Below, in pieces: positions 1 to 64,000 of a DNA stretch of 64,000 nucleotides; the stretch's first letter is position 1, and every line of letters begins with the position of its first letter. Source of the stretch: Chrysomallon squamiferum (Eukaryota > Animalia > Mollusca); the NCBI GenBank assembly GCA_012295275.1, contig CM022671.1:9052001-9116000 (forward strand), read 5' to 3'. A program made the position numbers and the translations under genes. The notes beneath the pieces were generated by a model that worked only from the letters and a program-made list of their open reading frames with translations, had not been told where the DNA came from and did no database searches.

Positions 1-883
1 AAATAAATATATATATATATATATATATTTGAGTTTTACACTAAATACTTATACTCTAAATGTGACATTGCGGAGTCCGAGATCCTTTTCTGACTATTTG
101 AAAGGGGAAAAAATAATACAAAATTATAAAATAAAGAACTAAATGAAGGAATAAAGAAATAAATGAGTGAAAAGCAAACTTGTACTATCCCTAGCTGTAC
201 ACATGTAATAAAATCAACAATTTCAATAAATAAATAAATAAATATATATACAATTGTTTGACAATTTTAGACTTTTTAACCTCTAAATCGACATTCGTCA
301 AAGTTTAATAGAATATCTAAATCAGATCTTTCTGTCCGTACATGGGTCAGCCGGATAATTTTCTTTTTTTAAAATTATTTTGTACAAGACAACAACTGTC
401 CATATATGTATATAAAGAAATACAAATGTATTTAAATAAGATTAATAATATTTACAAGTTACAGAAACGCTAACGAAATTGGACTGTGTCAGTTTTGTAA
501 AATATATATATATATATATATATATATTCAGTTTCTGACCAACCACCACGTAAATTACCAACCCATTCATAATTTAATATTTTGCATTTTTACCAAAATC
601 TTATACAAAATCTTATATAAAATATTGAAGAGAAAGAAAAAAAAATCTACACCATAAAAATCTCTCGAAAAAGATGTTACAAAAATAAAATTTGGTATGA
701 AATGACTATACTACAAACATGATCGTATGAATTTACACAACAAATATATGTCCTTGTCTTATACACTTTTTTTTTGCACTTACAGTAAATTAATGAAGCG
801 TTGACCTTTTTTTTTTTCTTAAAAAAAAGTTATCCTTTTTCTTTCTTTTTCTTTGTTTTGTTTTTGCTTTAAAATGGTTACTT

Positions 884-1389
884 TTAAGCTCTACACACCA
901 GACGATTGGTAATGACGTCAGAACAGAAAACCCCTCCCATTTTGCTGTCATTCACCAAGTACGACACAATGGCCGGATCCTGCACGTCTGCCTGATTTAA
1001 CGCCATGGATTTGTCAGTTTCAACGGCGGGTTCGCGCGGCGCTATAGTGGTGGATTTGTTGTTTTTATTTTTATCCTTGCCAGAGTTATTCGAGGCTTTC
1101 CCACTGGAAGACTTGTTGTTCTGCTTCTGTAAATTGTATTCGTTTCTGATGTCCTCGATATCGAAGAAAGCCTCGTGGATCACGGATCCACCGTGAATAG
1201 CTTCAGTGAATCTGTCAATATCTCTCTTTATTTCTTCCATCAAGTCTTCAGTGATTTCTGGTTCTTCGACCTTCTTTCCGTTGTTTGTCTCGAACTCTGA
1301 CAAACTGCAGTTGGTGGAAGCGTCAACCTTTCGTAACATTTAAGTAAATATAAAAATTAATTAAGTAACTATTTTTCTGAATAATTTTC

Positions 1390-1442
<53 letters not shown>

Positions 1443-2614
1443 GTAGACATGATGTCATCTCGTAGAACGTAAATATTTCTAAATATTCAAGGCCATAAAT
1501 TATTAATTCAAAATTATATAGTTTCCAAAATTTGTATTTTGCCAGAATTGCCATGTCACATGTAAGCCAACTGTCAAGCCAACTGTCTTGCCGAATAATG
1601 CCAGATAAATGTAGCTACTAACTGGAACAATTATTATTGGGAAAAGCAGAATATATTTAGAAGTGTATTTGAGATATTTCTTTGTAAGGAAAAAATCAGT
1701 ATGCATTCGTACACATTCTTTAACAGTCTGTGTTATCACACTGGCGCTATGTATTCGATCTTACCATTTTGGGCATGGCCTTGGCTCTCAGTGCTTCTAT
1801 GACAGACGACATTGGGTAATTGAGGGTCACGTCCCGTTGAATCAGTGCGATGACGTAGATAGGACATCGGCAGTTAGGACAGCCAATCGTCAAGTCGTGC
1901 ACGTTAATCTGTGGCTTGTTGCGTTTGGCGTGCTTACCCATTTCTAACAGACAACTGAAACATAAATAAACTGTCAGTACAGGTAATATAAAATAAACTG
2001 TCAGTACAGGTAATATAAAATAAACTGAAGTATGCTATTCTGTACTTTGCTTTATTATGCAGCAGTATACTATATTTTATGGTATGCAATTATATGTTAT
2101 ACATGTTATACTATACTAGACTAGACTAGACTATACTATAGTGTATTAAGTTGTGCTGTGTTATGGTATACTGTAATATACTATGCTATGTTACACTCTA
2201 CTATACTGTGCTATGCTACATTCCACTGCATTGCATATACACTGTACATGCTATACTACACAAAACAAAACACAATACTACCCTACACTACACTACATAC
2301 ACTACACTATACAACACTACACTACACCACACCACACAAAACTACACTACACTACACTACACTACACCATACTACACTACACTACACTGTGCTATGCTGT
2401 ACTATGCTAAACTACATTATACTGTTAAGGTATATCCAAAAGATTTATTTGTAATTACTTACTTGAAACAAAATGTGTGTCCACATGGCAATACAACCGG
2501 GCTGTCGAAATACTCAAGACATATTCCACATTTAAGAATCTGAACCGTGTCCTCACCAATCAGTTCTGGCAGTTTCCAGGAAAACAGTAAGCTATTTGTA
2601 TCATCCATTGTCAT
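884..2614 (-). CDS. RING-HC (C3HC4) finger protein, putative E3 ubiquitin ligase, 3 exons, ~261 aa
   Basis: Exons 2614-2463, 1954-1765 and 1327-884 join in phase. The spliced product reads MTMDD...[24 protein letters not shown]...IGCPNCR, a canonical C3HC4 RING. The exon 2-3 junction (ATG|gtaaga ... aag|GTT) is inferred and uses a weaker AAG acceptor. Confidence 0.8.
1392..1439. repeat. (GA)n microsatellite
   Basis: Perfect GA run, in predicted intron 2 of the RING gene. Confidence 0.95.
1962..2030. repeat. ~26-bp tandem repeat, ~2.5 copies
   Basis: aaataaactgtcagtacaggtaatat is repeated directly beside the exon 2 acceptor of the RING gene. Confidence 0.85.
2040..2425. repeat. Degenerate pentamer satellite (ACACT/ATACT/ATGCT)n
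   Basis: 5-bp periodicity (ctacactacactaca, ctatactat, ctagactaga) fills intron 1 of the RING gene. Confidence 0.9.
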
Positions 2615-2639
2615 TGTTTGAAAATTATTTAAACAAAAC

Positions 2640-2835
2640 AGAATAATACACAGTCCAAATCAGACCTATTGGAGCAACTGCTATGGTGACGTCATTTACC
2701 TATGACGTCTTAGGGCAGTCTTAAGCGGCCACTCGTAAATTTTCGCATTATTTCGTAAGCATTATGTGTACAACAATTAAGAAAACTTAGTTTTTAATTA
2801 ATTTATTTTGTAACATCATACTACTTCCGGTATTG
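2640..2835. promoter_or_regulatory. Putative bidirectional promoter (RING gene / LLPH)
   Basis: CpG-richer patch with a full CRE TGACGTCA (2687-2694), near-CRE TGACGTCT (2703-2710), reverse CCAAT (ATTGG 2668-2672) and ETS ACTTCCGG (~2823). The LLPH ATG directly follows an acceptor, so it needs an upstream non-coding exon; candidate donor gtaagc at 2755. Confidence 0.6.
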
Positions 2836-2872
2836 TTATAATAATTACATAATGTCTTGAACAGTTCGACTA

Positions 2873-2909
<37 letters not shown>

Positions 2910-3992
2910 TATTTGTTTATTTATTTTTATTTTTGTTTTGTTTTTACGTCTGATTATGTATGCAATGTATATAATGTATCTGTTGATATTAAATAATAAT
3001 AGATTATGTAATACCTAATCAAAGACATATACAACATAACAGAAACAGTTTGACCTATTTATAATTACTTTATTTTAAATTATTACTTCTATTGTGGTTG
3101 TTGTTGTTGTTTTATCGAGTACGTAGTTATATCGAGTTTATAGAATCGGTTACAAAAGTATTTCGCCCAAACATGTTCCATCGACACCAAGAGTTATCGG
3201 TCCTAAAGAAAAACAAAACTAGTCTATTGCTACGTTTAGACTTAGACGTAATTTTTGAAAGCACGTGTATGTTTTGGTGTGCGAAATAGTTATCAGTTAT
3301 CTGAATCCAAAATTCAAATAAAAGGTGAATTAGTTTGTTTCTTGGTATTTCTTTGTACTTAAAAATATATTGTGGATATTGTCGAATGAACTGTTCAGTT
3401 AGAAATGAACATATTTAAAGAAAACATACAAACATTTCGCTCATAATTTGATTTCACCCCTGTCTATATATCTTTATATGTATAAGTATAATAATGAAAA
3501 ATTATTATAATTATATTTATTTTGAATTTACGTTATAGTTAATAATTTATTGTTAATAACAGAACCTTCATGTTACTTATACTAAGATTATAAGATACTC
3601 GTTTGACCATTCGACCATTCAATGATTCATCCATTGCTTCATGACATTAATTTGATTAAATGATTAATGATTAATATTTTATCAAGTAATATAATTAATA
3701 TTATATAAATAAAAGAAGAAGAAAAAGAGTTGTTTGTTACATGTTATAAACAGACATTCATATTATTAATGATGTCAATTCAAATTTTTGCTAGAACAAA
3801 TCATTTATCTTATGGTTATTCACTGTAATTCAGTTTATTTAGTTTATTTAGAAATCAGTAAACTTGATATTTATAATTTTAGTGTGGAGCTTAAACGTTT
3901 TAAGAATATTATCTAGTCCTTGACACTTTACTGTTTACTGAAACATTCTGCTACCAATTGGGCATTTATTCATGTACTGTATTCATCTAATG

Positions 3993-3993
<1 letters not shown>

Positions 3994-4050
<57 letters not shown>
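3994..4050. repeat. (TAA)n microsatellite
   Basis: Perfect TAA run. Confidence 0.95.
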
Positions 4051-4053
<3 letters not shown>

Positions 4054-4578
4054 CAAAATAAAAATGCCAAAAGACATGGATATCTTGTTTTGTAGTATAG
4101 TGTAAATAGTACGGTATATGTAGTTGAAAATAAAGTTGCCAACAATGGTGACATGAAATGTAAAATGTGATTATTTGTTACAGTATATTTTATAAATTTA
4201 TTTACATTAGGATCCTTCCGTTAATAATCATTAAATATAAATAATCTTTTTATTTTATTTTATTTTATTTTATTTTATTTTTTTTTTTTTTCTTAACAAA
4301 AATCAGTACGATATGACATATCAGTCATGTACAAAAATGTGTTTTTAAAGTAAATTTGTGTAAATCAAAAATATTTTCACCTGTATTTGTCAAATTAACA
4401 TTATTTGGATATGTAAAAATAAAAAAACATTTAGTAAAGCTATAGTTCACAGAGACTACAATACAATCATAATGTTTTCAAATTTTATATTGTTTTCAAT
4501 ACAGTATTTTTGACAAAAAAAAAATCTGTTTTAAATTGCATTATAAGTCACTTGTAATCATTTATTATCACTTTACAG

Positions 4579-5345
4579 ATGGCCAAAAGTTTGAGGAGTA
4601 AGAAAAGACGAAAGATGAGAAATCAGAAAAGATTGAAATGGGCTCCAAAAGAAAAGGCACGAATAGAAAGAATTGTAAAGGCACTAAACAGCAAAGATGT
4701 TGACATTTCAAATCTTGTTATGTGTATGTGTATTCACACCTTGCATTCGTTATTCAGATAATTCTGGTTCTAATAAAACTAATATGGTAATAAGTTACCA
4801 TAGAATGCATTTAAGAATCTTGAATTTGAAATTCAATTCTCTGATAAGTAAGATTTTATTGAGAAATGGTTCCACAACCCTTCCAATAGAAGTGCTGAAA
4901 TTATTTTATCTTTCCTGATTAATAGTTTGTAACTGATTTTAGTTATATGTTTCACAACAGATATACTATAATTTCTCTTTTAAGTTACAGATAGGCTCCT
5001 AATAATTCAGTTTAATTGTTGTATATAATTTAGATGTTTGTATTCTATTTAAAACTGACTACTTGTATCACTAATAAATATTTTGACATTATTTTGTGCA
5101 GTACTGTGTGTTTTGAGGAGAACTGAATTAATGTACTTTTCCCTTATTTTTAACTTTATTTTATTTATCTTTCAGTAAAAACACCATCAGATCTAAAAAG
5201 TAAATCTGAAGAAAAGGAAAAAGTTGATGGTTTGTTATATTCTAATTATAGCAACATTATTTACTACCATTACCTCTGCACTTATCATAGTTCTGTTATA
5301 AACATAAACCCAGGCTTATATGAAATCATTGTACTAGTTATTTAA

Positions 5346-5377
<32 letters not shown>

Positions 5378-5853
5378 TTTGTTGTGTCTCTTCATTATTG
5401 TTCCTTTCCCCCGTAAGATAATCCTTAAGATTTGTGCATACATGTTGGGGAAATCCTTTAAATGAACATAATATGTTTTTAAAATGTAATGAAATATTGT
5501 ATTACCAAAGGTTATTTTGTTCTTATACTGAAGTAAAATTCTTAAGGGATAATCTTTGAATGTTTATGAAATCAACATTATCATTATGCCATTTTCAGTG
5601 AAATATTTACATACATCTATCAAGGTTATTATATAAATATTTAATTCCTAAATTAAACGGTTTGTTATTAATTTCAGATGGCCACATGGATGTTGAGGCT
5701 GAAGAAAAGGCACGAGACCCCAAGACTTTAAGAGACGAACATGGACATTATCCTGTGTGGATGAATCAGAGAGCCATAAAAAAATTCAAACACAAAATCA
5801 ACAAGTCTAAAAAGGTGAAAAATAAAGGACGTAACAAGAAAGGTGAATGGTGA
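4579..5853 (+). CDS. LLPH: Protein LLP homolog (LAPS18-like), 3 coding exons, 124 aa
   Basis: Exons 4579-4723, 5176-5229 and 5678-5853 are in phase. N-terminal MAKSLRSKKRRKMR and C-terminal KTLRDEHGHYPVWMNQR plus a basic tail are LLPH signatures. Confidence 0.93.
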
Positions 5854-7076
5854 AAAAGCGGCATAACCAGAGGACTGAAATTGATTATATATGTATATAT
5901 ATATAAAATGTAACATAAAATATTTCATTTTTGTGTCTACTTTGTTATGTTTCTTTGAGAAATATAGATTTTTTTTTTTAAACGTTTAAATCTGGGTTAA
6001 ATTATCTGGTTTTAAAATCTGAATCTTGCCATCTTGTCTTTAACCTCTGTAGAAAGTGTAACAATTATACTTTTATAGTTACTTTTTGTAATCTCATTAT
6101 TTTAATAACAACATGCCTGTTAATGTAATACTCTTGTGTTGTAATTAATTTATAGTAAAAAAAATTTGAGAATGGAGAAAATAATTATTTAAATATCATT
6201 CCATTTTGTAGGAGTGTATTCATAAATCCTTCTGTTGGACAAATTTGCTGTTTTCATGTTCATTATGCTCTGAATGTATTATTATTATTGTTATTATTTT
6301 TTATTAATTTCATTTTTTGAATCATATAAAACTGTCTTAATGAAGTTTGAATTTCAGTTTTTAATCTTTCAGTTGCATTACTTGTAAATGAAAAAGTGGG
6401 AATTGAATTTTGTTTTACCATAAATAAAATATGTTATGTTGACATTCACAGCAGGTAACAGTAATTAAGGATAATTTTTATATCATTTTATTAAATACAA
6501 GTTATACAGCTGTTTGTTATCGTCAGCTTCTGACTAACCACAGAACAGATCAGTCTCACAAACAGGTTTTAAAACATTTTTATTAACAGTAAATCAGATG
6601 TGTTTACATCATAAAATGTTAAAGTTTCAAATTTCACTTCTCTTTTTGTTTTTTCTTGCATTGTTGATAACCAGTAGTTACAGTAATATATTATTATACC
6701 ATAAAAATTGTGTATAAAAAGGCTTCTGTAGTCCAAAATATTGTTAATTTTCTGTGCATCATGTAGCTTGGTACCTATTTCCTCCCTGAAAATTAGTAAT
6801 GAAAACAGCTTTCATTTCATGCTTTCTTTTCAACTTGATGTGGTAAATCCACCTGGTCTCACAAGAGACCTATTTCTCAGATCAACGCTGTAGGATAACT
6901 GGTGAAACTGCAACATAGTTTCTGGATCTGATTTTGGCCACTGGCTATCAGACATAGACCTAATGGCCTATTTGCCTAATTCCTGTTGAAAGACAGTTTC
7001 ATTCTTCATTGCTGACCATGTATCATGCAGTCACTAATAAACATTTTGCTCTCTGTTCTGGCTGAAAATGGGGAAA

Positions 7077-10000
7077 TCACCAAATGAACGGTGCTCTTTC
7101 TCTGAGCAGTCTACAGCTGAACTGTTTCCATTCTTTCTGCCAGATCCAGAGTTCCTGAGTTGTGTCCAGACAGGCCATTATAGCAGCACCCTTCCAGCAA
7201 ACCACTCGGGGATCCGTGTCCTGTAATGTAATTCATGTTAGTGAAGATTTTCTTATCTACATTACATATACAGCTGAATACTTTAAAAACCAATATTGCT
7301 TTAATATATTAAAGAAACTGTTGGACTTTATAAACAAAAAATTAATAATTTCTTACTCTAGGTTACTGGTTACAATTATAATTCTGTTTTTGATTTTAGG
7401 AAAAAAGCATACATATATGATCATGAAAAGTCCCTTCTCCTTACTCTTTTGAGAATAACTAATTGTATGATCAACTTGGCTATATATATATTTCTTAAAC
7501 CTTTGGCCTGGTGATAACATCCATGGATTCAAGTATCATTCTCTGGTTGCTAGGCATCTGTAACCACACTCTGTACTGTATCCAGTCCTGGGCTCCTTCA
7601 AACATTGCGAGACCACCACCAACTACAACAATGCAGCTGTACATCTTCTTCTTCATTTCTTCACTTCCTGCCAATAAAATAACCTGAATATAAAGATTGT
7701 GAGGAGGAAAAAAAAATCTGAATCGTGCCATCTTGCTTTTAATGTCTGTCGAAAGTGTAACAATTTAAATGTAAATGATAAACAATTATAAGGATTTACA
7801 CTTAAGATGACTAGATATGTTATAAGAGAAAAATACATACATTCTAGCAAACATTTTATAAACACAAATATTAGCTGATTGTTGATTTTTTAACCATTAA
7901 TAAAAGTTATATTCTTACAAACAACAAAATAGCTTCCTTCAATAGTTCACAAAAATGAATTATACTTCCAACAAACAAATATTGCTATTATATTTGCCGC
8001 AGAACAAAATGGCTTCCATAAATTAAAAGATCTTTAATAAACTGAAAACATCCTCCCTGTGATTTTTTAAATTATTTTCTTACCACACTTTTCAATGCTA
8101 TACAAAATGGCTTCATCTACTCCCATCAGCTGAGCTACAGGTTCATTCTCCTTCTCCTCTTCCTCCTCCATCTCAGTCCTTCGACCTAGTTTTGTTTCGT
8201 TGGCAGGTAAACTGTCAGGTGCATCGTTAGAGTCATCATCTACCTGCGCCTGCATGTTCTCATCCAGCTGAATGAGGCTGCTCTCTGAAGCATCTCTTGT
8301 CATCTCCTGGTTATCCTTCTTCAGTTTGCCTGGCTGTGAAAACATGGGTAATATATTGAAACCACATCTTTCAGTAATTCATAGTAAAATCAGTACAATT
8401 TTTCCAGAGAGAGATGTTGCTTTTGCTTTTATTAGTTTATTATGAAAAAACAGGCAACATTGTCTAAAAAACCCAATTTGAAATGAAAATATGAAACACT
8501 GGAAAGTTTTAAATCAATTACAGTTAAAAAAAATTCTGAGAAGAATGGGGTACAATATATTTCTTTTATATTTTAACTTGCAGTTAAAAATATCTTTTTT
8601 TTAGTCATTTTAAAATCAATATTATTTTCACAAGCAAATATCTGTTTTTAATTTGAGATCTCTAATAAAATAAGTTTTATAATTATTTATTAAAACAATT
8701 TTTTTTATTTTTTTATTTCATATTTGTTATAACTTTCTGAGCTGAAAGAAATAAAAATAAAAAACAGTTTAAATGAGTATGCTAATAAAAACTACAATAA
8801 CAGAAACTCACCTGGCCTCCAGCCCGCTGTGTCTGACGAAGGTAACTTTCATCATGAGGATCATGTGCATCTCCTACAAATCGATTCTGGACATGGACTA
8901 AATGAGATCCCTGAAGTCCATACATTTCTGGAAAGAGCAGACTCAAGGCTGAGAGTAGTAACTCGTCACCAAGTTTGATGTTGTATTTGATGATGTTACT
9001 CTGTGGCCTTTTGATCTGAACAAACTGATCTATCACTCCTCCATTGTCCTGAAAACACAACTCATAGTTTTTTAACACAGACACAAACAACAACAATTTA
9101 CTTTAAAACTGTAATGTAGTATCTTTTTCACTACAATGCAATTTCCTGCTGGTTATTTAGAATTTGAGAAACAATACCATATTATAATTGGTCACATAAT
9201 TATTATTATGGTACAATTAAAGACTCATGTATTTTAAGAATGCTCTAAATATCATATTCAAAATAAAACATTCCCACTCTTTGACACATTAATTGACCTG
9301 AATGAAAATAACTAAATTATTTTAATACTAATGAACCAAAAAAAAAATTTAAACAAAAAATTGTATTTGCTTATGCAAAGGAATGAGACAGAAGATAAGG
9401 ATTCCAAGTTAACATTTTATTCTTACATTAATATCCATGTGACAGAGAGTTTCTTTCAGTTCTTGCAAAAGAAGAATGTCAACTGGAAGAGACAGGTTCA
9501 GTTCACGAAGGGGGAATCCACTTCTGCCAAGCATCCAGTGTAAGCATCTACTGACATCCACACCTCCATACTCCATTGTGATTCTGTGCACAAATATAAA
9601 AATCTGTTAAACAGCATAATGAGTTTAAAAGAATGATTACCACAAATATGTTAACATCTGTCAATTTTGTCATAAATTTACATTACCAAATTATTGAAGT
9701 TATAATGGTGATTAGCATTATATTTTACACATTCAACAATGTAAATATGTTATAGAATTTCTGTGAGGTTTTACTATGTTCACTGGCAGTATTTAATTTA
9801 CTTATTTATTTCTTCTTTCCTTTTTAGTGGTAAAAGCTGCTGGTTATTAAATATTGAAGCAAATTTACAAATTATTCCATTACAAGTAAAATCTACCTTG
9901 ATGATTTCTGTGAAATACCATCTTCCACACAACACACACTTGTTTTCTGATCACCAACATCAACCACACAGGCACAGGATACACCAGCACCAAATATAGC

Positions 10001-13000
10001 ACACACAGATTCCTGTAGGAAACAGAAAGAAAAGACCAAACACTTAGGAAAGAGATTATTAAAAGGCTAGACAAATTTTTAAAAATAATAATTATTTCGC
10101 AACACTGAAAAAAGACCTGAAAAAAAATCCATTTTAATACTAGATAAAAGAAATATTTAATTTTATATTAAAATTAAATATAAGAAGTAACTATTTTTAT
10201 GAATGTTTAATCACTGAAGGCTACATGGTTTTCAAATTTTGATTTGTATATTTTACCAGATGTATAAATGCTGCTCCAAAACCCAGAGTGTCCAGTAGTA
10301 AATTCATCAGAGCTTTGACATGCTTGTGGACATAAACATCAGGAATAAGGAGGATGACATGATAGTTCTGAAAGTGGGAAAAATAGAACTCTTGTTAGTG
10401 AAAGTAATAGCAACAGCAGTATTGTTAGAATTTGGAACAGAGTGCTAATGGAAACATATCTGTCAACCTTTTGTGTTAACAGTAACAGGAAATAAGAAAA
10501 AGCTTTTGCTGCTATCATTACTATTTTTTGTCCCAAACTAAACATACAAACAAAAAACTGCCACACATAAAAAAAAAGGCATTTTCTTGTTTACAATTCG
10601 AACATTTACAAGATACACACACACACATAGCCAGTGTAACATTACATACAGACATTTTCATTTACATCCTCTCATTTTATATAATGAAATCTTCTCATAC
10701 ACTCACTCTCACACACATCAGTTCTGTATTTTCTCCACAAAAACAAACATATTTTTAAGAAGCTGACTGAACCTGAAAGTTTGATTTGGTTATATTTAGG
10801 TGGTTTTCTATCACTGACTGCCATATCACTTCAAGATTTGCCAGCACAGAGGTGAGCGTCTCGTTTGATCCACTGTACACATTGAAACGACCTCTTCGGA
10901 TTGGCCAGTGTAAGGAATAATTACTGGAAGGATGAATCAACAATGCCTGAAACAACAAAACAATGTCACAAATCATGTATTACCAAACTACATAAAATTA
11001 TATATTAACTTAAAAATCAGTTTTTACACGGTTTTATATTTTATGTTCCAGTAATTCATTAATTTCTTTTCGATGCCCATTTTTTGAATTGATCTTCTTT
11101 CATAATAAAAATAGTCAGTGAATATAAATAATTTATAATTAAATAATTTTGTGAATGACAAAACATGTAAAACAATATATAAATAAATAATAAATAAATA
11201 TATATATATATATTTATATATAAAAAGCCTCTTCTTATAATTACCTTTTTCAAAACAAAATATATTTTTAATTACTACAGGATTAATCACTTTTATTTAT
11301 TTTTGTTTTTCAATTTTTATCTTCTTCTTCTTTAAACTGAATAATGAATAATAACTGAAATTATAATTTTATAAATTATTTAGACAAAAGCTTGGTACCA
11401 GTGACAAGTGTTAACACAATTTCTACTCACATCAGCACCGACTATGAAAGGTTTGTCAGTTGTTGTCCATTTCTGTGGATTTACAACATCAGTCCTTTCA
11501 GGTTTTACAGAACAGTTGTAACTGGCCAGCTGAAACATGATATAATAGTTAATATATTTCATGCAATTTAAACATAATCACGTTATAATTAATGTTTTTT
11601 AGTGCCATTAAAACATACTGATCACACTGAAAACACATTTTTTTAAAACTACAAAGGTTAGTGTTTTCTGGATCTGACCTTTTTTTGATTTTCATGAAAT
11701 ATACATATGTATTATTAAAAATTAGTTTATACCTCTCTGCCTGGAGTAAGTTGTCTGTAACCACCAATTGCATTTGGCCTTGTCAGCAAGGCTTCTTCAG
11801 CAGACTTTAAACCAAGTCGTTTCTGTTGTTTTGAATCTGGATGCTGTTGATCAAAAAAATAATAACATTTTTAACATTTTTAAAATATGTAGTTAAAAAC
11901 TCACAATTTAAGTAAATCCTCACATGTAAAAGTATATTAGAAGATTGGCATTTAGCTGCCTTCATAATATATCAGACCTAATCATTTCATAAAATTAGCT
12001 TGAAAATGTAACTATGGATGGACTGACAGTAGTCTAACAAAAAATTCTTTATATTTTCAAGTTATTATTTCATTTGTTTAGAGCAATCTGTAATCACTGA
12101 TAACAAAGTATCGCAATAAAATAAAATGTTACATAACATTTAAACATCATCATTTTATTCCTTTCACAATTGGTGTACTGAAGTCAGTGAGTACCAGGCA
12201 TTAGGAGTATTTTTTCTGATGCTAAAGAAATTTAGTGTACACCTGTCTACCCTGTACTCAGTGATACAAGGACTGCAGAAAAAAGGCAGCATGCATACAG
12301 TTTTATATAGTACTTTATTATAGTTATACTTCACAAGAAACTAATACAAAATAAAAATAATAACTTTGAAGTATGCAGAATGTATTTAGACTATTTACAC
12401 ATATTATCAAACTATACTTTAACTTCATGTTTATTCAGTCAAGCAATCAAGAAATGAAATTGCCCAAGACCATATTTTGCACCTGTCATACTACTGTGGG
12501 AATAAGACCAGAGTTTGTATTTTAAGGAAATGATTGTATAGGTTTTGTTCCTTAGATAAATACTCTGTTACATATAAATATATTTATATGAATTATTATT
12601 ATTATTTTCTATTTTCTATTTGTTTCAGAATAATGTTTATACATTATAGACACGTTTTTATTTATATATAGATAGTATTGTTTGTACAAAGTGCAAATAA
12701 TTTATTTATATTAATGTATTGTTTATATTTTTAAATATATACTTTTATATGATTTGTATATTACATTGCATTCTGGCCTGGCTAGCCAAGCTTCTGGTTG
12801 ATATGGAGTTGACTGAGATTTTTTCTTGCGAGCAATGCAGTGAGGAACTGTTACTGGAAAAGTGTCTGATGCTCGCCCAATCCTCAAGTTATAAGATCCT
12901 GGATGTATTATAATCACAGATGAAGGTGGTACTGGCTACAATATAAAAAATGTGTTAGCGACACATGACGGTAAACAATAACGATTAAATATGTCATCGC

Positions 13001-13354
13001 TAAAAGTGTAAACAGTCACAGTAACTTCTGAACCTTTTAACATATCTGTTATTAGTATTAACTTGTTTAAATAATAAAAATAACAAGTGTAAAAAACAAA
13101 ATTAAAACATTTATTGAAAAATGTAATACAGTAGTTTACATAATTATCTTATTATATAATACATTAACATAGTTTAATGATAATGATTATTAATTTCAAA
13201 ATTTGTATTATAAAAATCGAATGAAATTGGATTTATCGTTACCACAAACAAAACAAAAATAGGTTCGTTAATAATGGAGCAGTGTTTGTCATACCTCGGT
13301 CAACTGTTCTGGAATAGGTTGAGCAAATGGTTTTTTGCCCGGTGTTGTAGGCAT
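7077..13354 (-). CDS. ACTR8: Actin-related protein 8 (INO80 complex subunit), 12 exons
   Basis: Approximate exons: 13354-13295, 12936-12764, 11844-11733, 11529-11431, 10947-10773, 10368-10257, 10012-9898, 9583-9427, 9049-8812, 8334-8084, 7667-7501, 7221-7077. Motifs IIIHPGSYNLRIGRASD, LHWPIRRGRFN, ACVVDVGDQKTSVCCVEDG and terminal RLLRERAPFIW*. Confidence 0.95.
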
Positions 13355-16300
13355 TGTTGTTGTTTTAAAAAAAAAAATTATTAGTTTTGATTTTGGTGGA
13401 AAGCCAGGTAAAAGATGCTCATGTGAAATACGTCACAAAAATGGTGAATTAGACTGGGCATAGGCCAATAATACTGATAGGGTATAAAACACTGATCTTC
13501 CTGTGTTTCCTTTGAGGTATAAAATACAGACCGCTTTAGGTATTTATTCTGCGACAGAGATACCCCTTGGTTTGTCAAAGAGCGTGCGTGGCTCAGACGT
13601 ACTTCACAACAGCTATTTTTTTTTCACTCACTCACAGTATTTATTATAATTATTTATTATTTATTTATTATCAGCATAATCAAATTAAGAACTAGGGCTT
13701 AAATTTCCTATATTGGAAGTCGACTTTTGTTTATGAAAAAACAAACATGTTAGTAGCAACATAAATACACGGCTTATTCTGACAAAACAACAACAACAAA
13801 AAAAAAAAAAAAAAAACCATTAATAAAACAGAAACAAAAAAACAACAACAACAACAATAATAACAGTTTTGCTTGGAGACTGACCTGAAATATGATAGGT
13901 CATATTATCATGTAAAAGGATTGTTTCCCTTTCGATTCAGAGCACTGGTTTGTGATACTGATAATCAGGCTGTTGTTTTGCCCCTCTGTTGATGTGCATA
14001 TATACAACTTATTGCTGTGTAATCACTAGAAATTCATTATTAAACAAAATAAGCAGCAACAATCAAATATACTGAGCTGTCATAAATATCCATGCCTTCA
14101 ATTTATTAAACAATATACTGAAAAAAAAATTTGGTTAATATTATGTGAGATACAACACTCATGAAAAACAAGAACCACCTCAGCATAATAGAATATATTT
14201 ATTTTTTAGGAAACAAATGTTTTTTGGGGTATTTGTTTTAACATAATTATTTGTATAACATTTAAAATTAAATGCATTAATCTGTATATTTACATAGATA
14301 ACAAATACAGAGATTACAAATGACCAAATATAAAAACATTTTTTTTCCTCTCTCTCTGAAAAGAAGCAAAATATTCAAAAACATAAACCAAACAACCAAT
14401 AACTCTGAAGTTTAACTTCTCATTTTAAAAATAAATAATTCAGAAAATATGCAGAAATAACTACAGACATATGAAACAAATTATTCATTCTTGGGCCACA
14501 GAAAATTGTGCTAATGTTAAAATTTTGATATTTAAATATGTGGTTACACAATGAAATATACTGAAAGCTTCTCTAGATGGTCAACTACAAAAGAGGATTT
14601 GTGCAAGTTTTACTGTTCATGCAGCATGAGGTATACACATTTATAAAAGAAAATTAATTATAATTCAAGTAAAGATAACTGTATTTTTGTATTACGAAAA
14701 TAAACTGATTTTATTTCTTTTGATTATAAAAAAAAAAATAATAATAATAAAATAAAAATATTTTTTAACATCTTTTGTTACGGATTTCTTTAAAAATAAC
14801 AAAATTTTCTGATGAAAAGTAACAAATATATTTAATTGGTAAACCCAACAATATACAATCAATATAATTTTTATGTCACATTTGAGAAAAAAATGCACCT
14901 TGTACAGGCTGAAAATTATAAATTTATCCACCAATATAAATTCCTTTTCTGTTGAGTTCTGAAGGATGGATGGCATTTTAGGATTAATAGGCTTTATTCC
15001 ATCATTATAAGTAAAACGAATGCTGGATGGCAAAATAAACCCAACATTAACGTGGTACCTTATCCACTGGGTTATTGGTTTTTATTCATTTATTTTTTTC
15101 CAGAACTAACATGCACATTATCTTCTGTTAGAAAACTTAAAAACAGTTAACCCTTTTCTTCTGTTACAATATTTTTGTTGAAAGAAATTTCCAATTAATA
15201 TTACCTTTGTTTATTACCAAGATAAACATTATTTAGTGTAACAAATTTTTTTTTATCTTACAGACTGAAAAATATCACAGTTTTAACTTAGTTATAATTT
15301 TAAAAAGTGAAAAAAAAAAAAAAAAAATGTTTTTTGGAATATTTAAAGATGTATTTTACTTTTATTTATTGATTTTACAATAAAAATACAGTATCTAGTT
15401 TAAAAAAAAAAAAAAGGGAAGAAAAGGACCTCGAAGAATAACTATTTATAATATAAACAAAATATTTTTTTCATCAACATATACATTTACATATAAAAAC
15501 TTAATTAAAAAAGAAATAGTGTTTCCCATTGTCCCATATTTATATACAAACTGTTTTAAAGATAACCAAAGTATGAAAACAAAAAAAAAAAAAACAACAG
15601 CAAATATTCCAACCTGATGAACAAACACTAATAAAAATAAGTAATAATAAAAAACAAAGACAAATATAAAGCATAAAAAAAAATAACGACAGAAAATCAA
15701 CAATACACAACCCAATTACCAACACATAATTATCAGAGCCAAATATTTATCTGACTCTGCATATCAATATTCAGCAAAACCTGTTTCTGAGCACATTCAG
15801 AATAAAACATTGTACACCCACTTCACCACATAATATAAAAAATGTTTTGCCAGTTTTGATTTTAAGTTTTTTAAGCATATAATCAAGAAAATGATAAATG
15901 TTGAATAATAGAACTGTTAAATAGAAATCTATTTTATTATCAGTGGCCCTTTTCCATTTGAAAAATTATTATTAATGTAAATTCTCAAAAATTCACAGAT
16001 TTTATTAACTGGGTACAGAAAATGGTTGTGAAATAAGCAAAAAGAAAAAACAAACATATTTTTTAAATCATCATAATATTTGAAACTACTTTCTTTTTAC
16101 ATTCAAAATAAGTATAACTTAAATCTCCACAATATATTATTTCTTAAAAACTATTGATTTAAGTGTAACATTCAGTTGTAGGAAAATAATTACTGTATTT
16201 ATAAATTTAAAATATAAAACAAATAACAACTAATAGCACTTTAGTAATTGCCTACATTAAAAAAAAAGTCTACCTTTCCATTTAACAAAACAGTTGATGT

Positions 16301-17138
16301 AACATACCTAAAAGTCATAAAGATAAACAAATTTTCATCGTAAGAAACTTAAAATAATTTTTAAGCCAAACTAATATTTATTATTATTATTTTTAAATAA
16401 TAAAAATAAAGATATCATTTATTTTATTTACAAGTTTTATAAGATTTCACTCACTGAAACTGAAACAAATTTTTTAAAAAACATTATAATTTTTAATAAC
16501 ATAAGCATTTTTGTACTTGTTAAATAATTTTGCTAATGCTTATTACTAAAAATGTAAAATGGTTACAGATCATCTGAAAATTAAATAAAATAAATAAATA
16601 AAAAAAATTTAAATTTAAAAATTAAATACTTAAATAATATAAAAGATGAAAAGTACCATAAAGAAAATATTACTGATTAAAGAATGACTGGCATTTTTGT
16701 TTTGCTCTTTGGCATTAAGAAAATAAAAAACTAATTATGAACAGTACTTTAATGTCTCCCATTATTTAAAACCAAACTGTAATAATTTCCACATATACTC
16801 CAGTACCAACAGAATATATAACATCACTTCAGATCCTTTAATGAATACTGATATTCTGAAATTATTTCCATATAAGAAAATAATAAAAAGTGGTCCCAGC
16901 TTTGCACACTGATATTTAAAATATATTAATTTTTATATATAGTTTTGTAAAAATGAAAAATATAATTATTAAAAAAAAAAGAAAAAAAAAAGAAGAAGCA
17001 AAAAAAACTTTTTTTTTTTCAAACCCTAGAAAACACCAGGTTGAAAAATTAAGGATTTCACGAACAGCAGTGGTATAAAAATGTTTGTGGTATGTCTTTG
17101 ACTGTTTGCGCAGTGAGAATAACATAAATAAATCTTGT

Positions 17139-20100
17139 CTAAAAGACTAGAAGAGTGGTGAATCTGTAAATTCTGTAACAACCCCACGACACAATCCCCA
17201 GCACACTGGCTCGAAACATCCATCGAACTATTTTAGATAACAACGAGGGACCTGGAACTCTGCAATGAGAGAGAAATATGTCTTTATATTATATCAGAAA
17301 GAGTTGATTTTTTTGTTTTTATTAATTCCATTATTGAAATAATTTGATTAAAGTGCTTGACAATTAAACTTGTAATTTTAAACATGCACTGAATTGTTTT
17401 CACTTGAAGTAAACAGTCTCCATATACTTACACCATGATGTCTTCAATACTTTGTTCTTTGGACCAGTTTGCAACAATACCAGGAACGTGGCCAATGCCA
17501 ACCACACCAACAACAACAGAAGGAATGAAACCTGGAAGGTAAATATTATGTTTGATGTACTTTATTTCAAACATATTAGCAGGTTAAAACAAAAGTAGTA
17601 AACATTCCAGTATAAGACTGTTACAACATCTGTTTCTATCAAAAGGTATTAAATGATAATAAATGTTATTTTCCAGTTTAGAGTTCTCTGGTTGATAAGC
17701 ACAAACATTATGATTTTTCATTAGACTGAAACACCAGTATATGATCAGTAATGAAATATTATTATTCAAATAGGAATGAATCATTTTATTAACATATTTG
17801 AAATTATGTAAGTGCCCATTATAAATATTTCATTTTTTTCCCCATTATAAAATATTTTTTATTTCAATGTAATTATGAAAGTGAATATTGTGGTAATTTG
17901 TATTCTCTCATAATTTTATTGTTATTTTTACCATTCTTAATATTTTAATTTATTTTTACTTTTTTATATATTTTTTTATGCTATGGATATAATTTAAGTG
18001 CAGAAAGAATTAAGAACATAAAATTTCCAGGAATAATAATTAATTTGGATAGTAGGTAAAAGAATGCTATTGTTTGGTTTAACATGACAAAACACTATGC
18101 AGTCATGTGCTTTCTTTTTTACAAAACCTCTCTAAAAAATACCACTTTCCTCAAAAACAGGAGCAATAAACTACTTTAGAGAAAAAATTAGCAGTTAACA
18201 TATTTTTTTAAAGATAAAATTAATAACTTCCACAAACCTTCTGGTACCTCAGAACAAGGTATAGGACGAGCTGCAACTTTTAGTGAATGTGCTAAATATA
18301 TATCTCGTTCATCAACAAACACATGACTAAGGGCAGGGAACTCTCCAGTCATTTCTTTCAACATGGCTTCCAACAAATCACGTTGCTTGCACTTTTCAAC
18401 ATCCTCTTTGCTGAAAAGTATGAAAAGGAGAATAAATAAAAAAATTATTTAAAATTGTATGTATTCTTTTGTTTTAACATTTAAATTAAAACATGAAAAA
18501 TGAACCTAATGAATTGCAGTGAAAGCAAACATTTTTAAAAACCAGTTTATGTAAGGTTTTGAAAAAAATATAACACCTATCATTGATACAACATCCCAAC
18601 AACTATATCACTATATACATCCCAACAACTGTAACCATTCATTAAAAGGATTTTTTTTAAAATTTTGATTAAAAAAATACCTAATAGGATCTTTTGATGT
18701 AATGAGGTACCACCCTAATCTTAATTTCTGCCACCATGACAAAGCTGCTAATGCCCTTTTCAGAGTTATCTGGATTGGTCGGTCACCTAACTGCAAACGG
18801 CAACCAGGAACAAGACGAGCCTAAAAAATTAACTGAATTTTATTTATTTATTCTTTCCAATGTACGTGTAAAAAAAATAAATAAAAATTAAAAAATTAAA
18901 GAAAGAAAGACAAAAAAACTAAATCAGTCATCATTGAATGTGGTAATTTTGGGGTCTTTTATTTCAACATTCTGCACTCTTTTATTGTTATTATTTGCTG
19001 TTACCAAAGACTTTAAGTGCAAATGAACAATAACACTGAAATCTACTTAAACAAATTCACCCAGTAAAAGCATAGTCCTAGTAATTGATAATTTAGAAAA
19101 ATAAAGATTTTTGGGTAGTGCTGACCTCAAAAACAGTTATTGAAATGGTATTTATCTGCAGTGGTTTCATTTTAGATACTATATTTTCAAGAGATTTTCT
19201 TTCACATAGCATGCTGTATTAATACCAAATGTTTCCTAAAAACAACAAACCTCTTGAAATGCCCTTCTAAATTCACCTCCAGGTGCCATGCCTAGTTCCT
19301 TAGTAAGATGAGCTGACATTGACAGTAATAACAAATGCATTACACCTTGAATAACCCCACTCTGAAAATTAAAACAATATTAATAAGTGTAAACCATATT
19401 ATTAAACTATGATAAGCTAAAATAAATAACAATATTTTAAAATAAAGAACCATAATTAAACTAAAACACAGAATTGGAAATACAAATTTATAGCAACAGG
19501 CATAATTTCAAGACAACATGTGTTTTTTCCAACATTAAAATTTATATTTATGTAATTCAAAAAAATATACATATTATTTGCAAATATCTTAAGTTTTTGT
19601 TTTTATTTAGCTTCATATATCATTATACTTTTGTAAAAGTAAAACCTTTTACTATTTTTTTTTTTTAAAGATTTCTTCAGAATGTTTGCATATATCGTTG
19701 GTGAAATTGTATAATTAAAAATAATAAATAAATAATAGCAAACCTGTTTTATTGCCATTCTGATTTTATCAAAGTTGATATTTTTGGCTTCCTCTAAAAG
19801 TGTTGATTCATCCAGCTCCAGTATATTGATTCTACTTTTACATAACTCGACCATAACAAAGTCTGGCTGTACTGCACGGATTATCTGAATTTTAAGACAT
19901 AGTTTAGATCAAATGTAAAACTGTTCTTCAAACTTGTAAAAAAACCACAAAAAAAACATTCTTTTCCAAAAAAAAATTAAAAATTAAAAGAATTAAAAAT
20001 GAATACATAGATTGTCACTGAAACTGAAATTACATATCTGGTGACAAGGTAATATTAAATAATTTGTTTTTAATATCAACATTTAGAATGTTCCTTAATC

Positions 20101-21076
20101 AAAATCAGTTACCTTTGCAACATCTTCCTGACTCTCAAGACTGAAGTGAGCTGTTCCCACCAGGTACACCTTCCCACCTGTGGATGCATTTAGGACTGTA
20201 ACAGTTTCTGGAAGGACTGGATTGGAATCTCGCCTACGGATAGGAAATGACAGTTCAATGTTGTCTTCTACATCAGATTCATCTCCACTCTCATCATCTC
20301 CAACATCTTGAAAAAAAAATACAAACCAAAATAATCATAATATGGATGTTATTTCATATCAAACTATCATAAGAAATAATTGAATCTGTAGAAATCAAAA
20401 ATCAGTGCAATGTTACAAATTAAGCAATAATTTATGCTATTTATAATTCAAAATGTTAATTACCATCATCGGAATACAGTTCCTCTAATTCCAAATTACC
20501 AACATCAACATTCAGTGCTGATGTCACATCCTTTGGCAAGATGTCTGGAGCTGAATAGTTTGTATTTTTATTTTGTATGTTTTCAGACATGTCACTGATT
20601 ATTTTTAAATCTTTTCTTTGATCACTTTCTTCTGCTGCATCCTCTTTAGAAATATCATTTCCTGTTGCCGACAGTTTATTGTGATCTAGAACATCATTTG
20701 CTGTCACATTTGTTGCATTATTTCCACTTAAATCTGAAATATGTATTGTTTTAACACACACACATGCAAAAACACAAACATATTTATATGCACAAATAAT
20801 CTTGGTATTTTAAAAAATAAAAACAGATTTTAAAATTATTTTTTAACAAACTGATGTTAGTTATTATATATAAATTATTCCATTAAGATGTTTTAGTAAT
20901 GTTGGTTCAGGAACACACTTGTGTAACTAAACCCCTTTCTATGCTAAAAGAAATCAAATTCATAAAATGGAACAATACTACTACTAATAATAATTTAAAA
21001 AAAAAGAAATTAAAAAAATATTTCATTTAAAAAACAAAAATAAATAAATTAATTAATTAATAAATTTACCTGCCAT
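17139..21076 (-). CDS. TRABD: TraB domain-containing protein, 9 coding exons
   Basis: Approximate exons: 21076-21070, 20733-20464, 20306-20114, 19884-19745, 19361-19252, 18821-18681, 18411-18238, 17531-17431, 17258-17139. Motifs VYLVGTAHFSLESQEDV, QPDFVMVELC, LGMAPGGEFRRA, LGDRPIQITLKRA, VFVDERDIYLA, VVGVVGIGHVPGI and a C-terminal hydrophobic anchor. Confidence 0.93.
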
Positions 21077-21589
21077 ATTGCCTTTAAATAAAACATATGT
21101 TAAACCAAATATCCGATCATTGTACAGCCTCTATTCCTTCTATTCTTCTTCTTTTTAAAAAAAAATATTAACCAGATAAAATCATACACCTATTTTTGTA
21201 TTTCCCAGAAATGAATAGTAAATTAAAAGAACAAAATCCTTTAAAATATTGGGGATTTATTATTGTATTAACTCTTCTTTTTTTTTGTATCGTTGTACTT
21301 ATCACCTAGTGCAGCTAACATGATATAACATGTAAATATAATGGCAGATGATACAGGTAATTAATTACAACAGTGTAGCAGCTGTTGCATGTACCAGACC
21401 AGTCCACTACTGTTGTGTTCATATGCTGGGAAAGTCCTGGTCCGATTTATCATTTACCATATGCAGAAAAGCAGGTGGAAAAAATTATATTAAATACTAA
21501 TTCAATTATATATTTTTTCAAGAAATGATGTAGTATGTGACAATCGTTATGGTTATAAATAAATTCGCATCAGAATTAATGAAATAAGG

Positions 21590-21880
21590 TAACTTTACCA
21601 AGAACGGGCACCTGATGAGACATACTTTCGTTCACTTCCTGTGTACACACTTTTCTGTGACGTCGTCTACATCAGTTTGTAACTAAAACATATTCTTAGG
21701 CTGCTATTATTATTTTTATTAAAAACATTATTTGATCTAAATCAAAAATATATTAGTTTACGACATAAATCCACATGCATCTTCGTACTGATAATATTGT
21801 TCCTTGTTTAAATTTGTACTGTATAATTGGACGTTGCGAGAGATACAAGAGACTCAAAATGAATGACGTATTACGCATGT
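21590..21880. promoter_or_regulatory. Putative bidirectional promoter (TRABD / LRR-ARH gene)
   Basis: CpG-richer patch between head-to-head genes, with ETS CACTTCCTG (~21633), CRE-like TGACGTCG (~21658) and a minus-strand donor (gtaaag) near 21598. Confidence 0.5.
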
Positions 21881-22693
21881 CGTCGTGGACTGTCAATAAT
21901 TAAGTTCGTACACTGATCCATTAATACGCCTTGTAATTTAGTGTTGTCAAAAATGCATCTGTAGATGTTAACGTTTTTATATTTTAACATTTTACTGTCG
22001 CTATTGCATAAGTAATATAATGTGATGGATGTCATTAAACAAGGTGCATGCAATTATATGTGTCGTGTTCATGTTAACAGTTATTAGAGTTAATAATAAT
22101 AGTTTAATATTAGTTAAGCATTGACTTCGCGATAAAAACATTTTCTCATGCATATCGCTGATGTAATATGATATTATTTTTTTGGCATGTTATAGCTAGT
22201 ATTGTCAGGTATGTCAAGTAAAATAATTTAACAGTCATCCTAGCTAAATTATTGTACCTTTTAAAATATCATTTATTATTATTTTTGTCGGATCACTCAT
22301 TTGAAATATTAATTATAATTATTGGCATAGTTAATTTTCTGAATTTATAAAACTGACAAATTTAGTGACAAAATTTATATTGTAATTTGCTAAATTACGA
22401 ATAATGTTATCGTGTATTATTATGTTAAATGGGAATTTTCAGGAATGAAAATTCTGACTGACTTTGATGAATTCAGTCATTAACTGATACATATAATTCA
22501 AAATATCTTTTTCAACCATATATATTAATATTTTGAAATAGTAATGCAATTAAGAATAATTCATGTATGAAATAATTTCATTATATTTTAATGTTTTATT
22601 CTTTTAAACTTTTTTAGATTAACACTTTTCTCAAATAGACTTAAACAATTAAATAAAACTTGATGTGAAATCCAACTGAATTTCTATGAAACA

Positions 22694-25600
22694 ATGGGCA
22701 ATATAGAAGTGCACGATTTTGCTCCAGTCCATGATTATGAAAGGAAAGAACTGAACCTCAGTAAAAAGATGACTTACAAACAGTACCTAAAGGTATGAAG
22801 ATTTAATAAGTTACCACCTTTTTCTTGGTTAATTTATATTAATTTATAATTTTTCTAAGACTAAATTTTCTGTTTCAGTTATGTATAAATTTATAAATAA
22901 TTTTGAATTATATGATTTAGTTTGACCACATAATACTCGTTTTTTATCTTTAAAGAATATGTTGAAACTGTAACATTTACATAATTTTAATTTCCTTTTG
23001 AAAAACTAAATCACCATCTCTTTTGTTTTGATAATGATATAACTATAGTTAGCTTTTGAAAAGATCAGCAATCATGGTTACAGAGAAAAAAATATATATG
23101 TTATAAAAACTAATTCATTTTTTTAAATTTCCAGCACTTGAATGGTGAAGCACATGAATCAATGCTAACAGAATTACCATGGAGTATTCGAGATTCAATC
23201 TGCTTATATGAAAGGATGAATGTTTCCTTTAACGCAATCACAGAACTTCCAGCAGTACTTCCACTCAGACTACCCCATCTCTCTCACCTCGACATCAGCC
23301 ATAACCGGTTGACAGAGCTTCCTGAAAGCTTTGGCTTGCTTTTTCATCTGAGAACTATTTACTTGAGTCACAACAAGCTCAAGGCACTGCCCCAGTCTTT
23401 CGTTCATCTTGTGAAACTAGAAAAAATAGACTTATCTCACAACATCTTGCGGGAATTGCTGGAGGATTTTGGAGAAATGGAAAATCTTTCTAAGCTGAAT
23501 GTTTCTAATAATAAATTGAAGGCACTTCCTCTGTCTCTTGGCAACTGCTCCACATTGACGTTACTGTTGGCTGTGTGCAACAAACTCGACTCTCCACCTC
23601 AGGCTATATGTAATGAAGGATCTGAAGCCACTATTGAATTTCTGAAAAAAATGTACATATCTTCTTCAGCAAGAGATTTCCCCAGACCTGTCACACCACT
23701 AAACGACTTTCCTAGAGTGAAAGGTTTTCAGCTGCATAGTTCTGTAGCAAATCCACATTCTGCACATGTGCAGTATATACAAGAACAGACACATACAACA
23801 AACACACCCAGCAGAATCAAAACACCATTGTTACCTCCCCTTGGTGCATCTTCTCTTGATTCTTTTGAATTGAGAGACAGGATTGTAGGTGAATTTTTAA
23901 ATTATTGTTTCTAGATCAACAAAGAAAAGAATAATTTATTAACCACTGAAGTTTTATGTTCTTTAAATGGTATATAATAATGTTATTCAGTCTATCAGAT
24001 GGAGATCTATAAATTGTTGTCATTATAAATAAGTAAAAATATATATATATATATAGTTTGACTTCAAAAATTTTGTGGTATTATCTTTATTTATGATTAG
24101 GTTTTATAATATCTTGCTTGATTTTATTAATATATTACATGTTTTAGGAATGATTTATGGTGCTGCCATTGGTGATGCTATTGGTATAGCAACTCGGTGG
24201 ATGTCCCCAGATGAATGTAACTTCTACTACAGTCATGAAAATATTGACTATGCTGAGATTGTTCAGGATGAACACAGAGTGAGATGGAGAAAAGGAGACT
24301 GGACTGGAAATTTTGATTTATTTGTAAGCCACTTTTAGTGTTGAAATGTCAGTGAATGACTGTGTTTGTTTAATTATATCTGAACATATTTTAATTGTGG
24401 CATCATACTACAATAATCTATGTGGCTGAACTCTGTGAACTCCAATGGTTGTAATGATAAACAGCTTAGTCCTGGTTCCAAAATGCCAAAAAGCACAATA
24501 CTGCACATGAATTTATTCAGTATGAAAAACTGAGCTGTTAAATTGAATAGAAGAAGTTGTCTACCTCGCTGTTTCGTCTTTTTAGCAGCCATTAGGATAT
24601 TTCTGTCTGAATATATGTGACTGCTTTAGAGGTCAAACAGGTTCTAAGAGTTAATTTTAATACTTCAAGCTAACATGGCAAAGTTTCACATGTTTATTGT
24701 TGTATAAGAGTTCTCGCATTATGCATATTCAAAGATAATGATTAATAATTTCTTTTTTTGTTGTTAATTGGCTAGATATAATGATTAGTTTATTGTTTGT
24801 TTGTTTATTAATACATTATCACATTAGATAGATAATATCCAGGCAAAAATGACTATAAATCTCAAAGTACATTCAAGTAGAAAAATCTTCTGATAATTAT
24901 TAATTTTTTATTTTATAACATTTTGTTTGTTATTTTATCACATTTTTTTATTGCATTATTTTTTTTAACCAATAAATGATTGGCATTATATTTTTATTTT
25001 TTATAATTATAAGTAGTTGCATTTTGATAATTTATAAAGGATTTCAGTTTCATTAATATAAATTAGTAAAGGTTTTGGTTTAAATTTTTTGTTTAAATTT
25101 TTTCTTAAATAGATGTTAGTGTTTGAGTCTATCACATCTTGGGGTGGTGTTGTGGATGAATTGGACTTTGCTAAGAAATTGGTGAACTGGTCGAAAAATG
25201 GCTTTCCAGAACTTGGTGATTCAGAAGGTGTGGTTCTTAGTGAAACAATACAGCAGGTATACTGTTGAAGTGAAATTTAATTTTTTAAATTAAATTTCAG
25301 TAATCAAGAATGAATCTGAAGTAAAATATTTTTATTTTATTTTATTTTTTATTATTTATAATTTATTATTATTATTGTTATTGTTATTATTATTATTTTT
25401 TTTTTTTTTTTTGACTGACTGACAGTGAAATGATTGTAAATTTATCTTGTATTTTTTTTTTTTTTTTTTAATTATTATTATTTTTTTTTTGTAAATGTCT
25501 TCATTTCAGATTTTAACAAAACCAAAATTCACACAAGATCCACACAGTGTAGCTGCAGATCTGTTACAGTCTCTGAAATCAACAACACCTTCACACATAT

Positions 25601-28237
25601 CAAATGGGTCATTGCCAACCATTTGTCACTGCAAAGATGACAGTGAAGAAAAATGCAAATGTCAGCCGGCATACAAATCAATCCTACGCAGTTACAGCAG
25701 GACTTCTGTAAGCACATGTGACCAGTTTGGCACAGATAATGGAGCTGTGGTTAGAACTGCAGTTTTAGGTTTGTTTTGCAGTTTTTTACTTATATGAAAA
25801 CATAATCTAAATACATTTGTAAACATAATGTTAGTATAATTTACTGTATTATTAGCAAAGGTTGATATTACAGTTAACAGAAATGTCAACCTTTGCTATC
25901 AATAAAGTATGACATACAAAATAAGAAGCAAAACAAGGATTCATATAAGACTTAAATTTTTCTAGCATTTCCATTTTGAAGCTACATACATATACATTTT
26001 GAAATTTATCTGACAATGACAAATGTTAAGAATCTGAAAATCAGTTTTTTAATTTTAGCTGTCTAATACTAATACTAGTTTCATTCAGATGTATGATGTG
26101 TGAGTTCTTGCTCATTGAGGGTAATAGACAAATTGAAGATATACATCTAGTTTGTAACTGTATCTGTCTTGTGTCTACTCTGCCCAGGTGTTCCATTCTT
26201 CCACAATTTGCAGGAGGTTGTTGGCAATTCCTCCAGGATCTGTCTGGCAACTCACGCAGACTGCAGATGTCTAACCAGCTGTGTGATGGTCTCCACACTT
26301 GTAGCTCTTATGTTGCAAGTAAGCTTCTTTATAATGACCAAAATGACGTAAATAAATCTGTTAGGTAAGGTTTATGAGCAGACTGATTAACGAAACCCAG
26401 CATAAATCTTTGCTGATGTTGAGAGATATGTTCAACGTTTAGTTTAAGCCCAAGACTTGGAATTAACCCATGTTGGTGGATCTGTGACAGTTGCATTCAA
26501 GGTTTAGTTTAAGACCTTCTGGTTAGAAAGAAAGAAAGATATAGGTATCCTTAGTAGTTTTCAGGTATTGCCAATGAATGGTAACAGATGGTTGTTCTTC
26601 AGTAAAAATAATAACAGCTAAAACTGAAATAAGGTGAAGTGATATTAAACAAGTATTCATTCTACAGTTATTTATTGGTCCAAAAAGATGAACTTTAATT
26701 AAAAATATTAATTACAGATGTGTGTATGTATATATATATAGATATATATAAATAGATACACACACATACATTTAAAAACAAAATGAAATTCAATAATTCA
26801 GAAAATTATTTTTTCTTATGTGAAATGTAATATCTCTGTTTTATAGCAAATTTTTATTTGTTAATTAATTTTTAATTTTGTTTATTTTCACTGGTGTTTT
26901 TTGTTTTTTGTTTTTGTCTTCAGGGAAAATATTCATTGACAAACTCAGAATGTGTTCAGAAGATGATTGATGAAGCCTGTGAACTGAGCTTAAATCATTT
27001 ACAAAATAAAGAACAGAAAGAAGATTTCAAATCTCATGTTAATATGAATAATGTCAAAGAGTAAGTGACTACATGTAAATGTTAGTAAGCACTGGAGAGA
27101 AATATTTCTTTAGAAGTAAATATTAAGAAAAAGAATAAAATTAGTTTTGTCCTTTAATAACAATCCAAAGCTAATGCATCAAAGCAGAATCTAGAATTGT
27201 GATCTTTGAATTTCTTTAGATATCATTTAGTTTTTTAATTAACTTTTCTAATTCAAATGATCAGTCATTCATAAGCTTAATCCAGCGTTCAGGAGGGGAG
27301 TTTTTCATATTATTTATTTCTTTTTTCTTTCAGTAATGACAATTTTATTTTGTGCAATTATTTAAATTTGTTTTATCCATTATTATTTTATACATATATT
27401 TTTAATCTGTAAATACTGATTGTCGCAAATTTGTAATTAATGGTAAGTGGTCTTTGCAACAAATATTAAATATACTCAGTAATAAATTTACCATTATTTT
27501 CTGCACCACACCTTAAAATATGATGACTTAGAAACGATTAAATACAAGATCAGCATGTCTAATATTTGCTGTTTGATGTGTAATATGAATAAAACTATAA
27601 TTAGGTAAAGCATAAGAATTACATATGAAAAGAAATTAATAATATATATAAAATTTTATTCAGTTTAAAAGCAGATGGAAGCAGACAGAAAAGCTACACA
27701 CACAAACCAATGGCAGCTGGAGTTCTTGCCTTGAAGTCGGGTGAAGGTTTTAAGTAAGATTTACACATTAATATTCAAATTGTTTTAACTTTACATTCTT
27801 GTATATTTTACTATGTTCAGTGATCACATTATTGTTATTATAACCCTGACAGTAACAATTCTTTCCTCATATTAGCATTTTACATAATTCTTAACCCTTT
27901 CTTTAAGAAAAGCAACCTTTTTAAGACTGTTTTACCATTTGTTTTGGGAATAAAAATGAATGTAATGATCTATTTTTAAAAGTATATTGTTTACATTTTT
28001 CCATGTAAAAGGTATTAATATTGAACTTATTTTGCTTATTTCAGAAAATTCATTATGAAACTGGTGCACGAGGCAGGGGACAGCAACAGCAACGCTTGTG
28101 TTGCTGGAGCTCTGCTTGGGTGCAAAGTTGGTTACTCGCATCTTCCTTCCAGCTGGATTGAAAACTTACGCAAGAAACAAACAACTTGGCTAAACACAAA
28201 AATTAACTTTTTTCTTGATATGATGGGCATTCCTTAA
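22694..28237 (+). CDS. Leucine-rich repeat + ADP-ribosylglycohydrolase (ARH/DraG-like) fusion protein, 9 exons, 660 aa
   Basis: Exons 22694-22792, 23135-23888, 24148-24323, 25113-25256, 25510-25768, 26188-26318, 26924-27060, 27664-27753 and 28045-28237 give 1983 nt with all phases consistent. It has about six 23-aa LRRs followed by ARH motifs GMIYGAAIGDAIG, GDWT, GFPELGD, DNGAVVR, THAD and AGDSNSNACVAGALLG. Confidence 0.9.
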
Positions 28238-29939
28238 ATCTGTGTTATTCATTGTTATTTTATAACATAGTTGGAGGAGACAACCAATTAATATTTTATT
28301 TTGGTTATGAAAATTACTTTTTCAGCATTCCTGTGGTAAATATGCTGGTTGCTAATGCATACGCAAGGCACATTTGCATGTGGTATGATAAAAAAAAAAT
28401 TGATTTTAAGTAATAAAACACATTTAATATCAAATTATTTTTTATCAGAAATAGAAATTTGTGAAACTTTTAAGGATAGAATCATGCTGATTGTTTTAAA
28501 CTGTTTTTTGTTGAGCTTTAAAAAATAATAATTCTTAAACGACATATATACAAGCTATTAATACAAGGCAGCTACGGTGGCTTAATATATTTAGCCTTTT
28601 TTCTGCATTTTTTGGGGGGTGGTGCTGTTGGTTGGGGTATAGGTATGATTTTTATTTGTTTTTACAGATATAAGAATCATGAGAAAGAAATTTTAAACAT
28701 TTGTTAATCAATGTCCTCCAATAAGCCTGTGATGTTTTTAAGTTGTTTTTTTTAGTGAATTATGTGATAAAATATTTTGTTCATGATAAATTCTTAATAA
28801 TCAAAAATTTTATGCAAAATATTTATTTATTTATATAGTCAACAAAATTTTATCCTAAATCCTGAAGCATGAGTCCTAGAATTATACATAGATGTTTTAT
28901 TTTTATATCCTGTGATAGCAAGTTGTAGTGAACCAAGTACAAATGGACTTTGTAGATTGTTTACAGTTTGTCTCAGAGGATTTCAGATAAGTGATAACTG
29001 ACTGTATTGTTAATCTGTTCAATTGTTATTCTTTTTCACACATTGTGATTTAGAATTACCTAAGGCATGATGTATTAGATATTTTTAAACTGTCTCCACA
29101 TGTAATTGTTAAACAAATTTAAAAATAAATTTTTTTTTTTTTAATTAATATTTTTTTATGTGGGTATGAGCCAAAATTTCTGCTAAATAAGAAATATTGG
29201 TTCAGTATCACCATTTACTGATAAAGTAAAGCTTTATCAGACCAATGAAATATGTTGTTATTAAAAAATATTTAATTATTTGTTTTATCCTGTGTTTTGG
29301 TTCTTATTGTTTTAATATCTAACAGGTGAAGTTACAGAGGTGATCATTTTATTTACACAATTCATTTAACATAAAATATCTATACAATTACATAATGTTA
29401 CATATATTTATTATATGTCTGTTAATATTAACTGCTGACAAAAATATCAAATATAAAAGCAATGCCAAAACATTATGTTTGTATAAAATTGGAAGTTGGT
29501 TGTTTTCAAATATATTTTATATAGATACTTAATGTACAATTCTGATGATGTTGCAGTGAAGCAGAGGTCATTAAAAATGTTGTTTTCATATTATCTGTGA
29601 AGTTGTTTATTATTTTTTGTCCTTTTATATTTTGTATTTACATATACCAGTTATTATTATTTAATATTCAGCATTAACAATTAAGTATCTTCATGTTAGT
29701 GCTTTTGTTTATTTTATTTAAACAAGTGGGCAAATCATTTAGATTTCAAATTAATGGCTAATTTTGAATAGATTGGTTGATTGTTGTCTTTTTACATATA
29801 GATATATATATAAATATATATGTATACATTTTTATTTTTTATTTTTTTTATCTTGTTAACTAATAAAATGAAAAATATTTATTACATCAAGTTAAATTTT
29901 TTTTTTTTTTTTTTTACGTAGTTCATATGACCAAGTATG

Positions 29940-30827
29940 TCATTTCACTGAATGCCAGTTTGCAAGTGCATTTCGTATTGTTGTTTCACCAAGCTGTGGG
30001 AAGTATGTTAAGCAACACTTCAACAAATCTTCATCGTTTTCAAACGTTACACTGTCAAGTTCATGACTATCATTTTCAGTCTTCTTGCTATTGTTAACAA
30101 ACGCTATAGCATTTTTGTTGGGAAAGGCAATCACTCGTACACTGAGATGGAATGAAGAAACCTCTGGTAGTGTGTAGACATTCTCAAAAACTTCATCTAC
30201 TTCATGTATGTCAGAGAACAAATGCATGTCAAATGAATAAAATCGTCTAAATCCATCAATGTATAAATCAAAAGGAAGTGGCTTCTTAGGCTTCATGCCA
30301 CCTTTGCCATGCATGCGTAGAATCTTCCCATCATGCTTTATGAATTTATATTCCAGGAATGATTCATAGAACAATGGTGATTCTTTAGTAAAATCCATGG
30401 AAACAGCAGTGAATGTGGGATAGCCACAGGCTATGTCAGCCAGATAGAGATCACCATCAACAACAACATTTTTTACCAACACGATGATATGGTTGTCAGG
30501 ATATGTTACAGTGGATGTTACTGTAGCACATACGAAGTACACCTCATAACCAATGGCTTGCAGAAGGAAATAGAGAAACACGTTTTGTGTATAACAAAGA
30601 CCTGCACGTTTTGAAAACATATCATCTTTAATTTCTGCCACTGTGGGGCGATGTCGCTTCTCTGGGTGCAAGGCCATCAGGGTTACATTCTGAAAGGGAC
30701 AGGTCATCTGTAGTCCAAGAATTATGGAGTTAAGAAAAGGCAGACCTCGTTTGACAATATGTTCTTCAGCCCCACTGATGTTGAGATCTTTCAGAAACGA
30801 TGACGCTTCTTCTTTTGTTATGTTCAT
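29940..30827 (-). CDS. Arylamine N-acetyltransferase family protein, intronless CDS, 295 aa
   Basis: PFQN motif, RAGLC (catalytic Cys; RGGWC in canonical NATs), DNHII (His) and YLADIACG (Asp). The ATG follows an acceptor, so a 5'UTR exon lies upstream, candidate near 33690. Confidence 0.9.
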   Translation of the reverse strand: MNITKEEASSFLKDLNISGAEEHIVKRGLPFLNSIILGLQMTCPFQNVTLMALHPEKRHRPTVAEIKDDMFSKRAGLCYTQNVFLYFLLQAIGYEVYFVCATVTSTVTYPDNHIIVLVKNVVVDGDLYLADIACGYPTFTAVSMDFTKESPLFYESFLEYKFIKHDGKILRMHGKGGMKPKKPLPFDLYIDGFRRFYSFDMHLFSDIHEVDEVFENVYTLPEVSSFHLSVRVIAFPNKNAIAFVNNSKKTENDSHELDSVTFENDEDLLKCCLTYFPQLGETTIRNALANWHSVK

Positions 30828-31320
30828 CTGAAGTGAGCAATATGTACTTTCATTAATATTATTTTTTTTTTTAACAAGGTTAGGAAATAATGAAAAATAT
30901 AAATAATATTTGTTTAATGACCATATTCATGTTTACCATTAACTCTTATGAGTAAAAGAATATGTTAATGTGAGGAAGAAAGAATCAAGTTTTATTTTAT
31001 AATACTCTCTTTTTTAAGCCATTGGTGCCATGTGTGGTTAAGGATCATACAGGCAATGAGACAGGAAATGGACTGCAGCCAGACAATGGAAAGTATGTAT
31101 GATCTAATCATTTTGCAATAACTGATTAATGTATTAGACAACTGCCAGATGTTCATGATAAAACTTTATTATAAAGCACTTCACACTAATAATTAGAATT
31201 TTATTTAGAGCACATTCGAAACATATTTCTAGACAGCATATGACAAAAGCTCTCACTGCAATGCATTAATGAAAATAAAAGTTCAGTTCAGATCTGCTCT
31301 GTGGGTGTGTGTGTTAATGA

Positions 31321-32470
31321 TTGCAGGAAAAAAGTCACAGGAAAATATTACAGAAACAGTTTTTAATAGAAAATAAAGTCACAGGAAAATAAGTCACAAT
31401 TTGTTGTATATAGACATCATTATCTTTAGTTCAACAGTTAGGCAGCACAAACAGTTTTTTTTAATCTGTTCACTAATTCAGATGGGTTATTCCAACCAAA
31501 ACTGAAAGAACTCTGGTACAGTTTTAAGGCCACGCACACAGTATTTGTTTAAGTTGCATAGGCACTCCTGAAGCTGCACACCTGCCTTTTTAACTCTTTT
31601 CTCTGGCCAGGTGTCAACTGCATAATGTCTCAGAATGATGTTGACTGAATCTTATTCTATCTGGAACCACTCAATGATTCACCAGCTGGATGGATGATGA
31701 TGGCCAACAAGGTGGATTGTGTGAAGTGGTAGAAACAGCCATGCATATTCACTCCACAACCAGAAACAGTGACTACTGCATGGAGAACAGCTTCCTCAAC
31801 ATTGCAAACAACAGTCTGAGCAGTGATCTGCATGTTAAGGTCAGCACATGGTCTACCACAGCTAGTGACATGAATCTTGTTTGGCATTAGCATGCACCAC
31901 TGTCACAGAAAAGAAACTGCTCAGGATCAGGAACCACAGCTTGCAGGAATTGTTCTGCTAAGTCACCAAGGTCTTGAAGTGTTGGAGGAACTAGAGTAGT
32001 TGGCTGCCGGCTATGTAAGCTTCATTTACATGAGTTAGGAGTAGATATCAACACATGAACGTCATCATCACAATGGGCTAGGGCTTGATCTAGGATCTGC
32101 CCATGTTTGTCTCTGGTGTTGGCAGTCTGGGTTTTCATTGCATTTTGAACCTTAGTGAGCTGAACTTGCACTTCATCTGCAGCATGGTTGTGAGGCTGAA
32201 CAGTATTTGGACTTGCTAATTGTAAATCAGTTATCATGACACTGACCACTGGACCTTTTAACAAACTTCCACACTTAATTTCACACCTCTGACTCTTATC
32301 ATGTGTGGCAGTTATAATAGAGATCACCAAAAAATTTAAATATTATTTTCAAAATAAATGAACAAACAAATAAAAATATAAAAATATTTTGTGATTCTTT
32401 TTCTGTAACATTTTTTCCTGAGTTTTTTCTGCAACTTTTCCTGTGATTTATTTTCCTGTGATCATTTTCC
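31321..32470 (-). mobile_element. Decayed MULE/Mutator-type DNA transposon (FLYWCH-MULE-like) with subrepeat-containing inverted termini
   Basis: Broken minus-strand frames carry HNH...KVQNAMK and GCFYHFTQS (MULE GCxFH motif). The left end ttgcaggaaaaaagtcacaggaaaatattacagaa is the inverse of the right end ttctgtaacattttttcctgagttttttctgcaa, and TCACAGGAAAA units occur at both ends in opposite orientation. Confidence 0.75.
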
Positions 32471-33684
32471 ATTCAGTTTTAATTATTACTGTTTATACAT
32501 ATAGATATATATATATAATTTATTATTATTGTTATTAATTTTTTAGTTATATGTATTTTATTATATATATTTTTTTGTTGTTATTCTGTATTGTTATAGG
32601 GCTTGTACAAATTGCAGCCTGCATCTTTTTTTTAGTTGGTACTGTAATCAATAGCTTTGCCCACATGCCTGAGGCTACAGAATTCAGACAAACCCAGTGC
32701 CTATGTATCATAGAATAACTTGAATTTTTAGACACTCCAAGTCATAGAATTTTGAGAAAAAAGTTAACATAGTTTCAGCAATAACGAATTAGCAGTTTTC
32801 CACATTTGTTAGTTTTTCAGTTTAAAGAGTGGCAAATATTCCATTTTTGCCCTCACTGAATTAAATTTTAATTTGTTATTATTAATATTTGTCACTGGTT
32901 TTTTTTATTTTTTTATATTTTTTAAATATAAATTATATTTTAATTTCAGGTAAGTTACATTTGAACTTTAGATACATTTTTAAAGTATTTAGAGTCACAT
33001 TATTGCATTTTGAGGTGACTAAAGCATCATAGGGTGCCATTTTAAAAAAGATGTGATGTGTAACAATTACTGATGTACCTTGATTTTTCAGTCTTAAGAA
33101 TTTTAAACATTTAGTGGTAAAAAGTTAAAATGACTGTGTGTGTGTGGGGGGGGGTCTGCTGGTTAAAAGGATTACAACTGTACAAGCATTTGATCTTTAA
33201 CCATAATCTTCTGCAATATACAATCTCGGCTAAAGGTTTAAAGGTGTTGCAGTTACTAATTAGGAGCAATAAAATGTATTCATGAGACAAAAGTCAAGTT
33301 AAGGCACAGGTGTGGTAAGTTGGATATTTTATAAAGAAACATAAAAGAGTTTTCTTAGCTTTATTCATAATGTTATTTGATGCAAACAAAAGTTGCGTAT
33401 CATCTGACCATTGTTGGTATTTTCACTAACGGTGCTAATGAAGCAAAAATAAAGCAAGTTCCAAAAAAATGTTACTGATATTAAAAAAAAAAAGTGATTA
33501 ATTTATTTTTAATTCGTACAAGCCCATTGAACTTGTTTTCTGCGTACTATACATTTAAAAATAATAATAAATAACAGCTTTCACAGAACTTTTTTTCTCT
33601 CTCTTTCTCATTAATTTCTTATTATATTTATTCGTAAATAATTTTGTAACTTCTAATTTATTTGACAAGTTGCTGTTTGTAATT

Positions 33685-33980
33685 ATTTGCTTACTTCCGG
33701 TTTACGAACAATTTCGTCACATGGTTGTCACATGTACAAAGCTGCACACAAATTGTTTTGGAAGTGAGCAAATAAGAAGACGTATCTGCCACTGAAAATC
33801 ATAACTGCATATATGATCTGAAAAGCCTCTTGAAAAACTACTGACCTAACAAAATGAAACAATGATCTTATCACTCTACTGCTTCCACAAAACAGTGACA
33901 GATAAAATGAAAAGCGAAACTAACGTGATCACAAGTGACCACACGCGTGACGAGGGACTCATTGCTTACGCCCAGTCGTA
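33685..33980 (-). promoter_or_regulatory. Putative promoter / first non-coding exon of the NAT gene
   Basis: Minus-strand donor (cttac at ~33690) overlaps ETS ACTTCCGG. GTCACATG occurs twice and CpG is locally enriched. Confidence 0.35.
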
Positions 33981-34221
33981 ACTATTAACTAGAGACAAAA
34001 ACTACGTGATTACAGTTCTTTCTAGAATCACCTTTATCATAACAGAAAAAACTAGTTTTGAAGTATTTGCCAAATAATGAAGAAATAAAAGTTTTGAAGT
34101 ACCGTGTTAATTTCAGGTTCTCTATATAGGTTGTTGATAGTATTCTCTTAACCGATACTTTCGTAACTAGTTACAAAGATCGAATTCGAACGAATGAATT
34201 CAGTGAATGATGTAATAGAAA

Positions 34222-34223
<2 letters not shown>

Positions 34224-34270
<47 letters not shown>

Positions 34271-34303
34271 ACTCTCTGAAGATGAAAACTTTATTTAAAA
34301 AGG

Positions 34304-34338
<35 letters not shown>

Positions 34339-34350
34339 ACAAAAAAAAAC
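34224..34350. repeat. (TA)n microsatellite and poly(A) tract
   Basis: TA run at 34224-34267 and A run at ~34307-34335. Confidence 0.9.
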
Positions 34351-35066
34351 AACAGGATACAATTTATTTATGAAAAGAAAATTATTTTTATGTATATGAA
34401 TTTATCTAGGAAATTGGGTTAGGTTACAGATAAGTCAATAACTTTTCTTTTATATGCCCACAAAACAAACTGCTGTTTCAAATTACAAAACATTTCTCTC
34501 AAAGCATCTATCCAAGGATCTAACTTTCCAAGGATTTAGCATACCTCAAATTCTTAAAACGCATTTCCATCTGATAACAGTCTAGCGATTTAACAGTAAC
34601 AACAACTTCAAAAAGGGAAAGTTACAGCGGCATTTACCATGACTATTATTATTATTATTCAAACTGATATTACAGGATATAACTATTTACAAAACTAGCG
34701 ATAAAATAATAATATAAAATAATCACACATAATTATGTGATTGTCATCAAAATAAAATAAAGAATAATAATATATATATATGACTATAATTTTATGTACG
34801 TCTGTGTCGATGCATATAAGTGTGTATATCGTCGTATGTATTTTGTACATCATTAAACATACAGAACAAATACATTATACCAGTACCGCTGATTCATTCC
34901 ACGTATGTCTAACATTACCAATGGCATTATTAATGTTGTTTTCAGAGTTGTTCGTGTATTTTGTGTCAGTGTTTGTGTGTGTATGTATCTGCAAAATCCA
35001 AAGTATTTTGAAAATAAAATAATTATTATGGTAATATTCATGTTTTTACACTAGTATTTTAATTAA

Positions 35067-36971
35067 TTATTCCACCCTTGGTAAAGAAGGTTTATTTCTG
35101 ATCGATGATCTAGTCAAACTTTTCTTCTTTAATTTCTTTTCTGGAGGGTTATCGCGATTGTTGTTGTCCTTGTCTTTACTACCAATAGGGCATGTTTCTT
35201 CTGCGATGCCAATGACTTTGATTCTTGCACTCGTGAGGCTGCCTTCTTTAGCATTTATCTTTTGACAAAAATTGTTTGGTGTGGATGTAGATGAAACTTT
35301 ACTTGGTGAAATATGATTGGGAAAATGTTTCGTCGGACACAGCTTGGATCGCAGGTTGAATTTGCGAATTATAAGTATCATTCCAGTGAATACAAAGAGA
35401 AAAGACCCAAATACAGCGCCGAGAATAATGTTTGTTTTGTCGGTAGTAGCTGGTACTCGTTCTGTTGTCTTCAACAGTGTTTGGCTTGTTGTTAGCGGTA
35501 TCTGTATTGTTGTAGATATTATTTCAGTAGTCTGGTCCGTTCTTTCAATGTCTGACGTAGTTTGTAAAGTACCTAAAGACACCGCTGTTGTCGATGTTCT
35601 TTCTTTAATAGTCTCAGTAAACGTTTCTGTATTAGTTGTTACTTCACTGGCTAATCCTTCTTCGGTTCTTGCTTTGACTGTTGTGTTCGCTGTTCCTGTT
35701 GTTGATGTGATCATAGTTGTAGTAGTCAGGCACTTTTCTTCTAAAACTGGTGACGCGTTGTAAAATGTTACATTTACAACCGAAGCCGGTTCGACACAGA
35801 GCAGGTCTGGTGACAAGTTGGTTTCTTTATATTTTAAATAATTTTCCATTTCATCCTGTTCGCGAATAAACTGTATTAGCCACAGCGTATCGCAGTCACA
35901 CAACCAAGGATTGTTATTTAGAAACACACTGATTATTTCTCTGTCAAAGAAAGAAAGAAATTCAACAGGTAATGTTTTAAGTTTGTTGTTTCTAAGATCA
36001 GTGATTATGGCTGTACAGTTACTGAAAGCTTCTGCATCAATTAATGAAATTCCGTTGTCATTCAGTTTCAGCGAATTTAGGTTCAGTCCTGAAAATACGT
36101 TGGCCTCTATTGTTGATATCTGATTGCCTCCCAAGTTGAGATCCTGAAGCGACTTAACGACATATTTTAAACATTTGACAGGAACGGTCCTTAACTGATT
36201 TGATGTCGCATCTAAAAGTTCAAGAGCAGTTCCAGAAAAAGCAGTTTCAGGAATATAAGTTAATTTATTGCTGGAGACATCAACCATTCGTAAATTAGTT
36301 AAATCTGAAAAGGTGTTTGCTTCAAAGGAATTTAACTGATTTGAACTGATAAAAATTCCTTGAATATTTCTCATGAACCTGAACGAATCGGCTGATAATG
36401 TTTTTATTTTGTTTTCCGACAGAAGAAGAAACATAAGATTGGATAAACCAGAAAAGGTATCGTTACTGATTGCAGTCAATGAATTGTTTGCTAAATTAAG
36501 TTCCATCAGGCCTGTAAGATTCTGAAAGGATCCAGCATGGATAGTAGATATGTTGTTACTTGGGAGGTAAAGCCATTTTAATGAAGGCACATTTTCAAAT
36601 GCATCCTGAGCAATAGTATTAATTCCGAAATCTTCAAGATTTATATACTGAAGATTTGACTTGTTTGCTAAAAGCATTCCATCCAGAACCCCATTTGGAA
36701 CGGAAAAATTATTTAGTTCCATTTCTATCACCGTGTTAGGTATGTACTTAGGATGTATTCCTACACATTTGACTTTAATAACATCGCCAGAGCTAGGATC
36801 ACGTTCACAAAGGGAACACTGTGAAGGGCAAGCATTAGATGCTGATGGTTTTGGTGTCGTAGACACTGATGGCAGAGTCGTAGATAGGGATGACACTGTC
36901 GTAGAAGTTAACGAATGTATCGAACAGCAGCTCAGAATAAGATTAATAATAAACATTAGTAATAGTTCCAT
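35067..36971 (-). CDS. Intronless LRR type-I transmembrane protein, 634 aa
   Basis: Signal peptide, LRRNT (CPSQCSLC...C), about eleven to twelve 24-aa extracellular LRRs, LRRCT (NNNPWLCDC...C...C), Thr-rich mucin-like stalk, TM segment IILGAVFGSFLFVFTGMILII and a ~100-aa basic tail with no TIR domain. Confidence 0.92.
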   Translation of the reverse strand: MELLLMFIINLILSCCSIHSLTSTTVSSLSTTLPSVSTTPKPSASNACPSQCSLCERDPSSGDVIKVKCVGIHPKYIPNTVIEMELNNFSVPNGVLDGMLLANKSNLQYINLEDFGINTIAQDAFENVPSLKWLYLPSNNISTIHAGSFQNLTGLMELNLANNSLTAISNDTFSGLSNLMFLLLSENKIKTLSADSFRFMRNIQGIFISSNQLNSFEANTFSDLTNLRMVDVSSNKLTYIPETAFSGTALELLDATSNQLRTVPVKCLKYVVKSLQDLNLGGNQISTIEANVFSGLNLNSLKLNDNGISLIDAEAFSNCTAIITDLRNNKLKTLPVEFLSFFDREIISVFLNNNPWLCDCDTLWLIQFIREQDEMENYLKYKETNLSPDLLCVEPASVVNVTFYNASPVLEEKCLTTTTMITSTTGTANTTVKARTEEGLASEVTTNTETFTETIKERTSTTAVSLGTLQTTSDIERTDQTTEIISTTIQIPLTTSQTLLKTTERVPATTDKTNIILGAVFGSFLFVFTGMILIIRKFNLRSKLCPTKHFPNHISPSKVSSTSTPNNFCQKINAKEGSLTSARIKVIGIAEETCPIGSKDKDNNNRDNPPEKKLKKKSLTRSSIRNKPSLPRVE

Positions 36972-37404
36972 TTCGCAGTTTCTCTGTGAGAAAATGTCTT
37001 CTCAAACCAACTTTCAAACTTTATGCCACGTTTTGCATTCCGTTACTAATGGTTCAAGTTTAATGCATTTTTTTATTACAGGACGGTTTTTATCATTCTG
37101 TTCTTAAATACTAAGCAATTCCCCTATCAATTCTAGAATTTAATTAAATGTGTTCTTATGTGAATACAAAATCTGATCTTTTAAATCCTCTTATTTGAAT
37201 CATATGACTTCTTTCTACATCTATTAAATAAATATGTCACGGGTGTACACAGGGGGTATATTCAACACCCACCATTACAGCTATTTGAGACCGAACATAA
37301 TTTCTTCTTGCAGTTTTACATAAAATGTACTAACTTTTAAGTACCGCAAGAAGGTGACTAAATGTTGCTTTTAGTTTATGTCGATTATGATATTATGAAG
37401 ATGA

Positions 37405-37435
37405 TGATTATTATTGTTATTGTTGTTATTGTTGC

Positions 37436-37505
<70 letters not shown>
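37405..37505. repeat. (TTA)n microsatellite
   Basis: TTA/TTG triplet run. Confidence 0.95.
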
Positions 37506-38544
37506 TGATCGGGCCCTGAAAAACTATAATACCTTTTAATGCTATAAATTATTTATTATTTTATTTATTTGTGGTTACTGAGAAATAAGATATGCTTCTA
37601 ACTGTCGAAAATGGAACCATGACAGGTTCATAACTCATAACCAGTGAATGTTTGTTCACAGCTCATAAATATTTGACATAACACGATTTTTCCATTTACC
37701 TGTTCATTTACACGTGAATATACGTACACACACACACTTTTTAAATTATTATTACGTATTTTAACGTTCTTTTTAAATTAAGTATTATTAATATAATGTA
37801 CTCTAACATTAAATAATGTAATGTATAAATAGGAATTGGTTTTTTTACCTTATTAAACTTTTGCTGCAATTTAATTTTGTTGCTTGTTATTAATATTGTT
37901 GTTGTTGTTATAAACGTTACCAACGTTTCTATGTTACGCATTATTGCAGTCTTTTTCATGTGTATTTTTTTTTTAAATGGGGAATTTAATTATTTTTGAA
38001 ATAACATTGCATTTGTGCATGCTAATACTGTATACGTTAAAAACCATTATAAAATTGTTAACATTAATACATATTACACTTACAGCATTGATACATAACA
38101 ATAAATGTTTGTAATAATATAAAACTGATATCTTTAGTATATAATAGCAATTATTATGCAGTTAAGCTTGCTGAAGGAAAATTAAGAGATTATTTGTATA
38201 ATTTAATAATACTTCAAGTGCTGCAGAACCTCGATATATTATGAACTTAAGCAGTTTGACTTGCGCTGCTGAATTTAAAGAATTTATTAATGATTTGTCA
38301 CGTGACAGGCTAGCCGCCATGATGAGCATCAAGATCTATGGATCCACGTTCTGCAGATATGGATTAAAAGAAAACCTGGCAGCCGAACAACCTCATATAT
38401 AAAAAGGTCAGTTTAAATCGACACAAACGTCTACAATATGTCTCATTTTAAACCTTTTTCAGATTGCGAATTAACGGGAGGATGGAGAATTTTGCTTCTT
38501 TTTTTTTTTTGAAATTTAGAGCCATAATTGCAAGAATAAAGAAA

Positions 38545-40546
38545 ATGGTTTCCGTTCAAGCCAGACGACAGAGAAAAATCGATCGATCTGAGGGTTCAGG
38601 TAAAATGTAACCCTGTCCAGTGATGTCTCAATATGCCTGACTTTAATACGTGCTACCCAGCGCTGCAACCTCAAAGAATTCCAGGAGCACTTCCAGTCTG
38701 AAGTTTAGGCATTCCAGAACTGACGATTCCAACAAATTAAATATTATTTTAATGCTTTTTTTTAATTATTTGATATTTATATTCTTTATTATTATTTTTT
38801 TAAATTAACAGCAAGTCAGTTTATGCTTTCTTTAAACATAAATAGGTTAAAATGAAATATAATAAAATAAATAAACAAGCAAACAAACAAATAATATTTT
38901 GATTTTTAAATCGATTTTTTTCTCTAACTTGGTAGCTGAAGCAATGTTAAACAAATAACTTTTCCCCTTTGTTATTTAGTATTTTTCTTTAGTACAGCTT
39001 ATAAAGATCTTTTGAATTTTAATAATTTGCATTCGTGCTTATATAAATATTATACATACATACATGCATATATTACATACACACACTCACGGCTAAATCT
39101 CTATTAGCAGCAATTTTGAGATTTATCCCAAAATGCATTTTATTATATATTTTAAATCTGAATGACAGCCACGTGTATTTGACAACCACTTTTGCCTAGT
39201 GTCTGAGTGTAAGGTACGCATAGGTTATCAAGCGAATGTTGCGGATTGATGAATTTATTAAGTGAAATTAATAAATGTTATAAAATTCATTATAACACAA
39301 ATTCATTTAGGATTCAGTGCTGGTGTTATAATGAGGTTTGACTATATATAACAAATAAAACTTCATAAATAATATCAAAGACTTTTGTATGTGTTTTCCT
39401 GTTTATGAGAACGTATAATCTGTAATGACAGCTGTAATATTTTATATTAATTTTATTTATTCGTTTATACAATTTATATTTCCTATGTGTTTCTATTTTC
39501 TAGCTGATGGACAACACAAACAAACTATGAAAGCACAAACAAAACTATTAGGAAATTTTTCCACTCCTTACTTTCGGCCATGGGGATCTCAAGGTGTCAC
39601 CGCAGCTGTTGCCAGCCTTTTCTGCATCTGGATAACACTGACCAACGTTCTGCTGATTGCCATTCTGCTGACGAACAAAAAGCTTCGACGCCAGCGTCAG
39701 ATTATTTTCGTTCTGCACATAGCTCTGGCCGACCTGGCAGTGGGGCTCTTTTACTGCCCTCTGACGGCGGACTTTTTCATAAAACAGATCTGGACTCACA
39801 GCTGCGACAGTCTGTTCTGGTGGAACACGTTCTTCCATCCCGTGAGTTTTCTCAGTACTCACTGTATAGGTTTGGTGAACTTCTACCAGCTGTGTGACTC
39901 CTGCTGTCGCCTGAACGTGCGATCTTTTGTCAAGAACTTCCTAACTGTGCTGATTCTCACTCTCCTCTGGTTCTACCTTATCAGTCTGTTCTTCATGCTG
40001 CAGAATTTCAGATCACGTGAGATAAAAGTCCTTATCGATACGAAAGATGTGTGTCTGTCGTCAATGGACTACCTGGGTGCTGTTGAAACGGCTATGATGG
40101 TTTATTTCATTCCAGCAGCAATTACGACGATACTGTATGTTTCCTTGATAGGTCTGCGCACTTTCAGATCGTCTCCCATCCTTCACGAAGAACTGAATAG
40201 CCCCGAGCCGCCACCTGTTATTTCCCTTCGTCTCTTAGGCGTAGCTAATGTCGTCAGTTTGTTGATGCCGCTTCCCTACTTCAGTACGTTGGTGAGCGTT
40301 TCTCTAGGAAGCTGCACAACCTTTTCCTGCATGTCATGGATTTTACCCGTCATGACCGTCTTTGAATGGCTTCTGTTTGCCAAATCTGGAATACAGCCTT
40401 GCATGTGGTTGCTGAACTCACAATTAACGGAGGCCATTTTTCCGATAGTGCGTAATTTCCGGTCTGGACCAACAAGGAACCACGTGCAAATCGATCAACC
40501 TGACGTCGACATGCAGGGTCCAGAAGATTCATTTCACGAAATTTAG
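38545..40546 (+). CDS. Divergent orphan class A (rhodopsin-like) GPCR, 2 coding exons, ~365 aa
   Basis: Exons 38545-38599 and 39504-40546 (phase 1). Seven hydrophobic segments, with TM1 TN, TM2 LALADLAVGLFYCP, ECL1 W..C, TM4 W, ECL2 Cys, TM5 YFIP and TM6 LPY. Confidence 0.85.
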
Positions 40547-41023
40547 TTCCTGTTCACCTCAGTTTGCAAATCTTTCTCAAGTGCACGCGCTCTCAGAAAA
40601 TGCTATTATTTTTTTTAATTTTTTTTCATAGACAGTATGATTCTTCTGCAGTTAAGATATTTGTGTGGACAATTAACAGTCTATGTTCAAATGTTCGTGC
40701 TGTTTGTAAAACGTGTCTGATTCCTATGTTTATGTATATTTGCCTGGGGAGGCTGCATCTCCATATTTAAGTGCTAAATATTTGCTGAAAATCTGCATGA
40801 ATATTCATTTAGACAAGTCTTATTTATTAACCAACGAAAACTTGATCAAGCGTATTGTTGTGTTATTTTTGTGCCACATGATAAAAACATGAAAATAATT
40901 TAAAAGTGTTATTATTTTTCTCAATAATTAGTAAACCAGTTCAATATCTCATAGCTGTTATTTATTAAAATATTTTATTTCCAGCCTTTCAAGAAATGAA
41001 GACCCAAAACATTGGAAATTTCA

Positions 41024-41117
41024 GTGTGTGTGTGTCTGTCTGTCTGTCTGTCCCTCTTTGGCTGATCGTTTTTCTGGATCTCTGTGTGTGTGTCTATATG
41101 TTTATTCCCCCTCTCTC

Positions 41118-41150
<33 letters not shown>

Positions 41151-41168
41151 GTCTCTCAGTCTCTCTTT
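41024..41168. repeat. Compound (GT)/(GTCT)/(CT) microsatellite
   Basis: Direct inspection. Confidence 0.9.
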
Positions 41169-42769
41169 CAGTAACAAAAAGCATCTGCTTGTTCCTCTCC
41201 AATATTAATATTATGAAGAAAAAAGTACTGTATCATAAGTTTAATTATTAATTATTAAATGTCTTTAAATTATAGAAGTGAAATTAATATTCGTTATTAT
41301 CTTATTCATTACTCTTGTGGATGATGATGATAATGGTGTAATTGTTTTGTTTATTGTTTTGTTTTTTCTTCATTTAAAAATCCTTTAAAATTATAACTAT
41401 TTATCGTTTATTTCACTTTAATTTACTGATGTATTTTATTTTAATTCTTTTTTGTTTAAATTTGTATTCCATGTGTCTTTCTTTCTTTCATTATGTTTTT
41501 AAAAAAATTGTTTTAAATCATATTCCTTCAGAGTTAAATCGAGGCACCTTTTGCCTGTATGTTATGAAATAGCTGTATTAACAACGATGAGCCAGTGAAG
41601 AGCTAGCAAAACGAAGACATCAAGTTGTATAAATATCTGGGTGTCGCCTGCATGCATTTCGTGTTTCCCCCTTTCGACCATATTTACACTGAGCTCGCCT
41701 GTTGTAGATGGAATTTGCAGGAAAGCGTGCTGTGTGCCCTATTGATTGTCACACAAAGAACTAAGTGATACACAGCATTTAAACTGGATACAAGTAAACC
41801 CTTTCTCAAACGATGGAGTCTGTTAACAACTAAATAAAAATACTTTAGTGCTTTTTCCATGCTAATTCTAATCTGTTAGTTTTAATTTATGTATTTATTA
41901 ACAGATCATTTCCTATTATTTATAATTTCCTATATAATATATGTATATGTTAGTGTGTATGTGTTTATATATGGATAATAGCAATTTATAAAATAAAAAT
42001 GAATTGTAGTGGCAGTGGTACAAGTGGTTGTCGAATGAAATCGAATGTTCTCGTCTCAAAATGATCACCATTTTTCATTTATTTTAATGTCAACTGAATG
42101 CAAGAATGTTTTCTTTTTCTTTTCTGATACATATTAAATATTTAACGAAATACTTGGTAACGCATAACGTAAATACAATAAAAGAATTTCAGTGAGAGAG
42201 ACAGAGAGTTGTTAAATAATAGAATAAAACAAAATAAATAAAATATAATATAATAAAATAATAATTTTTTAATAAAGACGAAAGAGAGAAACAACATCTA
42301 AAAATTTAGGAAGGATAAAAATGAGAAATGCGATAAGTTTTCTTTGTTTTAAATATAAAAGACCTGAACTGGCTTGAAAGACGTTAGAAAAAATAAACTC
42401 CAAAAGAATGAAACCACAACAAAATAAATAAAAACAAAACAAAGCATCTCAGAAACACACTGATTATGCTGCCGATGTTGGAATGTTCTAATAAATATTT
42501 GGCAATTTATTTTCATCATCGTGATCAACCGATAAATATGAAAATTTGCAAAAGCCCAACAAGCACATCACTAGTTCTAAAGGTGTCGTTTTGTTTGATC
42601 TGCGCGGATTTCCAGAGAACGGCAAACAATTTGTTGTGTGTCCGCACTCGTTTGTACCTCGTTGTTTGACTGTGTGAAGCCGATATCCGTGTTTACGAAG
42701 AAACTTTCAGCAGTTGCTTTTGTTACGTCTTCATCAGTGTTGACTGTAACTCTCCAAAGGGGATACTGC

Positions 42770-44965
42770 ATGGCTGCAGATCGCTCTCCGAACATGGGCA
42801 ACAACGGCAGAAGAAGCCCGAAAACAAAGCCAGTCATTGGGGTAAATTTTCTTGTTGCTTTTTTTGTTTTTTGCGTGTGTTTTTTTTAAATTTAAATTAA
42901 TATTTTTAACTGTTTATAATTAAAAATACTATCCAGTAAAACTTTAACTTATTTTTAATACATATTTATTTTTATTACTTTTTTTTTTTTTTTTTTATCG
43001 TTTCAGATATTACTGTTATCACTGTTGTTGTTGTTGTTGTTACTATTATTTTTGCTACTGTTTGTTTCAGCATCATCATCACCTTTTTTCTATTTATTTG
43101 TTTTTGTTTACGGATTTATTTAAAACAATTACTTTTTTTTTTCTTTTGCAAAGTGATGGTATAGCACTAAATAAATAAATATATAAATAAATAACCATAA
43201 TCTCGTTTATATATGTGTGTGTGTATGTGTGTGTGTGATTTGGTATATATTTTATTTCATACTTTTATTTGTATTTTTATTAATTATTTATTTATTATTA
43301 ATAGCATTCGTGTGTCTTACATACTTTTTTGTTTTCACCATAACTACATTACGTAGATGAAAAATATTTTATAATCATTATTACGATATTTGCATGCTTA
43401 CAAAAACCTAAACAGTTTTACTTCTTTCTTTTTCATTTTCTATAATAACGTATAAATCTTCAATCTTAAAGCTTGATTAAACTAGGTTAATTACATCACG
43501 TATGTCAGTGGTACATATGTAGGGGATATGTAAGATACACAAAATGCATAAACACATGTAAAACCTCACAAAAAATGTTTCTTGGCAACATCTCTTCATG
43601 TTTTTCAGTTAAAATATATGTAAAACTTATACGGTTCGTCCTCTACAAATCTTAAAGAAAGTATTACACTTCTGATCATTTGCCAATATATTTACCATAT
43701 GTTTCCCTTTCCTTTATATTCCGTGTAAATATTTGCAATGTAGAACTTTGAAATCTGTTTGACTTCTTTTGTCCGATCTAAATATTCAGTATTTTTGAAA
43801 GATCAAAATTGTCTTTTGTGTTTTTGATCTTAACATTTTTGAAAAGTTCAGCCAAAGGTGAAGGTAAAAATATTGTGAGAATGTCACGAATGCTTCATAT
43901 ATCTTCAAATACAACCGCAATAACAACAATATGTAATAATACTAATAAACTGCAGCTAAAGAGTAATAGTTTTATAACTGTTGTGTTACGTTTTACGAAT
44001 TAACAAATCCAAAAGCCGCATCATTAAGAATTTATTTCAAGACTCAAGCTGAGTGTAGTTATTAAAGTTATTACAGGAATGTAACATATTGTATATCTTC
44101 AAATTAAAATGACTGAACTACTTCTCATAAATACATGAAAGCTGTTCCAGGACAAGCACGTACTAAATCTGAATCAATTAACATAATGCCACCAGTAAAA
44201 CAACAACAACAACAACAAAAAATTGGAGTTCGTATTGATACATTCATGTAAATAATAATAATAATAATAATTTAAAAAATAAAATAAAAATGTGAATTTG
44301 ACACCGATAGTTTTCTTGTAGTGTTTATTATTGTTTGAAGGAGTTCTGAGGTTGTTGGGTTTTTTAATAGAAATTTCAATACAATCTTTTATTATTTTAT
44401 TTTATTTTTTTAAATAAATAAATTAAAAAAAAATAAAAATAAAAATAAAAGAAAGAATGTTGTAAACGTTATCAATTTCAGGCGCTTCCTCCAGGGTACG
44501 CTCTCAGGGGGTATGCCACACGGAAGACAATAGCCCAGGGACTGCTGGACTTAGCTTTGCTTCTAGCCAACGGCTCCCAGCTCAAAGCCTTGATCCAGAC
44601 TCCAGAAGAAAAACGCGACTATCTCTACATTCCAGTCTTCGTCCTCATAGGACTGTCAGTCTTCATTCAAATTTCTGTAGGAATTCTCATCATCATTCTG
44701 GGGAACATGGAGGCGAAAACTGACCAGGAACAGCGACGTGCTAACATCATGAACAACGTCACCTTTAGTCTTGATTCTGTTCATCACCGTTATCAACGTC
44801 TTCATCTCGGCTTTCGGAATCCGATTTTCAGGTCAAGAGGTCACTTTTAACGAATCCTTCAGCCAGCCAGTTGGACAGGTGTCAAAGACAGTGCTTCAGG
44901 ATTTCAGCTGGCCTCCTGTGACAGACACACGTGTTTTAACGGAATCAACTACAGAGGGTCTTTGA
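42770..44965 (+). CDS. Ninjurin family protein with a +1 frameshift in this sequence (assembly error or null allele)
   Basis: Exons 42770-42841 and 44482-44965. YATRKTIAQGLLDLALLLANGSQLKALI is the ninjurin signature. The last helix LILFITVINVFISAFG is in another frame and is restored by removing one base at ~44764-44767 (184 aa). Confidence 0.88.
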
Positions 44966-45469
44966 ACACTGGCAGCATCGGATATTACACAAGATTTTAT
45001 TAATGTTACACAAAACGCCTGAATACATTTTCATTTAATGGGGGAGTCAATGTTCATTTACCCTGTAAATAGATTTGTCTTTAATTTTTGTATTTTGTTA
45101 ATCATTCATTATTATTATTATTTAGTTTGTTAATTTTGTTTTGCTTGAGAATTGAGCGCTATTTTAAACCAATTAACCTTTCATTTCCTATAAACGCACA
45201 CGTACAACTAGCCAAGTCTCGGAGAAAGTCGACGATCACAGGCCAAAAGCGATAATGCTGAGAAAAAACAAAACAGACAATATTCCTCTAATATAAATAA
45301 AAATCAGTTTAGTATGTTTTGGTTGCCAATATATTATAGTTCTAAATTAATAATAAATTATATTTTGTTTATGGAAATGCAAAAAATACAGTATTAGTTA
45401 TTTAATACTTAAGTTATTTACAGAAACCAGAAATTTGAAAAAAAAAAAAAAAATCTTCTTTTCTTGACG

Positions 45470-45478
<9 letters not shown>

Positions 45479-45539
<61 letters not shown>
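45479..45539. repeat. (CA)n microsatellite
   Basis: Perfect CA run. Confidence 0.95.
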
Positions 45540-45543
<4 letters not shown>

Positions 45544-48500
45544 CTAAAAATCATTTTATCATTGCGAATATTTACTAATCTGCTGTACATAAAATATACT
45601 CTATTGTACATAATATAATACCGTCTTAATTTTTTTTAAATTCAAAGTTAACTATAATTTTCTTTTTTTTTAAACTGATGTACAGAATTCATGTACAGAC
45701 TTTGTGTTACAAATTGGACTGTTCCTATTTTTTTCATTCATCTGGAAAAACAATGTAACGTATGTGTACATGTGACAATAAAACACTTGTAAATAAACAG
45801 GTTGTTTTGTATTTGTGTGAATTATTCTAATACGCATGTGTTCATATCTCAATCCGTATATTATTAAAAATCAACGTTTTGATATTTTGATTCTGAACAT
45901 GCACATAGCAAACATCCAAATCTTTGTAAGAAGATCAAGAAGATAAACAACAGCAACAATAAAAACAATAACAACATCAACATCAACAACAACAACATAA
46001 TAATAATAATAATAGTAGTAGTAGTAGTAGAAGTAGTAGTAGCAGTAGTAGCAGTATAAATTAATAAATAAATATTATTTCTTGTTTGTTTTTTATTTAT
46101 AAACGAAAGATTTAATTTTTAACCAAGTTCGAATACACATTGAATATAAAGACTGAGTCAGTGGATCGTGAAAGGAAGACGAAGAAGAAGAAAAAAATAA
46201 AACTTAATCATTATGTTTATTCAGTTTATTCGGTAATTCTTAAATATTGGACATAATATATACCAAACATTAATAATAATTATTTTGTATACATAACACC
46301 GAGGAGGGCTGATTATACAGTCCAGATCTGTAACGGATCACAAACAGTATATTGTCATAACATATAAAATAACCCGACGCATCTGTACCAACTGGTACCG
46401 AGGAATAAATTAGTGATAAATGAGTATCCGATTTCCAGAAGTTGTACAGGACATAGCGATAACTAATAACTCTCGCTTTTATTTGTAACAGACACGACAG
46501 AGAAAGTCTGTCACATACAACACACACAAATAGAAAAAAGAAAGAGATAAAACATGAAGACAGTATTCGTAAATATAAAGAAGAAAAGATGGAATATGGT
46601 ATCAATTTTTTTTTTTTTTTTTTTTTTTAATTTGTTTATTCATTTATTAAAATTAACTGAACTGAATTAAACTGATTGTTTTATTTATGGATTTATTAAT
46701 TTAATTTAATTTGTTATTTCTTCATTTTTCATTTTCTCTACTATCGATATGCTTTTTTCTCTTTTTTGCCTAACATTTTCCTCCTTCTTTCTTAATGAAG
46801 AATTTAAAACAAAATCATAAACGACACAAAAACACGCAAACATTATATATTTTTGTTTTTATTTTATATTAGATCTGATATTGTTCTGTTTTCAATTCAT
46901 TCCTCGTCGTTTGGTTCATTTATTACATAACTTTTGTTTTTCTAAAGAAATGGTGGTAGAGTGATGTCAAGGGAATATTGTTAACCATTAAGCTCCACCT
47001 GAACATGTTGTTTTTTCCAGTGAAGTTAACATTTCGAAATCAACAAGCAACATTTTAATGAATTATTCTTGAATTTTTATTAGCGTTATCATTCTCTCTC
47101 CCTTATTATTTATAATTTATGTAGATACATAACGAGACAATCAATGAAAAATACAGAGATACAAACAAGAACGAAGATATAATGAGATGAACAAACTGAT
47201 GGACGAAAGGAGAGACATACAGATACTGAGAGAAATAAAAAAAGAGGATGTGAGGTAGAGAAAGAGTGAATGAATGCGTGAATGCGTGAGAGAAAGGGAT
47301 CACAGTGATAAGAATACAGTTGTTGGGAGGGGAACAATTACAAAATCCACTGAGTTCTTTCCAGTCGTCTGACCTTTCAGTAATGGAACAATTTATTTGG
47401 CTAAAACATTTTCTGTCTTTCTGGTAACTTTCTGTTAGCGAAATTTCACCATTCTATTTCATATGTCGCTTCTGGTTTGGGGGTGATGTTTCGTAACCAA
47501 CCGGATCTTTTCGGATCTTTTCAGCAGATGAATCCTGAAACTGTCTGAGAACGTTCATTAAATGGATATTTTTGATTTATCACAAATGGACGTCATACAG
47601 TCCACTTTGGGATTACGTCCAAACACTTTAATGAAATAAAAGTACCATTCGCATGTTAAATATTCTTTTTAAGAACTATACAAAACCGTGGTTTTAAAAA
47701 TAAATAAACAAAAAGTGTTCTCTGTGTTCTTCTCATGATGTCGCTTTAAAAAAATGAATATATGAGTAAATAAACTGGGCTTCACTCAATGCACTACTAA
47801 GGCTGCTTCTTTCAGCGTAACGGCTTTGTAGATTAGTCGTGCCTAAGAAAGTTGCTTCTGTTTTCACACAACCAGTTAGTGTTCTCCCAATAAATAATGT
47901 GATCTTTCTCTTCCGCGTCACTTCATTTCACTCTTGTTAGCTGATCAATATACGAGATCATTCGAAAACCCATCGCCAGTGAATCATGATTTACAAATTC
48001 CTGCTTGTAACAAAGTGTGAATGTTCAAAGAGATAACCGGACATTTGGTAACTAGGTTCGACGAAAATATGCAACGTTTAGAGTTATGTCTAGATTTTCC
48101 AACATTTGCTTGCAGAGTAAACGAGACATATAATATATTTTCTATAAAACATTTTTATTTATTTATTTATTTAAGCTTATGACAGCAATCTGTGAGCAAT
48201 ACTTTTGTCAAGAAATTTCACTGGACTACACGTGTGTTCAGTTAGGTTATAACATTTGATAGAAGTAAAAAAAAAAAAAAAATGTTAATCAACAGTTTTA
48301 TTCTCAACCTTTAAAGTGATTAATACTGTCGACAAAAATTATTATTATTATTTAAATAAATTATCAGAAATGTTTCCATTTGAAATGTCCCAGCATTATG
48401 CTGAGGGATTTTCCAGTTGACGAAATTCAACGCAGGGTCAACAGTTCAAGTTGCAATAAACTCTGCATACAATTAATTCAAATGCTTCAAAAAAAACCTA

Positions 48501-48566
48501 AAAATATTGAGTGAAATTTTAAAAAAATACCACATTTTCACCTTCTTCCAGAAAAGACAGAAATAA

Positions 48567-48567
<1 letters not shown>

Positions 48568-48617
<50 letters not shown>
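48568..48617. repeat. (TAA)n microsatellite
   Basis: Perfect TAA run. Confidence 0.95.
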
Positions 48618-50249
48618 TCTTTCTTGCCACTGGCACTCTGTTCAACCTTTTGGTCTCTTTCTTGTTTGTTTGTTTAATAAATTGAAATTCATGCTTATTA
48701 AATGTGAGGGTGGAGTGTGAAGATTTAAGTAATCACACATTCAACTAAAAAGCAAAGACCAAACGGCAAGACAAACTCGGAGCATATTAAATATCGATTT
48801 ACAGACCTTCTTTATTTAGAATGTGTCAAAAATTTAAAGGTTTCTTTGATTTTTCATCATATAACCACAAAGATTCAGATGCATAGATTTATTAAGTTAT
48901 TTCAATTATTAATTAATTAATTAATTTATTTATTTTTAAAGATTACTGTCACAGAAAATAAAAACAGATCTCAGACATCAAGAATCTTATTGTGAGTATA
49001 GAATTGGTTTACAGAATGAAAATAATCTACTAACAACTCACTTAATAAATACGTTTATATTACTTTTCCTTCTTTATCTATTTTTTATATTTTTATTTCA
49101 TTCTCTGTGTAATTAGATAATAAAATGTCACCAGATATTTGAAATGAAGTGTGATACTTAATAAACACATTTCTTCCAATGTGTGAAAAACAATCACTAA
49201 TTTAAGAAGATGTGGACATATTATTAAAATAATTTATTGCATGTACCTAGATATTAGAAGAAGAAAAAAAATTCAGAAGAGTATTGGAAAACAAGCTGAA
49301 CTCTTTCAATGACACAATCTGAGTACAGGATCAGTCCTTTTCAGTGAGATCATTTGTTTTCAGCTATGCCAATCACAGCTGGTTTATCAAAGGTCAAGAT
49401 GCAATCTGTTCATGAGAAGGTGATTATTAAAGATCCCTTACATCTATTCAGTAAGAGTTGGAAGTTGTGATTGATTTATTATTATTATCATTATTATAAA
49501 AACATACACATGTAAGCTTTTCACCTAATAATCACACAAAGTGTGCTGAGATGTTGGAAAATATTTGTACATTTAGCATCAATATTTTTATATTTTTCCG
49601 GATAATTTTAGTAATGTTCTCTAAACTGCATCTTTTATACATATATAATTTCTGAAAATAGTAAACCTTACCAAATTACATATTTATGTCTGTTTTGTGA
49701 AGATGGAATTTTCAATAAGCCTTTTATTAAATTGTTTTTATTAATTATATAACAGTTGAAAAGTTATTTATAATTAACATCAATCTTTCTTCTTTGATAA
49801 TATCAATAAATACAGAATGTGTGTATGTGCTTATGTGTATGTGTATGTATGTACTGATCTAGGTTGTCAAGTAAAACATATAAATATAAAGCCTAGATAC
49901 TAAATAATTAATACTGATTACAAGTAAATAAATACAAATAATAAAGGTATTAGATTTTCATTCTGAACTAACAGGGTCATAAATAATAGATCATTTTAAT
50001 ACAAGAATAATCTCTAATATGTGCATGATGTTTTATTATATATTCAGTAAAAATACAATTTTAATACAGATTCAGATTTGTGGTGCCTAACCATAATGTA
50101 AAATACATCAAAATAGTAAAATATTTCTAACTGGATGTATTTACCATGTATATTAATATGTATCATATTCGGTGGCTCTGCAACTGTATCAGTAATCTGT
50201 GTTTGTTTGACAGAGAAATTCAAAACAAGAGAGATTAATTCAGATGTTT

Positions 50250-50652
50250 AACCATTCGCAGGGTTCGCCTCTCTGCTCTCGTGTTTTATCACACCAAATC
50301 TGGGAACCACCAATTTAGTGACAGTGTCATGCAGCACAAGGTGACCGGTTGATGAAAAAATTCTCTAGTATTGATTGGCCTTGCATCACAAGAACTTACC
50401 AATGTTCTATTTTTGGCAGGACCACTTTCCAGATCAATTCCTGTCAAGGCACCAACCTGTCCACCCTGTGGAATCACATAGCAGTGGATTGGTCCATATT
50501 GATAAAATTAGTGAATGCAGAATGCTGTCTAAAATGCCTCAGCTGTCTTCACACAGTTGATTGTTCATGGTGCCACAAAAATCAATGATTGGTGCGGACT
50601 CGCAAGAATAGAGTCATGGTGGTGGATTGCTTTGGATATCTGTAGTTTTCAG
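50250..50652 (+). other. Candidate promoter / non-coding 5' exon of synapsin
   Basis: GC-richer island ending in a good donor (cag|gtcagt, 50653). The synapsin coding exon begins at an acceptor (~60838) upstream of its ATG, so an upstream exon is required. Confidence 0.4.
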
Positions 50653-50718
50653 GTCAGTTTTCATTTCCTAGAGCATTAATTTCAGTATTTTTTTCAAAGG
50701 ATTTTCAAATTGTTTTGT

Positions 50719-50749
<31 letters not shown>

Positions 50750-51301
50750 ACCTATGCAGAAATGTTTTGTTCTAAAATATGGTTGAAGGTATGAGTGTTC
50801 ACTGTTGTATATCTATCTACATTCCAGAGGAGTGTGAAATGTCCTGTTTAATGAGTGGGTTTTTTAAGGTATACCTTGATAGTTTAATAACATGTGTTTC
50901 TGTGAAAAATAAATGTTGAAAATCTGTTTAACATTTTCTACCAAGCAGAATATTAATCAGAATCTATGAAGATACTACAATATACATTTCTAGATTATTT
51001 GTTAACAACTTAAAGAGGCAGAACCATTCAAATGAAGCTCCAATATATTAAAATTACTCTAATGTGTCTAATTATCTAAACTCTGACAGGATTCTTATAA
51101 TAAATTTTAATCTTTTTCTTAAAGTTAAAAGACACATAATGCTCATTTCAGAAGGCAGCAGACTATATTTTATTATATAATATTTGTAATAGTATCTAGC
51201 TTAGTGGCTGATCATTTATGTGATCTGATGTCTGAAAAGTTTGGTATGTGCTCTTACATTTGTGGAAAAAAAGGTATATAAATATACTTTATCTTTATCT
51301 G

Positions 51302-51492
51302 GAACAGTGGGCATAATGTTTTACCTTTCTTGCTAGTTATTTTAGTATAATAGGGGAAGTGACCATCTTATTTTAGTATAATAGGGTAGTGACTGTCTTA
51401 TTTTAGTATAATAGGGTAGTGACTGTAACAATGAGCATAATGTTTTACCTTTCATACTAGTTATTCTAGTATAGTAATGTAGTGATTATCTT
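51302..51492. repeat. 29-30-bp tandem repeat (x3) nested in a larger direct duplication
   Basis: ttattttagtataatagggtagtgactgtc occurs three times; gcataatgttttacctttc..ctagttatt occurs at ~51311 and ~51436. Confidence 0.85.
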
Positions 51493-52539
51493 TCTGTGGA
51501 CAATGCATACAGATGATAACATGGAAAGTATCAGAGACAAAGGTGTTTAATACAATGTGCTATATAACTCTCTGATAAGTTCTTTACCAACAGTCTGGCT
51601 ACTATTGTCTAATGACATTTGGTTTTTTAAATATGATAAACATTGACAATACCAAAGCAGCATGTTGGATGAATGAAAAGATGAAACAATACAGTAGAAA
51701 CTTTATTACAATTCAGTATATTGTGACTACAAGTACAACAACAGTCAAAATCATGACCACTTTTGTAGTCAGTAAAAGCATCCAAGAGGTTATGCATTGG
51801 TATTCATATCACATTTTTTTACTTTGACTAAAGTAACCAGTTCATGTGTAGTATCATTTTGTATTACACACTGAAAATCTGGTACTCAATAAACTCTGTG
51901 ATGCCACAAGTAATTACAAATTATTTTGTTTTGATTCAGGCATCATTTTGTATTGATTTCTTTCTCTTTTTTTATTTACCCATTCAGCCATGTCACCATG
52001 GAAGTCTTTATGTATTTTCTGAAGTAAGAAAAACAAATCTATAATACCCTGTTAACAAATCAATCATGTATACATAATCAAATTTTCTAACTGGTTGAAG
52101 AATATTTCTGATGTTTTGCCCTGATATCTGATGTTGAAATTATCATTGATTTATTCTGCACTTACAATTTTTTTTCAAAAAATCAATTTTTGCTATTGTC
52201 AAATATCAAATATGATGTAGCAGTACATACATAATGTATGTATGTAACATTCACATACAAATACAGTCAACATGTTTACATATATGTTAGATTTTCAGTC
52301 TATGCTAACATTAATAATAATGAACATCAATATTTCATGAATTGAATTTCTTTCTACATTTTCACATCTTACAAATTATACAGATATTCATATTAATGAA
52401 TATTTAGATTTCATTAATTGAATTCATGTGATTTCTTTTTCATAACTTACAAAAGGTACATACATTGCTAATAATGAACATAATGATTTCTTTAACTGTA
52501 ACCATATTCTTTCTGCTTTATAATATTCCACAAAGACGT

Positions 52540-52800
52540 TTTAATTCTAAATATACTAAATATTATACTGGTTAATTCTGTATTCTATGTTATATATATT
52601 TTAATTCTAAATACTATGTATTATATGTTAATTATATATTTTACATATTTTAATTTTAAATACTGTGTATTATATTGGTTAATTCTATATTCTTTATTTT
52701 ACATATTTTAAATCTAAATACTATGAATTACATGGTTAATTCTATATTCTAAGTTTTACATATTTTAATTCTAAACGCTATGTATTATATGTTAAACCAT
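52540..52800. repeat. ~55-60-bp AT-rich minisatellite array (left arm)
   Basis: Unit approximately ttttaattctaaatactatgtattatatggttaattctatattc...tttacata, ~5 copies. Confidence 0.85.
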
Positions 52801-55800
52801 ACCAAGATCAATAGTAATGAACACAATAGTTTCTGTAATGAATCACTAATGTTTGGAATACAAAGAGATTCCAGTAACTGTTCTCTTCATATTTTCAAGC
52901 CATACTAACATTATCATTAATGAACCCAACAATTTCTCTAATTGAATACTCAAGTTTTCCACATTTTGTTAATTTACAAGACATGCTAACATTCTGGAAA
53001 TCCATTATTTCCAGGTCGGTTTACTAACCTAATTGATAACAAGATTTTACTAATTGTAACCCTTCCTACATTTTTAATATTTTCCAAATCATGCTATCAG
53101 AGAGTTTAATTTAACCTGATTACAAGTGTAGTGAAGAAAGAAGATGTTGAAACATTAACTCTGTGTCTTGTTGTCACAGAATCTCAGTCTAATGTGGACT
53201 GTTAAACTGACAGATGCTGGCCTCTCTCGTTGGTCTTCTAAAATGTCTGTTAAAGTTCTGAGTGATGCAGCCATCCACAGAATATTAATCAGCTCCTGGG
53301 AGTAAAGAATGTCTTTACAGATGTTCTCTAGAAATATTCTGTTCTGAATTCAACCTGTTGAGGTGAAATTAAAATAGATATGTCCTCAATGGATTCTATA
53401 ACAAATATATTATATAAAAAAAAAAAAAAAAAAAATGAAAGGGATACAGACTACAGGTCATCAGTTACAGTGTGTTTACCTAAGATTGGATGATACATAG
53501 TATAATCAGGTTCACCGTGTTTTTTCCCATTCTTGCCATTGCTGTATAACTGGAATACTATTTATTTGTTATTATTATTACCGTAAAAACTTCTTACTAA
53601 CATTAATTTAGATATCAGTCCCAAAAGAAACATGTATAAACTTTCACATATCTAAACAAGCTCGATTTGAACTCAAAACTGTTTATAAAGAAATGACTCA
53701 GATATGTTTGGTTACAGAAATTGTTTTAAGTATTAATTATTTAGATTTTTAATTACTGCTGGTTGATGATTCACAGAATGTTTGCATAATTCATGGCCAA
53801 ATTTGTTTACATGATTCACACTTGATCTGAAAATCCTTAAAACATATCAAAAATTTTTAATTATTAAATTTGCAAAGTCTTACAGAAATACATTTTTTAA
53901 AACAATTAAATCAATTGTTTTAACAAGTCTAGTAAAGATATGGAAATGAAACAAAATGATAGTAATTTGCATAAGATTTCCCTAGTGTATTTGCAATAAT
54001 AACAAGGAATAATTTAGCTTGACCAGGACAGAATTTATTATATTAAATGAACCAACTGTCTTACTGCATAATGCATCAGAGATATGTAGGAACAGTATAA
54101 TCATTTTGTTTAAAAAAATGTCTGACTAGTCACCAGTGAATTTTTTTTTGTTTTTTTTCTTTCTTGGTCACCCTTATATATCTGTGAAAAGTAATTCTGG
54201 AAACCACAAAACATGCTACAGTTTCTAAATGCAAGCATGCCAGTACAACTGTAGTATTTCAAACACGGGACTGTGTTCATGTTGTTCTGGAGTTAATGAC
54301 TCGCAACATTTGTCTGTGTATGTTTGGTTTGCTGATCATAGTTCTGAGGCAACTAGCCTCTATTGATTATACAAGTACTGCCGTTTCCATTGATCTTTTA
54401 CCATTATTTATTTTCAGCAATGAATGGTGGACTTCAGGGTTACTTCAGATTATCTGAACCATTTAAGCTGGGAATGCTTAGAGTCATACATAGCATAGCA
54501 TCATATCTATGATTAAAATCTTCAAAGTTATAGGTGTAGATCAATATTTGGTAGTAATTAAAGATTTTAATAATTAATGGCTTCAGACCAATATAGAATC
54601 ATAACTGAAGTCTTCAAAATTATATCTTCCAATGCAACAAAGATCTGTGAATAAAACTAGCAAACCAATATGGATCCATGATTAAGTTTCATTAATTAAT
54701 TATCATCACAACCAAAACAGATACAAGAATGATTTTTAAAATATTTCTTCAGAATTATAACCTTCATCCTATACAGATACTTTAGTAATTTTATGAAAAT
54801 ATTGCAGGTATATACAAACATGGATCCTGCTTAAAATCTTGAATTGCCATATCTATAAAATTCTGCACCATTTCCAGTTAACATGATACACTATTCAGTT
54901 AGCATCACACTGAACAGTTTTGTTCTCTCAACCTTACACTGTCCTTCAGCTATGTCCTCTTGTAAACAATTAATACTAACTGATTGATCATTAGTGCCAC
55001 AGTGCTGCAGTTGCATAATCAACATTCTTAATTTCAAATTCTCAGTGTAATTAGATTTATTTCCTGCATTTTCTTCTGTTAATGAATTGGAGTTGCGGGA
55101 CTCATCTGTATTCGGGCTGAAATTTGTATTTTTGTTTACCATTTCCAACTCACATATACTCACACACACACACACACATTTTTTACACACACATTACACA
55201 TATAATAAACATACAACGCCTGCAGACAAATACATGTATATATACATGCATACATTATATTTTATACCAGCACCAAAACATATATAAAACATGACATTTT
55301 TGATACATACATAAATACAAACATACATACATACATATATATATATATATATTCATTACTTTAATTTTTAAGCAGATACTAAAGCATACACAAAATAAAA
55401 CATTTTTGATTGATAGTGTTTTTGTCATATACCAGCTACTACGTGATGATCTATCAGTATTTACTTGACATTGTCTTATTACATTACTTTATTTTTATTA
55501 TTATTAGTTTTTTAATAGGCAAGAAACAATCTCTTGTTTCCTTTTTCATATAATTTTCACTACTTCTTGTTGCAACAAGACATTTCATTTTTATTATAAC
55601 AATCATTCAAATTATAGCAGTATTATTGATGTATTTGTAGATAACCATTTACCAGTATTTATTTGACATTTTCTTACTGCTACCAGTTTTTCACATCAGT
55701 ATATTTCAAAATTAAGCTGGTGACACTGTTGTTTTTCTTTTTCATATTTTACCATTTCAAGCCAAAACCACTGACAATAACACCAAATCCTTTACATTTT

Positions 55801-56319
55801 GAAACAAACTGCCTTACAGAACTGTAATGGCTTGTACCATGCACATACTGAAATAGTTACCTGTGATTAGCATTTTCATATATTTAATTAATTAATCACA
55901 GAATGTCATCACAATCAGTTTCTGAGTTCTGTGTGCTTGCGACTGTTATGGATTTCACTTATTTATGGTGCTGGCAACATGATGCAACTGGAAACATTTT
56001 CTCTTGGAATACTCTTGTTCTTATTGATTGAATTCACAGAGAATTTCTGCCTTGTTGAAGCAGACATTGTGTCAAATTCCTCCTGGATGGCTTGTGATCA
56101 GTCATTCTAATTGATTCACCTTCTTATACGTGTTACCAACATGGACTAGATGACCACACAGTTAACTGGTCAGTTCTTGTCGTGCTGTAGAGTTGTCATG
56201 ACATGCAGCTGGAGGGACTCGTATAAATGTCATCTGTAATGTAAGACAGTGTTGTCAAAGAAAAGGTAATGTATATATTACATATGGTAGGGAATTAACC
56301 AGTGTGATTCATTTTGTAA

Positions 56320-56890
56320 TAAGAATTAAAATGTGTTTTAAACAGAATACACAATTTACTGGCATTATACGGTTCTTATAATTATGTGTAGTACACAGAG
56401 TACAGTTTTAGTATGTAATACATATAAAGAACTAAAATATGTAAGAGAATGCAGAATAAAAACAAAATACATAGAATTTAGAATTGAACTGTGTAATAGA
56501 AAATATTATTTACTTGTGATACATATTATTTAGAATTAAAATGGATAATAAATAGAATATAGGATTAAAATGTGGTATATTTGTACTGGAATTAAAATGT
56601 GTAATACATAGAATATAGCATTAATATGTAATACATAGTATTTAGAATTAAAATTGGTAATAAATAGAATAGGATTAACATGTAATACATAATATTACAT
56701 GTAACACCTGTAATGTATAGTATTTAGAATTAAATTGTGTATTACACGGAATATAGAACTGACATATAAAATATAGTATTTAGAATTAAATTGTATAATA
56801 CATAGAATATAGGATTAACATGTAATGTCTAGTATTTAAAATTTAAAATGGGGTAATACACAGAATATAGAATTAACCAGTGGTATGCAT
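56320..56890. repeat. Same minisatellite family in inverted orientation (right arm)
   Basis: Unit approximately gaatatagaattaacatgtaatacatagtatttagaattaaaat, the reverse complement of the 52540-52800 unit. Confidence 0.85.
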
Positions 56891-58871
56891 AGTAAAGAAA
56901 CTTCATACATTAATGATAAATCATTTCATAAATGGTGAAATGTTGTTCAAAATATTGTACATTAATGATAATAATAAATATTTTATGTCAAATATTGCAC
57001 TTAATATTATAAAATAATGAAAATGTTTTATGTAAATACTGTACATACTGATAAGTAGAGTAAATATTGTACAAATATCAAAATTGATGAAATATTTCAT
57101 AATACATGAAATGATAATAATTTGTGATGTAATGAATAGAAATGATAAATTGTGGAATGTTAGACATCATTAACAGTTAATTATTCACAGCTGATTCATT
57201 TTTGTATGACAAAGATAATTCATACAATTCTTTGATTCTTTTTTTCATTACAACAAATTTAGCCCCTAAATAGTATACAATCTTGATAGTCTGCTGCATG
57301 AGTTACCATTAATTAAAAATATTGTATCTGCCTCTTGATGCTATTTTAAACTTTTGATCATTTTATTTCAGGTTTTATTGTCGTATTGCTTTTAATGTTT
57401 TCTTTCAACTGTTTTTATCTCCAAACTGCTCTATAATAAGGTGTTAATAGAAAGATTTTATCAATAAATGGCACTACAATTTTCTTTCTATTAAAAGGTA
57501 TCATCAAAATACACTTCAGTTTATCTTCGTCATTGCACTTCATGTTTTTATTTTATGATATAGCCAAATTGCCCTTGAGTTTATTTCAAGATTTCACCTG
57601 ATTGCCCTAAACATCTAATGTCTGTTTAACAATTTTATGACTAGAAGACATACAAATTTCAGACTTTATAATTTAATCACTTCGTTGGGAGTCTTTACTT
57701 AAAAATTGATTTACCTTAATATAGTGTCTCTCAGTGTCTATTTAATAACTGTCTATCTTGGGATTTTATCATTGCAACACACTAACATGTTGGTCTTTGA
57801 TTTCAGATTTCATTATGCACTTAATAAAATTATGCTCCACACTGTAATGGAAAAATGAATTTCTAGAATATCTTCACCATATGGAATAAGATTATTTATT
57901 ACACCTAATAATAACAGGCACTCTCTTGTTGGGCTGTAAATTTGAACATTAACAGTATAAATATCTAGTTGCAGACACTATTCTTTGGCAAATTCAGACA
58001 TTATTCCAATAAAATAATATTCATGTTATATCACATTTCATGGTGCCCATGACCAGGCATACTTGAAAATATATTTTTGATGAAAACAAATGAAAAAAGC
58101 TTCCATACACTGTCTTATAAAATGTTCTGTTTTTAATGGTTTTCTGGTCAGTTGCTATGTCAACAGATAAAATGGGAGATTTGGCTGAAAGATAATTGAA
58201 TTCTTGTTTTGGCAGCCATATTGGCAGTGTGGATTGAACTGATTGCCTTTTCAATATAATTTATACTTGTGAAAATATATTTGTTTTTTAATTCATTGTA
58301 AATTGTTATAAACAATACTTTCTAGGTTAACATCTTAGTATCCAAATTTACAGTTTGATGATTTACAAAAATATTTTTTTTTCTTCTGTATACCATTATT
58401 TTATTTCATTGAATAAATGTAATCTTAAAATTAACAAAAATACTAATATTTTTGTATTCTTCAGCAATTATCACAATTTTAGTTGAGTTCATTAACATTC
58501 ATTAAACAGTAATGACAGAGCTTGCTTTTGTCTTTCTTCCCATAATCAGCAACATGGTGGAAATTAACTGCACTCATTTGGAGTTATGCTTCCTTGCTTT
58601 TCCTTACAAAAGACGTAAATCCCATTAATTAATTATATAGATTATTTTAACCGGCTTCTTACAGTGAACTGACCTGTTTGCTAAAGCAGCTTATCTACCC
58701 TGGCAGAAAGCAGATTGGAATGTCGTTGTTACTGATGGATTATGGCTTAAAGTTAAGTCAGAGAGAGACTGTTCCCTGGCAGGCTGGCATGCCATGTCTC
58801 ATTTTTAATTAAACTCACAAAAGGAAATAGTTTGCAGTTTTGTCATCAATACTGGAAAACAAGTGTCAAGA

Positions 58872-58873
<2 letters not shown>

Positions 58874-58961
<88 letters not shown>

Positions 58962-59140
58962 AAGAAGAAATACAACAACAACAACATCAATAAAGAGAAG
59001 AAAAAGAACAACAAGAACAATAACATTAACAATACTACTACTGCTGCTACTACTACTACTACTACTACTACTACTGTTAATAATAATAATAATAAATAAT
59101 AGTAATAATAGTAACAACAACAACAGTGACAGTAATAATA
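58874..59140. repeat. Compound trinucleotide microsatellite (TAA)(GAA)(CAA)(CTA)
   Basis: Direct inspection; it explains the homopolymer ORFs in the track. Confidence 0.95.
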
Positions 59141-59837
59141 ATTAAATAAAAAAGAATATGTTATCTTGAGGGCAGAGTATGTTTTGTAATTTTGAAAATT
59201 ATTTGTCATTAAAGTGAAAAATCTGTAATATCTTTTAGCATTTTCTTCAGCTTTGATGCTTGAAGGAAGGATTGAAGTTTAAATTGGATTAGGTTGATGA
59301 TTTAATTCGATTTAGCTTGAGATTTAACAGTATCAGCTTAATAAATTTATCTGGTTTAATAGAACATTAAATTGGATTTTGGGCTGAATATTAAACTGAA
59401 TTAAATTCAAATACTTAATACAAATTCCATCAAATGAGTACAGTTCGGGCAAATATTATATGATCATGATATAAATGTTCAGATTAAATTAAAATGGATT
59501 AAATGTCCCATGAAAGCCACAGTTGTCAGTTGTTTATTTTTCTATTGTAGGAACCAGTTTAAATGTCAATTTGTGAAAAGCTAGTGCTGACTTTTCTATT
59601 TGAAAATTTCTACATTTTGTTTGCAAAAAGATAATCCAACACAACAAACTTCTGTCCTCAAAATATGTTATATTATAATTAACAACTTTGTAAACCTACT
59701 TTTATACTGAACAAATTATAACTGTTACTACTGTGGTTGTTATTGTTATAATTTATCTGTTAAATTTCCATTTTATAATCATTTGGATAAACCTATCAGT
59801 TGTCAAAAGTGTTGAAATTTGTAGTGTTCATATATAT

Positions 59838-59838
<1 letters not shown>

Positions 59839-59876
<38 letters not shown>
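59839..59876. repeat. (CA)n microsatellite
   Basis: Perfect CA run. Confidence 0.95.
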
Positions 59877-59878
<2 letters not shown>

Positions 59879-60971
59879 TATTACTATTATTATATTAAAA
59901 AAAATTAAATTCACTATCATTTGTCATCTTCTAGCAGCCAGTTATTTTTTAATACACCTATTCATACACAGGGAAATCTAAATCACAGTTTATAATACCG
60001 GAAGTAACGGTTGGAGCTCTAAAGAGTCCACTAAGGACAGTTGATCCTGAAACCCATTAATTCTTAATCAAGTAATCCATCACTATTGATGTTTTGTATT
60101 TAATATCATATCAAAAAATAATTAACTGTTTTATTTTACCGAAATAATTTTTATATGTTTTTAATATAAGCAATGCTGTTGTATAAAGAAGAAACTGAAG
60201 AAAAAAAAATCAAGTTAATTTTGTTCTGTCTCTGGGAATGCTGGTCACAGTGATACTGCAGAGCAAGAATTAATAGATCATTTTAATGGATAACATTTTT
60301 TCTAGCTAGCTTCAGCACTAATACTGCCACTGATAAAGCTTGCAACAACAAATCCAAAAAAAAAAAGGAAAAAAAAAGAAAAAGAAAATGTAATGATTTT
60401 GAAGGCTTGCAAAACACTAACAAACAAAATATAGCCAGTATATCAGTCAAAGAAAAAGATAATAAGCTGTTCTGTGGTTAAAAAAAAATAAAAATAAAAT
60501 ACCATTATTAAGTTGTTACAAAGATTTAGAATCAAATAAAAAATATCCCTTTCAGGATTGTATCATTTTGAAAAAACGAAAAAAAACGTTTCCAGTAAGA
60601 AATTCTGAAGCAGCAAAGTAGTTAAGATTTTCAGTTTTGGTTTGAACAATGTTGAATTATGATGAAGTGCTGAAATGAATGGACTTCATATGGATTCTTT
60701 CAAAAATCAAGTTCACCTATTTTCAATATCTATCTATATATATATATATATATAAGATTAATTAATAAAATAAAAATCTCCAGAAATGTTTAAAAAGTAA
60801 CCATTATAAGTTATGTATTTTTATTATCTGCTTTCAGGATTACCAATGAGACCCTATGTCTGAGTATTCTTTGTGCTAGGAGGATTCAGCTGCAGAGATC
60901 AGCAGTTTGCAGGATCAAATCTGGTCCTTGTTCTTAATAACTTACATTGTGTCCATCACAACTCAAACAAT

Positions 60972-63272
60972 ATGTCATCCTTCACAAACTTCCGTGATAA
61001 CTTCTCCTCTGGAATGAACTTCCTGAAACGCAGGTTCAGCTCAGGTGACCTCCAGGGGGAGCTCAGAGATGATTTCATTCCACCTGCCAATGTCAGGAAA
61101 GGACCGTCACCAAGTGCTCCAAGCTCACCATCCAAGTCTTCAGCTCCAGGAATAGGCAGAACCTTCTCTTCCACTGTGAAGCCATCTTATAACAAGGAAA
61201 GATGCAGAACACTTCTTGTAATAGATGACCACCATACAGACTGGTCAGTATTGGTCATTTTCACACTTCTCTTTCTTCCTTACAGGACAGAATTTACATA
61301 TCTTCTTCTCCTTACAGTCTGTTACTTTTTAATTCATTTTTCTTCTCCAGCATTTCTAACTCTTATTACTACTGATATCATTTATTTATTATTATTTTTT
61401 TGTTGTATTCAATTTTCATTTATTTTTTTTAATCTATAACATCACAGAAGTTTCTGTGCACTGTACATAAAAGACAAAAAAAAAAAAATAGACTGATCCT
61501 TATTTCATGAGATGTCTTAGTCATTAAAAACATTAAGTCAGTATCTCAGTTTATGCTTTCCTTACCTTTTATTTGTTTATCAACATTAATGGTCTCATCA
61601 CTGTAACACTGATGTCTAACCAGAAACCATGTTTGTAGAAACAAATACTGTAATAGTGTCTGTCAGTTACTGGATGCTTCATTTCAAAGATGGATGAAAA
61701 TTAATTTCCTTATAAAGTATTTTTTTAGTCTGAAGTAGAACAAGATATGTGTTTCTAGACATATTCACAGAAAACTGGAATTAAATAAACTTATATGTTT
61801 AAATTAATATTATAGAAATGTCATGACCAAATATGCATGGATCATCTGCAAAAATTAGGACACTAAATGCCCAAATTTGGAGATTACAAGCCAAAATATT
61901 TTTGTATCAGATGTCAAAACATGGAAATCTGTTTCCAAAATGTTTATTTATCTGGACCTCTTCTTTTTTTTCTTGTGAAATACTGTGTCTGAAACTGTCT
62001 CAGTTTTCAATGGAGAAAACTTTCTTAAAATGAAGGAGAAAATCTCTTGCTTACGTAGTCAGAAAATGCATTAATTTTCAGTCAGATTTCTTCATGATGC
62101 TTGCATTGTCATAAAAGTAAGCTTTGCTTTTTCCTTCTATTACATCTTCATTAGCTTTGTTTTTACTTCTTTTTTAGAAATAAAATAAAATTGTTAAAAA
62201 TTCCATGGTACTTTCACTTATTATCCAGTAAAAGCATTAGCTAACAAACAAGAAACATTACAATAGATCAAACAACAAACAAGTATAAATCTATATTTGC
62301 AGCTTTCATAAAGTGCTTTGAATCCATTACTAGTCAAAAACCAGAAATATTTTAACAAAGGCATTATGTAAGAGATTTATTAACATAGTTTCAAAAAAGA
62401 AAAAAGAAAAACTAAATTGATAAGTGAAAAAAAAGAAGAAAATGTTTATATGTCTACTGACTTAAGTACTTGTTAGTACTTTTATCTTTCCCTGAACACC
62501 AAAAATCCCTCAGACAAATCATATTTGAAGAAGCACAAAAGCTGACAAAGGACTTGATTTACAAGTATTTTATTTCTAGTCTGCCTCAGTGAAGGAGAAT
62601 GAAAACTATAAAAGGAGAGGATTATAAGAGCAAGAAAAAAAATGGAAAATATTTTATTATATTTCTGGGTGTTTTTTTTTTAAAAATAATTAATAATATT
62701 GTTCAATAATTTTTTTGCAAAGTTTCTACTGTCTATAACTATTTTTCAAGCTAAAAATGTATATTAAAAAACCCACAAAATAATATAACATTTTTTAAAA
62801 ATTGTTCTTCAAAGCCAACTAAAGATCTTTAGTTTTTTATATATAATAGTAATCATTATGTAAAAACAGACCTGTTGTAATGATAACAAAAAATTATGAC
62901 TTATCTCTAGAGAAACAATTCCTTTCTTCTGAAGAATAATTTAAGCATTCATTATTAAACCATACGAAATGCAGTTACATTTATTTCCTGGTTATTTTAG
63001 GTAATATGGTCTCTGATGAACCAACCAGGAAGAATGCAACAATGATTGGCATTAAACAGCAAATGTGTACATTGGTGAATTCTAATTATTTTAATAATCA
63101 TACAGTTAATCATTAATAATATTCCTATTACCTACCTTATACATTCTGTGTCACAGAGGACAAATGTATATTACTTTTAAAATCTGTAATTAAATAATTT
63201 ATTTTTTCTTACAGGACAAAATATTTTAGGGGTAAAAAGATCTTTGGAGACTGGGATATACGTGTTGAACAG
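60972..63272 (+). CDS. SYN: Synapsin, 5' partial (first two coding exons; gene continues beyond the window)
   Basis: Exons 60972-61243 and 63215-63272. Domain A MNFLKRRFSSGDLQGE with the PKA site, domain B PSPSAPSSP, and the start of domain C LLVIDDHHTDW|TKYFRGKKIFGDWDIRVEQ. Confidence 0.96.
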
Positions 63273-64000
63273 GTGAGGATTATTTGATGTGTTATTTTTT
63301 TGTATTTTTTCTTTTTGTGATCTGCTTGGTGTGATCACCACCATGCATGTTTGATCACAGAGAAGGCTTTTTTGTTTCTTGCAAAATATTGTTTAATCTT
63401 TCACACTTTTATTTTGCTAACACACCATCAATTCCTTTTGATTACAAAATATATATTCTTTAATACTGTTCAGCCTTTTCATTGAAGATAAATTTTATTT
63501 ATTTAATTTTTAAATGTTTTTTTTTGTATTATTATTCTTTTCTTTCCATTTAAATTTTGCTGATACTTCAACTCTCCAAACCACTGATATAAGAGGATAT
63601 TAAAATGAAAACTAGAAAGGGTTAACAGACATAATTATCTTTAATAAATACTCAGGACAAAGTCTGCCAAGCTTGTAGGTTCCAGTAATTTCAATCATAA
63701 TGTGTCAACACTAAAGAAGAATTGTTTGTCAGAAAAGTGAACCAGAATCATGTGATAAAGGGACTTCTGAGATACACAACACCCACAGGTCATTGCCACA
63801 CACTGTGTTGGTGGTTTCCTTAAACAGTATACAAGGGAGAGAAAATTACTGTCTGCACAACAAGACAGATCATTTCAGAGGGTGAATGTCTGGTTAATGG
63901 AATGATAAAGAAGTTTGGAAAAACTCTGCAATTTATTAACACAGATTTCTTGTTTGCTTTGGTTACTATCAAGTTTTTTTGTTTGTCTGAAATTGTGGTC

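Follow-up and report, generated by a model that had tools for sequence, protein, structure and literature searches.

Domain fusion and the fate of the catalytic site

What function does an ADP-ribosylhydrolase (ARH) fold serve when it is joined to leucine-rich repeats (LRRs) in a single cytoplasmic-type protein? The question is raised by a gene of Chrysomallon squamiferum (GCA_012295275.1, contig CM022671.1) in a stretch of 64,000 nt, positions 9,052,001–9,116,000 of the forward strand, termed the window here. A first-pass annotation of the DNA had described nine exons encoding one 660-residue protein with LRRs and a complete ARH fold, and had proposed an intracellular sensor of pathogen ADP-ribosylation. 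The loss of the metal-binding aspartates, a Met-Gly start and a conserved disordered linker are three points absent from that annotation.

Gene structure and transcript

The coding part of the gene comprises nine exons at window positions 22694..28237 on the plus strand (Table 1); all eight introns are GT..AG, and the coding sequence of 1983 nt gives 660 residues and a stop without internal stops, in agreement with the single protein proposed. Pfam LRR_8 matches exon 2 (E = 2.6e-18), and ADP_ribosyl_GH (PF03747) matches exons 3, 6 and 9 (E = 9e-7, 4e-4 and 2e-7, respectively). The junctions 22792/23135, 23888/24148 and 24323/25113 are spliced in RNA contigs of all three RNA runs examined (of four listed, all from one study); the second of these had been singled out for confirmation. 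Furthermore, RNA contigs continue past 25256 into the very start of exon 5. For exons 5–9, support comes from one contig that has 852 nt remaining where these exons total 810 nt, and from the abalone orthologue, which matches over the full length (64.6%, 663 columns, 15 gap positions). In run X5, whose library type is not recorded, intron 1 and most of intron 2 are present unspliced. The spliced contigs and the full-length orthologues together rule out that the LRR and ARH parts are separate genes. The extent 22694..28237 given previously holds for the coding part and falls short for the gene, since the transcript contains a non-coding first exon ending at about 22043, which places the gene start upstream of 22694; to reach 22618, the contigs skip 574 nt (X1, X3) or 409 nt (X1), again with GT..AG borders. 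The window contains one copy of the gene.

Table 1. Features of the LRR-ARH gene, in window positions
Feature	Position	Strand	Evidence
3' end of non-coding first exon; true start further upstream, alternative donor at about 22208	22000..22043	+	RNA contigs
5' UTR exon with ATG at 22694, residues 1–33	22618..22792	+	RNA contigs; in-frame stop directly upstream; begins Met-Gly-Asn
Coding portion of exon 1	22694–22792	+	ORF and RNA contigs
Coding exon 2, residues 34–285: N-cap, LRRs, C-cap, linker, first ARH residues	23135..23888	+	Pfam, repeat register, RNA
Six 23-residue LRRs, residues 59–196	about 23210–23623	+	Repeat register
Linker motif, residues 225–270	23708..23845	+	Conservation and pLDDT
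Coding exon 3, residues 285–343: ARH start, R301, T337-G338-N339 (24303–24311)	24148..24323	+	Pfam, RNA, alignment
Coding exon 4, residues 344–391: W353/E359 patch, V384/S386	25113..25256	+	RNA, alignment
Coding exon 5, residues 392–478: variable low-confidence insertion (residues 411–462), then D467-N468-G469	25510..25768	+	RNA end at 25256 reads into exon 5
Coding exon 6, residues 478–521, with T499-H500	26188..26318	+	Pfam, homology
Coding exon 7, residues 522–567	26924..27060	+	Homology
Coding exon 8, residues 567–597, with Y578 (equivalent of the adenine-stacking tyrosine)	27664..27753	+	Homology, alignment
Coding exon 9, residues 597–660 and stop: D609-S-N611-S612 (28079–28090), C-terminal N651, D655, P660	28045..28237	+	Pfam, alignment

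Distribution and conservation of the family

Orthologues exist in about 67 named animals, with sponges and amphioxus at the two ends of the range. All but one of these species have a single cluster, although duplicates of very recent date could go unseen at the 90% clustering level. Fused LRR-ARH proteins are also found in amoebozoans, Anaeramoeba and Diphylleia, which rules out a lineage-specific novelty. Word-limited database searches, which are weak evidence of loss, found no named fused protein of vertebrates, tunicates, nematodes, flatworms or holometabolous insects. Public databases already list the proteins as 'uncharacterized'; the labels 'p53-induced protein with a death domain' and 'SHOC-2-like', among others, derive from the LRR alone, and the ESM Atlas returns merely generic LRR and ARH clusters with scores below 0.9. 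The gene is under purifying selection: all 13 coding differences between individuals are synonymous, where 22% of sites are.

The literature search found no description of an LRR-ARH protein, as had been supposed. The architecture is absent from PMC1314882, PMC9738213, PMC11833690, PMC6309922 and PMC7050489, although figures, supplements and subscription papers could list it, and from the available parts of PMC4245714 and PMC3417536. The accompanying statement that ARH members stand alone proves too strong, as fusions with zf-UBP, zf-RanBP, WD40 and the macrodomain are published (PMC4245714, available part) and many appear in protein searches.

Erosion of the metal-binding site

Metal ligands were mapped through alignments to DraG, MJ1187, Tri1 and ARH3. 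A coverage filter kept 238 of 251 ARH-bearing proteins, one mis-modelled protein (P0018) was omitted from site scoring, and unnamed rows were grouped by the ARH-domain tree. The C. squamiferum protein keeps one of the four metal-binding aspartates, with T337-G338-N339 where active enzymes have T-D-D, and D609-S-N611-S612 where they have D-x-D-T; the signature of the binuclear centre (T76, D77, D78, D314, D316 and T317 in ARH3) is thus broken. Simultaneously, the flap glutamate (ARH3 E41, DraG E28), of minor importance for DraG and crucial for ARH3 (PMC7050489), is replaced by R301, and Glu occurs at this position in none of 41 mollusc rows. The residues kept are D294, T337, D341, N468, G469, R473, T499, H500, Y578, D609 and S612; with these the protein could conceivably hold a single metal or bind ADP-ribose.

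This erosion extends across the eumetazoans. The aspartate count is one in all 40 molluscs scored, zero in all 20 chelicerate-clade rows and never above two among 94 eumetazoans scored; all four are kept in both sponges, in 20 of 21 other fused proteins and in 108 of 115 proteins without LRRs. The intact LRR-fused members belong to sponges, Balamuthia, Pelomyxa, Protostelium, Anaeramoeba and Diphylleia. D609 and S612, the equivalents of ARH3 D314 and T317, persist in 40 of 41 mollusc rows, with the D77 equivalent lost, and all 11 deuterostomes retain D609; the chelicerate clade (20/20) and the cnidarians (4/4) have lost the D314 equivalent, and at the bridging D316 position a single one of 96 eumetazoan rows has Asp. 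Intact stand-alone ARH paralogues coexist in the same animals in Bulinus, Corticium, Sycon and Dendronephthya.

In the ARH-domain tree, built with the motif columns removed, the animal fused forms group together (SH-aLRT 94) with the eumetazoans nested inside (86), neither node being starred. Neither one common origin for all fused forms (p 0.74) nor a placement of the eumetazoans beside the outgroup (p 0.62; the quick search missed better trees) is rejected by AU tests. The evolutionary argument uses only one change, the degeneration of an intact site, with the site intact in the outgroup.

Remodelling of the ADP-ribose pocket

In the pocket of the C. squamiferum protein, Y578, N468, G469, T499 and H500 are kept and G384, G386, M472 and G577 are replaced, V384/S386 standing where relatives have a G-x-G loop. 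Each of G384, G386, W410, M472, G577 and Y578 is conserved in at least 89% of 116 relatives without LRRs and falls to 2–25% in 52 eumetazoans; 28 of 41 molluscs have His at the adenine tyrosine position. Cnidarians, molluscs and arthropods each show a different pattern of site loss, which would be expected of a pocket released from a single shared constraint. Meanwhile, F310, W353, E359, E487, R494, N651, D655 and P660 are conserved at 94–100% in eumetazoans and below 20% in relatives without LRRs, and the W353/E359 patch is specific to the animal fused forms. This second set of residues points to a putative new conserved surface.

Predicted fold, N-terminus and linker

AlphaFold2 (AF2) models were made of two orthologues, from abalone and Lingula, and reach pTM 0.79 and 0.85 in spite of a low-pLDDT linker. 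They predict an intact ARH fold, and the pTM values suggest that the LRR and ARH parts may pack as one unit. The best structural match is MJ1187 (Z 35.9, rmsd 2.1 over 294 residues), followed by Lmo0067, a Tri1-type immunity protein, ARH3 and DraG. Pfam and the orthologue models both place the protein in the all-helical ARH superfamily, so that the complete fold described at first reading stands, with an eroded catalytic site inside it.

No signal peptide or transmembrane segment is apparent in a hydropathy scan, as noted before: the top 19-residue values of 1.63 and 1.57 lie in an LRR and a core ARH helix, and the N-terminus is hydrophilic. The ARH start motif lies at residue 280–296 in all of the 69 (of 78) fused proteins where it was located, which fixes the LRR length, and LRR identity ranges from 40 to 75%, sponge to abalone. 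Conserved positions on the concave face of the LRRs are F65, N66, D132, S134 and N155. A Met-Gly start occurs in 71 of the 76 fused proteins from animals, in 12 of the 21 other fused ones and in 12 of 116 proteins without LRRs (counts that ignore relatedness), and Gly2 is present in C. squamiferum (MGN). The N-myristoylation pattern prefers a small residue at position 6; this residue is Val here and in 12 of 71 orthologues, and T, A, S, G or N in 51 of 71. Judged from the invariant Gly2, the protein is likely N-myristoylated.

The linker (residues 225–270) shows 61–83% identity to other bilaterians, exceeding both LRR and ARH, with motif positions F225, R227, N239, Y247, Q249, T252, T254, R260, P264, L265 and P268. 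It is predicted to be disordered (pLDDT below 50 over 45–50 residues in both models), and its motif occurs in none of the 24 sponge and non-animal fused forms, those with an intact site. The linker is likely a partner-binding motif. It is reminiscent of a dynein-light-chain TQT motif, but its Gln does not belong to the invariant positions.

Comparison with known systems

The C. squamiferum protein shares the complete fold and motif order of the DraG, Tri1 and MJ1187-type ADP-ribosylhydrolases (PF03747), at merely 14–22% identity to solved members, but is changed at three of four metal aspartates and the flap glutamate, and adds the N-terminal Met-Gly, the LRR domain and the linker. The direct parent family is the eukaryotic 'Tri1-like' ARH subfamily (W-T-D-D-[TS]-D-Q / GFPELGD / G-D-A-D-T-N; 34–38% ARH identity), of which no characterised member was found in the literature. 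Its members stand alone or are fused to zf-UBP, Macro, NADAR or DSPc, some also to LRRs, and these relatives keep the catalytic set, unlike the C. squamiferum protein; most named protist LRR-fused forms have a longer LRR (proteins of 730–920 residues).

The vertebrate cardiac pseudoenzyme ADPRHL1/ARH2 likewise combines a conserved ARH fold, one of four aspartates and an active paralogue alongside, and is inactive yet essential (PMC7390403, available part). In contrast to this ARH1-derived vertebrate single domain, LRR-ARH is multidomain, much older and invertebrate. The subfamily profile matches MJ1187 at 5e-35 and ARH1 at 1e-3, which indicates a different branch from ADPRHL1, and an independent origin of the pseudoenzyme is inferred, ADPRHL1 itself lying outside the alignment. 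Large complexes also contain ARH folds with partly lost sites (8xks, 6sga; bioRxiv 10.1101/2024.09.02.610899, available part): ArhL, its catalytic residues conserved only in part, is a subunit of the Orf2971-FtsHi motor in Chlamydomonas, and mt-SAF23 is a subunit of the complex that assembles the mitoribosome in trypanosomes. Unlike the C. squamiferum protein, both lack LRRs, and they belong to unrelated lineages and contexts. Cytoplasmic LRR scaffolds of the SHOC2, RSU1 and LRRC40 type also have 23-residue LRRs, and SHOC2 is among the best PDB sequence matches; this is generic repeat similarity and does not imply orthology.

Discussion

Because three of the four metal-binding aspartates are lost, the ARH domain is predicted to be a pseudoenzyme, and the reading preferred here, held at a probability of roughly 0.55, is that the likely myristoylated protein works as a membrane-anchored interaction scaffold. 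Anchored through myristate on Gly2, it would bind partners via the LRRs, the conserved linker and the remodelled ARH surface, and would not cleave ADP-ribose. The ancestor may have been an LRR-targeted active hydrolase whose site was lost on the eumetazoan stem while the linker motif was gained; the sponge and amoebozoan fused forms are likely still LRR-targeted hydrolases acting on a membrane substrate. In human ARH3, D77A, D78A, D314A and D316A each abolish Ser-ADPr hydrolysis (PMC8141533, available part), and by analogy with these mutants and ADPRHL1 the eumetazoan proteins would be without catalysis.

A catalytically dead ADP-ribose reader in ordinary signalling, with the LRRs and linker relaying a signal at the membrane, is rather unlikely. 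ARH3 D77A is inactive yet binds ADP-ribose 23-fold tighter (KD 0.06 uM against 1.42 uM for wild type; PMC8141533, available part), and the molluscan pattern resembles this mutant and not D314A, which loses binding in the same source; N468-G469, R473, T499-H500, Y578 and the deuterostome D609 are also consistent with binding. However, both metals are required to position the substrate (PMC7050489 section 22), and the losses of the D314 and D316 equivalents, the adenine tyrosine and the G-x-G loop do not easily permit a reader role across the family. An extended version is similarly doubtful: a pre-animal LRR-targeted myristoylated hydrolase would have become, on the eumetazoan stem, a domain that is dead but still binds ADP-ribose. 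This domain would be nature's equivalent of the ARH3 D77 trap and the first natural ADP-ribosylation reader of ARH fold, coupled by the newly gained linker motif to a membrane pathway retained in most invertebrates and lost in vertebrates.

Asn is still able to ligate a metal, and D341, D294 and H500 are retained in 89, 90 and 85 of 91 fused proteins within a fold close to that of MJ1187. A hydrolase that stays active on another substrate or through changed chemistry, relying on one metal or on the D294/T337/D341/H500 set and LRR-targeted to a membrane substrate, is nevertheless improbable: three aspartates and the flap glutamate are changed, chelicerates keep no aspartate, single losses kill ARH3, and all characterised ARH enzymes have a binuclear centre (PMC7050489). 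Most improbable is the intracellular immune sensor or integrated decoy for pathogen ADP-ribosylating toxins with which the locus was first explained. Decoys are typically dead enzyme domains, and the dead site is compatible with a decoy, as with a reader; the LRRs are of cytoplasmic type, and the invariant R227 and R260 of the disordered linker could be modification targets. Yet lineage-specific expansion and diversification are hallmarks of LRR immune receptors (PMC3417536, available part); against such a receptor stand the single cluster per species, the fixed LRR length, the LRR identity, the uniformly synonymous variants and the eroded pocket. Moreover, Pfam lists of the exons and full-length orthologues contain only LRR and PF03747, with no NACHT, NB-ARC, TIR or death domain. 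A role as an immune receptor is therefore not supported.

The membrane-anchored pseudoenzyme scaffold thus remains the preferred reading, and the analysis defines a deeply conserved, so far uncharacterised eukaryotic gene family. Next to vertebrate ADPRHL1, it apparently adds another ARH pseudoenzyme of independent origin. The family also forms a natural series, from intact sites in amoebae and sponges to differently degraded sites in cnidarians, molluscs and chelicerates, which makes it testable what a dead ARH fold does and whether ADP-ribose is read.

Gene structure and transcripts

The LRR-ARH gene of Chrysomallon squamiferum comprises nine in-phase exons encoding 660 residues, as the first-pass annotation had claimed; they are joined across eight GT..AG introns into a 1983-nt reading frame that ends in a stop. 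The GC content of the exons is mostly 37–48% (exon 7: 29%) versus 13–27% for the introns, and by Pfam, exon 2 encodes the LRRs, while matches to ADP_ribosyl_GH fall in exons 3, 6, and 9. Mapping over 22000–25300 used three of four RNA runs, all from a single study, plus a further run whose kind is unrecorded. In contigs of 3/3 RNA runs used, the 259-nt intron at 23888/24148, which that annotation had singled out for an RNA-seq check, is spliced out; introns 1 and 3 are likewise removed and the contigs extend into exon 5. Introns are retained in the run of unrecorded kind. Because the RNA contigs span 23888/24148 and join the LRR exon to the ARH exon, separate LRR and ARH genes are ruled out.

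A non-coding upstream exon splices to 22618; in one RNA run (X1), two alternative 5′ donors (22014–22208 and 22000–22043) share this acceptor, representing either alternative first exons or UTR splicing. In the 3′ half, one contig leaves 852 nt versus 810 nt of remaining exons, and end-to-end alignment with the abalone protein (64.6%) supports the exons beyond the RNA-mapped interval. An insertion within the ARH domain (25560–25720, residues 411–462) is mollusc-expanded, unalignable, and of low confidence, and here carries five cysteines absent from orthologues. The likely TraB-domain gene lies head-to-head with the first LRR-ARH exon, possibly sharing a promoter near 21.6–21.9 kb, and the arylamine N-acetyltransferase-like gene is convergent with the LRR-ARH gene.

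The LRR-ARH gene and neighbouring features in the window
Feature	Position	Strand	Evidence
Likely TraB-domain gene, exons	18191–20809	-	weak Pfam TraB, E 0.007
LRR-ARH gene	22694–28237 (coding)	+	PF03747
Arylamine N-acetyltransferase-like gene, single ORF	29943–30926	-	PF00797, E 2.6e-13
644-aa LRR ORF	35070–37001	-	signal-peptide-like start
375-aa ORF	39419–40543	+	no Pfam match
Ninjurin exon	44449–44847	+	
Synapsin N-terminal match	60864–61436	+	weak

Distribution and relatives

Searches with exon 2, and with the linker-ARH part of the abalone and Nematostella orthologues, recover the LRR + PF03747 architecture in molluscs, a brachiopod, annelids, a bryozoan, a priapulid, chelicerates, crustaceans, echinoderms, amphioxus, cnidarians, and sponges; a separate search adds a damselfly, and a hemichordate model holds the linker and ARH without the LRR part. 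By a count of names among the matches, a single cluster represents each of about 67 named animal species, the exception being Elysia marginata with two partial models. More such proteins come from a full HMMER search and from scanning 59 selected long matches with Pfam, and the named non-animal sources among 20 proteins looked up are Balamuthia, Pelomyxa, Protostelium, Anaeramoeba, and Diphylleia. The range that the first-pass annotation proposed mapping runs from sponges to amphioxus and includes protists. Since fused proteins occur in those five genera, the architecture, judged by sequence, predates animals, and on the trees it may stem from one fusion event or several. In the tree, the LRR-ARH gene adjoins the abalone protein within the mollusc clade, a placement that makes a gastropod origin of the window likely.

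Full-text literature searches, in which subscription journals are thinly covered, yield no description of an LRR-ARH protein, in keeping with the earlier statement that none had been characterised. ARH domains fused with other domains are already published (PMC4245714). Within the parent ARH subfamily, further fusion partners are zf-UBP, NADAR, Macro, and DSPc, and tandem ARH-ARH proteins occur as well (Pfam; P0189, P0190, P0206, P0210, P0225, P0228, P0229, P0235, P0237, P0275, P0282, P0307, P0178, P0180); every such protein on the tree retains the catalytic motifs, and no characterisation of any of them was found. A second Branchiostoma ARH paralogue of about 700 residues (P0231, P0352, P0353, P0362) keeps T-D-D, but its C-terminal aspartates and G-x-G loop are gone, making it a possible further, independent pseudoenzyme.

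Erosion of the metal centre

The ARH domain shares the ARH/DraG fold (Z 35.9 to MJ1187; Foldseek agrees), so the fold assignment of the first-pass annotation stands, but the metal centre that defines active ARH hydrolases is incomplete, with one of four aspartates left. Alignment to DraG, MJ1187, a Tri1-type protein, and ARH3 places the T-D-D motif at T337-G338-N339, D-x-D-T at D609-S610-N611-S612, and R301 at the flap-glutamate position; for the first motif, we take DraG numbering to match that of ARH3. One of four aspartates is kept in 40/40 scored molluscs and 4/4 cnidarians, one or two in other lophotrochozoans and the priapulid (6 rows) and in deuterostomes (11 rows), none or one in the pancrustacean clade (13 scored), and none in 20/20 of the chelicerate clade. 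All four are present in sponges (2/2), other fused proteins (20/21), and non-LRR proteins (108/115). In a 56-row tree without the motif columns, a single state change is enough and the outgroup is intact, which means, on these sequences, that the change was a loss, placed on the lineage leading to eumetazoans.

Hydrolysis of Ser-ADPr by ARH3 is abolished in each of the mutants D77A, D78A, D314A, and D316A (PMC8141533), two metals are used by all characterised ARH enzymes (PMC7050489), and ADPRHL1, which retains a single aspartate, is inactive yet essential (PMC7390403). From these three lines, we infer that eumetazoan LRR-ARH proteins are catalytically dead. ADPRHL1 is an analogue in its way of working, not an orthologue.

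Conserved positions, linker, and N-terminus

Family-conserved positions comprise F310, W353, E359, E487, R494, N651, D655, and P660 in the ARH domain and F65, N66, D132, S134, and N155 on the inner face of the LRR. The 46-residue linker exceeds both domains in identity (80% to Lingula, 70% to a crinoid), and its pLDDT is below 50 in both AF2 orthologue models (abalone, Lingula). A linker profile trained on 70 eumetazoan rows matched 9/12 untrained pancrustacean-clade rows (E 4e-8 or better), 0/3 sponge proteins (E 0.9–6), and 0/24 other fused proteins. The linker was apparently gained on the same branch as the site decay; as this is a single event, a connection is suggestive only. The pTM values of the two models (0.79 and 0.85) suggest that LRR and ARH are packed as one body. 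ARH folds as complex subunits are among the structural matches, and such folds act as subunits of complexes (bioRxiv 10.1101/2024.09.02.610899). A Met-Gly start, found in 71/76 animal fused, 12/21 other fused, and 12/116 proteins without LRR, suggests N-myristoylation. Residue 6 in C. squamiferum is Val, presumably outside the myristoylation pattern.

Function of the LRR-ARH proteins

A dead ARH domain serving as an ADP-ribose reader is doubtful. In ARH3, affinity for ADP-ribose rises 23-fold in D77A and falls 44-fold in D314A (PMC8141533); the loss of the D77 equivalent and retention of the D314 equivalent in molluscs, with N468-G469, R473, T499-H500, and Y578 retained in the C. squamiferum gene, would permit such a role. 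However, the bridging aspartate is Asp in 1/96 eumetazoan rows, the D314 equivalent is absent from all chelicerate and cnidarian rows, and G384, G386, W410, M472, G577, and Y578, near-fixed in 116 non-LRR relatives, are mostly replaced in 52 eumetazoans. That the protein is an altered enzyme is improbable.

The immune sensor proposed by the first-pass annotation is less probable still, although the protein may have a conserved guard-like role. LRR immune receptors are marked by expansion and diversification (PMC3417536), whereas each species holds one LRR-ARH cluster, the ARH start motif falls at residue 280–296 in all 69 pattern-positive proteins (of 78), and 13/13 coding differences among runs (exons 1–4, 11 from one run) are synonymous versus 22% of sites. 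Nor is a nucleotide-binding or effector domain present in LRR-ARH. The best reading, to which we assign a probability of roughly 0.55, is a likely myristoylated pseudoenzyme scaffold, and LRR-ARH is a real, uncharacterised, and ancient gene family.
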